Counted from the stretch's first letter, positions 1-64,000 are shown. The stretch: DNA of 64,000 nt from Candidatus Omnitrophota bacterium (GCA_015494465.1 WGBD01000001.1:116477-180476), one strand, 5' to 3'. Numbers and translations: made by a program. The notes: generated by a model from the letters alone, not told the origin.

Positions 1-732
1 CTTGGGATTCACTTTCTTTATGTAGTTCCAGGTTATCTTATCCACCGGGAAAAGGCCTGCCTTTCCTCCGGCCTCTATCGCCATGTTGGCCATGGTGAGC
101 CGACCATCCATAGGCAGTTTGTCTATCACCTCTCCGGTGAACTCCATGGCCTTGTAAAGGGCACCGTCAACTCCGATGTCGCCTATCGTGTAAAGTATCA
201 GGTCCTTACCCGATACCCACTTCTGCAGGGTCCCGTGGTATACGAACCTCATCGTCTCGGGAACCTTCAACCAAACGTGCCCGGTTATCCAGGCCACCGC
301 AAGGTCGGTTGAACCTACCCCGGTAGCAAACGCCCCCAATGCCCCGTAGGTACAGGTGTGGGAATCCGCACCTATCACCAGATCCCCCGGGCAGACCAAG
401 CCCAACTCCGGCAGGAGGGCGTGCTCTATCCCCACCCGTCCTACCTCGTAATAGTGCCTTATCTTGTGGGACTTGGCGAACTCCCTCAACAACTTGCACT
501 GCTGGGCACTCTTTATGTCCTTGTTGGGGGTAAAGTGATCCGGCACCAAGACTACCTTGTTGGGATCCACCAATTTCTTTTTCTTGAGCTTCTCGTACTG
601 CCTTATCGCCAAGGGGGCGGTGATGTCGTTGCCCAGCATGAGGTCTACCTTGGCCCATATAAAGTCTCCCGCCTTGACATCCTTCTGGGTAGTGTGGGCC
701 TGCAATATCTTCTCAGCCATGGTCTTACCCAT
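1..732 (-). CDS. leuC: 3-isopropylmalate dehydratase large subunit, archaeal-type LeuC (aconitase family). N-terminal part only; the C-terminus runs off the window start.
   Basis: Hand translation of the minus strand from ATG at 732 (GGAGG RBS upstream) gives [14 protein letters not shown]...[25 protein letters not shown]...[11 protein letters not shown]...[25 protein letters not shown]...[16 protein letters not shown]. This matches the conserved LeuC/aconitase motifs. The ORF is missing from the supplied track because it has no in-window stop. Confidence 0.8.
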
Positions 733-1198
733 GATCAACCTCCTCCAGATTTATTATCACTGCCTGTTCCTCGCAATCCGGAAAGTAAGGACAATTCACG
801 CAATCGGTCCATATCTTCCTCGGCAAGGCGTGTTTGTCTATCTGCTTAAATCCCATCTTCAGGAAGAAGTCCGGGACATATGTGAGCGCAAACACCCGGG
901 ACAGACCCAATGTCCTTGCCTCATCCAGGCACCTTTCCACCAATTCCCTGCCAACACCCCTGCCTTGAAGGTCCTCTCGCACCGCCAAGGATCGTATCTC
1001 AGCCAGATCTTCCCAAAAGATGTGCAGTGCACAACAGCCCACTATATTACCACCTTCCTCCGCCACGAAGAAATCCCTTATGTGCTCAAACAGATCCGCC
1101 TTGGAACGGGGAAGGAGCAACTCCTTGCGGGAATAATCCGAGATCAGGGTAAACATCCCTTCGACATCGCCTATGGTGGCCTTTCTAACCGATGCCAT
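725..1198 (-). CDS. GNAT family N-acetyltransferase (amino-acid N-acetyltransferase-like)
   Basis: Internal start [11 protein letters not shown] of the 725..1471 ORF. It carries the GNAT acetyl-CoA binding motif [24 protein letters not shown]. The longer ORF extension would overlap glgC, so the shorter start is preferred. Confidence 0.6.
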
Positions 1199-1206
1199 CA
1201 GATGCC

Positions 1207-2430
1207 TTAAGAGAGTTGGGTGCCCTTGGGAATAACCACTATACCCGAGGGGTGGACATAAAAACGCTTCTTGTCCTCTTCGAGGTCGTAGCCGATCTGG
1301 GTGCCCGGGGGTATGTGGACATCCTTGTCTATTATCGCCCTGCGTATCTTGCAGTACCTTCCCACATTCACCCTGTCCATCAGGATGGAATCCTCCACTA
1401 AGGCATAACTGTTTATCCTTACTCCCGGTGAAAGTATGGAACGATAGACCTTTCCTCCGCTGACGATGCATCCGTTGCTTATCATAGAATCCAGGACCAG
1501 GCCGATCCGCTCCCCGTCTTCTCCACCCGCAAACACCGTCTTGGCGGGCGGTGATTGGACCTGATAGGTGCGAATGGGCCAGTCGCGGTCGTAGAGGTTG
1601 AATTCGGGGGTAACCCGAACCAGATCCATATTGGCCTCGTAATAGGACTCTATCGTGCCTATGTCCCGCCAGTACTTGGGCTTTTTGCCGTTCTTATCCC
1701 GAAAGTTGAAGACATACATCCTGCGCTTTTTCTTCAACATATCGGGCAGTACATTCTTGCCGAAGTCGTGCTGGGAGGACTTCTTGCGGGCGTCCTCCTC
1801 CAGTTCCTCTATGAGGACGTCCCTCTTGAAGACATATATCCCCATGTTAACAAGTATGTGAGAGGGATTGTCGGGGAGTACAACCGGATCCTTGGGCTTC
1901 TCGTGGAAACCAACTATCCTGTTTCCCCTACCCACCTCTATAACTCCGAAGTGGATGGAGGTCTCTTTGGGCATCTCTACCGCCGCCAAGGTGACATCTG
2001 CGTCCATGTAGCGGTGGTAGTCTATCATCTCCCGATAGTCCATCTTGTAGACATGATCGCCGGAAAGGATAAGGACATCTTCAGGCCGTTCCTGCCTGAC
2101 TGCGTAAAGGTTTTGATACACCGCATCCGCGGTGCCCTGATACCACATGTCCCCGACCCTCTGCTGGGCAGGGATTACCTCTATGTACTCGCCTATCTCT
2201 CGGGTGAATATGTTCCAGCCCAGGCTGATGTGTCTCTGCAGAGAGGTTGACTTGTACTGGGTAAGGATGTATATCCTGCGCAGTCCGGAGTTGATGCAGT
2301 TGTTCAGCGGGAAGTCTATTATCCGATAGATACCCCCAAACGGCACCGCGGGCTTTGCCCGGTCCTTGGTAAGGGGATAAAGACGCTCCCCCTTACCGCC
2401 GGCCATTATGAAGGTGAGGATGTCCTTCAC
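1207..2430 (-). CDS. glgC: glucose-1-phosphate adenylyltransferase
   Basis: MKDILTFIMAGGKGERLYPLTKDRAKPAVPFGG...QGTADAV, characteristic GlgC N-terminus, 407 aa. Confidence 0.9.
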   Translation of the reverse strand: MKDILTFIMAGGKGERLYPLTKDRAKPAVPFGGIYRIIDFPLNNCINSGLRRIYILTQYKSTSLQRHISLGWNIFTREIGEYIEVIPAQQRVGDMWYQGTADAVYQNLYAVRQERPEDVLILSGDHVYKMDYREMIDYHRYMDADVTLAAVEMPKETSIHFGVIEVGRGNRIVGFHEKPKDPVVLPDNPSHILVNMGIYVFKRDVLIEELEEDARKKSSQHDFGKNVLPDMLKKKRRMYVFNFRDKNGKKPKYWRDIGTIESYYEANMDLVRVTPEFNLYDRDWPIRTYQVQSPPAKTVFAGGEDGERIGLVLDSMISNGCIVSGGKVYRSILSPGVRINSYALVEDSILMDRVNVGRYCKIRRAIIDKDVHIPPGTQIGYDLEEDKKRFYVHPSGIVVIPKGTQLS

Positions 2431-2444
2431 CTCTTTCCCTCACA

Positions 2445-3437
2445 TCACTCCTTCATCCAAGGCATCATCTTCCTAAGGCGTTTGCCGACCTCCTCAATCG
2501 GATGCTCCGCCTCTTTCTTACCCAAGGCATTGTAAACTGGCCTTCCTGCCCTGTTCTCAAGGATCCACTCTCGGGCAAATACACCGTCCTGTATCTCTTT
2601 CAATATTTTCTTCATCTCCTCCCTGACTGCGGAGTTTATCACCCGCGGTCCGCGGGTGAGGTCGCCGTATTCCGCGGTATCGGAGACGCGCTTGCGCATA
2701 CCCGCAATACCGACCTCGTATATCATGTCGGTAATCAGTTTCAACTCGTGCAGACACTCAAAGTAGGCTATCTCCGGCTGATAGCCCGCCTCCACCAGCG
2801 TGTCAAATCCTGCCTTTATCAACTGGGAGACACCTCCACAGAGGACTACCTGCTCCCCAAACAGGTCGGTCTCGGTCTCCTCCTTGAAGGTGGTCTCTAT
2901 CGCACCTGCCTTTAATCCCCCTATGGCCTGGGCGTAGGCAAGGGCCAACTTAAGCGCCTGACCGGATGCGTCCTGATGGATGGCGATGAGACAGGGCACT
3001 CCCTTGCCCTCCTCGTACATCTTCCTGACCAGCGAGCCCGGTCCCTTGGGTGCCACCATAAATACATCCACATCCGTGGGCGGGACTATCTGGTTGAAGT
3101 GGATGTTGAAACCGTGGGAAAAGACCAGTGCCTTGCCCTTCTTCATGTGGGGGGCAACGAACTTCTCGTAGACATAGGGCTGAACATGGTCCTGAGTGAG
3201 GATCTGGATGATGTCCCCCTTCTGCGCAGCGGTAGAGGCATCTACCGGCTCAAAACCGTCCTTCTTGGCCTGCTCGTAATTGGGGGTGCCTTTTAGTTCG
3301 GAGACGATCACATTCACCCCGCTGTCCCTGAGGTTAAGGGACTGGGCCCTTCCCTGAATACCGTAGCCGATAACCGCCACCACCTTATCCTTCAGGACCG
3401 ACATATCCGCATCTTTTTCGTAGTAGATCTTCGCCAT
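2445..3437 (-). CDS. ilvC: ketol-acid reductoisomerase
   Basis: [43 protein letters not shown]... The start was moved to the ATG at 3437, which has a GGAGG RBS; the longer track ORF would overlap ilvD. Confidence 0.9.
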
Positions 3438-3463
3438 CGCTAACCTCCTTTTACATGTTTCTA

Positions 3464-5122
3464 TCAAAGTTGATAAACCGCCCCTTTAGAGGCAGAAGTA
3501 ACGAATCTGGAATAGCGGGCCAGATAGCCCTTGGTTATCTTCGGAGGGAGCAACTTCATCTCCTTCTTCCTGCGCTCTAATTCCTCGTCGGAGACCAAGA
3601 GGGTTATCCTCTTGCCCGGTATGTCTATCTCTATCTCATCTCCATCTTTGACATAGGCTATCGGTCCTCCTTCAGCCGCCTCAGGAGAGACATGACCTAT
3701 GCAGGGGCCTCTGGTACCTCCGGAGAACCTCCCGTCGGTTATCAGGGCAACCGACTCACCTAACCCCATTCCGATAACCGCAGAGGTGGGCGCCAACATC
3801 TCCCGCATCCCCGGACCACCTTTGGGTCCCTCGTAGCGTATCACTATCACCGTGCCGGGCTGTATCTTCCCGCCGAGTATCTCCTGAAGGGCATCCTCTT
3901 CCCGGTCGAAACAACGGGCCTTGCCCTTAAACCTCAACATCTTGTCGCTGACCGCGGACTGCTTTACCACCGCCCCCTCGGGGGCCAGATTGCCAAACAG
4001 GACCGCCAGTCCTCCCTCGGGATGATAGGGCTTGTCTATCGGACGCAGGACATCAGAGTAGAAGACCTGTGCCCTTTCCTGTATCTGCTTCACGGTATAA
4101 CCGCTCACCGTAGGGTTATCCTTGATCCTGTCTCCCAGTGTCTTCAGGACCGCAGGGATACCTCCCGCCCAGTGTAGGTCCTCCATAAAGTATTCCCCAC
4201 CCGGGCGCAGACTGGCTATGTGGGGGGTCTTTTTGCTTATCTCGTCAAAGACCTCCAGAGGAAGATCCACCTCCGCCTCGTGGGCGACCGCCAGAAGGTG
4301 TAGGACCGTATTCGTGGATCCACCGAGGGCCATGTCCACGGTAATCGCGTTCTCAAAGGCACTGCGGGTCATTATGTCTCGAGGCCGGACGTTCTCCTTT
4401 ACCAGTTCCACTATCCTCTCACCGCTGTAGGTGGCAATGCGCTTCTTCTCTGCCAACACCGCAGGAGCGGTGCCACAGCCCGGAAGGCTCATACCCAAGG
4501 CCTCAGTAAGGCAGGCCATCGTATTCGCGGTGTAGAGTCCCTGACAGGAACCCGCACCCGGACAGGCGCAGACCTCAAGGTTGTTTAAGGTCGCCTCGTC
4601 TATCTCCCCCTTCTTGTAGCGGGCCAGGGCCTCGAAGGTATCCCTCACCAGAGAGAGCCTCTGTCCCGCAAAGTTGCCGGCTATCATCGGCCCGGCGGTA
4701 ACCACTATGGCAGGAATGTTCAACCTGGCTATTGCCATCAGCATGCCAGGGGTAATCTTGTCGCAGTTGGTCAGGCACACCAGACCGTCAAACTTGTGGG
4801 CCTCCACCACGCATTCTATCGCATCCGCTATCAACTCCCTCGAGGGCAGGGAGTAAAACATCCCGCTGTGGCCCATCGCGATGCCGTCGCATATACCCGG
4901 GATACCGAAGATGAACGGCACCCCGCCCCCATAGGCAACGCCCCTCTCCACGAACCTCTCCAAAGAGCGCATCTCCACATGGCCGGGAATTATGTCGGTG
5001 AATGCAGAGGCAATGCCTATAAACGGCCGGGAAAAGTCCTTCTTATTTATACCCGTCGCGTACAGAAGGGCCCGGTGAGGCACCCGCTCTAGGCCCTTCT
5101 TTACCTCGTCGCTCCTCATCAC
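3464..5122 (-). CDS. ilvD: dihydroxy-acid dehydratase
   Basis: 552 aa with IlvD/EDD family motifs: [52 protein letters not shown]. Confidence 0.9.
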
Positions 5123-6516
5123 TCGCCCCCTTCAAACGAATAGTCCACATTCGCACCGAAGTCCGCAGGGGTCTTCTTGACATCCACCCTCTTGACGAAC
5201 TTCTCTACCACATCCGCATTGTTCTTGGCCCCCAACTGGTCAAACAGGAACTCGAACTTCTTCTCCAACTCCCCTGCGATCTCGTTCCTAACCTCCTCGG
5301 GCATGGTCCAGAACTCTCTCTTGAACTGACCGAATCCTCGCTTGCGGTTCTTGTAGATGAACTGCTCGTCGGTCTCGTCGGGTTTCTTGGTGGAACCGTA
5401 CTTCTCGTACAGCCAGTCGTATATCTTCTTCTTCAGGTCCTGCGGGAAGGCAGGGCTGTCGTAGATTATGTTCTGGAATCCGGTGGCAAGGTGTATCTCA
5501 AGGGTGTCCACCTCCACGAATTTGTGGAACATCTCGTCGGGGAGGGTGGATGCCCCGTGCTGGACGGTACCCCCTATGCCGTACTCCTTTCGGCAGATCT
5601 CACCCAAGACCCGATGAATCTCAAAGTCCACCTTCACCTTGGCGACGGTCCCGTCGGGCAGGACCACACCTCCGTGAGAGGTCCCGGTCTGGACGCTCAC
5701 CTTGCTGATACCCACGACATCGCCCAATTCCCGTCTCAGACCGTCCATAAAGGCCCTCAACTCCTCGGGGGTGGAGTTGTGCTCCCCGACCTCACCTATC
5801 TCTCCACCGACGGAAATGGTAATCCCTTCGGGCTGTTTTTCCCTTATGTACTTAGTGAGCTGGGCACAGACCTCGTAGTTCAGTTTCTGCTGTTCGTTAA
5901 CATCCTCGTAAGAGAGGTCCACCAATGTGGAGGTGTCTATGTCTATGTTGTAGAATCCGGCAGATATGGCCTCGTCTATCAGGGCCTTCAATCCTGCGAT
6001 CTCCTTTTCGGGATCCGCCTTGTAGTTCTTCGCGTTCACCTGAAAGTGATCGCCCTGTATGAACACCGGTCCGGCGTAGCCCTCCTTTATCGCTGCAGCG
6101 AGGATAGAGGCGGAATAATCCGCAGGGGGCTGGGCAGTATAGCCTATCTCCGAGCGGGCTATCTCGAAGATAAAGGTCTTGGTATTCAACCTCTTGGCCA
6201 CCCGATAGACCGCCCTTGCGGAATCGTAGGTCAGACCCCGCAGGTTAAGGGCGGGGACGGTCGTCCCCCTCCAGGCATCGCTGGCCCGGGCGATGTAGAA
6301 TTCGTGGATAGAGGCCGGGTATATCCCCCTCTGCCTCGCTATCTCCCAAATCAGGAACCGGCAATAGGCCCGCAATTGCTCGTCCTCACCCAATGCCTGC
6401 TCGTAGACGAGATCGTCTATCGCCTTGGAAAGCAAGAGGCTTTCGTCTTTGATTACCACCTGCCCGTCCTTTACCTCTATGGCACTGCGCACCGCTTCCG
6501 ACAGCCTTTCCAACAT
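5119..6516 (-). CDS. class II fructose-bisphosphate aldolase family protein (long form, 465 aa)
   Basis: Blocks align to E. coli FbaA: [10 protein letters not shown] (zinc-binding DH), [29 protein letters not shown]...QHGAST. It is about 100 aa longer than canonical enzymes. Confidence 0.6.
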
Positions 6517-6602
6517 GTTCTCCTCCTTCGGTTAGACGAGGTCCAAACTAGCCAACGAAACTCTTTACGGGACAATCCGTTTCGCCCCTAAAACAAAAAA
6601 TC

Positions 6603-6695
6603 TGGCGGAGAGGCAGGGATTTGAACCCTGGGTACCCCTTGTGGGGGTACATGCGATTTCCAGTCGCACCCGTTCGTCCGCTCCGGCACCTCTCC
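6603..6695 (-). tRNA. tRNA-Ser (anticodon GGA), type II with long variable arm
   Basis: Reverse complement reads GGAGAGGTGCCGGAGCGGACGAACGGGTGCGACTGGAAATCGCA...GGTTCAAATCCCTGCCTCTCCGCCA. The anticodon loop is CUGGAAA and the 3' CCA is encoded. Confidence 0.8.
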
Positions 6696-6725
6696 GTTGC
6701 AGAGACACTATATTACCACGCAGGC

Positions 6726-7364
6726 CTAAAGCCCAGCAAGAGGACAATTCGCGCATAGGGGCTGGCGCTTCTTGCAGTACTCCTTACCCACCTTCACCAA
6801 CAGGGCGTGGAACTCGTTGTAAAGGCTTACATCCTTGGGGATGGATTCGGTTATCAGACTCTGAAGTTGATGATAGTCAACATCTTCAAAACACAACCCG
6901 TGGCGGGAGAATATCCGCTTGGTGTAGGCATCCACTACGAAGGCCAACTTGTTTCCCGCGTAGAGGAGTATGGAATCCACCGTCTCCGGTCCCAGCCCCG
7001 GGATGGAGAGGAGTTTCCCCCTAAGGGTATCCGTATCCTCGGCAAACATCCGTTCCAGATCCCCCTGATATTCTTCCCAGAGGAAGTCCACCAGGGCCTT
7101 CAACCTCTTCGCCTTCACATTGAAGTATCCAGAGGGGCGAATGGCCTCGGCTATGGCCTCCAAAGGCAGAGAATGCAGGGCCTGCGGAGAGAGCCATCCC
7201 CTCTCCTTCAGGTTGCCTATCGCCTTCTCCACATTGGCCCAGTTGGTGTTCTGGGTAAGGACCGCGCCCACCATCACCTCAAATGGCGTCTCCCCCGGCC
7301 ACCAGTGCTGGGGGCCGAATCTCTGGTAAAGCAATTCGTACATGCGATATATCTTGTCGTCCAT
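6726..7364 (-). CDS. endonuclease III-like HhH-GPD base-excision repair protein
   Basis: WWPGETPFEVMVGAVLTQNTNWANVEKA...LLSIPGLGPETVDSILLYA (HhH-GPD) with a C-terminal Cys cluster CKKRQPLCANC. Confidence 0.75.
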   Translation of the reverse strand: MDDKIYRMYELLYQRFGPQHWWPGETPFEVMVGAVLTQNTNWANVEKAIGNLKERGWLSPQALHSLPLEAIAEAIRPSGYFNVKAKRLKALVDFLWEEYQGDLERMFAEDTDTLRGKLLSIPGLGPETVDSILLYAGNKLAFVVDAYTKRIFSRHGLCFEDVDYHQLQSLITESIPKDVSLYNEFHALLVKVGKEYCKKRQPLCANCPLAGL

Positions 7365-7366
7365 AA

Positions 7367-9739
7367 CTACTCGAGCTTTAACAGGAGCCTCTGGCGAAGC
7401 ATCCTGCTCAGGGATTCTTTTTCTTCCTTGTAGCGGGGATAATCCTCGGGCGCAATCGTCCTCGTCTTCAATACATAGTCTATCCTCTCCTCGACCACCG
7501 CACCCTTATCTTTGGGCCTAAATTCGTATTGGACCTCACACCTAAACCAGGGCGTGTCCTTGACCACCTTTTCCGGGAGGAATACCGCCCTGACCGGTCT
7601 GCCGAATAGGAATTGATATACATCTTGCCGGTGATAAGGCGCCATCTTCTCCAAGGGATAGCGCCTCTGGGGCAGTATCACATCCGATAGATCCACCCCG
7701 ACGAAACTGGGGAGTATGCGATAATCTCCCGCCCGGAGAACCACCTCGCCTTCCCCCTTAAATCGGTATTCGAGGACGACCGGGCGATCTGGCTTCTCCA
7801 GATCCTTAACCTGATAGTCCACCACCCGAGCGGACGGCAGTATGGACTTGGCCTTGGTCTCCAGTTGCTGGCGAATCAACTCGGGCATGGTGTACTCCAG
7901 CCAGTACCTCTGTCCCGAGGCAAAGGCCCCGGTGGCCACTACCCTGCGATCCGCAACCACCAGATCACCGTCTTCCTGCCGATCTATCTTGGTGAGGATC
8001 TCTATACGATTGTGCTCGGGAGGGAACAGGGGAGTACGGCTGAGTTTCAGCCCGTTTTCGGTGTATATCAACACCCCCCTATCTTGATCCGAGGGTGGGA
8101 GGTCCCCGAACCCGCAGGTAGAGGCAGTAGGGTCCATAAATACCCACTTGCGGTCGAGCTTCACCACCGCTATCGCGTGATTGAACAGGACCACCGGAAA
8201 GGACTTATCCACATCCGGCAGGTCCCGGGTGGGGATTATCACCGGATAGGCCTCCAACCCCGCCGACCTCAGCATAGTTATCAGGAGTATCGACTGATCC
8301 TTGCAATCGCCGTACTTGTTGGAGAATATCTCCTCCGCGGAGTGGGGTTCGTACCCTGCCTTGCCGTACTCCACCGCCACATACCTTATCTCCTTGGCGC
8401 AGTAGTGGTATATCCTCCTGGCCTTCTCCTCTTCCGAAGCAGTCCCCTCCACCAATTCTGCCACCTTCTCTTTTATCGCCTTCGTGGCCTTTATCTTGTC
8501 CTTTGCCAAGGCCCACCACCAGCGGTATATCTGATCCCAGGAGGCAAAACTGGAGTATATCCTCACCGGCACCACGTTTATCAAGGATGGCATACTCGGC
8601 TCGGGGATGACCTGAGGGACATCCTCAAAACGCCAGGTCATCACCAACGAATCCCCCTCGCGCCTTACCTCGGGAGAGAAACTCCCCTTCAGGGGCTCGT
8701 GCCCTGAATTTATGTCCCGATAGCGCAGGTGTAGAGAGGCAGGCACCTTTAGGACATCCTCGTACTCCAAGACCGGTTCTCTACCCTGAGGGGAGATGTA
8801 ATAGACCAGGTGCTCGTCCGCCAGCATCTTGTTGTCCGTAAGTTCCACCTCGTACTCTATCAACGATCCGGGCACCACCTCGGGCATAGAGACTATCGTC
8901 GCCCGGGCGTTGCTGTACAACGGGAAGTTCTTGTACAGGGATACATCCCGTATGTGCTTCTTGCCCACCTTAACGACCCTGCGATCCGGAGTGATGGTGC
9001 GGGCAAAGACCAGCCTCACGGTCTCGTAGGTGGAATCGTAAGGTATGACGACCTCTCCAAACTCCTCTTTTCCCCTGTCGTTGAGTATCTTTCTCAATAC
9101 GTGCCACCTCTGGCGCACCTTCTTATCCTTCGTGACCTCGGTAGTATAGCGCTCAAATATGACTACCGACCCCGCCTCGGGGAATTTTTCAGCAGTTGCA
9201 CTCTCTATCCTCTGCCATAACTCCGGAGAGAACAGACCGCTCGCAGATTCCCCCATGCCCTCTTCTATCCGCTTCAACTCTTCTTGACCCAAGGAATAAA
9301 ACTTGCTATCCCTTGGGATCATCCTCAACTGCCTGCGGGCTTGAGGGAAAAGGTTGAGTTTTTCACAGGCAAGGGCAAAGAGATAACGCGACTCCCAATC
9401 CTCATCCAGATCCAAGCGCTCCCAAAGACTGACCGCATCGGTGTACCTGCCGAGGTGATAGTAGACCCTGGCAAGGAGTTTCTTGCACTCCTCCTTACCG
9501 CATCCGCTCAGGACCTTCTCTGCAGACTCGTATTGACCAATATCAACGAGAACTTTGGCCTCCTCCAGAATGTATGTATCGTCGTGCGTGGTCTCGTAGA
9601 GGTGGTTGAGTTCCTCGATTGCAGACTGCAACAGGGCCTTGGCCTCCTTCACCTTTTCCTTTATCGCCTCAAGGTCCTCTCCTCCCGAGACGACCCCCAA
9701 ACAGAACAAGAGCCCGAGATAAACCACCAACTTCCTCAC
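7367..9739 (-). CDS. secreted transglutaminase-like cysteine protease family protein (TPR-like N-terminus, DUF3857-like, transglutaminase core)
   Basis: GTG start at 9739 with an AGGGGG RBS gives the signal peptide MRKLVVYLGLLFCLGVVSGG. Transglutaminase core: YHYCAKEIRYVAVEYG...NKYGDCKDQSILLITMLRSAGLEAYPVI. Confidence 0.65.
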   Translation of the reverse strand: MRKLVVYLGLLFCLGVVSGGEDLEAIKEKVKEAKALLQSAIEELNHLYETTHDDTYILEEAKVLVDIGQYESAEKVLSGCGKEECKKLLARVYYHLGRYTDAVSLWERLDLDEDWESRYLFALACEKLNLFPQARRQLRMIPRDSKFYSLGQEELKRIEEGMGESASGLFSPELWQRIESATAEKFPEAGSVVIFERYTTEVTKDKKVRQRWHVLRKILNDRGKEEFGEVVIPYDSTYETVRLVFARTITPDRRVVKVGKKHIRDVSLYKNFPLYSNARATIVSMPEVVPGSLIEYEVELTDNKMLADEHLVYYISPQGREPVLEYEDVLKVPASLHLRYRDINSGHEPLKGSFSPEVRREGDSLVMTWRFEDVPQVIPEPSMPSLINVVPVRIYSSFASWDQIYRWWWALAKDKIKATKAIKEKVAELVEGTASEEEKARRIYHYCAKEIRYVAVEYGKAGYEPHSAEEIFSNKYGDCKDQSILLITMLRSAGLEAYPVIIPTRDLPDVDKSFPVVLFNHAIAVVKLDRKWVFMDPTASTCGFGDLPPSDQDRGVLIYTENGLKLSRTPLFPPEHNRIEILTKIDRQEDGDLVVADRRVVATGAFASGQRYWLEYTMPELIRQQLETKAKSILPSARVVDYQVKDLEKPDRPVVLEYRFKGEGEVVLRAGDYRILPSFVGVDLSDVILPQRRYPLEKMAPYHRQDVYQFLFGRPVRAVFLPEKVVKDTPWFRCEVQYEFRPKDKGAVVEERIDYVLKTRTIAPEDYPRYKEEKESLSRMLRQRLLLKLE

Positions 9740-10284
9740 ATCAACCCCCTTTCCTCTAACCAGTCCTCGACATCCCTTCCCAGGAGCTGGTTTACTATCC
9801 AGAAGAATACACCCGCGGTCAAGAGCACATCCTGTTCCGCCCAATGGATCCCGCGTATCTCCAGACCAATCCGCCTTGCAACCGCAGACAACCTGTAACT
9901 CCTCAACCCCGGAAGGTGTGTCCGGACCATCTCCAGGACATCCACCACAGGCAGATCAGGCATCTGCCTGCCACACCGTTCCAGTTCACTCCTCAGGAAG
10001 CCCAGGTCAAACCCCACATTGTATCCGAGTATCACCCCATCCAATTCCTCCAGGACCTCCTCTGCTATCTCTGAGAAGGGATGGGCGGTCTCCACCAGCA
10101 CGGGGGCTATACCGTGTATCCGAGCCACCTTCTCCGGTATAGGCCCACCCGGTCTAACCAACCGCACATAACGGGACAAAAGGCGCCTGTCCCCGGAAAA
10201 GCCCAATATCGCTATCTCGCATATCCGGTCGCGCTCCGCGGAAAGGCCTGTCGTCTCCACATCCAGAAAAGTAAGCTTGAACAT
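9736..10284 (-). CDS. DnaQ-like 3'-5' exonuclease (DEDD family)
   Basis: FLDVETTGLS...ICEIAIL...ILGYNVGFDLGFL...HWAEQDVLLTAGVF carries the Exo I/II/III motifs. Confidence 0.65.
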   Translation of the reverse strand: MFKLTFLDVETTGLSAERDRICEIAILGFSGDRRLLSRYVRLVRPGGPIPEKVARIHGIAPVLVETAHPFSEIAEEVLEELDGVILGYNVGFDLGFLRSELERCGRQMPDLPVVDVLEMVRTHLPGLRSYRLSAVARRIGLEIRGIHWAEQDVLLTAGVFFWIVNQLLGRDVEDWLEERGLM

Positions 10285-10285
10285 C

Positions 10286-11095
10286 CTACACTCCCAACTC
10301 CAACCTGTACTGAGGGATGAGAAACCTCGGTCCGTACAGGTTTTTATTGTACATCAGACTGTCAAGCATATTACAGCCCAATGTATTGAGCCACCTCGCT
10401 CCCCGGGTAAGGACCTCCTGCACCACGCAATAGAACAAAAAAGCGGAAAACCTGCGCCAGTCCGCCCGACAGAACTCAAACACCTGCCAGGCCCAGGCAC
10501 CACCTCTCTCCGCCAAGGCAGAACCCCATCCGACCAATCGTCCATTCCTGAAAAGCCCTATCTCTACCACATCATAGAACTCTTCTATAATCGACCTATT
10601 CTCCATAAACGCCTCTACCACCTCCCGCATAGAGGTAGCGGTCAACTCCGCCTCGCCCTGCCCTGCCTTTGCCCGCGCCCAATCCCCGACCACAGCAAGG
10701 ACATCCGCGCAATCAACCCCCCTTCCCCGACGGACCACAAACAGACCCTTACCTTCTCTTATAATCGCCCTCCGCTTCCTGTCTATCCGCCGCAGGAGAG
10801 GCCCCACCTCATAGACGAACTCGGCATCCACCAATCTCAGCCTACCAAGGCCTTCGTTCAACTGAGAAAGACACAGCGCATTGGCAAAACTCACCCCCTC
10901 AGGCAGTCCCTCTATCCTGCCCTCTCCCAAGAAAAACCCCCCATACCGTCCTATCGCATCCTCTACGATCACCCAATCCCCCTGCACATACCACCTGCTC
11001 CCGGGATAATTGAAGAGCAGAGAAACGGGATTGCAAAAGAATGGCCTGCAGTCCGGAAAGATAAAGTCGTATCTGGAAATCAATTCCCCGATCAA
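10286..11095 (-). CDS. hypothetical protein, possibly GNAT/FemAB-like fold
   Basis: 269 aa ORF in consistent coding context with no recognisable catalytic motif; the C-terminus is rich in W/R. Confidence 0.35.
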   Translation of the reverse strand: MIGELISRYDFIFPDCRPFFCNPVSLLFNYPGSRWYVQGDWVIVEDAIGRYGGFFLGEGRIEGLPEGVSFANALCLSQLNEGLGRLRLVDAEFVYEVGPLLRRIDRKRRAIIREGKGLFVVRRGRGVDCADVLAVVGDWARAKAGQGEAELTATSMREVVEAFMENRSIIEEFYDVVEIGLFRNGRLVGWGSALAERGGAWAWQVFEFCRADWRRFSAFLFYCVVQEVLTRGARWLNTLGCNMLDSLMYNKNLYGPRFLIPQYRLELGV

Positions 11096-11616
11096 AGCCG
11101 TATCTCGCGCAGGAGCATAATGTTGCCCGGATAAGGGGCTATCATACTGGGATGCGTGTTCACCTCGTCGCTCCCCTCAGGGGAGGCAAGGTAATCCACC
11201 AGATAGTCGGCAAACCTCTGGACGTGCCACTCCTGCTCGGTCTCAAAGAGGTGCTCCACAAACGGGCATTCTTTATCCACACCCAGATATAGCACGCCAT
11301 CCCTGCGCACCAAGAGGAACGGATAGAGCCTGCAATCGAACGGTCTCAGCGGATATACCTCACAACAGTTCTTCTCGGGGTCGAAGAAAGGACATATGTA
11401 GTAGTCCCTGTATTGTTTCACCTTTACCCTGACATCAACGCTGGGATCCTCGTTGAAGGCCTTATTAAATACCGCTAATGGATATCCTCGGGCGATGAGT
11501 TCCTCCGCCTCCTTCGCGCTGAATACAGGTATCCAGGGACTGACCTGATTCGAGAACCTGCAGCACCTCTGACAGCGCAGACACCACTCCGAGGGAACGA
11601 ACTCGCGCAATCCCAT
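11092..11616 (-). CDS. YkgJ/UPF0153 family cysteine-cluster (zinc/iron-chelating) protein
   Basis: N-terminal CLRCQRCCRF (CxxCxxCC) plus downstream conserved Cys residues. Confidence 0.55.
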   Translation of the reverse strand: MGLREFVPSEWCLRCQRCCRFSNQVSPWIPVFSAKEAEELIARGYPLAVFNKAFNEDPSVDVRVKVKQYRDYYICPFFDPEKNCCEVYPLRPFDCRLYPFLLVRRDGVLYLGVDKECPFVEHLFETEQEWHVQRFADYLVDYLASPEGSDEVNTHPSMIAPYPGNIMLLREIRL

Positions 11617-11631
11617 CTCCCATCCCCTTTT

Positions 11632-11967
11632 TTAATACCTCACGCACACAGCCACCGCGTACTCGTCGGTGTGGGATATAGAGACATCGTACTGCCCAAG
11701 TGGAGAATCCACCACCGGCCTGCCCGAATCCATCCGGGAAACCACTATCTTCCGATAAGGCAGGGGGATATCCAGCGTCTTTATCAGGGCCTCCTTGGCA
11801 GCGAACCTGCCCGCGAGGAACTGATATCGCCTCTTCCCCAAAAGGGCCTCGCTAAGCCTCAATTCCTCCTCGGAAAAGACCCTGCGCAGGAACCTCTCCC
11901 TCCAGCGCCTAACCACCCGTTCCACCTTGGACACCGAGACTATGTCCACACCGACCCTCAACTGCAT
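11632..11967 (-). CDS. acpS: holo-[acyl-carrier-protein] synthase
   Basis: MQLRVGVDIVSVSKVE...FAAKEALIKTL...ISHTDEYAVAV, typical AcpS, 111 aa. Confidence 0.8.
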   Translation of the reverse strand: MQLRVGVDIVSVSKVERVVRRWRERFLRRVFSEEELRLSEALLGKRRYQFLAGRFAAKEALIKTLDIPLPYRKIVVSRMDSGRPVVDSPLGQYDVSISHTDEYAVAVCVRY

Positions 11968-13640
11968 CGACTTGGCCTCCAGTCCAGCATCTCCAACCGG
12001 GCCTCCTGCCAGCCATTATAACAATTCACCCTCGGACTTGCCACCAAATCTATCTTCTCCGCCCGCTCGATCCCCTCTACACGATCTGCCATACTAAATC
12101 CAACTACCGGAATACTCGTCTGCCCATCGGAGACCCAGAACTTCACCGTATCCCGGGACAGCCTGCGCACATCCGAGCGTATACGCAGCCCCGGAAAGAG
12201 AAACCGGGGAGGAGGATTGCCTTCTCCAAATGGAGCCAGCGATTCCATTGCAGATATGAGGGAGAAACTCAACATATCCAGACGCAATCGCCCGTCCAGA
12301 TCCATTACCGGGCGGGCATCCTTCAGTTCCTCCTTGGCCAGGGCATCGAGACAGTCGTGGAGGTCGTCGAGGAACCTCTTCTCCACCTCAAATCCCGCCG
12401 CCAATCCGTGCCCCCCAAACTCCAGAAGATACCTCTCACAGCGGGAGAGGGCATTGGTGATGTGGAAGTCTCCAAGTGAACGCGCAGATCCTCGGCCAGA
12501 GTCTCCATCCAAGGCAACTACCAGCGCCGGCATACCAAAATTGTCCACCAGTTTGGAAGCGACTATCCCCACCACCCCCGGATGCCATCCTTCTTCGGCA
12601 ACCAACAGGATGGACCTGCCCTGCGAGACCTGTTCCCGGGCTATCTCCATTGCCCGCCTCAATATATCCTCCTGCACCCGCTGTCTCTTGTCGTTGTATC
12701 CACACAACTCCTCTGCCATCCTCTTCGCGGATTCCTCTTTATCGGCTATCAGGAGGTCAAAGGACCTCCTCGCAGAATACATCCTCCCTGCGGAGTTTAT
12801 CCTCGGCCCCAAGACGAACCCTATTGACCGCACGGTGGGTCTTGAGAGCCGGGAGGCCTCCAACAGGGCCTTTAACCCCATCCGAGGCGAGGACGATATT
12901 GCAGGCAGCCCGTGGGCAACGATGATGCGGTTCTCGTCCAGAAGGGGAACCACATCTGCCACCGTGCCAAGTGTGGCTAGATCCAGAAATCTTACCCTAT
13001 CACCCAGGAGGTATTCGGCGATCTTATAAGCCACCCCTACGCCGGACAGGTCCTTATTGGGATAGGAACAGCCCTTCTGCTTGGGATTCACGATAGCGTC
13101 CGCAGGGGGCAGTTCCTCACCGGGAAGGTGGTGATCGGTTATCACCACATCTATCCCCTTGGACTTTAGATAAGCAACCCCCTTCACCGCCCTTATCCCG
13201 CAGTCAACGGTTATCACCAAAGAAGGATCCGGGCAGGCTTCCAAGGCGGAGGCAATCCCCTTCTCGCTCAGGCCGTATCCGTGGGCGTTCCTGTCGGGGA
13301 TAAACACGACCGCATCTCCGCCCAACTCCCGCACTAGTTCGTACATAATCACCGAGGCAGTGATACCGTCCACATCGTAATCACCGTAGATGAGGACCTT
13401 CGCCCCCAGCTGGCAGTGGCGTCTTATCAGTGCGGACGCAACCTCAACCCCCAGCATCAACTCCGGAGGATAGAGATAGTCCAGCGACGGGTTCAGAAAG
13501 CGCATAGCCTCGGTAGGGCCGGTTATCCCCCTCCTCACCAGGACATGGGCTATCAGGGGATGGAGCCCCAGGGCGGACTCTATCTCCTTGCGCTTGGCAG
13601 AATCCACCCTAGCCAGCCTCCAGCGATAGCGCATCACCAC
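11958..13640 (-). CDS. recJ: single-stranded-DNA-specific exonuclease RecJ
   Basis: DHH family motifs (IYGDYDVDGITAS, VVITDHH, GGHGLAAG) plus the DHHA1 region, 560 aa. Confidence 0.85.
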   Translation of the reverse strand: MVMRYRWRLARVDSAKRKEIESALGLHPLIAHVLVRRGITGPTEAMRFLNPSLDYLYPPELMLGVEVASALIRRHCQLGAKVLIYGDYDVDGITASVIMYELVRELGGDAVVFIPDRNAHGYGLSEKGIASALEACPDPSLVITVDCGIRAVKGVAYLKSKGIDVVITDHHLPGEELPPADAIVNPKQKGCSYPNKDLSGVGVAYKIAEYLLGDRVRFLDLATLGTVADVVPLLDENRIIVAHGLPAISSSPRMGLKALLEASRLSRPTVRSIGFVLGPRINSAGRMYSARRSFDLLIADKEESAKRMAEELCGYNDKRQRVQEDILRRAMEIAREQVSQGRSILLVAEEGWHPGVVGIVASKLVDNFGMPALVVALDGDSGRGSARSLGDFHITNALSRCERYLLEFGGHGLAAGFEVEKRFLDDLHDCLDALAKEELKDARPVMDLDGRLRLDMLSFSLISAMESLAPFGEGNPPPRFLFPGLRIRSDVRRLSRDTVKFWVSDGQTSIPVVGFSMADRVEGIERAEKIDLVASPRVNCYNGWQEARLEMLDWRPSRCS

Positions 13641-14524
13641 TTCCCCGTTCTTACATACTCGCCGGCGTGATACCCCGCAACACAGCCTTGACCAACCGCC
13701 TTGGCCAGTTGGAACGGCGCCCCGGTCACATCTCCGGCAGCGAATATGCCCTTTACACTGGTGCGCTGGTTGGTATCCACCACGATAAACTTCATACTCA
13801 CCGGATCCAACTGGATGCCCAGTTGCATCGCCAACTCGTAGGCCCCTCTTGAGCCCAACTCTATAAAGACCCCATCCACCGGGATCTCACCTTCGGAGAG
13901 AACCAGAGATTCCACCTTCTCCGTCCCCTTTATCTCCTTTACCTCGGCGGGCAGGACCTCAACACCCTTGTCCTTAAGCTCGTCCAATCTCTCCCCCGAG
14001 GCCTCCAGAGAGGGCCACATCAGATAGACCTTCCGGGCAAACCGGGTAAGGAGTTCGCTTGCCCGAAGGGCAGCACTACCTCCCCCTATTACTGCAACCA
14101 CCTTTCCCCGGAAGAACATACAATCGCAATCCGCACAATAACTAACACCCCTGCCCAGAAACTCCTTCTCACCGGGCACATTCAGCCTCTCGTGCCTCAT
14201 CCCCGGGGCCATAACCAACGCCCGACACAGGACTTGCTCCTTTTCCCCTAATATCAGAAAACCGCCATCCTTGATCTCCACATCCACCACATCCTCTTCC
14301 AGAAACTCCACCCCCAACTCCTTCGCCTTCTCCCTGCTATTGATCAACAACTCCTGTCCCGATATCGGATAGGAGAGGGAGAGGTAATTGTCTATGTGGG
14401 CGTTCCAGAGATTGCTGGCCTCCAACCTGCCGAAGACCAGGACCTTTGACCTGCGACTGGCATGGATACTTGCCTGCAGGCCGGCAGGCCCCGATCCCAT
14501 TATCACTACCTCTGTCTCCTTCAC
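13634..14524 (-). CDS. thioredoxin-reductase-like NAD(P)/FAD-dependent oxidoreductase
   Basis: VVIMGSGPAGLQASIHA (FAD GxGxxG), VAVIGGGSAAL (NADPH site) and CADCD at the redox-active position. Confidence 0.65.
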   Translation of the reverse strand: MKETEVVIMGSGPAGLQASIHASRRSKVLVFGRLEASNLWNAHIDNYLSLSYPISGQELLINSREKAKELGVEFLEEDVVDVEIKDGGFLILGEKEQVLCRALVMAPGMRHERLNVPGEKEFLGRGVSYCADCDCMFFRGKVVAVIGGGSAALRASELLTRFARKVYLMWPSLEASGERLDELKDKGVEVLPAEVKEIKGTEKVESLVLSEGEIPVDGVFIELGSRGAYELAMQLGIQLDPVSMKFIVVDTNQRTSVKGIFAAGDVTGAPFQLAKAVGQGCVAGYHAGEYVRTGKW

Positions 14525-15210
14525 GAGTTCACCTCCTGAGGATACTCTATCTTCCTTATCACCAGTGTATAAGGCAATATCGGGATCGCCCCTGCCACCC
14601 TCACCGGCAGGCGCTTATCCCGGGATACCCACAACCTTATCTTCGCCGGCCGGGTAAAGACCTCCCAGGTGTCGAACACCCCTACGTGAGTGCTCATCTT
14701 CCCACCATCGCGCACCATCACCTCGTAACTGCCGGTTGGCAGGTTGACCTCCTTGATGGCATCCACCCCCCGGAAAAACGACTTCAGTATGACCAAGAAT
14801 ACGTTGTCCAGCGGTCCTTTTCCCTTCAGTACCTGCTCTCCGTCTCCTTCCTTTATCACCCGCACCTGCCCCTTCTCGGGATAGTAGATCTCCTCTATCC
14901 GTTCGTCCCTGCCCATGTACCTGACCTGTCGCCTTACCCTGATGGGGACGAGGGTCTGGGGATCCGCGAAGATATCCTCGGTATCCCTTAACTGGGGCGT
15001 TATCACCCTCACCCTTATGTGCCACAGGGGCCTATCCTCACCCTCCAGTGTGGTCATACCGAGGTCCTCTATCCAGGCCTTACCAATGCGAAACATACCC
15101 AACTTCACATCGTAAACCAACCTGGGCAGGGCCCCAATCCTATCCGCAAAGGATACCGTCCCCCACATCAGCGCAAGGATCCACCCAAGGGCAAGAAGCC
15201 TAAGGCCCAT
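14521..15210 (-). CDS. hypothetical secreted protein (DUF3108-like?)
   Basis: N-terminal signal peptide MGLRLLALGWILALMWGTVSFA; no catalytic motifs. Confidence 0.4.
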   Translation of the reverse strand: MGLRLLALGWILALMWGTVSFADRIGALPRLVYDVKLGMFRIGKAWIEDLGMTTLEGEDRPLWHIRVRVITPQLRDTEDIFADPQTLVPIRVRRQVRYMGRDERIEEIYYPEKGQVRVIKEGDGEQVLKGKGPLDNVFLVILKSFFRGVDAIKEVNLPTGSYEVMVRDGGKMSTHVGVFDTWEVFTRPAKIRLWVSRDKRLPVRVAGAIPILPYTLVIRKIEYPQEVNS

Positions 15211-17276
15211 CGCACCCCCTTTATCGCCAAAAAGACCCCCACTGATACCGCCAATCCCCAGAGAAAAGACCTCACCGCGGTCTTCCTATCCAAGGCCTTC
15301 GCCACTGCCCTATAGGCAGAAAAACAACCCGGCAGTAGGAACAATAGCACCATCAGGTCAGGAGAGGATATCCCATAGGCAGGGAACCTCATCCCCCGGA
15401 AGACCACCTCCACCGCCAAGACCAATTCCCTTGCCCACAAGCCAAACACCAGGGCCAGGAGATCAAGACCCGCAAGATCCCCCACCTTTACACTGTCCAA
15501 CCACCCGCCTATGGGGGTGTAGGTCTTCACCGCCCACAGGACCAGAGAGACTCCCAGAAACACACCTGCCACCTTCCGGGCGTACCCGAAGGCGTGATAG
15601 CAACCCTGCTCCAGAGCGGAGATCAGAGGGACCCACCTCAAGGCAGGCAGGGCAGTTATAGAAGGCGCTTCCAACGAGCGGGCACCGATTATCCCCTTAA
15701 AGAGCCGGGCAAACAGGGCAGTGTAGATCAACGAGGCCAAGATTAGAGAAAAGAGCCAACCAGTGGCCTCCCAGAAGGGAAGACTAACGAACAACACGAA
15801 GGCAAACACCACCCACACCCCAAGGCAGTTCCCCATGGGCAGGGCCATCGTCAGGGCGGTCCGGTCCCTTCCCTGAAGGAGCCTGCCCGCCAGCTCCACT
15901 GCGGGTATAGAACAGCCCAGATTGTGGAGCAACGGGACCAGAGAGACCCCGTGGAACCCAAAGAGGTGCAGGACGGGGTCCAAGGCAAAGGCTATCTTGT
16001 ACATCAAGTGGCTCTCGTGTAACAAGGTCTGGAAGAAAAAGAAGACAAACGAACTCAAGACAAACATCAGCAGTATCCCCAAAAAGAAGACCCCCCCTTG
16101 CACATACAAAGGTACTCCCCGGAGGCCCCCTATCAAGTGCAGGAGCCACATACCGGCCTTTACCGCCCCGCCCACGGAAAGGGCAAGACCGTAAAGCCAA
16201 CCTAAAAGTACGAGCCCCCAAAATAACCTGCCGACTACCTCCCGGGCAAAGGCCCTATCCTGCTTGCTCTCCTCCAGGACCCCCCTCACCAGGGCCAACC
16301 TCCTATCAAATACGCACTCCTCAAGCGACCTGCCGGTGAGGTGCCGACACCGCTCTTCACAGAAACGCCGTCCCTCTATCAACCTCTCCCGCACCTGAGG
16401 GTTCTTGAAGAATACCAAGGCATCCTGTTCCGATTCAAAGACCTTCACTACAACCCCGTCGAGAGGATAGACTATGCTGCACTCGCCTTCGGGTATCTCG
16501 CCTTTCACCCTCAACAGGCACTCCTCCAACGGAAACTCCAGAGGAAGCGAAAAGCGCACCTCCCCCGGGCCCTTTTCCAGAGACGCCAAGACCGCATCCA
16601 TTCCATAACCCCTCGCGGAAGAGACATAAACCACCTCAACCCCCGTCAACTCCCGGATCCTGCGGGCATCGTACCTGCTCAAGGACCCGTTTACCGCTAA
16701 GACGACACGCTTGCCGAGATCAACCAGATAGTGCACCAGAAGGAGATCCCTTTCAAGTGTCTCCTCTCTACCCAAAACGACTATCCAGTCGTAACTGCCC
16801 TCCAAGGCCAGCCTTAATCCCACCTCTTCGTACACCGACCAGGGAGGATCGGACATAACCGAAGGCAGGACGGAAAAGCGGATCCTCTTGTGCCTCCATA
16901 TGGTCTGCCCCACGAGGATAGGGGCCAAGGTCCCCTTGCGGACTTCCTCCTCGATCCCCCCACACACCTTAGAGATAAGGGCCCGTTTGCCTGCCCCGGC
17001 GAGGCCCAACACCGCTATCTCCAAGTAGACCTCCACATCCTCTTCAACGAATATGCGATCCAAGAGACCCCGTCCGACGATAACCTTACTACCGTTGACT
17101 ATTACCGAAAAGGGCCCGTTGGCAGAGAACCTATTCGTTATCACCACTCTGCTCCCCGGCAGGATCCCCAAACCGATAAGCCTGCACTGGGCCTCTCTAC
17201 CGCAGTCGAACTCCACCACCTTGAGTGGAACACCCACCGGTGCCTGTTTGAGTGGCAAACGGGATCCCATGGTCAT
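15168..17276 (-). CDS. FeoA-FeoB-like fusion protein with a degenerate G-domain (ferrous-iron-transporter-like membrane protein)
   Basis: N-terminal FeoA/SH3-like block (LKVVEFDCGREAQCRLIGLGILPGSRVVITNRF...GSKVIVGRGLLDRIFV). Next is a P-loop-like GLAGAGKRALIS that lacks the Ser/Thr and clear G3/G4 motifs. The C-terminal polytopic domain is homologous to the FeoB Gate region (LGCSIPAVELAGRLL...MALPMGNC); compare the true FeoB at 31460..33454 (GCNVPAIMATRTL...IPFMSCSARL). The start was moved to Met30 of the track ORF (17276). Confidence 0.55.
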   Translation of the reverse strand: MTMGSRLPLKQAPVGVPLKVVEFDCGREAQCRLIGLGILPGSRVVITNRFSANGPFSVIVNGSKVIVGRGLLDRIFVEEDVEVYLEIAVLGLAGAGKRALISKVCGGIEEEVRKGTLAPILVGQTIWRHKRIRFSVLPSVMSDPPWSVYEEVGLRLALEGSYDWIVVLGREETLERDLLLVHYLVDLGKRVVLAVNGSLSRYDARRIRELTGVEVVYVSSARGYGMDAVLASLEKGPGEVRFSLPLEFPLEECLLRVKGEIPEGECSIVYPLDGVVVKVFESEQDALVFFKNPQVRERLIEGRRFCEERCRHLTGRSLEECVFDRRLALVRGVLEESKQDRAFAREVVGRLFWGLVLLGWLYGLALSVGGAVKAGMWLLHLIGGLRGVPLYVQGGVFFLGILLMFVLSSFVFFFFQTLLHESHLMYKIAFALDPVLHLFGFHGVSLVPLLHNLGCSIPAVELAGRLLQGRDRTALTMALPMGNCLGVWVVFAFVLFVSLPFWEATGWLFSLILASLIYTALFARLFKGIIGARSLEAPSITALPALRWVPLISALEQGCYHAFGYARKVAGVFLGVSLVLWAVKTYTPIGGWLDSVKVGDLAGLDLLALVFGLWARELVLAVEVVFRGMRFPAYGISSPDLMVLLFLLPGCFSAYRAVAKALDRKTAVRSFLWGLAVSVGVFLAIKGVRWALGFLPLGGSLR

Positions 17277-17284
17277 AACGATGC

Positions 17285-17457
17285 CTAACCCGCCCTGAAG
17301 AACCTGTCCTTGCTCCCAAAAGGAGAGACCTTTACCTCCACCTTCTTCCCGCACTTGGGACAAAACCCAACGAATGCATCCTTCTTCCGGTTCAGATATA
17401 TCCTCTGATAGACCCTACAGCAGTCAAAGATTATACCCAAAAAGGGGGACCTCTTCA
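17285..17457 (-). CDS. small zinc-ribbon protein (57 aa), hypothetical
   Basis: Hand translation gives MKRSPFLGIIFDCCRVYQRIYLNRKKDAFVGFCPKCGKKVEVKVSPFGSKDRFFRAG, with CC...CPKCG Cys pairs. It fills the panB/FeoAB-like gap and abuts the FeoAB-like start. Confidence 0.3.
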
Positions 17458-17464
17458 TAGGATT

Positions 17465-18259
17465 CTATTTATAGACGTTCTCCTCGCCCGGGAAGATGCC
17501 GGAACGGACCTCCTCCACGAACCTCTTTACCGCAGAGGAGACGACCTCGTAACCGTTGGCATACCTGCGCACGAACTTGGGGAGGATCCGGTCGTACAAA
17601 CCCACGATATCCGAGAATACCAAAACCTGACCGTCGCAGAACCTCCCCGCACCTATCCCTATAACCGGGACATCAACCGCATCGGCTATGTCCGCACCCA
17701 ACGGCTCAGGCACGCACTCCAGCACTATCGCAAACACCCCCGCCTCCTCCAAGGCCTTGGCCTGACCGATAAGGGCCTTTGCCTCCTCTATCCCCCTGCC
17801 CTTTACTCTATATCCCTCGGAGAAGACACTGCTCTGGGGGGTAAGACCGATGTGGCCCATCACCTGAATACCTGCATCTACCATCCTGTCTATTGCCGAA
17901 AGCACTGCATCCGAGGCCCCCTCTACCTTCACCGCGCTTGCCCCTGCAAACTTGACGAATGCCCCTGCATTGCGCACCGCAGACTCAACCGACTCCTGAT
18001 AACTCATAAACGGCATGTCCGCCACCACGAACCCCTCGGGCGCCCCCCGTCTGACCGCCTTGACGAACACCATCATCTCCTCAACCGTCACCGGAAGGGT
18101 GGAATCGTAGCCCAACAGCGTCATGGCCAGAGAATCTCCTACCAATATGATGTCTACCCCCGCCTCCGCACAGACCTTCGCAGAGACATAATCGTAGGCA
18201 CTCACCATCACTATCGGGGACTTACCCTTGCGCGCTTTAATCTCTTTCACCGTCAACAT
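17465..18259 (-). CDS. panB: 3-methyl-2-oxobutanoate hydroxymethyltransferase
   Basis: From internal Met MLTVKEIKARKGKSPIVMVSAYDY...ILVGDSLAMTLLGYDST...VVADMPFMSY, canonical PanB. Confidence 0.85.
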   Translation of the reverse strand: MLTVKEIKARKGKSPIVMVSAYDYVSAKVCAEAGVDIILVGDSLAMTLLGYDSTLPVTVEEMMVFVKAVRRGAPEGFVVADMPFMSYQESVESAVRNAGAFVKFAGASAVKVEGASDAVLSAIDRMVDAGIQVMGHIGLTPQSSVFSEGYRVKGRGIEEAKALIGQAKALEEAGVFAIVLECVPEPLGADIADAVDVPVIGIGAGRFCDGQVLVFSDIVGLYDRILPKFVRRYANGYEVVSSAVKRFVEEVRSGIFPGEENVYK

Positions 18260-18897
18260 AGCCACCGCAAAATCACCTCCGCCACAGGGAATATCACCAT
18301 TCCCACCACACCTGTCATCAACAACACCAAGGCCAATATAAATCCGACCCCTTCCCACTTTCTGTACTCCACATAAAGCGACGGCGGAAGCAGGGCACTC
18401 AATATGTGCCCACCGTCGAAGCCCGGTATGGGCAGGAGATTGAACAGGGCGAGAACCACATTCACCCCGCCGAGGGAAAGGAACAGGACCGACGCCGAGG
18501 GATTAAAACTAAACCTGGCCATCTTGCAGAATACAAAGGCAAGGAGGAGATTTGCCGAGGGACCGGCAAGGGAACACAGGGCTACGCCGAGCCTCAGATT
18601 CCTAACCCGGGTAAAGTTGAGCGGATTTATGGGCACCGGTTTGGCATAGCCTATAAGGTAAGGCGAACGAAGAAGGAACAACACCGCAGGCAGGATAACA
18701 CTGCCCACCGGATCCAGATGGGCCAACGGATTGAGGGTCAACCTACCCCGCCGATACGCGGTGTCATCGCCCAAGAGGTAGGCGACATAACCGTGGGCCA
18801 ACTCGTGGACTACCACTGAATACAGGAACAAAACCCCAAATATTACATACAATAATAACCCCATACCAACTCCTGCGCCTATCCATCCCAAACCCAC
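18253..18897 (-). CDS. site-2 protease (M50) family membrane metalloprotease
   Basis: HELAHG (HExxH) in a TM helix, and the LDG motif FDGGHIL. Confidence 0.75.
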   Translation of the reverse strand: MGLGWIGAGVGMGLLLYVIFGVLFLYSVVVHELAHGYVAYLLGDDTAYRRGRLTLNPLAHLDPVGSVILPAVLFLLRSPYLIGYAKPVPINPLNFTRVRNLRLGVALCSLAGPSANLLLAFVFCKMARFSFNPSASVLFLSLGGVNVVLALFNLLPIPGFDGGHILSALLPPSLYVEYRKWEGVGFILALVLLMTGVVGMVIFPVAEVILRWLC

Positions 18898-18916
18898 TTC
18901 ATTTTATCACAAGTTA

Positions 18917-18925
18917 TGCTATAAT
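18917..18925 (+). promoter_or_regulatory. extended -10 element TGcTATAAT only 8 nt upstream of the ATG at 18933, suggesting a leaderless or near-leaderless transcript
   Basis: Sequence tgctataat at 18917-18925; there is no Shine-Dalgarno between it and the ATG. Confidence 0.35.
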
Positions 18926-18932
18926 TTAGCCT

Positions 18933-20087
18933 ATGAATGAACATCCCACCGAGGCCTCCAGACTCAAGCGCGAATTGGAACGCCTGCAGAGGCAACTCAC
19001 CATATTCTACGAGATATCCAACGCGATGCTCACCACCCTCAACCTCGACGAGATACTCTACATCATACTCACCGGGATAACATCCCACGCAGGGATAGGA
19101 CTGAACCGGGCAATGCTCTTTCTGGTCAACCGGGCAAAAAATACCTTAGAAGGGGTGATGGGCATAGGCCCGGGCTCGGGAGAGGAGGCCCGACGAATAT
19201 GGCAGTTTATAGAGACCTCCCGGATGGACCTAAACGACCTCATTGCCCAGTACAAGCACTCCCGGAGGGTAGCGGACTCAAAACTTAACCAACTGGTAAA
19301 AAACTTTGAGATCTCCATCTCCCCGGAGAACGGAATCCTCGCCAAGGCAGTGCTGGACGGGACCCTAAAGCACATCCGTCCACCCGAATCCGAACACTAC
19401 CGCAACGATCCGCTGATAAAGGAGTTGGGCAGTGAGGAGTTCGTGGTGGTGCCCCTAAAGGCCCACGATCGAATCGTCGGGGTAATACTCGCCGACAACA
19501 TCTTCAGCGGACACCCCATAACTGACGAGGACATAAAGATGCTAACGATGTTCGCCAATCAGGCAGGACTGGCCATAGAAAACTCCCTCTTATACCAGCA
19601 GGCTTTACTGCGCGCCCACACCGACTCCCTCACCCAACTCTGGAACCACGGCTACTTCCAGCACAAACTGGATGAACTCCTCAAAGAGCATCAGGAAAAG
19701 CAACATCCCTTATCCCTACTTCTGATAGACATCGACGACTTCAAACGCTACAACGACGAACACGGCCACCAGAAGGGCGACGAGATACTCAAGAACATCG
19801 CCAAGATACTAAAGGACCACTGCCGGAATATCGACCTGCCCTGCCGATACGGAGGAGAGGAGTTCGCCCTCATCCTACCCGACACCGGCAAGTCCGAGGC
19901 CCTAAACATTGCGGAAAGATTGCGCAAGACCGTAGAAGAGGCAGGCCTGCCTACGCTGAGCATCGGCGTAGCCACCTTCCCCGATGACGCCACCACCAAA
20001 GAGGAACTGATAGAACTGGCAGACGCTGCCCTGTATCGGGCAAAGCGCTTGGGAAAGAATCAGGTACAGAACCCTGATTCTCAATAG
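18933..20087 (+). CDS. GAF-domain diguanylate cyclase (GGDEF)
   Basis: N-terminal GAF-like region; C-terminal LTQLWNHGYF...RYGGEEFALILP (GGEEF active site), 384 aa. Confidence 0.8.
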   Translation: MNEHPTEASRLKRELERLQRQLTIFYEISNAMLTTLNLDEILYIILTGITSHAGIGLNRAMLFLVNRAKNTLEGVMGIGPGSGEEARRIWQFIETSRMDLNDLIAQYKHSRRVADSKLNQLVKNFEISISPENGILAKAVLDGTLKHIRPPESEHYRNDPLIKELGSEEFVVVPLKAHDRIVGVILADNIFSGHPITDEDIKMLTMFANQAGLAIENSLLYQQALLRAHTDSLTQLWNHGYFQHKLDELLKEHQEKQHPLSLLLIDIDDFKRYNDEHGHQKGDEILKNIAKILKDHCRNIDLPCRYGGEEFALILPDTGKSEALNIAERLRKTVEEAGLPTLSIGVATFPDDATTKEELIELADAALYRAKRLGKNQVQNPDSQ

Positions 20088-20827
20088 CGCCTGCGGGGGA
20101 TACCAATCAAGGCCAACCCCAGCGCCAGGAGTAACCCGCTCGCCGGCTCAGGGACTACGCCTTGAGGGGTGTAATTGTATCCAAAGCCCGGATCGGAGGA
20201 AGAGGAGAAGTTCGGATCCTTAGTAGTAAGATAGAAGACCGGGCTGTGGTAGTCCCACTCCCCATTAAACAGTATACCAAACCCATCCGAGGATTCACCT
20301 GGCCCTAGAGAATAATCCTCGATATTAAAGTAGGCCATGTACAGATAGTCGTAGCCTCCAAATAAACTTTCCAAGTCCGTCAACAATCCAGAAAGCTCCC
20401 GAGAATCCATATCAAAGATCTCACCGATGCCAGCCACCAGGGTCTGGAGTGTGATCTCGGTTTCCCCCACAGTAGAGGACCATCCCGGGAAACCTAATTC
20501 CAATTCGAGATTGGGGTAGGGAAGAAAATCCTCAGGCAGACCGCTTAAACCCACCACGAAGGCCCACAGGTAACTATCCTCCGAATCGTTGTGGACATCA
20601 AAGACCAGATCCCACATGTAATCCCCTATAGGACCCTCGTTTGGTCGGAGTGACTCAAAGACGCGATAATCCGAATAGTAGGTGAGTGTCTTGTAGCCTT
20701 CCCAAGGATTCGGTACCCGGGCATTACCTCCGTTGGCCCCGCCACCTCCCCCGAGGAATCCCATAGAAAATCCCTTGAGGGAAAATAGTACCAGGAACCC
20801 AACTACGAGTAAAACAACGCGTTTCAT
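20081..20827 (-). CDS. PEP-CTERM sorting-domain protein (putative exosortase substrate)
   Basis: Signal peptide MKRVVLLVVGFLVLFSL, Gly-rich region, and C-terminal VPEPASGLLLALGLALIGIPRRRY (PEP motif, TM helix, Arg cluster). Confidence 0.7.
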   Translation of the reverse strand: MKRVVLLVVGFLVLFSLKGFSMGFLGGGGGANGGNARVPNPWEGYKTLTYYSDYRVFESLRPNEGPIGDYMWDLVFDVHNDSEDSYLWAFVVGLSGLPEDFLPYPNLELELGFPGWSSTVGETEITLQTLVAGIGEIFDMDSRELSGLLTDLESLFGGYDYLYMAYFNIEDYSLGPGESSDGFGILFNGEWDYHSPVFYLTTKDPNFSSSSDPGFGYNYTPQGVVPEPASGLLLALGLALIGIPRRRY

Positions 20828-20992
20828 CTCTAAAAACCTCCTTAGTCGCTATCCCCACCGCTCACCACTCTATTGAGCGATTTTACAACACTTTTAAAAA
20901 TACATCAAGCCAATTAGCACCTTATGAGACGGATTCTTTCTGGAAGATTTTGTCTCACTAAGGTAATCAATAAGGTGATATACTGGAGAAAT

Positions 20993-21967
20993 ATGGTAAA
21001 AGCGATGGTGGGGATAGTGGTAGTAAATTACAACCGCCCCAGGGAGACGATCTCCTGCCTAAAATCTATCCTCACCTGTGAAGGGCAAGAAGACATAGAA
21101 ACGATAGTAGTTGTAGACAACCATTCCCGTCCGAAGGCCTACCACGAACTCAAAAAGGCCATTGCGAAGATCCCAGATCCAAGGGTTGTCTTGGCCAGGG
21201 CCAGTCAGAACCTGGGATATGCAAGCGGATGCAATATTGGAATCGCCTACATACTCAACCACACCAAGGCAGATTGGATATGGATCCTTAATAACGACAC
21301 GAGAATCCATCCCTCGGCCCTAAAAGAATTACTGCACTGCATCCGAAGGGTAGACAAGAAAACCGGCCTACTCGGGACCAAATTAATCGACGACGATGGT
21401 AGGATCCTCGCCATAGGGGGCAAGTACATAGCCGCCAAGGCAAAGGGAGTACACATCGGTGCGGGAGAACCTGACGAAGGACAATACGACGAGTACCCTC
21501 CTTCGGAAATAGACTACATAGTCGGGGCGAGCATGTTCGTGAACCGGAAATTCGTGGAAGAGATTGGTCTTATGGAGGAAAGGTACTTCCTATTCTACGA
21601 AGAGATGGATTGGGCCCTCCGGGGCCGGGAAAGGGGCTGGTCCATTGGATACTGCCCGAAGGCGATCGTATACCATCGAGAGAGCACGACCATAAAAGGC
21701 AAAAATCCCAAAAAGATGAAAGAGCTAATCTACTTCTTCAGCATACGCAACAAGATAGGGTTCACGAAAAGATTCTACCCTCAATTCCTACCCCTCGTAT
21801 ACCTCCGCCTCCTGTATCAGGCGGCAAAGGAGATGGTAAAGGGCCAAGGTTGGAGATCTAACTTGATACTAAAGGCCCTCCTTATGGGCAAGCCTCCACT
21901 GAACTTCCTTAAGAAGAAGAACCTCTCGGTTGAGTATATCCACCATGACGAGCCAGACCAGGCCTAA
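20993..21967 (+). CDS. family 2 glycosyltransferase
   Basis: VVVNYNRP...VVDNHS...NLGYASGCN, typical GT2 (GT-A, DxD). The start was moved to the internal Met. Confidence 0.75.
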   Translation: MVKAMVGIVVVNYNRPRETISCLKSILTCEGQEDIETIVVVDNHSRPKAYHELKKAIAKIPDPRVVLARASQNLGYASGCNIGIAYILNHTKADWIWILNNDTRIHPSALKELLHCIRRVDKKTGLLGTKLIDDDGRILAIGGKYIAAKAKGVHIGAGEPDEGQYDEYPPSEIDYIVGASMFVNRKFVEEIGLMEERYFLFYEEMDWALRGRERGWSIGYCPKAIVYHRESTTIKGKNPKKMKELIYFFSIRNKIGFTKRFYPQFLPLVYLRLLYQAAKEMVKGQGWRSNLILKALLMGKPPLNFLKKKNLSVEYIHHDEPDQA

Positions 21968-22645
21968 TATCCCGTCCTTATATCCTTTACGGCGGATGTA
22001 ATTTTTCCAGAACATCTTGAAGGGGAAGGTCAGGATCTGCTTCTCAATCTTTCTCATCGGCCAATCCCGGATGACGCCTTCCTCTATCTGCAAGTCGGTG
22101 TAGAGATCTATCTTCTTCAGCATCTGGCTGACGGATTCCAGTGGGAAGTGCAGGACATCGGCATCCAATTCCCCGACCTCCCCATCGATCACGAACCGGG
22201 AGTGCACCCTTCCCTCGATCCGCACCTTCCCTCTCTTTATCAACCTCAAGTGTCCCTGTCGGGCCCACTCTCCCCACTCAAGTCTTCTCCCAAACACATG
22301 ATTTAGGAAGTAAACCCTATAAGCAACCGCATAACCCTCCGGCTGAGACTTCCACTGATTGATAACCTCCGCCCCCTCTTTGGTAACTATCTCGTCCGCA
22401 TCCATTAGGTAGACCCAATCATTCTCCGCCTGCTCTATCCCGAACATATACTGGGCCCCGAAGTCGCGGTTCAATGCCCTGACATAGACCCGCGCTCCCA
22501 AAGATCTTGCCACCTCAACGGTGCGGTCCTGACTTTCGTCGTCCACGACCACCACCTCGTCGGCAAACTGCCACGCAGACTCTATAGCGGGCCTTATGCG
22601 ACGCTCCTCATTCTTGACTATGAATACCGCGGATACCCTCTTCAT
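21869..22645 (-). CDS. family 2 glycosyltransferase
   Basis: SAVFIVKNEE...VVVVDDESQDRT...YLMDADE (DxD) on the minus strand. Its 3' end overlaps the convergent GT2 by 99 nt. Confidence 0.75.
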   Translation of the reverse strand: MKRVSAVFIVKNEERRIRPAIESAWQFADEVVVVDDESQDRTVEVARSLGARVYVRALNRDFGAQYMFGIEQAENDWVYLMDADEIVTKEGAEVINQWKSQPEGYAVAYRVYFLNHVFGRRLEWGEWARQGHLRLIKRGKVRIEGRVHSRFVIDGEVGELDADVLHFPLESVSQMLKKIDLYTDLQIEEGVIRDWPMRKIEKQILTFPFKMFWKNYIRRKGYKDGILGLVWLVMVDILNREVLLLKEVQWRLAHKEGL

Positions 22646-23742
22646 AGGCTATTTTCCATCTCCTTCCTCACCAGAATACCGAGGAAAAACCAGTAAAGGA
22701 GGGAATTGTCCCATATCCCCAAGAGGGAATTCTCCACCAAGTTGTGCAGGAGCATACTCATCACCACCCCATAGGAGGGATCCCTCCAGCGATCCCCCAG
22801 ACGGAACAGTATCCACAGATTGAACCAGAGAAAGTACATCGCGGTGGGCACTCCCGCCATCACCGCTATGGCCAAAAGCTGTTGGTGCACGTATTCGCCT
22901 TCCTGCCCCTCAACTATACCGTTGCCAAGAGGATGGGAGCGTATCTTCTCTATTGCCCGGCCCCATATCCGGGGTCTGCCGGCAAGGTCCATATGGGAGA
23001 GTTTCTGTAGCCTCGTGCGTATCTGAGAAGAAGTCCCGTAAAAACCCCCGATCAAAACCCCGAGCAGGAGGAACACAACCAAGGCCTTCTTGGGCAGATA
23101 CCTTTCTCTCGAAAAGAATCGGACCGTGCCGAACAGGGCGGTCAAAACGAACGCGCACCACGCCCCCCGGGAATATGTCCCCACCAACACCACCATACCT
23201 ACAACAAAGGCAATCCTTCTCCACCAATTCCACCGCCGATTCAGCGTAGCAAGGTATATGCCTGACAGCATCGCGGAGACGAACATCCCCAACTGGTTAT
23301 AGTACCCGAACCGGCCATCCCAATACCCAATCTGTCCCAACGAAACTGCCCTGATAAGGGCGTGAAGGGAAACGCCGAACAGTATCAGAAACATAGAATT
23401 GAGAATCCATTCCACCATCCTCCCGTCCACCGCCGAGGCGCCCACTAGGAAGATCGCCAGATAGGTGATGTAGAAGTAGAAGAAGTACTTCTGGTTATCG
23501 TAAAAATCCCCGGGAAGGACTACCCCAAAGATAAAAAGCAAGAGGAAGAACACGACCACCACCACTGCATAAGGGCTGTTCAATTTCTGCCTCCACTCTT
23601 TTTCCCTGACCAGCCCTATGCCCCAAAGGATGAAACCCAACACCAGCAAAGGCTTTAGCACATCGTCGGGGAACGCAACGGAAAACAATACCACTAATGG
23701 TGACAGACGATAAATCGCACCTATCTTTTTAGATATTTCCAT
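22642..23742 (-). CDS. O-antigen ligase / Wzy_C family polytopic membrane protein
   Basis: More than 10 predicted TM helices and the conserved GTYSRGAW motif of O-antigen ligase-like proteins. Confidence 0.55.
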   Translation of the reverse strand: MEISKKIGAIYRLSPLVVLFSVAFPDDVLKPLLVLGFILWGIGLVREKEWRQKLNSPYAVVVVVFFLLLFIFGVVLPGDFYDNQKYFFYFYITYLAIFLVGASAVDGRMVEWILNSMFLILFGVSLHALIRAVSLGQIGYWDGRFGYYNQLGMFVSAMLSGIYLATLNRRWNWWRRIAFVVGMVVLVGTYSRGAWCAFVLTALFGTVRFFSRERYLPKKALVVFLLLGVLIGGFYGTSSQIRTRLQKLSHMDLAGRPRIWGRAIEKIRSHPLGNGIVEGQEGEYVHQQLLAIAVMAGVPTAMYFLWFNLWILFRLGDRWRDPSYGVVMSMLLHNLVENSLLGIWDNSLLYWFFLGILVRKEMENSL

Positions 23743-24500
23743 CACTCCGGGCTCCTTATCCTCCTGAACAGATCGTAATATCCGCTGAGTTTGAACCACA
23801 ACCCCAGTCCCTTATCGCTGTCCTTCATCTTTATCCTGCGCAGGGCATAGATGTCTATCCTACGGGAGTATCCCCGGTTGGTGGTGAAGGCACAACAGTA
23901 CCCCGCCTCCTTTACCAGACGCATAATCTCCCGGTTGAAGCCCCCTACTGGATAGGATATCGTCCGCACCTCGTGGCCAAGGATCTCCTCTAATCGAGCC
24001 TTAGATCCCCTTATCTCCAACTCCGGATCCGGCGCCTCGTAAAGGACATAGTGATGGATCGTGTGGGAGCCTATGCGCACCTTCGTGTGGGTCTCTATCT
24101 GCCGAAGGTCCTCCGGGGACAGATATCCCTCTTCCCCTATCCTACCCACTATCACGAATATCGTGGCGGGAAAGTCGTACTCTTTCAGTAGTCTTACTGC
24201 CTTCAGGTTGTCCTCGTAGCCGTCGTCGAAGGTTATCGCAACGGTCCGTCTGGGAATGTGCCCCTTTTTTATCTCTGCAACCAGTTCCTCAACCGGGACC
24301 ACCCGGTAATCGTGTTCTTTCAGGTACCGCAGGTGCCGGGCAAAGGTCTCCTCGCTTACGGTGGGGGTGCCGGTGCGCTCCGGATCGAGGGAGTGATACA
24401 TCAATATCGGTGGGTAATAAGCAATGCGCAATAACCAGCCTGCCCCCACTCCCCCTAACAGTACTATCACCAAGGCTATACCTAACCACCTCTTCCTCAT
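23742..24500 (-). CDS. polysaccharide deacetylase (CE4) family protein
   Basis: N-terminal TM, then VAITFDDGYEDN... and a conserved His-rich region. Confidence 0.75.
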   Translation of the reverse strand: MRKRWLGIALVIVLLGGVGAGWLLRIAYYPPILMYHSLDPERTGTPTVSEETFARHLRYLKEHDYRVVPVEELVAEIKKGHIPRRTVAITFDDGYEDNLKAVRLLKEYDFPATIFVIVGRIGEEGYLSPEDLRQIETHTKVRIGSHTIHHYVLYEAPDPELEIRGSKARLEEILGHEVRTISYPVGGFNREIMRLVKEAGYCCAFTTNRGYSRRIDIYALRRIKMKDSDKGLGLWFKLSGYYDLFRRIRSPE

Positions 24501-24510
24501 CCCTTCTCCT

Positions 24511-25680
24511 TCACTCGTAACGCAAGGCCCTTGCGGGGACTATCCTGCTGGCGCTGTGGGCAGGGTACACCGCCGAGGCCACGGTGATCCCTATTGCGCT
24601 CAACAGGACTACAAGACTATCTCTCCACGACAGTCTTGCGGGCAGATAGGAGATGTAATAGACATCTGCTGGCAGGGGTATCAGGTGAAACCTCTCTATC
24701 CCGATGGCCAACGAGACACCTATCATACCCCCTACAAATGCCCCCAGCACTCCGATAAACAGGCCTATTAAGAGGAATATTCGGTAAACCTCCCCGTCGG
24801 TGAGCCCCAAGGCCTTTAGGACCCCTATCTCCCGGGTCCGGGTGGCAACCCACACCACCAAAGAACTGACCACGGTAAACGAGGCCACCAACACTATTAA
24901 CAGGAGTATCAGGAACATCACCAATTTCTCCAACTTCAGGGCAGAGAAGAGACTGCGATTGGACTCCATCCAGGTAATGGCGGAGAGATTATGGGCCTTC
25001 AGGACATCTCTCAAGGCCTGTTTTACCTCCCCTGCCTCCTCGGGATCCTCCAGGTAAAGGGCAATGGAATTGGCACTCTTGCCCAGCAACAGCATGTCCC
25101 GAACGGTATCTATGTCCGCATACATCATCTGGGAGTCGTACTCGTACATACCAGTGTCAAAGGTGCCAGTTATCTTCAACTCGTAAGGCTGGGAGGTTAT
25201 CGGCGAAAGGACCTTTACCTCGTCCCCGGGAACGAGGCCCAGATCCTTGGCCAGTTCCCTGCCCAGCAGCACGCCTTCTTTCTCCGGAAACTTACCGTTC
25301 AGCCGCGCCCGGGAGAGGACTAGTCCCATATACGGTCCGGGTACTCCCCTGAGCATTGCGGTTATCAGCCTGTTGCCCCGCCGGATAAAGACCTGAGAAT
25401 ACACCAACGGCACGACTGCCTTAACACCCTTCACCCTCAATTCCTTCAATAACGAGGGCTTAACATCTATAACCCTGTCGGAATAAACCAGTATGTGGGG
25501 GTTGTTGGAGACTATCTTGTCCCGCAACTCCGAATCAAACCCGTTCATCACCGCCATAACCACTATCAGTGCAGATACCCCCACCACTATCCCGAGTATG
25601 GAGACGAAACTCATAAAGGATATAAAGCCACCCCTTGCTCTGCGGAACATGCGCCAGGCAAGGAACAGGAGGTAGTTCAT
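24511..25680 (-). CDS. lipoprotein-releasing system permease LolC/E-like (FtsX-family ABC permease)
   Basis: MacB/FtsX architecture: N-terminal TM, large periplasmic loop, three C-terminal TM helices; NPHILVYS motif. Confidence 0.7.
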   Translation of the reverse strand: MNYLLFLAWRMFRRARGGFISFMSFVSILGIVVGVSALIVVMAVMNGFDSELRDKIVSNNPHILVYSDRVIDVKPSLLKELRVKGVKAVVPLVYSQVFIRRGNRLITAMLRGVPGPYMGLVLSRARLNGKFPEKEGVLLGRELAKDLGLVPGDEVKVLSPITSQPYELKITGTFDTGMYEYDSQMMYADIDTVRDMLLLGKSANSIALYLEDPEEAGEVKQALRDVLKAHNLSAITWMESNRSLFSALKLEKLVMFLILLLIVLVASFTVVSSLVVWVATRTREIGVLKALGLTDGEVYRIFLLIGLFIGVLGAFVGGMIGVSLAIGIERFHLIPLPADVYYISYLPARLSWRDSLVVLLSAIGITVASAVYPAHSASRIVPARALRYE

Positions 25681-27119
25681 CTCTCCGGCTTGAGCAGAGG
25701 AAACAGGATAACCTCCCTTATGGAAGGTTTATCCGTGAGTATCATCACCAGTCTATCTATCCCTATCCCCAGCCCTCCCGCCGGGGGCATACCGTATTCA
25801 AGGGCAGTGACGAAGTCGTAGTCTATGTGCTCGCTGGGGGCGTTGTGATGACGGACTTCCTCTTCGAACCGCCTTAACTGATCCTCGGGATCGTTCAATT
25901 CGGAGTAGGCATTGGCAATCTCCATACCGCCGACGAACAACTCAAACCTCTCCGCCAAGGCGGGATTGTCCTCTTTCAGGCAGGCAAGCGGACAGAGGAT
26001 GGAGAAGTAATCGGTAAAGAAGACCGGCTTTCTCCTCTGCTCCATCTCCAGCATATCCTCAACCAACTTTACCACCTGCGAACGGGAAAGTCGGGAGGTA
26101 TCCACCGATCCCAATCCCCGCTTGGGCAGTTTCTGGATTATCACCTCGGTGGGATCGTCGGGATTGATGTCAAACCTCTCCTTGACTGCCTGAGCAAACG
26201 AAATCTCTTCCCAAGGAGGTGTGAAGTCTATCTCTTTCCCCTGATAGGTAACCACCGCAGATCCCCTGACCTCCATCACTACCGAATACAACAACTCCTC
26301 GGTCAGACGCATAACATCGCGGTAATCCATATAGGCGGTATACACCTCAAGCATGGTGAACTCGGGATTGTGCCGGGTGGAGACACCTTCGTTCCGGAAA
26401 CTGCGGTTTATCTCGTAGACCTTCTCAAATCCACCCACCAACAGGCGCTTCAGGTACAACTCCGGGGCAATCCTGAGGTAAAGGTCGATGTCGTAGGCGT
26501 TATGGTGGGTAATAAACGGCCTGCCGGCAGCCCCTCCCGGTATCAGGTGGAGCATGGGGGTCTCTACCTCCAGATAGCCCCGCTCGTCCAGAAACCTCCT
26601 TATCGCGGAGATTATACGGGCCCGGGTAATGAATACCTCCCGCACCTCGGGGTTGGCCATTAAGTCGAGGTAGCGTTGACGGAATCTTACCTCTACATCC
26701 TTAAGGCCATGCCACTTCTCGGGCATAGGCCGGAGGCTCTTGGTAAGGAGCTTCAACTCCCGCAGGGCTACGGTAATCTCCCCGGTGCGGGTGGTGAAGA
26801 GTTCGCCTTTCACCCAGACGATGTCGCCGATGTCCAAGAGATCCAAAAGGGCCCACAACTTCTCGTCCAGATCGTTCTTGCGGGCGTATACCTGTATGCG
26901 ATCGGTGGCATCCCGGACATCAAAGAATATCACCTTGCCGTGGGCCCTCCAGGCGGTAATCCTTCCCGCCACCGCCACTGTCTTGCCTTCCCGATAATCC
27001 TGCTTGGCAGACAGTGCAGTGGCGTCGGGCTTCACACCCCGGGAGAAGGCAGGGATGCCCATCTCCCTAAGACGGGACAACTTCGCCTTTCTGTCTCTTA
27101 TGATGTCTTCCTGGGACAT
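25677..27119 (-). CDS. lysS: lysine--tRNA ligase (class II)
   Basis: N-terminal OB anticodon-binding domain, then class II motifs (FRNEG, GGAAGRPFITHHNAYD, GLGIGIDRLVM). Confidence 0.9.
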   Translation of the reverse strand: MSQEDIIRDRKAKLSRLREMGIPAFSRGVKPDATALSAKQDYREGKTVAVAGRITAWRAHGKVIFFDVRDATDRIQVYARKNDLDEKLWALLDLLDIGDIVWVKGELFTTRTGEITVALRELKLLTKSLRPMPEKWHGLKDVEVRFRQRYLDLMANPEVREVFITRARIISAIRRFLDERGYLEVETPMLHLIPGGAAGRPFITHHNAYDIDLYLRIAPELYLKRLLVGGFEKVYEINRSFRNEGVSTRHNPEFTMLEVYTAYMDYRDVMRLTEELLYSVVMEVRGSAVVTYQGKEIDFTPPWEEISFAQAVKERFDINPDDPTEVIIQKLPKRGLGSVDTSRLSRSQVVKLVEDMLEMEQRRKPVFFTDYFSILCPLACLKEDNPALAERFELFVGGMEIANAYSELNDPEDQLRRFEEEVRHHNAPSEHIDYDFVTALEYGMPPAGGLGIGIDRLVMILTDKPSIREVILFPLLKPER

Positions 27120-27196
27120 AGCGGATTTTATTCTAACCGAAACGCACTGGCCTGTAAACGGATATAATCCGGATCCCTTATAAGCACCCCTTAAAA

Positions 27197-28156
27197 CTAT
27201 TGCTCGTTGCCGTTAAGGTACTTTAGGAAGGGATGATCCGTGCCCAGTATCAGGGTGGTGTGCTTGTCTATCCCCTCTTCGTAAGCAGACAGTGCCTTGG
27301 TGAACTCGAAGAAGTCAAGGCCTTGGGAATAGGCCTCCGCGTATATCCGCAGGGCCTCTGCCTCGGCCTGTCCCTTTATTATCTGGGCCTTCTTGTAGGC
27401 CTCGGACCTTATCTTCCTGAGTTCCTTCTCCATCTGGCCCTTTATCCTCGCCTGCTCGCCTCGACCCTGCGACCTGTACTCTTCGGCTGCCCGCTTGCGT
27501 TCGGCTATCATCCGGGCGTATACCTTCCTGCGCACCTCTTCCACATAATTGACCCTCTTTATCTGTACATCGATCAATTCTATCCCCAGATCCTCCACCA
27601 TCTTGCTGGCATGGGCGAATATCTCCTTCCGTATCTCCTCCCGGCCTCGAGATATCCTCTCGTAATGAGAAAGTCCGGTGTTCGCCTTGCCCTCTCCACC
27701 AGAGGACTCCAGTGCCTCTAAGATGCGGTTGCTGCTGCGCACTATCTCTATCAATCTGCTCCCGTTGACCGCATCCCTGACCGCTGCGTCTATGATGTCG
27801 TCCAAACGGGCCTGGGCACCTATCTCGTCCCTGACCGAACGGAAAAACTTGAGCGGATCCTTTATCCTCCACCGGGCAGTGGTGTCCACCCAGATGAAGC
27901 GCTTGTCCTTAGTGGGTATCTGGTCCGCATCCCCGTCCCACTCCAGTATCCGCTTGTCAAAGTAATTCACCTTCTGGATAAACGGAATACGAAAGTACAG
28001 GCCTGCCTCGGTAATCGGCTCACCTACCGGCCGGCCAAACTGGGTAATTATCGCCTGCTGGGTCTCGTCCACTATGTAAGCGGAGGAAAGGAATACCACC
28101 ACACCTATCGCCACCAACACTATCAGCACTATCGGCAACTTACCTCTCATCGCCAA
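27197..28156 (-). CDS. hflC: FtsH protease modulator HflC (SPFH/band-7)
   Basis: N-terminal TM, band-7 domain and coiled-coil; adjacent to hflK. Confidence 0.8.
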   Translation of the reverse strand: MAMRGKLPIVLIVLVAIGVVVFLSSAYIVDETQQAIITQFGRPVGEPITEAGLYFRIPFIQKVNYFDKRILEWDGDADQIPTKDKRFIWVDTTARWRIKDPLKFFRSVRDEIGAQARLDDIIDAAVRDAVNGSRLIEIVRSSNRILEALESSGGEGKANTGLSHYERISRGREEIRKEIFAHASKMVEDLGIELIDVQIKRVNYVEEVRRKVYARMIAERKRAAEEYRSQGRGEQARIKGQMEKELRKIRSEAYKKAQIIKGQAEAEALRIYAEAYSQGLDFFEFTKALSAYEEGIDKHTTLILGTDHPFLKYLNGNEQ

Positions 28157-28174
28157 ACCTCCTCACCCCTGCTA

Positions 28175-29173
28175 CTACCTCGATCCCAACGCATCGCGAT
28201 TGAGTTGCAGTAAAGGAAGAATACCCTCTCCCTTCCCGCTTATGATGAACTTCTGCCCTGCGTTGTGCAGGACCCTTTGCATCGTCTCCAGATACAATCG
28301 CTTACGGGTGACATCCTCGGCCTTGCGGTATGCCTCCAAGACCGACAGGAACCTCTGGGCATCTCCCTTGGCCCGGTTGACTATCTCGGTGGCATAACCC
28401 TCTGCCTCCTGTATCTGCTGTTCTGCCTCACCCCTTGCCTTGGGTATCATACGGTTGTAGGCCTCCCAGGCCTCGTTTATCATCTTCTCCTTCTCCTGTT
28501 TGGCCTCGTTCACCTCGTTAAAGGCGCTCTTCACCGGACCGGGAGGATTGACATCCTGAAGCAGTACCTTGGTTATCAGCACGCCCATCTGATACCTGTC
28601 CAGAGTCTCCTGCAGGCGCTTCTTGACCAAGGCGTTTATCTCAAGGCGCTTGGTGAAGACCTCGTCAAAGGCGTAGTCTCCAATCACCTCGCGCATTATC
28701 GCCTCGGATACATCGCGCAGGTTCTTGCGCTTGTTCCTGACCCGGAAGAGGAAAGAGACCGGATCCTTTATGCGGAACTGCACCACCCAGGTGATGTCCA
28801 CCACATTTAGGTCACCGGTTAACATGAGGGATTCCTCGTCGTAATCTTTCGGGGAATACATCGTACGCACCCCCGCCTTCAGGGTGCGGAATCCAAACTC
28901 CTCCTTGAATACATAATCCACCAGCACCTTGGTCGCCTTCTCTATCGGATAGGGCCACTTGAAGTGCAATCCGGGCTTGTCTATCCGCTCGAACTTCCCA
29001 AAGCGCTGGACTACTGCGACCTCGTTGGGCTGGACCTCGTAAACGGTTGACTTAAGGAAGAGCAGACCCAAGACCCCCAGGACGATCAATATCCAGGCCT
29101 TGCTGAACCACTGTCCCTGCGGTCGGTAGGGCCTGTCCATCTGGTCATCTTCCATCGGCAGGTGTATCTTCAT
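28175..29173 (-). CDS. hflK: FtsH protease modulator HflK (SPFH/band-7)
   Basis: N-terminal TM, band-7 domain; paired with hflC. Confidence 0.8.
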   Translation of the reverse strand: MKIHLPMEDDQMDRPYRPQGQWFSKAWILIVLGVLGLLFLKSTVYEVQPNEVAVVQRFGKFERIDKPGLHFKWPYPIEKATKVLVDYVFKEEFGFRTLKAGVRTMYSPKDYDEESLMLTGDLNVVDITWVVQFRIKDPVSFLFRVRNKRKNLRDVSEAIMREVIGDYAFDEVFTKRLEINALVKKRLQETLDRYQMGVLITKVLLQDVNPPGPVKSAFNEVNEAKQEKEKMINEAWEAYNRMIPKARGEAEQQIQEAEGYATEIVNRAKGDAQRFLSVLEAYRKAEDVTRKRLYLETMQRVLHNAGQKFIISGKGEGILPLLQLNRDALGSR

Positions 29174-29201
29174 CCTCCACCCCCTCTTCGTCTAAGCCTT
29201 C

Positions 29202-30314
29202 TCAATCCTTCTCCAAGATACTACGGTATATCTTATCATAAAGGGATAACATCCGCTGAAAGGAAAAATCCCCTGCCCGCTCCTGCAGGGACCTCCTCAT
29301 CGCTTCCCAGTCCTGCCTGGAACGCCTGAAGACCGCGTAAAGGCCGTCCAACCGCTGAACCCCTTCGGATACATCCCTAACACTTCCAATGATCAACCGT
29401 CCCGGGCCTTCGCCTACATCCCTTAAGGCGACCCCAGAACCAGCTATCGGCACGCCCCAGCACATCGCCTCTAAGACCACCATCGGCAGGCCCTCCCTCA
29501 AGGAGGGCAGGAACAGACAGTCAAGGTTCCTATACACCGCCTCCATCTCCTCAAAGGGCACCTTACCCAAGAACTCTATTCTATCCCCCAACCCCTCCTT
29601 TGCCACCCGAGACCTTGCCCAGTCCCTCAAGGAGCCGTCGCCCACTATCACCGCCCTGACTGGACCGTCCCTATGCCGGCGCATCCACGAGGACAACACA
29701 TCTATCACATAGGCAAAGTTCTTCTCCCGTTCCATCCTCCCGATGAAGCCCACGGTAAAGGTATCGTCCTCTTCGGGGAGGGAACCTACTTTGCACTCTA
29801 CCGCGTTGGGGATGTAATGGACCTTTGCCTTGGGGATCCTCCACCTTGAGAACTCCTCCAGCAGGTTTAGAGAGACCCCGGCTATGGCGTCTGCTGTGCG
29901 GATGAGCAGTTTATCCAGAGTTTCGTATACCCACAACCTGGCGCTCGCAGATGTCCAGCCATGGAGGGTAAGCACCCACCTCACCGAGGCAGGTCTTGAG
30001 AGCATTGCGTAGAAGTTGGACTTGTAGTTGTGGCTGTGGACGATCTGCACGCCGAGGTCGCGAATTGCCTTCCGCAGTCGGGCAATGGCCTGCAGATCCA
30101 TCTGAGATTTGGTCGGTACCCACAGGGCCTCCACGCCTTGGCCCCTTGCGAACGAAAGGACCTCGTTATCCTCGGGATCCCTGTCCATCACCCCGAGGAT
30201 CATACGATAACTCCGAGACAGTCCTCTGCATATCTGGACCGCCACCCGCTCTGCCCCAAACACCCTGCGCGCACTGATGAGGTGCAGTACGGTCAATCGG
30301 GTATCCGCCATGTA
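29202..30314 (-). CDS. family 4 (GT-B) glycosyltransferase
   Basis: C-terminal EGLPMVVLEAMCWGVPI (GT4 E-x7-E region). Confidence 0.75.
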   Translation of the reverse strand, partial: YMADTRLTVLHLISARRVFGAERVAVQICRGLSRSYRMILGVMDRDPEDNEVLSFARGQGVEALWVPTKSQMDLQAIARLRKAIRDLGVQIVHSHNYKSNFYAMLSRPASVRWVLTLHGWTSASARLWVYETLDKLLIRTADAIAGVSLNLLEEFSRWRIPKAKVHYIPNAVECKVGSLPEEDDTFTVGFIGRMEREKNFAYVIDVLSSWMRRHRDGPVRAVIVGDGSLRDWARSRVAKEGLGDRIEFLGKVPFEEMEAVYRNLDCLFLPSLREGLPMVVLEAMCWGVPIAGSGVALRDVGEGPGRLIIGSVRDVSEGVQRLDGLYAVFRRSRQDWEAMRRSLQERAGDFSFQRMLSLYDKIYRSILEKD

Positions 30315-31456
30315 TACCTTCTCTCTACCAGTTCCCGCCCCGCCCTTCCCATCTCCTGACGCAGTTGCCCATCTTTCAGGAGAATACACACCCGACGGGC
30401 GAACTCTTCGGGATCGTCCGCGATAACGATGTTTCTGTCTGGAGTGTAATCTATCCCCTCCGCACCCAAGCTGGTGGAGACCACCGCCCTACCGGCAGAC
30501 ATCGCCTCCAGTATCTTCAACCTGCTCCCACCGCCTATCCTCAACGGCACCACCACCACCGCGGAGCGGTAAACGTAATCCCGCACATCCCCCACTGCCC
30601 CGGTGATAACCACATCCTCGCCCTCATACCTGCGCAACCTCGCGGATGGCGAACGGCCTACCACATAGAATCTCACCCCCGGGCACTCCCTTTTTACGAG
30701 GGGCCAGATCTCGGAGAGGAAGTAGAGGACGCCGTCTTCGTTGGGTAGCCAGTCCATAGAACCGACGAATACCAGGTCCCTCTCCTGACCGGTATAGGGC
30801 CGATAGGCCCAGAAGTCCCCGTCCACGCCGTTGGGCACCACCTTGACCCTTTCCGGAGACAGTCCCATTTGCAAAAACAGGTCCCTGTCCTCCTCGGAGA
30901 CCGTCCACACCTCGTTCATCTCCCTGCTAATGTTCGCCTCCCACCTGCGCAAGAGATTCGCGTGATGTCCTGCAATAGCAGAAAGGGGCCAGACTAACTC
31001 CTCACCCGCCCGGGCGGATATCACCCATTCCACATTGTGGGCGTCCATACGCAAGAGCGCTCTGTTGGAGAGATCCTTCAAGAGCAAACCGTACTGGGCG
31101 GTGTGGAGGTGATCGAAGTGGATCACCTCGGGAGCAAACTCGTCTAGGAGAGAAAGTAATCGCCTCAGGAGCGGACCCAGACGATACTTGCCCAGCACGA
31201 AGGGGTAACCCAGCGCGAATGACAGGATGCCCTTCAGGGTGGCAGTTGGCCCCACCTTTACCGCCTCCGTTCTGGCTAGACGGAGTTCCTCTTTGAGACG
31301 GAGGAGATCAGCGGTGTCCTCGGGGGAAAAACACAGAGAAAGTACGGCGGTTTCCCCTCTCTGGGATATCAAACGAAGCAGGTGATAGGTGCGAATCTTC
31401 CCCCCGGTATCTAAGGGATAAGGGGGACGAGGCGTCACGACCAAAGTGCGAGGCAT
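30293..31456 (-). CDS. family 4 (GT-B) glycosyltransferase
   Basis: GGSRLKILEAMSAGRAVVST motif; N-terminal Glyco_trans_4-like domain. Confidence 0.75.
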   Translation of the reverse strand: MPRTLVVTPRPPYPLDTGGKIRTYHLLRLISQRGETAVLSLCFSPEDTADLLRLKEELRLARTEAVKVGPTATLKGILSFALGYPFVLGKYRLGPLLRRLLSLLDEFAPEVIHFDHLHTAQYGLLLKDLSNRALLRMDAHNVEWVISARAGEELVWPLSAIAGHHANLLRRWEANISREMNEVWTVSEEDRDLFLQMGLSPERVKVVPNGVDGDFWAYRPYTGQERDLVFVGSMDWLPNEDGVLYFLSEIWPLVKRECPGVRFYVVGRSPSARLRRYEGEDVVITGAVGDVRDYVYRSAVVVVPLRIGGGSRLKILEAMSAGRAVVSTSLGAEGIDYTPDRNIVIADDPEEFARRVCILLKDGQLRQEMGRAGRELVERRYTWRIPD

Positions 31457-31459
31457 AAC

Positions 31460-33454
31460 CTAAAACCAGATCCTCCCCACCTGATACACCAACACGCTCA
31501 ATATCCAGCCCACCGCTATCGTGTATAGCGTAGAGATAACGGCCCAGCGCCAGCCCAACTCCTTTTTAATCACTGCAATAGTGGCCACGCAGGGGATGTA
31601 GAGGAGGGTCATAACCAAAAAAGACAGCGCGGATAGTCGAGAGAAGTAGAAGGGCAGGACGGTCCTCAGAGCACTCTCCTTCCCGCCTGACAGAAGCGTC
31701 CCCAAGGTGCCCACCACGACCTCCTTGGCCACCACGCCGAACACCAGTGCCACCGCTGCCTGCCAGAAGCCAAACCCCGCCGGGGAAAACACCGGGGCCA
31801 TCGCAGTCCCCATCCTGCCCAGAAGGGAATCCTTGGCACCGTACTCCACCCCCGGCGGAAGGGACGCCAGGAGCCACACCAGTATCACCGCTGCCAATAT
31901 CACCGTCCAGGCCTTGCGTATGAACTCGTAGGTCCTTATCCATGAGAACTTGAGCACCACCCGGGCCGATGGGACCCTGTAAGGTGGCATCTCCATTATG
32001 AGGAGGCTATCCTGGCCCTTGAACAGGATACGGTTCAGGACCATCGCGGATACCACTCCCACCCCGATTCCCAGGAGATAGAGGCCAAAGACCACCAGAT
32101 TCTCCTTCCCCGGGAAGAAGACCGAGGCAAAGAGGACATACACCGGCAGACGGGCAGAGCAACTCATAAACGGTATTATAAGGGTGGTGATTATCCTGTC
32201 CTTCTCGTTGGACAGGGTGCGGGTGGCCATAATCGCAGGGACATTGCAACCAAATCCTATGAGCATCGGGATAAAGGACTTTCCGTGCAGACCCAAGCGG
32301 TGCATAAACTTGTCCATTATAAACGCAGCCCGGGCAAGGTAGCCCGAGTCCTCCAGCACCGAGATGAAGAGATTCAGGAAGAATATGTTGGGCACGAATA
32401 CGAGTATGGATCCTACCCCGTCCAGCACCCCATCGGTCAGGAAGGAGACCAACAACTCCGGTGCACCCAAAGAGGAGAGGAATACCCCGAGCCAACCGCT
32501 CAGGGCGGACATAGCGGATTCTATTGCGTCCACGAACGGCTGAGCCACTTTGAACACACCGGTGAACACCCCGTACATAACCAAAAGGAACAACGGTATC
32601 CCGACGATGCGATTGGTGATGACCCTATCTACATACTCGGTAAAGGCCAGTCTCTGATTGAGGTCCACCACCCTGCGCAGGGACTCCCTCAACAACGCCT
32701 TGATAAACCCATACCTGCGTTCTGCTATGAAGACCGCCAGGTTGTGGGAATACTCCCCACGCAGGTCCTCCCGCGCCCTTGCAAGGTGCTCCCGCACCTC
32801 AGGGGAAAGCATTGCAATAGCGTCCTCCTCCCCCTCCAGGAAGGCCAAGGCCAAGAACCGATTGAGGCCCATCCGCTCGGCCTCTTGGAGAAAGGACTCC
32901 ACCTCCGGCCCGTAATCAACCCGCAGTAGCCCCACAGAAGGATGCGCCTCCAGGCAGACCGCTATGGCCCTCTTCAGGTCATCTATGCCCTTGCCCTGAT
33001 TGCCCACCGTCTTGACGACCCCGCAGGCACCGACTATCCGGGCAAAGACCCTCTCGTCCAGATCCGCGCCCAACTTCTCCATCTCGTCCCACATGTTCAG
33101 GGCCACCACCACCGGCAGGCCCATCTCCCTTATCTGGACCAGGAGGTAGAGGTTCCGCTCGAGGTTGGAGGCGTCTATGACCACGACGACGAGGTCGACC
33201 TCCTCCTTCAAGAGAAAGTCCCGGGCAATCTTTTCGTCTAAAGAGAAGGCGCTCAGTCCGTATATACCCGGCAGGTCCACGAGGCGGACCTTCTCCTCCC
33301 CCACCAGAAAGGTCCCTTCCACCAACTCCACCGTGGTGCCGGGCCAGTTCCCGACCTGCTCCTCCCCGCCGGTTAGGGCATTGAAGATGGTGGTCTTGCC
33401 TGCATTGGGATTGCCTGCCAGTACGACCGTCTTCATGTCTAACTCCCTGCTCAA
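31460..33454 (-). CDS. feoB: ferrous iron transport protein B
   Basis: Intact G-domain with G1 GNPNAGKTT, G3 DLPG and G4 NMWD, plus Gate motifs; 664 aa. Confidence 0.9.
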   Translation of the reverse strand: MSRELDMKTVVLAGNPNAGKTTIFNALTGGEEQVGNWPGTTVELVEGTFLVGEEKVRLVDLPGIYGLSAFSLDEKIARDFLLKEEVDLVVVVIDASNLERNLYLLVQIREMGLPVVVALNMWDEMEKLGADLDERVFARIVGACGVVKTVGNQGKGIDDLKRAIAVCLEAHPSVGLLRVDYGPEVESFLQEAERMGLNRFLALAFLEGEEDAIAMLSPEVREHLARAREDLRGEYSHNLAVFIAERRYGFIKALLRESLRRVVDLNQRLAFTEYVDRVITNRIVGIPLFLLVMYGVFTGVFKVAQPFVDAIESAMSALSGWLGVFLSSLGAPELLVSFLTDGVLDGVGSILVFVPNIFFLNLFISVLEDSGYLARAAFIMDKFMHRLGLHGKSFIPMLIGFGCNVPAIMATRTLSNEKDRIITTLIIPFMSCSARLPVYVLFASVFFPGKENLVVFGLYLLGIGVGVVSAMVLNRILFKGQDSLLIMEMPPYRVPSARVVLKFSWIRTYEFIRKAWTVILAAVILVWLLASLPPGVEYGAKDSLLGRMGTAMAPVFSPAGFGFWQAAVALVFGVVAKEVVVGTLGTLLSGGKESALRTVLPFYFSRLSALSFLVMTLLYIPCVATIAVIKKELGWRWAVISTLYTIAVGWILSVLVYQVGRIWF

Positions 33455-33509
33455 GTTAGGGTATTGACCTTAAATTATAAGCCCATCCGGGCATCTTCAC
33501 CACCGGATT

Positions 33510-35219
33510 TTAGGAATAGACCTCGACCGTGGTTATGGCGTTGTGGCGCTTGCGGAATCGGAGAACACGCTCTAAGAGTTCCCTGCGCAAAGAGGGCTCT
33601 CCCTTCCCCATCTGCAGGTCGAGGTTCCAGTAGTACTGGTCGCGCTTCTTCTTCTCCACCGGCTGATAGGGGCCGTAGACCTGACAGGTGCTTCCGGGGT
33701 GGGCCTTTATGAGGTCTGCTATTTCCTCGTGCAGGCGCCGGGCCTTCTCCAGTGCCTCGGAGGAACGCGGAGCCCTTATGGAGATGCAGACCAACTCCCC
33801 ATAAGGTGGCAGGTTTGCCTTGCGGAGGGTCTCGTCGTAGCGCTTTAGATAGGACTCCACATTCGCTATCTCGGGGAATCTCGTCCGGACATACAGGCGT
33901 CGACAGTGATGGCTGGCGGAGGCAATAAAGTCCACCGCAAGTCTCGGAGAATAGAACTTGTCCACACCCAGGACATTGTCCACGCCCAGGAGTAACCCGA
34001 TGTCGTACCTGCCCTCTACCCCCTGCCAGTGGCGGAGGACATCAACCGTCTCCATCAGTCTTTTGCGGATTACCTGTTCCCAGCGCTCCACCCCCATAGA
34101 CGAGATGCGCACCGACAGGGACCCGCACCTCAGACACTTGCCGTCCCAAACGACAGTGCCATTGCATCCCGGACAGAACAGCCGATCCCCACCATCCCTA
34201 CGGATCAGCATGTAAGGACGGTCGCAGCGCTCACACCTCAGGACCTCCTTGCAGGCAGAACAGCGCAACAATTTGGCATATCCCTTGCCGAGTAGGAATA
34301 TTGCGCACCTTCCCCCAGTTGCGCTGACCTTCTTCATCTCCTCCTCGACGAAAGCAGGTATCAGGGGATGGGAGCGCGCATCCACACCTACGATCTCGCA
34401 GTCAGGACTCGGAGATACCCTGTGAAAGCAGAACTCTCCCGCGGAGTGCCTTGCCCTTATCTCCATCGCCTTTATCAGACTATACTTCGGCGTAACCTCC
34501 TGCCTGTGGATGTCCAGGTAGGCCAGTTCCACCAAGACCAATTCCGGGGAGAGGATAGGCCAGAAGGCCAACTGGCGGGTACCTATCAATATGGCAGGGG
34601 CACGACTCAGCCCCTCAATGATACGCCTCAAGACCGACTTTCCTATCCCCTGATAAAACACGAAGACCTCTTTATCGGGAAACCTCCCGCTGAGGAGTTT
34701 CTGCAATTCCCAGGCCCGTTCCTTGTTATCGGTTATCCAGAGGACCTGACGCCAGTCTTTTTTGGAGATCCTTTCTATCCCCTGTTCCCTGAAGTGGACC
34801 AAAGATCCGGAGACGGACCGGACGATGGCCCTGCCTCCGCCTCCCCGGGCATCGTCGGGTATAAATCGATCCCACCTGCCCGACCTCAACTCCTTGGGCA
34901 GGCCCGCGACCGCCATCTCCCCCGGACCAACCCAAAAGGCATCCGCACACTCCTTCAGATAGGCGATGTCCCGCTCCGAATACCACCTTCCCCCCTCGTC
35001 GAGTAGGCGGAGCACATCTCTGGTCCTTCCCCTCCACTCCCCACCCAACCTATCCACGATGCCCAGGACCCGCCTCTTCCCAAAAGGCACCCAGATCCTG
35101 TTGCCCGTCCGGAGAGGCAGGTGGCTCACATAGTCAAAGACGGTGTTTAGGGGTACATCTATCAGAGCGGTGATATGGACGGGAAGGTCGTTGGCCTCAG
35201 ATAGTTCCCCACCAGCCAT
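33510..35219 (-). CDS. PriA-like primosomal protein N' homolog with degenerate helicase motifs
   Basis: The PriA 3'-DNA-binding N-terminus (VPLNTVFDYVSHLPLRTGNRIWVPFGKRRVLGIV) and the C-terminal CxxC Zn-binding insert (CSACKEVLRCERCD...CPGCNG...CLRCGS) are present. Walker A GxxGSGKT is replaced (ITDNKERA) and no DEEH Walker B is recognisable. Confidence 0.55.
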   Translation of the reverse strand: MAGGELSEANDLPVHITALIDVPLNTVFDYVSHLPLRTGNRIWVPFGKRRVLGIVDRLGGEWRGRTRDVLRLLDEGGRWYSERDIAYLKECADAFWVGPGEMAVAGLPKELRSGRWDRFIPDDARGGGGRAIVRSVSGSLVHFREQGIERISKKDWRQVLWITDNKERAWELQKLLSGRFPDKEVFVFYQGIGKSVLRRIIEGLSRAPAILIGTRQLAFWPILSPELVLVELAYLDIHRQEVTPKYSLIKAMEIRARHSAGEFCFHRVSPSPDCEIVGVDARSHPLIPAFVEEEMKKVSATGGRCAIFLLGKGYAKLLRCSACKEVLRCERCDRPYMLIRRDGGDRLFCPGCNGTVVWDGKCLRCGSLSVRISSMGVERWEQVIRKRLMETVDVLRHWQGVEGRYDIGLLLGVDNVLGVDKFYSPRLAVDFIASASHHCRRLYVRTRFPEIANVESYLKRYDETLRKANLPPYGELVCISIRAPRSSEALEKARRLHEEIADLIKAHPGSTCQVYGPYQPVEKKKRDQYYWNLDLQMGKGEPSLRRELLERVLRFRKRHNAITTVEVYS

Positions 35220-35508
35220 CGTAGAACTGTTTGAGATGACGATAGGTCTCCTCGTCCCAGACCTGCCTCTTTACATCCTCTTCCCTGAACGAGAAACGAT
35301 AGTTCTCACAGTACTTAAGGAGCAAGTCGTAGGCAAGAGAAAGGCGCTTGTATTCCTCCTCGCAGGTCTCTTTGGACTCCTTGCACTTATCCGGATGGTA
35401 TCTCCGGGCAAGGCGTCGGAAGGCCTGTCTTATCTCCTCTAAGGTGGCAGATTCGCCCAAGCCCAACAGACGCCTTGCCCAGTCTATCTGTTCGTAGTCT
35501 ACCTGCAT
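35197..35508 (-). CDS. J-domain (DnaJ-like) protein
   Basis: RRYHPDKC (HPD motif) within a J-domain helix pattern; 103 aa. Confidence 0.7.
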   Translation of the reverse strand: MQVDYEQIDWARRLLGLGESATLEEIRQAFRRLARRYHPDKCKESKETCEEEYKRLSLAYDLLLKYCENYRFSFREEDVKRQVWDEETYRHLKQFYDGWWGTI

Positions 35509-35517
35509 CTTACGGGA

Positions 35518-35841
35518 TTACTCTATCCCCCACTGGGCAAGGTGCTGTTTCAGCATCTCCTTGGGCATCGCGCCCACCACCTTGCCCACCGGGCTCCCAC
35601 CCCTGAACAGGATAAGGGTGGGGATGCTCATTATCCCATAACTACTGGCCACTATGGGATTCTCGTCCACATTGACCTTGACCACCTTCAACTTCCCCGC
35701 GTACTCCTGGGCGATCTCCTCCAGGATAGGGGCAATTATCCGGCACGGCCCACACCAAGGGGCCCAGAAGTCCACCAAAACCGGGATCTCAGAATTAAGC
35801 ACCTCCTGAGAGAACTGGGCATCTGTGACCTCGATTGCCAT
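35518..35841 (-). CDS. trxA: thioredoxin
   Basis: WAPWCGPC active site; 107 aa. Confidence 0.85.
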
Positions 35842-35868
35842 GTCTTACCTCCTTTACCGATTTTGCCT

Positions 35869-36093
35869 CTAGCTCAATCCACAAGTTCCCCCTGGACAAC
35901 AGGTGGGACAACTACCGCCAAAACTTGTTCCACCATCTAAAGAGGTATTTCCCACTGAAAATGTGCTGAGCAACCTCTCTACATCCTTACTCCCGCATTG
36001 CGGACACACCACTTCTTCCTTGGCAGAGACGCTCTTGTGCAGAAACTCAAACTCCTTATTGCACTTTTTACATCGATACCTGTATATCGGCAT
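35869..36093 (-). CDS. FmdB-family zinc-ribbon regulatory protein
   Basis: MPIYRYRCKKCNKEFE...CPQCGS, then a Gly/Cys-rich tail CPTCCPGGTC. Confidence 0.7.
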   Translation of the reverse strand: MPIYRYRCKKCNKEFEFLHKSVSAKEEVVCPQCGSKDVERLLSTFSVGNTSLDGGTSFGGSCPTCCPGGTCGLS

Positions 36094-36099
36094 CCGTCA

Positions 36100-36429
36100 T
36101 CACCTCCTTATACACCGGTTTAAACAATCCATTATATCAAGAACATGCTCATTTTTTATGAAATAATACACATTCCTCCCCTGCCTCACGCTCCCCAACA
36201 CGCCCGCCCTGACCAACTTCCTGAGATAGGCAGACATCACCGCCTGCCTTACGCTCAACGCCTTACAGATTTCTGAGACGGTAAGGCCCCTCTCCTTTCC
36301 CCGCAACAGCTCGACCACCGCCAAGCGGATGGGATTCGCCAAGACCTTCAAGAAGCGCTCCAATTCCCTATACTGCCTTACCCTGTCTAATAGGAACCTA
36401 TTTGGAGTCAGTGCTGGATTGCGTCTCAT
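36100..36429 (-). CDS. ArsR/SmtB-family HTH transcriptional regulator
   Basis: LANPIRLAVVELL...LTVSEICKALSVRQAVMSAYLRKL is a winged-helix ArsR signature. Its 5' end overlaps the upstream MMPL stop, so the start is uncertain. Confidence 0.65.
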   Translation of the reverse strand: MRRNPALTPNRFLLDRVRQYRELERFLKVLANPIRLAVVELLRGKERGLTVSEICKALSVRQAVMSAYLRKLVRAGVLGSVRQGRNVYYFIKNEHVLDIMDCLNRCIRR

Positions 36430-38941
36430 CTATCTTACACCTGGCAGACCTGCAGATCCCCAACCTACCCATCGCAGGGCACATACTCATCATCACCGCT
36501 ACCACGAGTATGCTTAGGTAAATGGTCTTGGACCAGCCAACCGCAGTGTATCCCGCGAGGACATAGGCAATGGAAAACCCTACCGAAAGGGCAATGAGGA
36601 AACAGTACCTCGGATCGCAGACCAGACCGCCCATTATCTCCTCAAATATCACCCTCGGCACCAGAGAGATTATCGCAGGCAACAGCACCAAGGTTATCAC
36701 ACTTGAGGCAGCCATTATAGTGAACATAAAGAACCCAACCGTTTTATAGGGCACTAACGGGGCTGCCAACAGAGGTAAGAAGCCAATGGCTATCACCAAG
36801 GCATTCTTCACTATGGCCCGGGCGGGAGAGCCGAACATCTCGTCAAGGGTCTGACGCCAATTCCCTATACGGTGATAACTTGCCCTTGCCCGCTGGATAA
36901 AGTGAATCGCGAAGTCTATGGAAAGGCCCAAGGTAAGGGCGGAAAGGACCGCTACCGGCATGTCGTATTCCTTGCCAATCCATCCCAAGAGGCCGTAGAT
37001 AAACACGATGGTGATGGTGAGCGGAACCATAGAGATCCAAGCCCTTATCGGCGAACGGAACAGGAACATCATCATAAACAGGACGATGAAGAAACTGCCC
37101 AGGAAGTTCTTGAGCATACCTATCACCATCTTGTTCTGCCAGATCATGTTGATGTAGGTCAGGCCCGCCCAATTCGCCTTCATCTCAACCGGAGGCTTGT
37201 GCTCGGACATAAATCGGTCCACTGCCTTAACCACCGCTTCCATGTCCTTGTTGTCACCCCGCTTCAGCTGGATCCAGACATTAAGCTTCTTGTAATCCGG
37301 GGTGGCGAAGTGCCACAGGTCGTCGGGCTTGTGAGAGTTCTCGAAGGAGATAAGGCACTGGGCCACCGCCCTTGAGGTGGAAGGTATGCGGTAATAGGAC
37401 CTGTCTCCACCCAGCAACTCCATGTATATCTTCTTTACGATGTCCGCTAGAGAGGAACTCTTTCCAACCACCCCTTTTTCTTTTAGATAATCCTGCAGAG
37501 ATTCCACATACCTCAGCAGTTCCGGGGACTTGAACGCCCCTTCCCTGCCCGTATCCAGAACCAGATAGGCAGCGTAGGTGCCCGCAAAGTGCCTGTTTAG
37601 GACCTCATCCGCAATCCTTATCTCGTGCTTCTTTGTGAACCACTTGACCGGGTTGTCGTTCACCTCTATCTTGAGGATCCCTATGATCGAGAATACCACC
37701 AGCACCCCCGCCAAGAAGATGATGAGCTTGTTGTAGTTCATCGTAAAGTGGCCCAAGGCCTTCAGGAATCCCCGGGCGGACTCTCCCCCTCTGGCCCCGA
37801 AATTCACGAACCTCTTCTCCGGCATGAGGGCTATGTAAGCAGGGATAAAGGTGATCGTGAGGACCCAGGCGATCATCACACCTATCGCCACGAAGACCCC
37901 AAAGACCTGTACCGGAGGGATGGGGGAAAACGACAAAGAAAAGAAACCAACCGCGGATGTGAGGGAGGTGTACAGCATCGGCACGAATAACTCGTCCATT
38001 ACCTCGAGGACCGTTTGTTTCTTATCCCTTATGTGCCTGTACTTGTCAAAGAACTCGCTGAGTATGTGTACCGAATCCAAGACCGCTATGGGCATGAGAA
38101 ATACCGGTATCATAGAACTCATTATGTGCACCGGGAAGCCCAATCCGATAAGCAGACCCATGGTTATCAACACCGTAAATATGGCCATTATCATCGGAGA
38201 GAGGATCAACTGCAGACTGCGGAAGAAGATGAACATAAGGGTGAATATCACCAGGGCCGCCAGCGGTGCGGAGATCGCCATCTGCCGGAACATCTCCACA
38301 CCAAAGGTGTCCTCTGCCACCGGCAGGCCGGTGATGTAGTACTTCTCATCGCCCGGATACTTGCTTATTATCTTCTTTATCTCCTGTGAAACCCGATAAC
38401 TTATGTTCTTGGCCTTGATGGGCACATATATGCACAGGGCCTTGCCGTCTTCGGAGACCATCGTCCCCTTGAATAAGGGGTTATCCATGGCCTCGTCCCG
38501 GATGCGCAGGGCCTCTTTTTCGGTCTTTATTGGCCCCTTCATAAGCCATTCAAAGACCACCTCTCCGATCCCGCCCTGACGGATGTTGTCTTTGGTCGAG
38601 GGGGCAATTATCTCCCTGCGTATCACCCCGTCTATCTTCTTTATCCCTTCGGTAATGTGATAGATCTTGTTTAGTGTATCCACATTGAACACGCCGTTGG
38701 GGTGCTTGTCGTTGACGATACCCAATACGATGAAGTCGTATATGTTGAATTCCTTTTTGACCTTGTGATGGAATACCCGGGCGGGCTCGTCGGACCGGAG
38801 CATGTTTTCCGGATCCGTATCCACCTTTATCTTGGGATACTGGATTACAGCCAAGACAGTGGCAAGCAAAACCGCTCCTATAATCGCCCACGGCCTGGAC
38901 ATGGAGAAGACGATCCACTTCCTAAAGACCCGCTCGTACAT
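36398..38941 (-). CDS. RND-superfamily MMPL-type exporter (12 TM, two periplasmic loops)
   Basis: 847 aa with duplicated 6-TM plus large-loop architecture and SSD-like TM blocks. Confidence 0.75.
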   Translation of the reverse strand: MYERVFRKWIVFSMSRPWAIIGAVLLATVLAVIQYPKIKVDTDPENMLRSDEPARVFHHKVKKEFNIYDFIVLGIVNDKHPNGVFNVDTLNKIYHITEGIKKIDGVIRREIIAPSTKDNIRQGGIGEVVFEWLMKGPIKTEKEALRIRDEAMDNPLFKGTMVSEDGKALCIYVPIKAKNISYRVSQEIKKIISKYPGDEKYYITGLPVAEDTFGVEMFRQMAISAPLAALVIFTLMFIFFRSLQLILSPMIMAIFTVLITMGLLIGLGFPVHIMSSMIPVFLMPIAVLDSVHILSEFFDKYRHIRDKKQTVLEVMDELFVPMLYTSLTSAVGFFSLSFSPIPPVQVFGVFVAIGVMIAWVLTITFIPAYIALMPEKRFVNFGARGGESARGFLKALGHFTMNYNKLIIFLAGVLVVFSIIGILKIEVNDNPVKWFTKKHEIRIADEVLNRHFAGTYAAYLVLDTGREGAFKSPELLRYVESLQDYLKEKGVVGKSSSLADIVKKIYMELLGGDRSYYRIPSTSRAVAQCLISFENSHKPDDLWHFATPDYKKLNVWIQLKRGDNKDMEAVVKAVDRFMSEHKPPVEMKANWAGLTYINMIWQNKMVIGMLKNFLGSFFIVLFMMMFLFRSPIRAWISMVPLTITIVFIYGLLGWIGKEYDMPVAVLSALTLGLSIDFAIHFIQRARASYHRIGNWRQTLDEMFGSPARAIVKNALVIAIGFLPLLAAPLVPYKTVGFFMFTIMAASSVITLVLLPAIISLVPRVIFEEIMGGLVCDPRYCFLIALSVGFSIAYVLAGYTAVGWSKTIYLSILVVAVMMSMCPAMGRLGICRSARCKIDETQSSTDSK

Positions 38942-38975
38942 AGCAACCTCCCTCTTCTTTTCTCAACCAAAACAT

Positions 38976-39038
38976 ATTGGAATTAATATATATCAAAATT
39001 GGAATATGTCAAGCCTAACACCAAGATTGTGCTATAAT
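38976..39038 (+). promoter_or_regulatory. divergent promoter/operator region: direct repeat ATTGGAAT(AT) x2 (38976-38983, 38998-39005) and an extended -10 TGcTATAAT (39030-39038)
   Basis: AT-rich 126-nt intergenic region between the divergent MMPL gene (minus) and the membrane-protein gene (plus). Two 8-10 nt direct repeats lie 22 nt apart, and a -10 sits about 30 nt from the ATG at 39068. Confidence 0.35.
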
Positions 39039-39067
39039 TTACCCAGAATCATTAAACAGACAAGATC

Positions 39068-41137
39068 ATGCGGGCACTTTTGAACCTCTTATTCCACCTC
39101 TTTCCCAGGCTCTTGGCCTATGCCACCCTCCTGGTTGGGGTCTTCGGTATAATGATGGTGACTCAACTCCGGTCTAACGAAAACGATGTATGGCTACACC
39201 TAAAGACCGGCGAACTGATATGGCAGACGAAGCGCGTGCCTAAGAGCGAACCGTTTTCGGCAGTCCTGCAGGGGGAACCTTGGGTTGATCTCAGTTGGGG
39301 AACGCAGGTGTTGTTCTACGGACTTCACCGAATTCTCCCCTTGTGGGCTATCCGGGTTGTGCTCTTTTTACTGGTCTTCCTACTATACATCCACTTCTCA
39401 CTCAAAACGGGCCTTTCCCTAACCGAGGCCTCGTTAGCTACCCCGCTCATAGTCTGGATAATAGCTACCAACTCCACGATCCGCCCCCACTGGATAAGCG
39501 TAATACTATTCACTTGGCAACTTCTTATCATCCACAGGGCAGAGATATCCAAGGAATTGAAGTGGCGGAATGTCTGGGCACTAATTGTACTGCAGGTAAT
39601 CTGGGCAAACATCCATGCTTATCACATCGTAGGGCTGACGAACCTCCTTATTCTGTCTCTGGTCCATATAGCTCTACATTGGATTAGCAAAAATCCCGCT
39701 GACCTGCGCCTTAGTAAAAGATACGGATACGCCTTAGGCCTAGCCGTTATCTCGACTATCCTTAGTTCTCCTTATCACCTCCAAGCCATCCTTTATCCAA
39801 TCCAGGCAGTGAGGTACAACCTCCACTTGCTCAATCGCATAATAGAACTAGCCTCCATCTTCCCGACGAACCATCCGTCCACCTATCCCCTGACGGGGAC
39901 AACGATACTCGCCCTTCTGCTCATACTCACCATCCTCCCAGCAAACCGCGCCCCTGTAACGGAAAAGATCTTGGTCCTCTGGTACATCTACCTCGGTGCC
40001 ATGGCCATAAGGAATCAGATCTTCTTCCCTTCCCTAACTCTCGTATTCCTGCTTTACGGATACAAACAGACGATAGCCAATCCCAGATGGCGCAGTTGGC
40101 TATCTGCCCTATCCTTTCTCCTCTCTTACTACATAACATTCTGCGGCATCCTCCCTACTTACAGGCCCACATTCATGTACACCGAGAAACGCTATGGATT
40201 CTGGGGACAGGACCACGACTTTTACTGCCAAGGGGCCATCGACTTCCTAAAGGAGATCAGGGCTACCGGGACCCTCTTATGCAGTTTCGACATCGGCAGT
40301 AAGGCGATCTATGAGCTCTATCCAAACATGCAGGTATGCTTGGACGGCAGGAGCGAGCTCTATCCACAGGAGTACCTAAAGGCACTGGAGGCCGTATTCT
40401 ACCAGGGCAACTTCGTGCTCCTGACTCGCATCGCCAGCAATCACAACATTCGATTCATACTATGGAACCTCCTGAATCCCAAAGGACCGGATACCGCATT
40501 CCTGTTATACTTGCTCAAGAGTAGACAGTGGATCCCCATATACGCAGACGAGACTTCCCTGATATGTGCCAGAAATGTACCTGCTAATCAGAGGATCATA
40601 CGCGACTATGGACTAGAAAGACCCATACTAAAGGTCCTAAGGCGCGTAGAGAAAGATTACAAGCTCTTTCCTATAGAGATCCCTGCAAGGGCCTACCTCA
40701 AGTGGACCAGACTCATCATTTCTCCTGATACCCCTGGAATACAGGAAGCCATAGCTCTCTTAAAGCGCCTCCGATTTATTACCCGCTCTCCCGAGGTGGA
40801 TTATGAAGTAGGGAGGCTCTTGCTCCTACAGGGAGACGCTTTCAACGCAAGCCTACACCTAAATGAGGCCTATATCTCCAACTGCCCTCGGGCGCGGTGT
40901 CCTGAACTGCCCCTACTCTTGGCCACATCCGCCCTGAGCACAAAAGAAATAGGACTTTCTCAAAGCTGGCTTCAGAGCTTATCACTGAAGACAATCGCCA
41001 AAATTCGGACTATACTGAAAGGAGAGCCAAGGCAATTCCGCCAGGCCTTCAAGAAAGGCAGGCTCTTAGAGAGGATAAAGGCGAGCTTTTACCTAGATCT
41101 ACACAGGGCGATTGCAGGGAATGGGAAGCCAAAATGA
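39068..41137 (+). CDS. large polytopic membrane protein, hypothetical (possibly GT-C-like glycosyltransferase fold)
   Basis: 689 aa; about 12 N-terminal TM helices then a soluble C-terminal domain; lower GC than the flanking DNA. Confidence 0.45.
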   Translation: MRALLNLLFHLFPRLLAYATLLVGVFGIMMVTQLRSNENDVWLHLKTGELIWQTKRVPKSEPFSAVLQGEPWVDLSWGTQVLFYGLHRILPLWAIRVVLFLLVFLLYIHFSLKTGLSLTEASLATPLIVWIIATNSTIRPHWISVILFTWQLLIIHRAEISKELKWRNVWALIVLQVIWANIHAYHIVGLTNLLILSLVHIALHWISKNPADLRLSKRYGYALGLAVISTILSSPYHLQAILYPIQAVRYNLHLLNRIIELASIFPTNHPSTYPLTGTTILALLLILTILPANRAPVTEKILVLWYIYLGAMAIRNQIFFPSLTLVFLLYGYKQTIANPRWRSWLSALSFLLSYYITFCGILPTYRPTFMYTEKRYGFWGQDHDFYCQGAIDFLKEIRATGTLLCSFDIGSKAIYELYPNMQVCLDGRSELYPQEYLKALEAVFYQGNFVLLTRIASNHNIRFILWNLLNPKGPDTAFLLYLLKSRQWIPIYADETSLICARNVPANQRIIRDYGLERPILKVLRRVEKDYKLFPIEIPARAYLKWTRLIISPDTPGIQEAIALLKRLRFITRSPEVDYEVGRLLLLQGDAFNASLHLNEAYISNCPRARCPELPLLLATSALSTKEIGLSQSWLQSLSLKTIAKIRTILKGEPRQFRQAFKKGRLLERIKASFYLDLHRAIAGNGKPK

Positions 41138-41870
41138 ATTCCTAGGATTAGGGACTCTGAGGTACTCATCTAACGACTCGCTGTCTAGGGGGTGGAGGGC
41201 GATAAAGAGCTTGACCCCGGATCAGTGGATCGAAGAGCTCCCACGAGTATTTTCCCTATCACTATCGTTATCGCAAACCTATCTCGTATTAGTAAACGAA
41301 GAGGTACTAGGGGCTATTACTCCAACCCAACTTATCGAATTAAAAGGGAATCTTCCTTTGACCAGGGGCTACCTAATACTGCCTTCTCCGGCTAGGGAAA
41401 TCCGCGTATATACCACCCAAGAAAAGGCCACCATATACCGGCTCGCCAATCCCTACACCTACATAAAAGAGGTATCACCAAAATTCCGGGAAGGAGAAAT
41501 TGAGATGCCATTGGCGTCTATCGCCCTAACCCAGGGCGATAGATATACAGCTATATCCGTTGAGCGGTTTTTGACCTACAAACATACCTCGGCCTACGAG
41601 GTCTTTGCTAAGCACCTCGTCTACCCCTATCCTAAAACCTTCATTAAAGAACTGACAAGAACCCTGCAATTTATACCTCGGCACACCAATCTATGGGTAA
41701 TAATAACCGAGGGGTTGTTCGAAATCATGACCGATGAGGAGATGGAATCGATCTACTCGTTGTTGTCAGGAGCAAACTGCCCACACCAGATAATAACGAT
41801 GCCTTATCTGATAGACCTGGAATTTTTCCCAGAAATCAATTTATACACTATCCTATTAATAGGGACATGA
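41112..41870 (+). CDS. hypothetical protein
   Basis: 252 aa ORF with no motifs; overlaps the upstream gene end and abuts the histidine kinase. Confidence 0.4.
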   Translation: MQGMGSQNEFLGLGTLRYSSNDSLSRGWRAIKSLTPDQWIEELPRVFSLSLSLSQTYLVLVNEEVLGAITPTQLIELKGNLPLTRGYLILPSPAREIRVYTTQEKATIYRLANPYTYIKEVSPKFREGEIEMPLASIALTQGDRYTAISVERFLTYKHTSAYEVFAKHLVYPYPKTFIKELTRTLQFIPRHTNLWVIITEGLFEIMTDEEMESIYSLLSGANCPHQIITMPYLIDLEFFPEINLYTILLIGT

Positions 41871-43324
41871 ACTGGGACATCTTTATAGTCATATTATTGG
41901 GCCTATGCGTAGTAACCGCCCTTTTTCTCCTCTATAGGCTATTAACTAAAGGGGCTGATCTCTACAACCTCCCTCCCAAGGCCGAGGAACTTATAAAGGA
42001 AAACGCCTATCTTAGGCTGAAGATAGCACATCTGCGCAAAGAGAAGGAGATGCTGGAGGACATCAACCGGGCCTTAACAAACCTAGCCCCCGTCTTCTCT
42101 TGGGATCAGTTGAAGCTCAACCTCAAAAAGGCAAACCTCCCTTCTCTAGGTATTACCAAATCCGCCCTCTATACGCGCACCTCCGATATCCTGGAGATCG
42201 TATACGAGGAGAATCTGGATGCTGAAGCACTGGATTCCTTAAAGACCGGGATAGACCTCACCGCCAAGGTCATGGAAGTCAACCCCAAAAGGCCCATCGT
42301 CGATAGCAACACCCTCTTTCTCAAAGACCCACAGCTCACATCACGCATAAAGAACACGCTATCCGCCACCTTCTTCTGCTTTTACTACATCTACCACGAA
42401 GAGATCCCATCTGCCGTGCTGGTCTGTGCCACAGACCAGGCATGCGACCCGGGCAGATTTACCGCGTTGGTCCAATTCATAGGGCAGCACCTAGTGCACA
42501 TCACGAACATCATCAATATATACCAGGACCTAATCAAAAAACAACAAGACCTAGAGATGACCATAAAGAACCGCACCCAGGAACTCCAAGAGGCTATAGA
42601 CAAGATCTCTCAGATAAATCGATCTAAATCCGAATTCGTCTCTACGGTAGCCCACGAATTGAGGACTTCCCTAACCGCTATATTGGGTTTCGCAACCCTA
42701 ATATACGACGGCAAATTGGGCGAGATCCCCCCAAATGTGAAGGATAGGATCAATCGCATACGCAACCAGGTAAAACGGCTCGTCGAGATGGTCAACACAC
42801 TTCTGGACATCAACCGTATCGAATCGGGCAAGGTAGAGATGCACCCCGAGCCTCTGGATGCCAAGACCCTCCTAACCACCACCGCTGATGTATTTGCCCA
42901 ACAGCTAAACGAGAAAGGGATAGAGCTTGGGATAGAGTGTCCTGAAGGGATCGTGATAGAAGCTGACAGGATATACATGGAACGGGTGATACACAATCTA
43001 GTGAGCAATGCGATCAAGTTCACCCCATCTGGAGGAAGAATCGAGCTTATCTGCAAAGAACTAGGAGACGATAGGATAGAGCTAATAGTGAAAGACACTG
43101 GGGTGGGGATCTCTGAGAGAGATCTTCCCAATATCTTCAAAGAATTTTATTCGGTAGATAGGCCCGATGTCACCAAGATAAGAGGCATAGGTCTCGGGTT
43201 GTCTTTGGTAAAGAGGGTAATCGATGCCCACGACGGAGAGATCTATGTGAAATCGAAACTTAACGAAGGAACCACATTTATAATACACTTAAAGGGTAAA
43301 AAGCAGGAGGCAAGAGATGTATAG
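41867..43324 (+). CDS. sensor histidine kinase
   Basis: N-terminal TM, coiled-coil, H-box VAHELRTSLTAILGF, and HATPase_c N/G boxes (NLVSNAIKF, DTGVGI, GIGLGLSL). Confidence 0.8.
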   Translation: MNWDIFIVILLGLCVVTALFLLYRLLTKGADLYNLPPKAEELIKENAYLRLKIAHLRKEKEMLEDINRALTNLAPVFSWDQLKLNLKKANLPSLGITKSALYTRTSDILEIVYEENLDAEALDSLKTGIDLTAKVMEVNPKRPIVDSNTLFLKDPQLTSRIKNTLSATFFCFYYIYHEEIPSAVLVCATDQACDPGRFTALVQFIGQHLVHITNIINIYQDLIKKQQDLEMTIKNRTQELQEAIDKISQINRSKSEFVSTVAHELRTSLTAILGFATLIYDGKLGEIPPNVKDRINRIRNQVKRLVEMVNTLLDINRIESGKVEMHPEPLDAKTLLTTTADVFAQQLNEKGIELGIECPEGIVIEADRIYMERVIHNLVSNAIKFTPSGGRIELICKELGDDRIELIVKDTGVGISERDLPNIFKEFYSVDRPDVTKIRGIGLGLSLVKRVIDAHDGEIYVKSKLNEGTTFIIHLKGKKQEARDV

Positions 43325-44240
43325 GATCCTCTCTTGTGACGACGATCCCGACATCTTGGACGTAATAGAGATAACCTTTGCCAGCGAAGGCTTTGATGTT
43401 ATCACTGCCTCTGATGGCAAGTCGGGATGGGATATCATCCAAAAGGAACACATAGATGTGGTCATCTTAGACTACATGATGCCAGGACTAAACGGCATCG
43501 AGCTGTGCAAACGCATCAAAAGCGACCCCTTGCTGTCTCAGATCCCGGTGCTATTGGTCACAGGGAAAGGCGAAACCGAGGACAGGTTACTGGGATTGGA
43601 ATCCGGAGCGGACGACTACATAGTCAAGCCTTTCGAACCTCAAGAACTAGTAGCCAGGGTGAGAAACCTACTGAATCGAACCCGCCTTATATTGGACACC
43701 AACCCATTGACCAGACTCCCAGGGAACAACGCTATCACCCAGGAAATAAACAAAAAACTACATAGCCAAGAGCCATTCGCGGTAGCCTACATAGATCTAA
43801 ACCAATTTAAAGCATATAACGACAAGTACGGATTTACTGCTGGCGACGAGATAATACAGTTCACTGCCAAGATCCTCCTCACGACGAGCCGAGAGATAGA
43901 TCCCAATGCCTTCGTAGGGCACATCGGGGGAGACGACTTCGTTATCATATCTTCTCCCGAGAAGATAGAACAGATAGCCCAAAAGGTAATCGAAAGGTTC
44001 GACTCAGAGATAAAAAACTTCTACGATCCCGAGGCAAGAGAAAAAGGATACATCGAGACCTTGGGAAGGGATAGAGTACTAAGGCGCTTCCCCATAATGT
44101 CCGTTTCCATATCCATAGCAGACAGCCAACGCAGGAAGTTTACCCATGTAGGAGAGATCGCCCAGGTGGCGGCAGAACTCAAGAAAAAGGTAAAGACCTT
44201 CGGCAAGAGCGCTTATATGATCGACAGGCGCAGTGGATAA
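43317..44240 (+). CDS. response regulator receiver fused to a GGDEF domain (variant GGDDF motif)
   Basis: REC domain (DDDPDIL...VVILDYMMPG...KPF), then a GGDEF-fold region (PLTRLPGNNAI...GHIGGDDFVII). Confidence 0.75.
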   Translation: MYRILSCDDDPDILDVIEITFASEGFDVITASDGKSGWDIIQKEHIDVVILDYMMPGLNGIELCKRIKSDPLLSQIPVLLVTGKGETEDRLLGLESGADDYIVKPFEPQELVARVRNLLNRTRLILDTNPLTRLPGNNAITQEINKKLHSQEPFAVAYIDLNQFKAYNDKYGFTAGDEIIQFTAKILLTTSREIDPNAFVGHIGGDDFVIISSPEKIEQIAQKVIERFDSEIKNFYDPEAREKGYIETLGRDRVLRRFPIMSVSISIADSQRRKFTHVGEIAQVAAELKKKVKTFGKSAYMIDRRSG

Positions 44241-44244
44241 TCAC

Positions 44245-44326
44245 TGCCGGGAGTGGGATTTGAACCCACACGGGTTGCCCCACACGCCCCTCAAACGTGC
44301 GCGTCTGCCAATTCCGCCATCCCGGC
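44245..44326 (-). tRNA. tRNA-Leu (anticodon GAG), type II
   Basis: Reverse complement GCCGGGATGGCGGAATTGGCAGACGCGCACGTTTGAGGGGCGTG...GTGGGTTCAAATCCCACTCCCGGCA. Anticodon stem is CACGU/GCGUG with loop UUGAGGG; CCA is not encoded. Confidence 0.75.
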
Positions 44327-44336
44327 TTGGTAAAAA

Positions 44337-44410
44337 TGGGCGGTAGAGGACTCGAACCTCTGACCTTCTGTACGTCAAACAGACGCTCTAACCAACTGAG
44401 CTAACCGCCC
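44337..44410 (-). tRNA. tRNA-Val (anticodon GAC)
   Basis: Reverse complement GGGCGGTTAGCTCAGTTGGTTAGAGCGTCTGTTTGACGTACAGAAGGTCAGAGGTTCGAGTCCTCTACCGCCCA. Confidence 0.85.
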
Positions 44411-44460
44411 AACTCTATAAGTTATACTAGAACCCAGGCTCTAAAGTCAAGGCGTAAAAA

Positions 44461-45921
44461 TCACCCTTTGATCACACCCAAAGGTCGCATCCTGGCTACC
44501 TTTTTAGAGAGCCCCGCGACCTCAGCCACTTCTACCACCATGGACACATCCTTGTACGCCTCCGGAGCCTCCTCTACCAGGGTGCGCTTGCTGTGAGAGT
44601 ACACCTTAATCCCCCTATCCTCCAACTCCTTCAACAACCTGCTATAAGAGATCTCCTTAGTGGCCTGGTTCCGCGACTTGCACCTCCCCGCCCCGTGGCA
44701 GGTGGATCCCAACGACCTATCTAGGCTCTCTTTCCTGCCTACCAACAGATAGGAACTCCGCCCCATATCCCCTGGTATGAGCACTGGCTGGCCCACTTCA
44801 CGATAGCGCTCTGGGACTTCTTGTCTTTCAGGTCCAAAGGAACGAGTGGCTCCTTTTCGGTGGACGCAAAGCGTACGCCACTTACCGTCTACATGATGGC
44901 GCTCCAACTTGGCGATGTTGTGGGCGACATCGTATATCAGATCCAATCCCAACGAGCGCCAGGCCCCACCAAAAACCACCTCGAAGGCCTCCCTCACCAT
45001 GTGGGTGATCATCTGTCGGTTCGCCCAGGCGTAATTGGCTGCGCAACACATTGCCCTCCAATATCTTTGCCCTTCCTCTGAATAGAACGGTGCGCAGACC
45101 AGCTGTCTATCGGGAACACTTATCCCGTACTTGCTCATCGCAGAAAGCATTATCTTCACGAAGTCCGAACATATCTGGTGCCCCAATCCCCGTGATCCGC
45201 AATGGATCATAACGGTTATCTGCCCCTTAAATACCCCAAAGGCCTGGGCTACCGCCTCGTCGTACACCTCCTCTACCACCTGGATCTCAAGGAAGTGGTT
45301 CCCTGATCCCAGACTGCCCAACTGAGGGACCCCTCGTTCGTATGCCCTTCGCGAGACCTCTTCGGGGTCTGCATCCGGCATACATCCCCCTTCTTCACAG
45401 TGCACGAGGTCCGCCTCTTCCCCCATACCATGGGTAACCAGCCACCGACTCCCCTGGGAAAGGACCCGTTTCAGCTCCTTCTTGGATAGTGATAACCCGC
45501 CATCTCTGCCTAATCCTGCGGGGATCCTTGCGTACAATCTCGAAAGTAGCTGATCTAGTCGGGGCAGAACCTCATCCAGCTCCAGGTTCGAGCGTATCAA
45601 CCTGACACCGCAGTTTATGTCAAAGCCCACCCCTCCAGGGGAGATCACTCCCCTTTTGTCCACATCCATTCCCGCAACTCCCCCTATAGGGAACCCGTAA
45701 CCCCAATGGATGTCCGGCATGCCAAAAGAGTAGGCCACGATCCCCGGCAGGTGGGCCACATTAGCCACTTGGGTGATGGCCTCTGGCTCTACGAAATTCT
45801 CCAAGAGCTCTTCATCGGCGAATATCATGCCGTCCACCAGCATTCCGCCAGTACGGGGGATCTTCACCCGCACATCGTCTATTCTAATCAGAGCTAGATC
45901 CGCCATCTTCCCCTCCGACAT
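44461..45921 (-). CDS. rtcB: RtcB-family RNA 3'-phosphate ligase
   Basis: 486 aa with conserved His/Cys metal ligands (DINCGVR, GSGNHF, HNIA, CHGAGR). Confidence 0.85.
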   Translation of the reverse strand: MSEGKMADLALIRIDDVRVKIPRTGGMLVDGMIFADEELLENFVEPEAITQVANVAHLPGIVAYSFGMPDIHWGYGFPIGGVAGMDVDKRGVISPGGVGFDINCGVRLIRSNLELDEVLPRLDQLLSRLYARIPAGLGRDGGLSLSKKELKRVLSQGSRWLVTHGMGEEADLVHCEEGGCMPDADPEEVSRRAYERGVPQLGSLGSGNHFLEIQVVEEVYDEAVAQAFGVFKGQITVMIHCGSRGLGHQICSDFVKIMLSAMSKYGISVPDRQLVCAPFYSEEGQRYWRAMCCAANYAWANRQMITHMVREAFEVVFGGAWRSLGLDLIYDVAHNIAKLERHHVDGKWRTLCVHRKGATRSFGPERQEVPERYREVGQPVLIPGDMGRSSYLLVGRKESLDRSLGSTCHGAGRCKSRNQATKEISYSRLLKELEDRGIKVYSHSKRTLVEEAPEAYKDVSMVVEVAEVAGLSKKVARMRPLGVIKG

Positions 45922-47878
45922 TCCTGATCACCACGAAGGTGATGTCGTCGCTCTGGGGCTGATCCCCATAGAAGGACTGCATCAGCTTGTCTATAGAACA
46001 AACAGGTGCGTTTATGTTGGAAATCACCCACTCCTTGACCCTTTCTTCCGAGATAAACCTCTCCCCCACCCTTGCCTCTAACACCCCATCGCTGAAGAGG
46101 ATAATACTATCGCCTCTACTCCAGGCCACATCCAAGGCCTGGTACTCGGTCCACCTATCGACCCCCAACGGAGCCCCCTTTCCTGCAATGATCTCCTCTA
46201 GAGTCCCAGCTTCTGCCCGCCACATCCAGGCCGAGAGGTGTCCAGCATCGCTAATGACCACTTTATCCCTGGAGGCCTCTATCATGCAAGCGGTCGCGTA
46301 CACGCCAGATATCTTATACCTTGCCAAGAACCTATTGACCTCCTCCATCAGCTCGTTCACCGGGCGTTCGTTAAACCTGGGCCTGAGGACGCGTTCAGAG
46401 GTGATCACCTGGGCCACATATAGCGCGGCGCTCACGCCCTTACCCGAGACATCCCCCATAAGCACGCGCAATCTATCCTTTACCAACCAAACATCGTAAA
46501 AGTCACCCGCGACGAAGATCGCGGGAGAGAAAAAGACCTCCGTCTTTACCGTCTCACTCTGAGGGATGTCAGTAGGCAACATCTGCCGTTGGATCTCCGA
46601 AGCCACCCGCATCTCCTGCTCCACGCGCTCCCTTTCTCTCACCGTATCTATGTAGCCGTAAGCACTGCTGGCCAATACCATACAGAACCCCCCTAACAAC
46701 GGGCCTAAGTAATCAAACCACATCCCCGACCAGACGAACAATCCCAAGGCCGCTCCAACCCAAATTAGCGCAAGGATAAGGTAATTCCTCCAGAAGATCC
46801 CTAAATGCCTTACCCGCATTATGGAGACCAGACCGAACAACAGGAATACCAACGCCGGAAGCACGACCGGCATCCGTCTAATAAACCTATCCTTAAGGAC
46901 CGAGGCAAACACTACCCCGTAGGTCTCGATCATCGGCGTAGTGCGCTCTATTGGAGTGGGAGATAGGTCCTGAGTACCGGTAGCGGTCAAGCCCACTATG
47001 CAGGAAGAGCCCTTTATGAGCTCCACCATCCTCTTCTCTTCCTCGCTGAGCGGTATACCCCTCTGCTGTTTCCCGTAAGCGATCAACACACTCGCAAACG
47101 ATACCTTGTTAAAGACCTTCTCCCACGGACCAGGGTAATCCAGATAAAACCTATCGTCGCGATACAAAGGTATGTCCCTTGCAATGGTCCCTTGCTTGGG
47201 CCTTATGCGGACAAACCGAATCCGGTTAGGGAAGTTGATCACCTCGCTGGGGCGCACATCCAAGAAGTACAGGACATTTACCAGACTCAGGTGATAAAGA
47301 TACTCCTTTTTGAACACACCCACCTTAAGGTGCCTCAGCTTCAGGTATCGCCTCTTTCCATCTATGTCCACGGTGGTGGTTATGTACCCCGTGTGAAGCA
47401 ATCGATCTCTCGGGAGGACATTCTTAAAAAGGGTATATATGTCCACGACCCTGCTATAGCCCCGGGGGTCCACGGTCAAGGAATAGGGCAACAAGACATC
47501 CTTAAAGGCAGAGATGGCCCTAGCAAATTGATAATCCTGGTTGGAATTGGGATCTGGATCCCGATCGCTCGGCTCCGAAAAGAGCATATCGAAGGCCACC
47601 TGCTTGGCTCCCCAGCTCTTCAAGGCGGTTAGTAAAAAGGCATAGTACTTTCTCGGCAGAGGAAACGATCGGAACCCTTTAGTAGCCAGCGTCTTATCAT
47701 CGATAACTATCAGAACCAACGGGAGCTCGTGCGTATCTATCGGATTAAGGTGCGTCCGCAAATTAAGTGCTAGGTCGTAACCGACCAATTCCAAGCGTTC
47801 CAGTGCACGAAAGGATATAAGGCTGACGAACAAGAGAAGGATCGAGATCAATACGAGATAGCGGGATAGGGACTTCAT
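45884..47878 (-). CDS. CHASE2 extracytoplasmic sensor fused to a PP2C/SpoIIE-type serine phosphatase
   Basis: N-terminal signal/TM then a CHASE2-like periplasmic domain with trailing TM helices. C-terminal PPM phosphatase: FVAGDFYDV...LMGDVSGKGVSAAL. Confidence 0.7.
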   Translation of the reverse strand: MKSLSRYLVLISILLLFVSLISFRALERLELVGYDLALNLRTHLNPIDTHELPLVLIVIDDKTLATKGFRSFPLPRKYYAFLLTALKSWGAKQVAFDMLFSEPSDRDPDPNSNQDYQFARAISAFKDVLLPYSLTVDPRGYSRVVDIYTLFKNVLPRDRLLHTGYITTTVDIDGKRRYLKLRHLKVGVFKKEYLYHLSLVNVLYFLDVRPSEVINFPNRIRFVRIRPKQGTIARDIPLYRDDRFYLDYPGPWEKVFNKVSFASVLIAYGKQQRGIPLSEEEKRMVELIKGSSCIVGLTATGTQDLSPTPIERTTPMIETYGVVFASVLKDRFIRRMPVVLPALVFLLFGLVSIMRVRHLGIFWRNYLILALIWVGAALGLFVWSGMWFDYLGPLLGGFCMVLASSAYGYIDTVRERERVEQEMRVASEIQRQMLPTDIPQSETVKTEVFFSPAIFVAGDFYDVWLVKDRLRVLMGDVSGKGVSAALYVAQVITSERVLRPRFNERPVNELMEEVNRFLARYKISGVYATACMIEASRDKVVISDAGHLSAWMWRAEAGTLEEIIAGKGAPLGVDRWTEYQALDVAWSRGDSIILFSDGVLEARVGERFISEERVKEWVISNINAPVCSIDKLMQSFYGDQPQSDDITFVVIRNVGGEDGGSSSD

Positions 47879-48597
47879 CTAAATCGCTTTTTCATCGTTA
47901 CCTGGGATCCACCACGGGAAAAAGAGACCTCGTCCATAATGGACTTCACTAACCTTAGTCCTTTGCCCTCCGTCGTCTCAAAATCGAAGCCTTCACCTTC
48001 GTCTCTTACCTTTATCTCTATCTGCCCTGGATCGGCGATGTATTCTATCAACACGAACTTGTCCGACGAGAACTGATTTCCATGGCGTATCGCATTGACG
48101 ACCACCTCCTCCACCGCCAACCGCAGGTCCATCAGGATAGACTCCGACAGGTGGAATCTCTGGAGCACGGATATGATCCGTCGACTCACATCTTGCACAT
48201 ATTCCAAGTCACTGGGTATCTCTATCTTTCCTTCCTGGACGACTGCCTCATCCTGAGAGGAGGTCAAAAGATCGTCCAGGGCCTCGTATATCTCAAAGGC
48301 CTTGTCGAGGTGAGTCAAGGACAGCAACCTCTTAGCGTAATCGGAAAGCCCCACCAATATTAGCTTACCACCCCGCTTGGCCATCCTATCCTTCAGTTCT
48401 AACAACAATCCCAGACCAGAGCTGTCGAGGTAGCCTACTTTCGACAACTCTAGGACCAGGCAACTCACATCCCTTTCCCTGTCCAGGGCCTCCAGAATCG
48501 AGGATAACACCACGACCTTCTCTTTGGCTACTAACTCACCCTCCAAGTAGAATATCAACTTATCCTCTACCCTCTCTTCCCGAAACTTTATAGCCAT
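47875..48597 (-). CDS. fused anti-sigma-factor antagonist (STAS) and anti-sigma-factor serine kinase (RsbW/SpoIIAB-like HATPase)
   Basis: N-terminal STAS (VLELSKVGYLDSSGLGLLLEL). C-terminal GHKL kinase (EEVVVNAIRHGN...VRDEGEGFD...GKGLRLVKS). It lies immediately downstream of the PP2C gene. Confidence 0.7.
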   Translation of the reverse strand: MAIKFREERVEDKLIFYLEGELVAKEKVVVLSSILEALDRERDVSCLVLELSKVGYLDSSGLGLLLELKDRMAKRGGKLILVGLSDYAKRLLSLTHLDKAFEIYEALDDLLTSSQDEAVVQEGKIEIPSDLEYVQDVSRRIISVLQRFHLSESILMDLRLAVEEVVVNAIRHGNQFSSDKFVLIEYIADPGQIEIKVRDEGEGFDFETTEGKGLRLVKSIMDEVSFSRGGSQVTMKKRFR

Positions 48598-48598
48598 G

Positions 48599-49507
48599 TC
48601 AGACGACCTCCAACATCCTGTCTATAGACCTCTTTGCCTTGGAGATGATCTTCTCAGGCAACCTCACCTCGTACTTCTCTTCCAAAAGGGCCTCGTAAAG
48701 GCGTTCAAGCGTGGTCTCTTTCATTGTACGACAAACCGCCCTATCAGAGACAGGAATAAATTCCTTCTCCGGCAATTCTTTCTTTAAGCGGTACACCATT
48801 TCCCTTTCGGTAGCAACGATAAAGCGTCTCGCATCTGAGCGTTGCGCCCACTTGATCATGCCCGAGGTGGAGGCAATCGCATCCGCTAACTCCAACACCT
48901 CAGGAGGGCACTCGGGGTGAGCTATCACCTCCGCATCTGGGAACACCCGCTTTTTCTCCAGCACATCCTTGGGGTGGATCTCCTCGTGGACATAACAATA
49001 CCCTTTATCCCATATAACCATATTCTCCCGTTGGGTCTGCTTCTGGACATACATTCCTAGATTCCTATCGGGAAGAAAGACCACCGTTTTATTAGGGTCT
49101 ATTGCCTTTACCACCCGAACCGCATTCGCAGAGGTACAGCAAATATCCACTTCAGCCTTTATCTCTGCACTGGTATTGACATAGGCCACGAATTCCGCAC
49201 CTGGATACCGCTCACGCAATTGCCTTACATCCTCTACGGAGATGGTGTCTGCAAGAAAACAGCCAGCCCAAAGCGAAGGGATCAATACCTTGGCCTGGGG
49301 GGAAAGGACCTTAGCGGTCTCTGCCATGAACACCACCCCACAGAAGACTATAAGATCTGCGGATCTCTCCTTGGCTATCCTGCTCAATTCCAGAGAATCT
49401 CCCACCACATCTGCTAGATCCTGGATCTCTGGGAGCTGATAGTTGTGGGCCAAGATCAGGGCATTCTTTTCCTGCTTAAGCCTCAATATCTCTTTCTTTA
49501 GGTTCAT
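48599..49507 (-). CDS. nadA: quinolinate synthase
   Basis: LAHNYQ...conserved Cys ligands; 302 aa type NadA. Confidence 0.85.
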   Translation of the reverse strand: MNLKKEILRLKQEKNALILAHNYQLPEIQDLADVVGDSLELSRIAKERSADLIVFCGVVFMAETAKVLSPQAKVLIPSLWAGCFLADTISVEDVRQLRERYPGAEFVAYVNTSAEIKAEVDICCTSANAVRVVKAIDPNKTVVFLPDRNLGMYVQKQTQRENMVIWDKGYCYVHEEIHPKDVLEKKRVFPDAEVIAHPECPPEVLELADAIASTSGMIKWAQRSDARRFIVATEREMVYRLKKELPEKEFIPVSDRAVCRTMKETTLERLYEALLEEKYEVRLPEKIISKAKRSIDRMLEVV

Positions 49508-49510
49508 GGA

Positions 49511-50545
49511 CTACTCCCAAGGATAGGAGACCGATTCGATCTCACCACCAGCGACTATCTTATCCCCCTTGTAAATCACTACGTGCTGACCGGGGGCAAC
49601 ACCCAATTGCTTTTCTACAAACACCACCTCAAAACGATCCCCTTCTCTCACGACGCGAACCGGTACATCGGGTTGATTATACCTGATTTTGGCACTGGCC
49701 TCAAACTCCGATCTCTCCTCTAGATAAACACCTAATCTAGCGGTCAGTCTGCTGGCCATGGCCTCCTCTCTCTTGGCCACCACCACGGTCCTACTTTCCG
49801 GAACTATCCTTACCACATACCACGGACCTGGTTCCTTCAAAGAAAGACCCGACCGCTGTCCAGGCGTGTACATGAAGTATCCTCGGTGCTCTCCAAGCAC
49901 TCGACCTCGTATGTCCACAATCTTACCCGAAAAGTCCTTATCTCGCTCCAGCCCTGCCATGAGAAAGGCCTTATAATCCTTATCCCCGACGAAGCACAAA
50001 TCCTGACTTTCTCCCGAGGGCTTCAACCAAGGCACCCTCCCTCCGACATACCTTCTCACCCAGCCCTTATCCTTATCCCCTAACGGAAACAGGACATCGG
50101 AAAGTCCCGTAGGGATCAAGCGGTAAAGGAAGTAGCTCTGATCTTTTTTGAGATCCACACCCTTTGCTATAGTAGGCCTGCCCTCGTATTCTCCGATTCG
50201 GGCGTAATGTCCGGTAGCCACTGCGTCGAAGCCCAACTCCTCCTTTAGTCTCCTCAACCAATAGAACTTGAAGTCGACATTGCAGTTCACGCAGGGATTC
50301 GGGGTAAGTCCACTCAGATAGTAGTCCTTAAAACCGGCAACCACCCCACGATCGAAGGGCTCTTGCAAGGTATACACGGTAATGGGGATAAAAAAATACT
50401 GAGCTATCTTTTCAACGCGCTCTCTAACTGGACTGTTAAAACCGGTATCTAGGAAACAGGCATGAACCGTATGGCCCTGCTCCAACAGGAGGGCCACTAC
50501 TGCACAGGAGTCAATCCCCCCGCTCAGGCCCACTACCACCCTCAT
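49511..50545 (-). CDS. mnmA: tRNA-specific 2-thiouridylase
   Basis: [22 protein letters not shown]-loop; 344 aa. Confidence 0.85.
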
Positions 50546-51200
50546 ACTTGGTCAACCTGTGTTCAAGTTCTTCAATCCTCTTTTCGAGACGGTTTTGCTC
50601 CTTCATGAGCACCCGTATCACATCCGCTATAGGATCGGGTAACCTCCCGTGCTCCAGATCGATCTCTATCTGCTTTCGGCTACTGCGAATCTCCTGTACG
50701 ATCCTCCCCGGCACACCTACTACCGTCGCCCCCGGAGGGACATCTTTTATTACCACAGAACCCGATCCTATCTTCGCCCCTTCCCCAATCGTGATGTTGC
50801 CCAGGACTATCGCCCCAGCACCAATGACCACCCTATCCTTTACGGTGGGATGGCGCTTCGTCTTCTCCTTGCTCGTTCCGCCCAACACGACACCTTGGTA
50901 TATCAGGACATCGTCACCCACCTCCGCAGTCTCACCTATTACCACCCCCATCCCGTGGTCTATAAAGACCCGTCTCCCCAACTTGGCTCCAGGATGGATC
51001 TCTATACCGGTGAGGAATCGATTAATGTGGGACAGAAATCTGGCCAGGAACTTGAACCCGTGATTCCACAGCCAGTGTGCTATCCTGTGCATCCATATGG
51101 CGTGTAGCCCAGGGTAGCAAAACAGGACCTCTAATACACTACGGGCAGCGGGATCGTCGCGAAAGACGGTCTCGATGTCCTCGCGCAATCTACGGAACAT
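50511..51200 (-). CDS. cysE: serine O-acetyltransferase, with a charged C-terminal coiled-coil-like tail
   Basis: SAT N-terminal helical domain, then hexapeptide repeats ([41 protein letters not shown]). Confidence 0.8.
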
Positions 51201-51203
51201 GGA

Positions 51204-51491
51204 TCAGATGGCCACCACCTGTTTTATCCCAGGCACCATGTTCTTGAGGGACTGCTCTACGCCCATCTTGAGGGTCATGACCGAGAAGGGACAGGCACCA
51301 CAGGCTCCCAACAGTCTTACCTTCACCGTACCCTCGTCGTCCAGTTCCAGGAACTCTATATCTCCACCATCCATCTGGAGCGCTGGACGGATCTCTTTCT
51401 CTATGATCTCTTTCACCTTCTGTTCCAACTCTTCCCGATTAAGCTCTCTCTCCATCTTTTCCCTCCTTGACGCTGGCTTATCAGACATCAC
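51204..51491 (-). CDS. NifU-like (Nfu) Fe-S cluster scaffold domain protein
   Basis: ALQMDGGDIEFL...GACGACPFS (CxxC) Nfu C-terminal domain. Confidence 0.7.
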   Translation of the reverse strand: MMSDKPASRREKMERELNREELEQKVKEIIEKEIRPALQMDGGDIEFLELDDEGTVKVRLLGACGACPFSVMTLKMGVEQSLKNMVPGIKQVVAI

Positions 51492-51512
51492 CTTAACATA
51501 TTAGCACCTATC

Positions 51513-52226
51513 TCATAAGTTTCCAATCACCTCTTTCTGCTTGGCCAAGAGATCCTCGATCCCCTTTTGGGCTAGATCCAACAGCTCATCAAGGACCGAC
51601 CTGGTAAACCCCCCTCTCTCACCCGTCCCCTGCACCTCTATAAACTCCCTACCTTCAAATGCGACGACATTCATGTCTACTGTTGCCTGAGAATCCTCAG
51701 AGTACTCCAGATCCAATAGGAGCTGGCCCTCTACGACCCCAACGCTGATAGCGCTAACCACTCCTCGGAAGGTAAACTCTACAGGGTGACCTAACTGCCT
51801 TTCCAGGGCCTTAAGACACATGTATAAGGCGATCACTCCCCCGTTTATCCCCGCGGTGCGGGTACCACCATCGGCCTGTAAGACGTCCACATCGACATAT
51901 ATGGTCCTTTCTCCTATGTGTTCCAGGTCCACGCAGGCCCGTAGGCTCCGCCCTATCAACCTCTGGATCTCGAATGTCCTACCCGAGCCTGCAGACTTCT
52001 CCCTAGGGAGCCTGCCCAGCGTAGAGCCGGGCAACATCCTGTACTCGCAGGTCAACCACCCATTGCCCGTTCCTTTCAGAAAGTTGGGCACATCGTCGAT
52101 CCAGGTAGCGGTACACAATACCCGTGTCTTGCCCATACGGAACAAACAGGACCCCGGGGGATTGTCTAACCAGCCCGGGATAATCTCAACAGGTCGGACC
52201 TCATTCCAAGACCTGTCTACTCGCAT
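51513..52226 (-). CDS. rph: ribonuclease PH
   Basis: GSCLFRMGKTRVLCTA...LQADGGTRTA RNase PH signature; 237 aa. Confidence 0.85.
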   Translation of the reverse strand: MRVDRSWNEVRPVEIIPGWLDNPPGSCLFRMGKTRVLCTATWIDDVPNFLKGTGNGWLTCEYRMLPGSTLGRLPREKSAGSGRTFEIQRLIGRSLRACVDLEHIGERTIYVDVDVLQADGGTRTAGINGGVIALYMCLKALERQLGHPVEFTFRGVVSAISVGVVEGQLLLDLEYSEDSQATVDMNVVAFEGREFIEVQGTGERGGFTRSVLDELLDLAQKGIEDLLAKQKEVIGNL

Positions 52227-53110
52227 CTCTTCCCCTCCAGCTTTCGGCCGTAACCTGCCAGAAACTCCACGATCCCCATCCTCCGTTTACCTGCCGGCTG
52301 TACCTCCACCGGTAAGATCGCCCTATCGGCTGTACCTATCATCAATCCCTTTTTATCCACTACCACCTCACCCGGGGCCAGTCTTTGTTCGGCGATCTCT
52401 GCCCACCATATCTTCAGCTCTATCTCACCAATGATCGTCCATGCCCCCCAATAAGGTGAACCCGCCCTCACGAGGTTGTACACCCCTTCTGCAGGGGAAT
52501 TCCAATCTATCCTCAAAAGATCCCGATCAACCTTCCTGGCGTAAGAAGGCTCTCCCTCCTGCGGTCGATCCGTCGGCAAATCAGATCGAGAAAACACCTC
52601 GAGCAAGGCAGAGACAGCCTTCTCCGCCAAGGCCCTCTCCAAGTCTGCGTAAGACCATTGGATGGGAACCGAGACCTGCTCCTGGCGAACGATCCTGCCG
52701 GTGTCTATCCCCTCGTCCATCCAGAAGAGGCTAACACCGCTTTCCTTATCCCCGCTGCGGATGGTCCAAAAGATAGGCGCAGGGCCTCTCCACCTGGGGA
52801 GAAGGGAGGGATGCAAGTTAAGACAACGCCGTGTCCTTACTAGGTTTGGGGGGAAGATGAAACCTATGTCGCAGGCCACTATAAGGCCCTCCTCTTCAAG
52901 TAATACTCCTTCCGCGTCGATCCCGTCCAATTCCAGGACATCCAAGCGGTGCTCTAAACAGACCCGTTTTACCGGCAGGGGGCCTAGCCCCCCTCTAGGC
53001 AGCCTTCTATCGCCTAGGGTGTAGACGCGAGAGGGAGCCCTCCCACGCTCTAATATCCCCTGCAACACCCGGGCGCCAAACCTACCGCTGGAACAATACA
53101 CCCATCTCAC
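52217..53110 (-). CDS. fmt: methionyl-tRNA formyltransferase
   Basis: Formyl-transferase N-domain (NLHPSLLPRWRGPAPI) and Fmt C-terminal domain. Confidence 0.7.
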   Translation of the reverse strand: MRWVYCSSGRFGARVLQGILERGRAPSRVYTLGDRRLPRGGLGPLPVKRVCLEHRLDVLELDGIDAEGVLLEEEGLIVACDIGFIFPPNLVRTRRCLNLHPSLLPRWRGPAPIFWTIRSGDKESGVSLFWMDEGIDTGRIVRQEQVSVPIQWSYADLERALAEKAVSALLEVFSRSDLPTDRPQEGEPSYARKVDRDLLRIDWNSPAEGVYNLVRAGSPYWGAWTIIGEIELKIWWAEIAEQRLAPGEVVVDKKGLMIGTADRAILPVEVQPAGKRRMGIVEFLAGYGRKLEGKRCE

Positions 53111-54282
53111 AGCTGTGTCTCCCTCAATACCTCCTCCAGCGTAGTGAGTCCCATCTTCACCTTTCGCAGGCCATCTTCCCTCAACGAGACCATCCCCAGT
53201 TCCTTGGCCCTGCGGAACAACCCTTCTGTGGAGATCCTATCCAGAATAAGCGGATGCAGCTCCGTGCTTACCCCCAGAAATTCGAATATACCGATCCTGC
53301 CTCGATACCCGCTACCTCCACAGGCCTCACAGCCTACCCCTTTGAAGAACCGGCCCTCTCTGAGCTCGTCCTCATCAAGACCAAAGGCATCTATCTCCGC
53401 CTGGGTTGGTTCGTATACCTCTATGCATTGAGGACAAATCCTCCTTACCAATCTCTGGGCGATCACCGCCCTAAGGGTAGCAGTGATAAGGTACGGCTCT
53501 ATCCCCATGTCGATCAAGCGAGTAATCGCGCCGGGTGCGTTGTTGGTGTGCAGAGTAGAAAAGACCAGGTGTCCGGTCAGGGCGGAATGGATGGATATCT
53601 CCGCGGTCTCTCTGTCCCTTATCTCCCCTACCATTATTACATCTGGATCCTGACGCAATATCGTGCGCAATATCACTGCAAAGTCCAGTCCTATCTTGGG
53701 ATTTATCGGCACCTGAACCACACCTGGAAGATCGTATTCAATGGGGTCCTCTACGGTGATCAACTTCCTGTGTATCTGATTCAACTCCCTAAGGAAGGCG
53801 TACAAGGTCGTGGTCTTACCGCTCCCCGTAGGTCCGGTCACCAAGATCATGCCGTTGGTGAACTCGAGCAGGGACTGGTACAGGTGTATGTCCTCTTCCC
53901 AGATCCCAAGCTCCCCTAACTGTATGTCTATGTTGCCCTTATCCAATATCCGCAGTACCACGCTCTCACCAGTAACCGTGGGAAGGGTGGAGACCCTAAA
54001 GTCCACATCCTTACCGTTAATACGCATCCTTATTCGCCCATCCTGAGGGACACGATTCTCTGCCACATCCAAGCCTGCCAAGACCTTTATACGGGAAACG
54101 ATAGGGGAAAACAGCTCTTCCGGGGGGCTTGCTAGATCCCTCACGACGCCATCCACCCTTGCCCTTACCTTGAATCCTTCCGGAAAGACCTCGAAGTGGA
54201 CATCACTGGCCTTGAGCTCTACCGCCTCTGACAGGATAGCGTCCAACAACTGGACGACGGGTGCAGAAGCCCCTGCGCTCAT
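53107..54282 (-). CDS. GspE/PilB-family type II/IV secretion ATPase (short form with C-terminal tetracysteine Zn motif)
   Basis: Walker A GPTGSGKTT, Asp box, Walker B, His box; CPQC...CEACGGSGY. Confidence 0.75.
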   Translation of the reverse strand: MSAGASAPVVQLLDAILSEAVELKASDVHFEVFPEGFKVRARVDGVVRDLASPPEELFSPIVSRIKVLAGLDVAENRVPQDGRIRMRINGKDVDFRVSTLPTVTGESVVLRILDKGNIDIQLGELGIWEEDIHLYQSLLEFTNGMILVTGPTGSGKTTTLYAFLRELNQIHRKLITVEDPIEYDLPGVVQVPINPKIGLDFAVILRTILRQDPDVIMVGEIRDRETAEISIHSALTGHLVFSTLHTNNAPGAITRLIDMGIEPYLITATLRAVIAQRLVRRICPQCIEVYEPTQAEIDAFGLDEDELREGRFFKGVGCEACGGSGYRGRIGIFEFLGVSTELHPLILDRISTEGLFRRAKELGMVSLREDGLRKVKMGLTTLEEVLRETQL

Positions 54283-55322
54283 TGCACCTCTACGGGGTTC
54301 TCCTGGGTATAGTTGATAGCGGTTATCGGATACGGGATAACGATACCCTCGTCCTTGTACCTCTTGTGCAGGCGTTTTATGAATTCGTGAGTGATCAGAT
54401 ATCTATCCACGAAGGTCTTGCCCCGCAGGATCACCGTAAAGTTGATGCTAAAGTCCCCAAAGGTGTGATAGCGGATGAACGGATCGAACTCGGGCACCCC
54501 GCCAGGTACGGTCTGCATAACCTCCTTGGCCACCTCACAGGTAATCTTTTCGACCTTCTCCAGGTCACTGTTGTAATGCACGCCAACCTGCACCAACACC
54601 GCCAGATCACTGGAAGGCAACTCGTAATTTATGACCTTTGCCTGAGCAAGTTTGGAGTTGGGCACCAAGACCATGTTGTTGGGCAATTGTCGGATCTTGG
54701 TTACTCGCCAGCCTATGTCCTCTACGTATCCCTCTTCCCCGGAATCCAGCTTGATGTAGTCACCTACCTTTATGTGGTTATCCAAAGTAATGTACATCCC
54801 CGCAAAGAGATTCGACAGGGTATCCTGCAGGGCCAAGGCAACGGCCAAACCACCTATACCCAATGTGGTCAGCAACGGAGTAATGGAGATCCCGAGGTGA
54901 TTGAGGGCTATCAACACGCCCAGAAGGATGATAGTAAGCTTTACCACATTGGCAAACAACGAGCTTTTAGCGAAGAACTTATTTTCTTGACGATAATAGG
55001 CAAAGAGCCTATCCACTATGTTCACCAGTCCCCAGAAGAGCGAACCGATGAACAACACATACAATATCCTCTGCCCCAATTCTACTTGATTTGGTTTTAG
55101 CCCTATAAATGCCAAGGCAAAGGCAAGACCCCCAAGGATAAACCACAGGACAATCCAGCGTTTTATCTCCTCAAAGACCACATCGTCCCACACCGTTTTG
55201 GTCTTACCCACGAGCTTAAGCACGCGATTCACCACGATCCGCTTCACGATCATCCCTAATATCCACGAGAAGACCACGATGCCTGAAGACACGAGCATGT
55301 TTATCATCACCGCTTTATTCAT
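54279..55322 (-). CDS. MscS-family mechanosensitive channel
   Basis: Three TM helices with the pore helix GIGGLAVALALQDTLSNLFAG, followed by a beta-domain. Confidence 0.8.
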   Translation of the reverse strand: MNKAVMINMLVSSGIVVFSWILGMIVKRIVVNRVLKLVGKTKTVWDDVVFEEIKRWIVLWFILGGLAFALAFIGLKPNQVELGQRILYVLFIGSLFWGLVNIVDRLFAYYRQENKFFAKSSLFANVVKLTIILLGVLIALNHLGISITPLLTTLGIGGLAVALALQDTLSNLFAGMYITLDNHIKVGDYIKLDSGEEGYVEDIGWRVTKIRQLPNNMVLVPNSKLAQAKVINYELPSSDLAVLVQVGVHYNSDLEKVEKITCEVAKEVMQTVPGGVPEFDPFIRYHTFGDFSINFTVILRGKTFVDRYLITHEFIKRLHKRYKDEGIVIPYPITAINYTQENPVEVQ

Positions 55323-55998
55323 TCTCGGCTACCTCCCATTCAGCCACCCATCCCTCTGGTAACACCACTCCCCCTGAGACGACGGCCTGCAAGGCAGACT
55401 CTACACTTACATCCAAAGCGATAACTTCGTCCTTTCTCACGAACTCCAGGAATCCCGTCAAAGGACTAGGGGAAGTAGGGACGAACACCGCAACGAAAAC
55501 CTCACCCTCTTTCGACGGCAGATGGACCCCGTCAGAGCTCAAGAAAGCGATAGAATACATGCCCTTTCGGGGGTATTCTATCAAGACGACCCTGCCCCAC
55601 TTCTTCTCCTGCTGTTGGAAAAAGTACTGAGCAATCCTTTTTAGAGAGGAATATATCCTGCCCACCAAAGGCAGGCGTTCTACCCAATGCTCGAAAAAGG
55701 CCATTATGCGCCGGGCGAGGAAGTTCTGGACCAGCAGACCCACGAAAAAGATCAACACCAAAGACAAAACTATACTCAACCCCGGGACCTCAAAGCCCAG
55801 TGCCAGACGGACCAACGAGTTGAGGTACCTACCTATAGCCACATCGATGAGCTTAAATATCAGACCGATAACATATATAGTCAACACTACCGGCGTAACG
55901 ACCGCCAATCCTGAGATAAAGTACCTTCGCCAGCGACTCATCCACATAACCCGATTTACCTCTCCTTTAGCAATTGCTTTACCCAATCGAGTTCCCAA
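55315..55998 (-). CDS. DUF502-family membrane protein
   Basis: Two N-terminal TM helices plus the conserved DUF502 core; the true start is probably the internal MSRWRRYF. Confidence 0.55.
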   Translation of the reverse strand: MGTRLGKAIAKGEVNRVMWMSRWRRYFISGLAVVTPVVLTIYVIGLIFKLIDVAIGRYLNSLVRLALGFEVPGLSIVLSLVLIFFVGLLVQNFLARRIMAFFEHWVERLPLVGRIYSSLKRIAQYFFQQQEKKWGRVVLIEYPRKGMYSIAFLSSDGVHLPSKEGEVFVAVFVPTSPSPLTGFLEFVRKDEVIALDVSVESALQAVVSGGVVLPEGWVAEWEVAENE

Positions 55999-57536
55999 TC
56001 GTATATCCCGTTCTTCTTCAAGACCTTGCTCACGTAACCGTCGGTTATAGCGTCCAGATCCGACCTCAACCGCTGTATCCTATAAAGCAGATCGAGTAGT
56101 TTTGCTACATCCTTTGGCGGAGACAACACCAAACGGGTCTGGAGCTTTCGCCTCTCGAAGTAAGTCTGATTGACCTGATCAAGGATGTCATCTCTCAATT
56201 CTACCGTAAGTTTGGACCTGGTATCAATCGAGATCTCCTCTTTGGACCAGACCAACTCTTTGAGATCCCACTCCAGCGATATCCCAAAGTCCCCTGAAGA
56301 GTAAACCGTCTTATCGTCTGGACCGACATTTGAGTTGCCGTAAGAAGATACCGCAACCGAATCGGAAACTGACCTACTACCACTCAGATCCACATCCAAA
56401 GACACCTTGGGTAAAAGCGCTCTTTTCCTAACCGCCTCTCGCCAGGCAATTATCTTCTCAGGGCTGACCTCTGCTACCTGCATAGCAACTTCTTGGATCT
56501 CGTCTATTGCCGGTTCCTGCGCAAACATCCTCCACAAGAAGAGCATCCTATCCCCGTTAGGCGAGGCAGGAGACACCGTCTGAATGCGCCTTACATACAA
56601 TCGACGCGAGCTACACACCAAGGCATAGGACCCCCTAAAGTCTCCGGAATAGATGTCTAGATCCTCCAGGCCCTGGTCATCTGACTCTCCCGAATAGACC
56701 AAGAAAACACCTTCGTTTCCGTAGGCTATCGCCTCCTCGGGGAAAAGCAGCCCCCTAAGTTCACCAGGATAATCAAAGACCTTTTTACTGCCTTCCTTCT
56801 CATCGACCATCCACACCGCTTTACCCCTAGCGAACAAGACCTTCCGTTGGTCCCAGATGACCTGATTCCCCTTGTAGGGGACTGTCTCCGAATCCGGTAT
56901 CCAACTTTCCTCGTACACCGGCTCCCAACTTCCAAGATCTACGACGATTATGCGATCCTTTGTCAATACAGCTAGGCGATCTCCAGAAGAAGAGACTTCC
57001 AGATCAAGCACACCCCTAGCAGTGAAGACCCGATCCCAGTGGGATCCATCTGTCGAGCGGTATACCCCCTCTTTTGTCCCTATCAATAGGGAACCTCTGC
57101 CCCCGCCGACGCAGGTGACGAGCTTTCCCGGTGGAGAGAACACCCTCTTTGCCCTCTTCTTCTCCTGCCCCAGCTCCACCACGAATAATCCCAAAGAAGA
57201 GGCCCAATACAGCCTGCCCCTCCACACCAACGCATCGTACACCCCTAGATCTTCTCCTCCCCTCAACCTGCACAGCCTAAAGGCACCGGAATCCCGTAGG
57301 CACCAAACATAGTTCTTATCAAACAGATAAGCCTCCCCCCCAGGGCCCAAACGCACTAACCTAATGGGAGTACCATTCCAAGGAAGAGGTAGCCAATCAC
57401 CGAGGAGAACCGAGGCAAAGGAGAGGAAAAGGATCAGAGACAATCCTAATCTTCCCACGCTAACCTGTCCCCCACTTCTAAGCCCCAACGCGAGGCACTT
57501 CCACCCGCTACCTCCAACACATAAGAGGCCGACCAC
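55956..57536 (-). CDS. hypothetical exported protein with BNR/Ycf48-like beta-propeller repeats
   Basis: N-terminal hydrophobic segment; repeated motifs resembling Asp-box/BNR (VYRSTDGSHWDRV); 526 aa. Confidence 0.4.
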   Translation of the reverse strand: MVGLLCVGGSGWKCLALGLRSGGQVSVGRLGLSLILFLSFASVLLGDWLPLPWNGTPIRLVRLGPGGEAYLFDKNYVWCLRDSGAFRLCRLRGGEDLGVYDALVWRGRLYWASSLGLFVVELGQEKKRAKRVFSPPGKLVTCVGGGRGSLLIGTKEGVYRSTDGSHWDRVFTARGVLDLEVSSSGDRLAVLTKDRIIVVDLGSWEPVYEESWIPDSETVPYKGNQVIWDQRKVLFARGKAVWMVDEKEGSKKVFDYPGELRGLLFPEEAIAYGNEGVFLVYSGESDDQGLEDLDIYSGDFRGSYALVCSSRRLYVRRIQTVSPASPNGDRMLFLWRMFAQEPAIDEIQEVAMQVAEVSPEKIIAWREAVRKRALLPKVSLDVDLSGSRSVSDSVAVSSYGNSNVGPDDKTVYSSGDFGISLEWDLKELVWSKEEISIDTRSKLTVELRDDILDQVNQTYFERRKLQTRLVLSPPKDVAKLLDLLYRIQRLRSDLDAITDGYVSKVLKKNGIYDWELDWVKQLLKER

Positions 57537-57802
57537 ACCGGCCAGAGCATAATTCGACCAGGAGGATAGTTAGGGAGGATGCGGACGATTCGACCTTGGG
57601 AATCCAAAAAGATCACATCTATTGGGAAACGCATGCCAAGCGTGTGAATCATGTTGCAATCCGGGAAGAGCAATCCTTCCTCGTAAGAAAGGTGATGCCT
57701 GGACAACAACCCAATAAGTCTCTTCCAAAAAGAGCGGGCAACCTTCAGCTTGGTCAGTAATACCGAATTATCCCCCCTTCTTATTAATCTCATAAAAGAC
57801 AT
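57446..57802 (-). CDS. DUF192-family protein
   Basis: LLFPDCNMIHTLGMRFPIDVIFLD matches the DUF192 (COG1430) core. Confidence 0.55.
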   Translation of the reverse strand: MSFMRLIRRGDNSVLLTKLKVARSFWKRLIGLLSRHHLSYEEGLLFPDCNMIHTLGMRFPIDVIFLDSQGRIVRILPNYPPGRIMLWPVWSASYVLEVAGGSASRWGLEVGDRLAWED

Positions 57803-59981
57803 CCTTTGGCGTAAATACGGACTTGTCTAACTTGATCCCCCGTCGCAACATCTCGTCGTAAAAACTGGGGATGTACCCAGTAGCGGTAAACTCTCCTAAT
57901 ATTCTCCCATCCTCATCTACGCCCGTCTGGACGAACACAAAGACATCTTCCATCCTAACGGTCATCATGTCCTCTTCCAGACCGGTCAATTCCGATATCT
58001 TCATGACCTTCCTAGAGCCATCGCTCAACCTAGCGGTATGGACCACGACATCTATGGCCGAGGCGACCATCTCCCTTATCGCCCGGATGGGCAGTTCCAC
58101 CCCACTCATGAGGATCATAGAGTCCAATCGGGCGATGACATCTTGAGGAGAATTGGCGTGTACCGTGGTCAGGGATCCGTCGTGTCCGGTGTTCATGGCC
58201 TGAAGCATGTCTAATGCCTCTACACTTCGGCACTCGCCTATGATTATTCTATCCGGCCGCATCCTTAATGTATTGCGAAAGAGGTCGCGTATAGTTATTT
58301 CACCTTTACCCTCTATATTTGGAGGCCTGCTTTCCAACCGCACCCAGTGCTCCTGGTGAAGCCTAAGCTCTGCTGCATCTTCAATGGTCACGATCCTTTC
58401 GTGGTCCGGTATGAATTGGGAAAATGCATTCAAGACCGTGGTCTTACCCGAGCCAGTCCCTCCGGATATTACCATGTTCTTCCTGGCGATAATACAGGCC
58501 TTTAAGAACTCTGCCATCTCTGGGGTCAGGGTGCCAAAGCGGATGAGATCTTGTGCGGTATACCGCTCCTTGCCAAACTTACGAATCGTAAGCATCGGGC
58601 CATTCAGGGAAAGGGGAGGGATGATCGCGTTGACCCTGGAACCGTCCGGCAAGCGCGCGTCCACCATTGGAACCGACTCGTCAATTCTCCTACCCAAAGG
58701 CGCGATGATACGCTCTATTATCTGCACGACCTGCTCGTTGGATATAAACTTTTTATCCTCCACCTTCTGCAGTTTCCCAAACTTTTCGATGTAAATCTGA
58801 TCCTTGTTGTTGACCATTATGTCGGTGATGTCGGGATCCTTGAGGAGGTCCTCCAGTGGGCCAAATCCTAAGGCCTCGTCTGCTATCTCCTTCACCAGCC
58901 TAGCCCGAATCTCGTAGTCCTCTAAGGATCCCCCCAACTCCTCTGCCAATATCTCCCCAATCATCCGCTCGGTATTCGCCCTCAGCTCGTGCCTTGCAGA
59001 GGTCTCTATCTTCAAGAAGTCCAATTTGCGTAGCTCCATCCTCTCCACCAGCTTCAAGTGCACCCGCTTTTTGAGGCTGACGACCTCGTCCACCTGTTCC
59101 TTCTTCTCCACATCCGACTCAAACCCATACTCTCGCCAGAAAGACACCAGGGCAGAGACCTCTTCTTCCTCTACCTCCACATCGGATAAGCTCCTCTTGG
59201 GCACATAAAGGTCTTCATCCTTTAGCAGGAGTTCAGCCAATCTGGTAACCGCCATACCCACCTTACTGTTGGGCTCGTACATCACGACCGGGATACCAAA
59301 ATTCAGGGCCTCTCCTACCACCCGTCCTTCACTAGGGATCTGGGCTATTATGTCCAGAGGAAGGATCGTCTTTATCTCCTTAAGACCCACACCTCCTTTA
59401 CTTGCAGACCTATTGAGGACTCCCTTCACTAGCTCTTTAGGGAGAAACAGTCCTGCTAATGTGCTCAACATCTCCTTTGATTGGTAAACGGAAAGCAAAT
59501 CAGGCAATACCACATCTATTACCAGATTAGCCAGATCCAAGAGCTTAGCCGAAAACCCCACCAAGTTATGACCGCCATCTACGACCACGAAGTCGTACAG
59601 TTCACCTAGCCTCTTGAGAAGATGGCGAGGGTCTACCCGCTCCAGCAAGGGCAGATCCCCAGGCTTCAGGATTACGGGGATGTACTCTAACTTAGAATTG
59701 TGCTGTAGCCTGTATTCAGAGAAATACCTGCTCAACTTCTCTAGGGATACATCTGGGCTGAGATCCTGATGATCCACATAAAAGTTGAGGAAAGAGCGGG
59801 CAGGGAAAAGCCCCAGCAATCTCGCAGGATCGCCAACTATCGGTAGGCTAGAATCTATCAAGAGGACTCTGGCACCGGATAACGAGAGAGCAACCGCGGT
59901 ATTCGTGGCCAGGAACGATACGCCTACCCCGCCCTTAAAGCTAAAGAAATAGACGAACTTGGCCATCTCACTGGAAGACAA
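57768..59981 (-). CDS. fused CpaE/TadZ-like (MinD/ParA-fold, atypical Walker A) and CpaF/TadA secretion ATPase
   Basis: N-terminus SFKGGVGVSFLATN has a deviant Walker A lacking the catalytic Lys/Thr, as in TadZ. The C-terminal 400 aa are a VirB11/CpaF ATPase (GGTGSGKTT Walker A, IIGECR, GHDGSLTTVHA His box). Confidence 0.75.
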   Translation of the reverse strand: MSSSEMAKFVYFFSFKGGVGVSFLATNTAVALSLSGARVLLIDSSLPIVGDPARLLGLFPARSFLNFYVDHQDLSPDVSLEKLSRYFSEYRLQHNSKLEYIPVILKPGDLPLLERVDPRHLLKRLGELYDFVVVDGGHNLVGFSAKLLDLANLVIDVVLPDLLSVYQSKEMLSTLAGLFLPKELVKGVLNRSASKGGVGLKEIKTILPLDIIAQIPSEGRVVGEALNFGIPVVMYEPNSKVGMAVTRLAELLLKDEDLYVPKRSLSDVEVEEEEVSALVSFWREYGFESDVEKKEQVDEVVSLKKRVHLKLVERMELRKLDFLKIETSARHELRANTERMIGEILAEELGGSLEDYEIRARLVKEIADEALGFGPLEDLLKDPDITDIMVNNKDQIYIEKFGKLQKVEDKKFISNEQVVQIIERIIAPLGRRIDESVPMVDARLPDGSRVNAIIPPLSLNGPMLTIRKFGKERYTAQDLIRFGTLTPEMAEFLKACIIARKNMVISGGTGSGKTTVLNAFSQFIPDHERIVTIEDAAELRLHQEHWVRLESRPPNIEGKGEITIRDLFRNTLRMRPDRIIIGECRSVEALDMLQAMNTGHDGSLTTVHANSPQDVIARLDSMILMSGVELPIRAIREMVASAIDVVVHTARLSDGSRKVMKISELTGLEEDMMTVRMEDVFVFVQTGVDEDGRILGEFTATGYIPSFYDEMLRRGIKLDKSVFTPKDVFYEINKKGG

Positions 59982-61527
59982 AGGGCAAGTCTAACCAGAC
60001 TACATCCAGATCCGTACCCTCTGGCAAAGGCGGAAGAGGTTGAATGTCTCGGGCGATGTTCAATGCTATGCGCTCGAGTCTCTTGTCCCCCGGTGACTCC
60101 TTTATGACGACATTCTCAACGCTCCCATCCTCTCGCACCTTCAGGCTTACCACCACCTTACCTTTCGCGTCCACAAGGGGATACCTCCTCAGCTCCTCTC
60201 TCACCTTTCGTAACACATACTTGGCATAATCCTCTATATCCTTAATGGCAGGTCCATCTTCGCCATCTTGACTCGATCCCGCCGCCTTTCCCGCCTTATA
60301 CTCCGATACTTCTCCCACATCTCCTTGGGATACAAGTCCCAGAATCTCCGGGGTAATGGTAATCACCAATTCGGTCTCGGAAGAGGTGATGTCTTTAGAC
60401 CTGAAGAACTCGCCTATTATCGGCAGTTTCGACAAACCGAATAAGGCAGATCTGTTCTCCCCTTTCTTTCTCTGCAACAATCCCCCTATCACCACCGTTT
60501 GGCCGTCCTTCAGCGTAATCTCTGTCTCCGCCTGGCGGGAAACAAATGCCGGTACCGAATAAACTGCATTGGTGGTATCCGTAGCGATGTTAACCGTAGT
60601 AGAGTGCACAGGGTCTATGTCTGAAACCTCACACTTTATCTTGAGGTCCAGGCCTTCGCGAATTATGGTCGGCGTCATGTCCAATATCACCCCGTAAGGT
60701 TTATACTCCACACTGGCGGTATTATCCTCGTAAGTGACGATCGGTATCTCTCCTCCTACCACTATCTTGGCGGGCTTACCATTTGCGGCCATTATGTTTG
60801 GCCGGGCCAAGACCTTACCCTTGTGATTGGTCTCCAAGGCCCTTATCAATATAGACAAGTCGTTCCTCTCCCATATGTTAAACCTAATAGCCCCTCGGGA
60901 AAAGGGAAGACCATTGCCTGACTCATCCTCAACATCTTGTCCTATAGCGGTAAGGCGCAACTCTTGAGGCCAGGAGATGCCAAATCCCTTATTGAGGTCC
61001 GTACCCACCTCCAGCACATTTAGAGATAACCTGATACTATCCTTTACACTTGCCTCGTGGACCAGGTTTACCAACACCTGACTACCCAAAGCGCTTACCG
61101 CTTGTTCCACCCTATTCATCTCCTCATGGCTAAAGACCGTACCGCTGAGAAGGAGCAGTCCACTTTCTTTATCTAGTTTGAGGCTCACCTTTTTATCCAA
61201 TCCCAGTGCAGAGAGAATCCTTTTCAGTTTCTTGTACTGGAGCTCCACATCCTCCTCCCACACCACCACCTCGTATTTTCTCTCTTGTCCATCTGAGCCC
61301 ACAATTACTAGATCCGTCCGCCCGGATTCCTTTCCCGTGAGCAAAACATCCGTCTCGTCCACAGTAACATCCAGGACCGCTGGATTGGAAATAGATATCT
61401 GGGTAGGGACCTCCTCTAGCTTGAGGGGAACCGTCTCACCCTTAACGAGGTACAAGACCCCTGCTTGAGCAAAAGGAGCCATAAGGAAAAATAATCCAAT
61501 CACCCCCGCACAGAGACGGGAAATCAT
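59968..61527 (-). CDS. secretin (CpaC/RcpA-like) with a C-terminal TonB_C-like domain
   Basis: Signal peptide, N-terminal BON/pilus-formation-like domain, and secretin core (ARPNIMAANGKPAKIVVGGEIPI...GLSKLPIIGEFFRSK...ELVITITPEI). The C-terminal ~90 aa (YVLRKV..YPLVDAKGKVVVSLKVREDGSVENVVIKESPGDKRLERIALNIARDIQPLPPLPEG) resemble a TonB C-terminal domain. Confidence 0.7.
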   Translation of the reverse strand: MISRLCAGVIGLFFLMAPFAQAGVLYLVKGETVPLKLEEVPTQISISNPAVLDVTVDETDVLLTGKESGRTDLVIVGSDGQERKYEVVVWEEDVELQYKKLKRILSALGLDKKVSLKLDKESGLLLLSGTVFSHEEMNRVEQAVSALGSQVLVNLVHEASVKDSIRLSLNVLEVGTDLNKGFGISWPQELRLTAIGQDVEDESGNGLPFSRGAIRFNIWERNDLSILIRALETNHKGKVLARPNIMAANGKPAKIVVGGEIPIVTYEDNTASVEYKPYGVILDMTPTIIREGLDLKIKCEVSDIDPVHSTTVNIATDTTNAVYSVPAFVSRQAETEITLKDGQTVVIGGLLQRKKGENRSALFGLSKLPIIGEFFRSKDITSSETELVITITPEILGLVSQGDVGEVSEYKAGKAAGSSQDGEDGPAIKDIEDYAKYVLRKVREELRRYPLVDAKGKVVVSLKVREDGSVENVVIKESPGDKRLERIALNIARDIQPLPPLPEGTDLDVVWLDLPFVFQ

Positions 61528-62813
61528 AAGCCTCCCCCTTTTATTGGTCTGTATCTCTCGAAAGGAGAAATCAATTCATCCTCACTCTCGCTTAATCTCT
61601 CCTCGAATTCCTTCCCTTCTTCGGACTCTTTCTCCTCCGTGGATCTTACCTCTGTCCCTTCCTCCTCATCCTTCTGCTCTCCAGATCCCTCTTCGCTCGT
61701 CAAGAGGGCCTTCTTAAACATGGACAAGATCTTTTGGCCCATCTCTTTATCCCTGCTCTCCCTGACTTGGGGAATACTTTCCCTGTCCGGTCTTTCGGTC
61801 TCCCCTTTTAGGAGAATCTCCTTCACTTCCACGACCCCACCTTTTCTTATCTTTATGGTACGGGTAGCAGGCTTGGGAGCAACTCTTTGCCCCATAAGCT
61901 GTAGGGCCTGCTTCGCCTTCTCGGCTTGCTCCTTTGCCTTTGCCATCTCGCTCGCCTGCTTCAGCAGTTCCGGGATTGCATACTGGAGCACTGCATCAAC
62001 AGTAACAGGAGGGATCCTCGTCTCGTCTGTGTCCAGACGCGAACGAGGGAATATCCTTATGCTCCCCAATTGAGAGGCCATGAGCAAGATTGCAGCGTCC
62101 CTAGGGGGTAAAGCGAAGGTCAAAGTCCCTTGATTAGGATTAAATGGAACCCTCTCTTTGCCCTCGTCGTCCCTCCTTTTTCTTATACTTCTCGAACTCT
62201 CTTTCCCTTTAGGGCCTCTACTTGCGTAAAAGACGCCATTTACTGCCTTTATCTCCACATTGGAAAACAGACCAGCGGTCACCATCTGGGAGGGCGGGAG
62301 ATTGAACATCAAAGCGATGTCCACCTTGTCACCTGGCTTTATAAATCTAAACAGGTCGAGCTGTTGGACCTGCACCGTAACCAGGCGTCTACCCAGAGGA
62401 ATGACCTGCCGGCGCAGGACATCGGGAGAGACCAACCTGGGCATCAATACCTGCTCTCCCTTAACTAGATCAACCGTTACTAGTTTCCCTATCACCGCAT
62501 CCAGAGACCCCGCAGAGGCAGGCAACTTCCGGGAGCGAGGGACCATTATCTCCTCCACCATCTCCGAGGTAAGGATGGTCCCTGCCTTGATGTCTTCCTT
62601 CGCCACCACCACCGGCACCTTTGCCTCTACCCGTTTGGTCGCGGTCATCCGCCTCAATTCGTCACTTAACCTCTGAAGCTGTTGCTGTTGTTGATATAGC
62701 CGTTGTTGCAAGATCATCGCCCGCTGGCGTTCCCTCTGGAAATAGACATAGGCGATCGAGGCAGCCAATATACCCGAAACGATGGCGAGAATTAATGGAA
62801 GGTTTCTACCCAT
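61524..62813 (-). CDS. cpaB: CpaB/RcpC-like Flp pilus assembly protein (TM, SAF domain) with a long acidic Lys/Glu-rich C-terminal tail
   Basis: N-terminal TM LILAIVSGILAASIAYVYF, SAF-like VPVVVAKEDIKAGTILTSEMV, RcpC-like beta region; the last ~110 aa are low-complexity E/K-rich. Confidence 0.6.
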   Translation of the reverse strand: MGRNLPLILAIVSGILAASIAYVYFQRERQRAMILQQRLYQQQQQLQRLSDELRRMTATKRVEAKVPVVVAKEDIKAGTILTSEMVEEIMVPRSRKLPASAGSLDAVIGKLVTVDLVKGEQVLMPRLVSPDVLRRQVIPLGRRLVTVQVQQLDLFRFIKPGDKVDIALMFNLPPSQMVTAGLFSNVEIKAVNGVFYASRGPKGKESSRSIRKRRDDEGKERVPFNPNQGTLTFALPPRDAAILLMASQLGSIRIFPRSRLDTDETRIPPVTVDAVLQYAIPELLKQASEMAKAKEQAEKAKQALQLMGQRVAPKPATRTIKIRKGGVVEVKEILLKGETERPDRESIPQVRESRDKEMGQKILSMFKKALLTSEEGSGEQKDEEEGTEVRSTEEKESEEGKEFEERLSESEDELISPFERYRPIKGGGL

Positions 62814-62878
62814 TAGCCCTCTCCTTTACCCCCCACTCGAATCAACCGTTAACGCTCATCTATATTTTAAGGGGGAAT

Positions 62879-64000
62879 TTACAAATTTTCAAAATGTTTC
62901 TCTATGGAAGATTCATAATGCGATCTCACAGAATCCACTATCTTCTTTATTCTCTCTGCGTTTTCAAGGTCTTTATATGCCCGTTCCAACGCCTGCCTGA
63001 GCTGCGCAGGCAACTCTTCCCAACTGACAAGCGAATATTTCTTTTCCTTGGGTAAAAAGAAAAGATATACTTTATCCCCAATAGCAAGTCTCACCGGATC
63101 AGACCCTACCGGAACAGAGGAAATAAGATTAAAATACGCATTTATTTCCTCCAGTCTCTGCTTAATCTTCCTCTTTTCTCCTTCATCCTTGGCATCCGCT
63201 AATCTAGCCTGTAAATCCTGCAACTCTTTCACAAGAGATGCGGTACTGACGCGCTCTACATATGCTGGCCCCATTGTCTCTCTGGCAACGCTTCTGAAGG
63301 CCTCTTTAGCATCGCCATTATTCTGCGCTTTCTCCTGATAAAAACGCCCCATTACCGCATCCGCCTGAGAAGACGAATCAACCTCTATCTTCCATATGGT
63401 TGTCCTCCAATCCACCATATAATCGAGGATTGGAAATCCCAAACGGGTAGCAATCTTGGCCAATTCCGTATTAAGGAAATTCTCATAATTTGGGGAGTTG
63501 GATTCTAAATCCATTCGCAGGGCATCCAGTGCCCGATTATACATATCCCTGACATCATCCTCAGCTACTTCCGTGGTACTTCCTTCCTCCTGAAGCATTT
63601 TATTCGTAGAAAGCATTAAACCATAAATCTTCTGCATTGACTTTACATCCGGATACTTATTATATCCTCGTTCTATAGCGGCAACTGCAGCCAGCATACT
63701 CTTAACAAACTCGTCGTACACGGACTTTTTCTTATCTTCCGGCAACCCGAGAAAAGAGTCCTTAGCACTATCAGGAGGAACATTTGCATTCAAGGCATAC
63801 CAAGCGTAAAAATCGTCTACTGTAAATGTATAGGGACCTACTTTTAATGCTATTTTATCGGCTGGCAGAGAAGTGGACGATCCTTTTGCTGAGGGAGATG
63901 TTGCAGAAGAGACCGATTGTTCCACATTACTCTGGGTGCCTAAAACACCTTTATCGGCATTTTTGCCACACCCCCCAAGAACGAAAAGGATCGGCAAGAA
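62879..64000 (-). CDS. putative lipoprotein, hypothetical (5' end possibly beyond the window)
   Basis: Lipobox LFVLGGCGK at the N-terminus with C at the +1 position. The upstream hydrophobic signal region runs to the window edge. K/E/N/S-rich, and about 43% GC versus about 57% for the flanks. Confidence 0.5.
   Translation of the reverse strand, partial: FLPILFVLGGCGKNADKGVLGTQSNVEQSVSSATSPSAKGSSTSLPADKIALKVGPYTFTVDDFYAWYALNANVPPDSAKDSFLGLPEDKKKSVYDEFVKSMLAAVAAIERGYNKYPDVKSMQKIYGLMLSTNKMLQEEGSTTEVAEDDVRDMYNRALDALRMDLESNSPNYENFLNTELAKIATRLGFPILDYMVDWRTTIWKIEVDSSSQADAVMGRFYQEKAQNNGDAKEAFRSVARETMGPAYVERVSTASLVKELQDLQARLADAKDEGEKRKIKQRLEEINAYFNLISSVPVGSDPVRLAIGDKVYLFFLPKEKKYSLVSWEELPAQLRQALERAYKDLENAERIKKIVDSVRSHYESSIEKHFENL

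Follow-up and report, generated by a model that had tools for sequence, protein, structure and literature searches.

A Tad-type secretin carrying a C-terminal TonB_C domain in Omnitrophota

The window analysed is a stretch of 64,000 nucleotides from a Candidatus Omnitrophota bacterium (GCA_015494465.1, WGBD01000001.1:116477-180476). The secretin gene at 59968-61527 and the genes of the module around it lie on the minus strand. The gene is a single unbroken reading frame of 519 amino acids, with the parts in the order signal peptide, PF13629 N-domain, PF00263 secretin domain, disordered linker of about 35 amino acids and TonB/TolA-type C-terminal domain. The signal peptide (residues 1-22, MISRLCAGVIGLFFLMAPFAQA followed by G; 61462-61527) was read from the sequence as a hydrophobic core and an AQA motif. 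The Tad-secretin N-terminal domain PF13629 (T2SS-T3SS_pil_N) covers residues 22-89 (61261-61464; Pfam E 4.8e-12), is beta-rich in the predicted model (pLDDT about 85) and is found in 32 of 32 family members. A second periplasmic ring-type domain, of alpha/beta structure, is placed at residues 94-160 (61048-61248) by weak Pfam BON and Yop-YscD matches (E 0.004-0.08) and is modelled as helix-strand-strand-helix-strand with pLDDT 83-88. The secretin core occupies residues 215-396 (60340-60885), with the Pfam match to PF00263 at 230-396 (E 5.4e-41, 140.4 bits). It matches the solved Tad secretins 8jvb (E 1e-32) and RcpA 8odn (E 9e-27); residue 396 aligns with RcpA residue ~370, and the secretin domain stops where that of RcpA does. 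No PF03958, PF21305 or AMIN match, representing the N0/AMIN-type domains of GspD and PilQ, was found by Pfam in the 519 amino acids. The product is an RcpA/CpaC-type outer-membrane secretin of a Tad/Flp pilus machine.

The secretin start codon shares 4 nt with the stop codon of cpaB, which lies directly upstream and encodes a CpaB/RcpC alignment-complex protein of 429 amino acids (61524-62813; Pfam RcpC E 6e-11, SAF E 3e-10). Directly downstream, 57768-59981 encodes 737 amino acids in which TadZ (ParA/MinD-like; CbiA/ParA/AAA_31 at residues 8-105) is fused to TadA/CpaF (T2SSE ATPase; Pfam T2SSE at 371-651, E 1e-62). This gene is followed by one for a DUF192 protein of 118 amino acids (57446-57802; E 3.6e-22). 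Upstream of cpaB is a conserved lipoprotein gene of the PrsA/SurA-like parvulin foldase family (62879-63997), its N-terminus cut by the window end. Across 23 related loci the conserved order is lipoprotein foldase, CpaB, secretin::TonB_C, TadZ::TadA and DUF192. CpaB adjoins the secretin in all 23 loci, the TadZ::TadA fusion is kept in 22 (48-92% identity), the lipoprotein family is found upstream of cpaB in 21 and the DUF192 gene in 13. Nearly all of the lipoproteins have a lipobox, FVLGGC in the window copy. The family consensus is parvulin-like, with SurA_N/Rotamase Pfam matches in loci L050 and L051; the window copy is divergent and has no significant Pfam match. Flp-type pilin arrays are found in the related loci L011, L012 and L051. 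In the window itself a motif search found no Flp pilin, and a T2SSF (TadB/C) platform gene was found neither there nor within 10 kb at the related loci. Only a portion of the pilus machine is therefore encoded in the window. Two downstream products were considered and rejected. A 526-amino-acid protein (55956-57536), taken as a possible universal partner, is restricted to the subclade of the window, and a family of ~500 amino acids in distant loci, taken as a possible platform protein, has no transmembrane segments and an HTH-like N-terminus.

Residues 431-519 (59971-60237) form a TonB/TolA-type C-terminal domain according to Pfam, TIGR01352, profile-to-PDB comparison and fold search. Pfam TonB_C (PF03544) matches residues 455-518 with 34.4 bits against a cut-off of 24.6 (E 3.1e-8), TonB_2 (PF13103) residues 432-506 with 28.6 bits against 22, and NCBIfam TIGR01352 (tonB_Cterm) gives 44.4 bits against 27.1. 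A profile of 14 family tails matches the C-terminal domain (CTD) of Helicobacter pylori TonB (5lw8/6sly) with E 1.3e-11 over the entire domain, and the next PDB chains are other TonB, TolA-III and HasB. Significance in the PDB search was reached with this family profile and not with the single tail sequence, which gave marginal TolA/TonB matches (E about 0.05). The AlphaFold model of the tail alone has a pLDDT of 92.9 and the topology alpha-beta-beta-alpha-beta, the elements being alpha1 431-446, beta1 456-465, beta2 470-477, alpha2 482-494 and beta3 509-518. The top 27 Foldseek matches of the model in the PDB are all TonB-CTD, HasB, FusB or TolA-III, with noise below, and the TM score against the TonB CTD is about 0.63. 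A word-indexed homologue search with the tail alone gave no matches, the query being too short and too divergent for the index, and relatives were sought with an exhaustive HMMER profile search instead; the closest carry several TonB_C domains and have no assigned role.

Conservation is high along the last strand (509-518), in which P515 does not vary. This pattern may point to beta-strand addition through that strand and is equally explained by maintenance of the fold. In the subclade of the window the TonB_C domain is degenerate, the canonical YPxxAxxxGxxG and SSG motifs being partly lost, and it may therefore bind with a different specificity from canonical TonB_C. Most family members have the canonical motifs.

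Between the secretin core and the tail lies a disordered tether at residues 397-430 (60238-60339), with a pLDDT below 30 in the model. It varies from 29 to 113 amino acids in the family alignment and reaches ~200 in other members; the clade of the window carries short linkers of ~30. The tether is enriched in K, E, P, A and S, and has a pairwise identity of 12% across the family and a dN/dS of 0.47. The corresponding dN/dS values are 0.044 for TonB_C, which has a family-wide identity of 35%, and 0.037 for residues 1-396. The TonB_C tail is under purifying selection like the secretin core.

The 120 best homologues of a canonical member all combine Secretin with TonB_C, in one to three TonB_C copies, and the named source organisms are all Omnitrophota except one labelled only "bacterium". 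The label "uncultured Planctomycetales" was rejected as evidence of a second phylum, the sequences concerned being 63-74% identical to sequences from Omnitrophota-labelled MAGs. The fused frame is present in 32 of 32 aligned family members, and the TonB_C part is matched by Pfam on its own in 28 of them (best E 4e-36), while four miss it at E 1e-3. The position of the tail is invariant in the family, and in some lineages the tail is duplicated. The fusion was recovered in hundreds of clusters from independent assemblies and sources (NCBI, ENA, JGI and Logan).

The initial annotation had proposed a secretin with a C-terminal TonB_C fold at residues ~430-519, and this reading is supported by the HMMs, with PF03544 and PF00263 both matched (E 3.1e-8 and 5.4e-41), by the profile-to-PDB and fold searches, by family conservation and by purifying selection. 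The proposed limits agree with the predicted model (431-518), the same fusion was found when sought in related genomes, and a tail translated from a separate reading frame is ruled out by the one frame, fused throughout the 32 aligned members. The architecture was also said to be unfamiliar. No prior description was found in the searchable literature, and to that extent the remark holds, but the fusion is common in Omnitrophota MAGs, where automatic annotation picks up just one of the two domains ("TonB family protein" or "CpaC"), each name describing one half of the protein. It is apparently undescribed.

With RcpA/CpaC (8odn, 8jvb) the Omnitrophota system has in common PF13629, the secretin core, CpaB/RcpC upstream and TadZ and TadA downstream, and, in loci related to that of the window, Flp-type pilins. 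The proteins differ at the C-terminus. The tail of RcpA is the site bound by the pilotin TadD (PMC10499894); it is an unstructured S-domain of ~46 amino acids, the last four residues of which bind this lipoprotein, whereas the Omnitrophota protein has a tether and a folded TonB_C. Genes for a TadD/TPR pilotin, RcpB or a CpaD/OmpA-like protein were found neither in the 64-kb window nor within 10 kb at the 23 related loci, a survey of about 10 kb per side which means that accessory genes may be present elsewhere in the genome. The protein does not match the pilotin-dependent pattern of RcpA and TadD, having a folded C-terminus and, at its loci, a PrsA/SurA-like lipoprotein instead of a TPR lipoprotein.

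The tail is homologous to the CTD of TonB (H. pylori 5lw8/6sly; Escherichia coli 1u07/2gsk) and to TolA domain III, whose fold it shares down to the first helix. In TonB and TolA a helix at the N-terminus anchors the protein in the inner membrane and engages ExbBD or TolQR, and the protein extends from there to the outer membrane. This type of inner-membrane helix is absent from the Omnitrophota protein, which starts with a signal peptide of the cleavable type and continues with the secretin domains. With TonB_C hung from an outer-membrane pore the topology is reversed relative to TonB and TolA, and the motor-binding part is absent. Neither the window nor the 23 related loci showed an association with TonB-dependent transporters. 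A TonB-box-like expression ([DEQ][TS][ILVM][ILVMT]V[TS][AGS]) had no match in the lipoprotein and CpaB families, a result of little weight because TonB boxes are poorly conserved. The secretin::TonB_C protein is not a TonB energy transducer.

In the secretin structures solved so far, the chain ends in the periplasm on the outer surface of the barrel, where S-domains bind pilotins. Channels of the RcpA/CpaC type have 12-15 subunits, and the pore of RcpA in Pseudomonas aeruginosa consists of 13-14. By analogy with these secretins the Omnitrophota tail is probably periplasmic, and each multimeric pore would then carry a ring of tethered TonB_C domains. We suggest, with a probability of roughly 0.55, that the tail is a cis-encoded docking or anchoring module replacing trans-acting secretin accessory factors. 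The TonB_C domains would be built-in docking modules gripping an envelope partner by beta-strand addition, the mode in which TonB and TolA CTDs bind their partners (PMC12204202), and docking would serve to direct the pore to its place in the envelope, to assemble it or to hold it there. The candidate partners are the PrsA/SurA-like lipoprotein encoded two genes upstream, which is also a candidate pilotin or chaperone, and the CpaB ring. Among the roles raised in the initial annotation, docking to or anchoring by a periplasmic partner is the best supported, by the position of the tail, the flexible tether, the absence of accessory genes nearby, the co-conserved lipoprotein foldase and the precedents of TadD, CpaD, ExeB/GspB and PocAB-TonB3.

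The TonB_C domain would do in cis the job that in other systems belongs to TadD, to the CpaD belt, to ExeB/GspB with peptidoglycan-binding ExeA, or to the AMIN domains carried by PilQ. CpaD and TadD are accessory modules that encircle the Tad secretin barrel on its periplasmic side and are required to assemble or anchor it, and their genes adjoin the secretin gene, where the Omnitrophota gene has the fusion instead; unlike the Omnitrophota tail, they have unrelated folds and are separate, lipid-anchored polypeptides. The closest functional analogy is ExeB/GspB with ExeA/GspA of the T2SS in Aeromonas and Vibrio, likened by the description "TonB-like". ExeB binds the N0N1 domains of the secretin, which cannot assemble in the outer membrane without it, and is linked to peptidoglycan (PMC4098917). 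It acts in trans from an inner-membrane anchor, and the N0N1 domains are missing from Tad secretins. This counts against a docking role in so far as N0 is where the TonB-like contact has been proposed for T2SS and T4aP. PocAB-TonB3, required for the T4aP machine in P. aeruginosa (PMC5285504), and GltG/GltJ of the Myxococcus xanthus gliding machinery are TonB_C proteins serving pilus or surface-motility machines rather than nutrient import; they are however inner-membrane, motor-associated and unfused, and their contact with an outer-membrane component is only proposed.

A more specific form of the docking role, put forward tentatively and with low probability, reads the fusion as a Rosetta stone. 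The protein would be a self-piloting secretin, in which a ring of outer-membrane-tethered, reverse-topology TonB_C arms takes hold of a beta-strand in a partner, so that the pore of a predation or attachment pilus is positioned, assembled or gated. The partner captured might be the PrsA-like lipoprotein conserved alongside, or else a protein that sits in the inner membrane or is linked to a motor.

Alternatively, the tail may anchor the pore directly to peptidoglycan, TonB_C binding the sacculus itself and pinning the pore in the way supposed for CpaD or for the AMIN domains of PilQ. Multivalent, tethered periplasmic domains fit a polymeric ligand, the peptidoglycan pathway of Omnitrophota is complete (preprint 10.64898/2026.06.07.730766), OmpA-like CpaD forms a peptidoglycan-binding belt around CpaC in Caulobacter (PMC13170226), and no peptidoglycan-binding accessory gene was found in the related loci. 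This reading is nevertheless rather improbable, as the established binding of the fold is beta-strand addition to proteins, the searched literature gave no peptidoglycan binding by a TonB CTD and credited such binding to ExbD, TolR, MotB and ExeA, and linkers of 100-200 amino acids with two or three tandem domains exceed the reach needed for the wall. A contact within the machine, with no external partner, is judged about equally doubtful. TonB_C would here fold onto its own or neighbouring N-domains or onto the CpaB ring, and act as an oligomerisation clamp, gate regulator or alignment link. CpaB is the constant neighbour of the secretin, beta-addition is already used by RcpC, which engages the N-domain (PF13629) of RcpA through beta-sheet completion in P. 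aeruginosa (PMC12307814), and ExeB and TonB3 have been proposed to touch secretin N-domains (PMC4098917, PMC5285504). Against such a contact, the tail is not confidently placed on the N-domains in the full-length single-chain model (overall pTM 0.43, linker pLDDT below 30), the tail exits the barrel near the outer membrane with the N-domains and CpaB deeper in the periplasm, and the ~30-amino-acid linkers in the clade of the window restrict reach.

Coupling to an energised inner-membrane complex, also raised in the initial annotation, is disfavoured and appears unlikely. The outer-membrane-tethered TonB_C would dock on a proton-motive-force-driven system of the ExbBD/TolQR type or on a periplasmic adaptor, and assembly, localisation or gating would be energised. 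ExbBD-TonB-like complexes that control T4P machines are a genetic precedent (PMC5285504), the linker, rich in P, E and K, resembles the periplasm-spanning spacer of TonB, and multi-TonB_C proteins are the closest relatives of the tail. The protein however is tethered to the outer membrane and has neither the membrane helix nor the motor-binding segment of TonB, no ExbB, ExbD, TolQ or TolR genes are present in the 64-kb window or the 23 related loci, and TonB_C is the target-binding and not the force-generating end of the transducer. An artefact or decaying remnant, in which read-through, a frameshift or an assembly join had linked a secretin to a neighbouring tonB gene, would fit the degenerate motifs of the window copy and the one-sided public names, but is effectively refuted by the family distribution over independent assemblies and hundreds of clusters, by a tail invariant in position and in some lineages duplicated, and by a dN/dS like that of the secretin core.

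To arrive at the outer membrane, assemble there and remain in place, secretins depend on helpers, which vary between pilotins, OmpA-like belts, AMIN domains and GspAB; for Tad pilus secretins the helpers are still being characterised. A secretin found throughout a phylum, with a TonB-type domain at the usual pilotin-binding position, suggests another, built-in solution. The fusion also offers a concrete way to test the long-standing idea that TonB-like proteins such as ExeB/GspB and TonB3 contact secretins. The label "TonB family protein" on hundreds of these sequences could be misread as evidence of TonB-dependent uptake, in a phylum for which a recent survey reportedly found no canonical receptor clusters beside the genes for giant proteins. 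Omnitrophota are ultra-small bacteria and probably live as predators or parasites. Tad pili have been put forward as a component of their host-attachment machinery, and the architecture of this machine therefore bears on their biology.

The positions 59968-61527 (-) of the window contain one ORF of 519 amino acids, with exactly the coordinates of the initial annotation, which had described a secretin carrying a C-terminal TonB_C-like domain. Pfam identifies a Tad-type pilus N-terminal domain (PF13629) at residues 22-89 (E 4.8e-12) and the secretin domain (PF00263) at residues 230-396 (E 5.4e-41). Past a gap behind the secretin domain, Pfam also places TonB_C (PF03544) at residues 455-518 (34.4 bits; gathering score 24.6) and TonB_2 (PF13103) at residues 432-506 (28.6 bits; cut-off 22). 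The NCBIfam model TIGR01352 (tonB_Cterm), whose cut-off is 27.1 bits, scores 44.4 bits, and with PF03544 the TonB_C call therefore exceeds curated thresholds in two independent libraries. Both domains named in the initial annotation are thus significant on this protein. The identical protein is on record in an NCBI contig (781,960 bp) and in a Logan contig (L049; 4,971 bp).

Structure prediction supports the TonB_C fold that had been proposed for residues ~430-519. The full-length AlphaFold model has an alpha-beta-beta-alpha-beta unit at residues 431-518 with a pLDDT of about 80-87, while residues 399-425, between the barrel and the tail, have a pLDDT below 30. When only the tail was modelled, using 14 family tails, the pLDDT was 92.9. 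C-terminal domains of TonB, HasB, FusB or TolA make up all of the top 27 Foldseek matches of this model in the PDB, led by the H. pylori TonB-CTD 6sly (TM 0.63), and below these only noise was found. The window tail as a single sequence gives only E about 0.05 against the PDB; the sequence profile of the family tails matches the H. pylori TonB CTD with E 1.3e-11, covering the entire domain.

The tail and the segment preceding it differ strongly in constraint. In a comparison of the window gene with an 88% identical relative (L053), dN/dS was 0.037 over residues 1-396 and 0.044 over TonB_C, against 0.47 in the linker (residues 397-430). Pairwise identity across the family is 43% in the secretin core, 35% in TonB_C, 33% in the N-domain and 12% in the linker. 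The linker is rich in K, E, P, A and S; its length ranges from 29 to 113 amino acids in the alignment and reaches about 200 in other members. The domain is therefore constrained, whereas the flexible tether that carries it is not.

The secretin::TonB_C fusion is conserved and real. The tail is kept in all 15 close clusters of full shared length, with Y434, G456, V458, G468, P500 and P515 invariant. A scan of species-representative genomes, which exclude the window genome and in which the best match has 46% identity, added at least 24 full-length relatives. All of these come from MAGs of Candidatus Omnitrophota and every one is closed by the same tail, so that the architecture recurs in related genomes. 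Some ENA bins are named "uncultured Planctomycetales", with secretins 63-74% identical to Omnitrophota-labelled ones. In an alignment of 32 sequences, the secretin domain and PF13629 were found in all and TonB_C in 28 (best E 4e-36). Distant members have the textbook TonB_C signature YPxxAxxxGWxGxVxLxLxIxxDGxLxxxxVxxSSGxxxFDxxALxxAxxxxPYxxFP, of which the window's subclade has a degenerate form. With a canonical member as the query, 261 proteins were found at E ≤ 1e-20, with PF13629, Secretin and TonB_C together in 120/120 of the matches listed; ordinary CpaC proteins of other phyla match ~70% of the query and are without the tail.

When the tail profile was run exhaustively with HMMER against 1.84 billion representatives, 45 of the best 150 matches were secretin fusions, of which 31 have a single TonB_C copy, 13 have two and one has three. 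The longer fusions P0148 (1091 aa), P0174 (1045 aa) and P0229 (851 aa) have two or three copies 100-170 aa apart, and P0148 continues for ~300 residues beyond the final copy. Among the same 150 matches, the nearest non-secretin relatives of the tail are proteins of 2-6 tandem TonB_C domains: P0125 (L054:3234-4914; five copies in 560 aa), P0136, P0141, P0142 and about 100 more.

The relevant genes of the window are tightly packed and all on the minus strand, in the order lipoprotein gene (62879-63997), cpaB/rcpC (61524-62813, overlapping the secretin start), secretin, a TadZ::TadA fusion (57768-59981), DUF192 (COG1430; 57446-57802, directly after TadZ::TadA) and a 526-aa protein without assigned function (55956-57536). 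In 23 Omnitrophota loci CpaB is adjacent to the secretin in 23, TadZ::TadA in 22, an upstream gene of ~310 aa in 21 and DUF192 in 13. The fusion of the ParA/MinD-like TadZ with the TadA/CpaF ATPase (~730 aa) is 48-92% identical across loci, far above the secretin. TadZ and TadA/CpaF are separate proteins in characterised Tad systems. The DUF192 protein has no obvious signal peptide and, to our knowledge, no assigned role in Tad systems. The 526-aa protein is conserved only within the window's subclade (L001-L003, L050, L052); it starts with a hydrophobic segment, has a helical C-terminal region and gives a weak beta-propeller-like (CNH) match.

The ~310-aa gene just upstream of cpaB-secretin (L001:4034-5227, L004:923-1828, L051:8033-8974 and 18 other loci) encodes a lipobox in nearly every locus (LSGC, ISGC, IFGC and others). 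It has SurA_N/rotamase matches in L050 and L051 and a parvulin-like consensus; the window copy is divergent, without a significant Pfam match, and its N-terminus is cut by the window end. The product is thus a lipoprotein of the PrsA/SurA-like parvulin foldase family, and it may serve the secretin as its own chaperone or pilotin.

Distant loci have arrays of Flp-type pilin genes downstream of the module (L011:16783-21455, L012:18874-21322, L051:17812-19738), with an N-terminal KKGQSTxEYA motif followed by a hydrophobic helix, which confirms these loci as Tad machines. The 5-10 paralogues per array are unusually many. The pilin motif was not found by regex in the window, and no T2SSF platform gene (TadB/TadC) was found in its 64 kb or within ~10 kb of the secretin in L001-L024 and L050-L052. 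The genes of the Tad machine seem to lie at more than one place in the genome. Neither TadD (TPR pilotin), RcpB and the OmpA-like CpaD nor ExbB/ExbD, TolQ/TolR and TonB-dependent receptors were found in the window or the 23 loci (~10 kb each side). A second T2SSE-family ATPase (53107-54282 (-), 391 aa, full-length Pfam match with E 6e-131) lies ~3.5 kb downstream, beyond DUF502 and MscS genes, and is syntenic in close relatives; it may be a PilT-like retraction ATPase or part of another pilus system. The window also contains two FeoB-type ferrous iron transporters (15168-17363 (-) and 31460-33454 (-)), one fused to FeoA. The only iron-uptake genes seen in it are thus of the Feo type, and it has no TonB-dependent receptor.

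The fusion is abundant in public MAG data, where automatic annotation names one domain or the other; many members are "TonB family protein" at NCBI, and "pilus assembly protein CpaC" is used at JGI. Targeted literature searches found no earlier description. The fusion is unmentioned in an Omnitrophota survey with a Tad/RcpA phylogeny (PMC10066038; "TonB" absent), in a 2025 evolutionary survey of TonB/TolA ("secretin" and "Omnitrophota" absent) and in a 2026 preprint on complete Omnitrophota genomes ("secretin" absent), which notes "TonB-domain content" beside pilus cassettes. Within the literature searched it is thus undescribed. It joins a known domain to a Tad secretin and does not represent a new kind of system.

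The secretin core aligns to solved Tad secretins, its end at residue 396 corresponding to RcpA residue ~370. In P. aeruginosa RcpA the last ~46 residues are an unstructured S-domain, of which the final four bind the lipoprotein pilotin TadD and are needed for secretin assembly (PMC10499894), whereas the Omnitrophota secretin has a tether and a folded TonB_C at this position. In Caulobacter the barrel is encircled by a belt of CpaD, an OmpA-like lipoprotein whose gene directly follows cpaC, and the machine depends on this belt (PMC13170226). The TonB-like ExeB of the Aeromonas T2SS binds the secretin N0N1 and is required for secretin assembly with the peptidoglycan-binding ExeA, a TonB/TonB-box-like strand interaction being proposed by the authors (PMC4098917). 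The type IVa pilus machine of P. aeruginosa depends on the ExbBD-TonB-like PocAB-TonB3 complex, for which a TonB3-PilQ contact has been suggested (PMC5285504), and beta-strand addition is how the C-terminal domains of TonB and TolA engage their targets (PMC12204202). Together with the core end, these precedents make it the best-supported reading that the Omnitrophota secretin carries an accessory module in cis.

Direct binding of TonB_C to peptidoglycan is possible and agrees with the full peptidoglycan pathway in Omnitrophota (preprint 10.64898/2026.06.07.730766), but the literature searched gives no citable evidence of such binding by this fold. The protein is not a TonB energy transducer: its N-terminus consists of a signal peptide and secretin domains instead of the motor-binding membrane helix of TonB, and no stator genes were found nearby. 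Of the three roles offered in the initial annotation, coupling to an energised inner-membrane complex therefore has the weakest support, although TonB_C might still dock onto a motor-linked partner.

Returning to the accessory module in cis, beyond domain identity, fusion, conservation and context we infer that the tethered TonB_C domains would form a ring docking to an envelope partner, with the co-conserved foldase lipoprotein and the CpaB ring as obvious candidates. This docking would target, assemble or anchor the pore.
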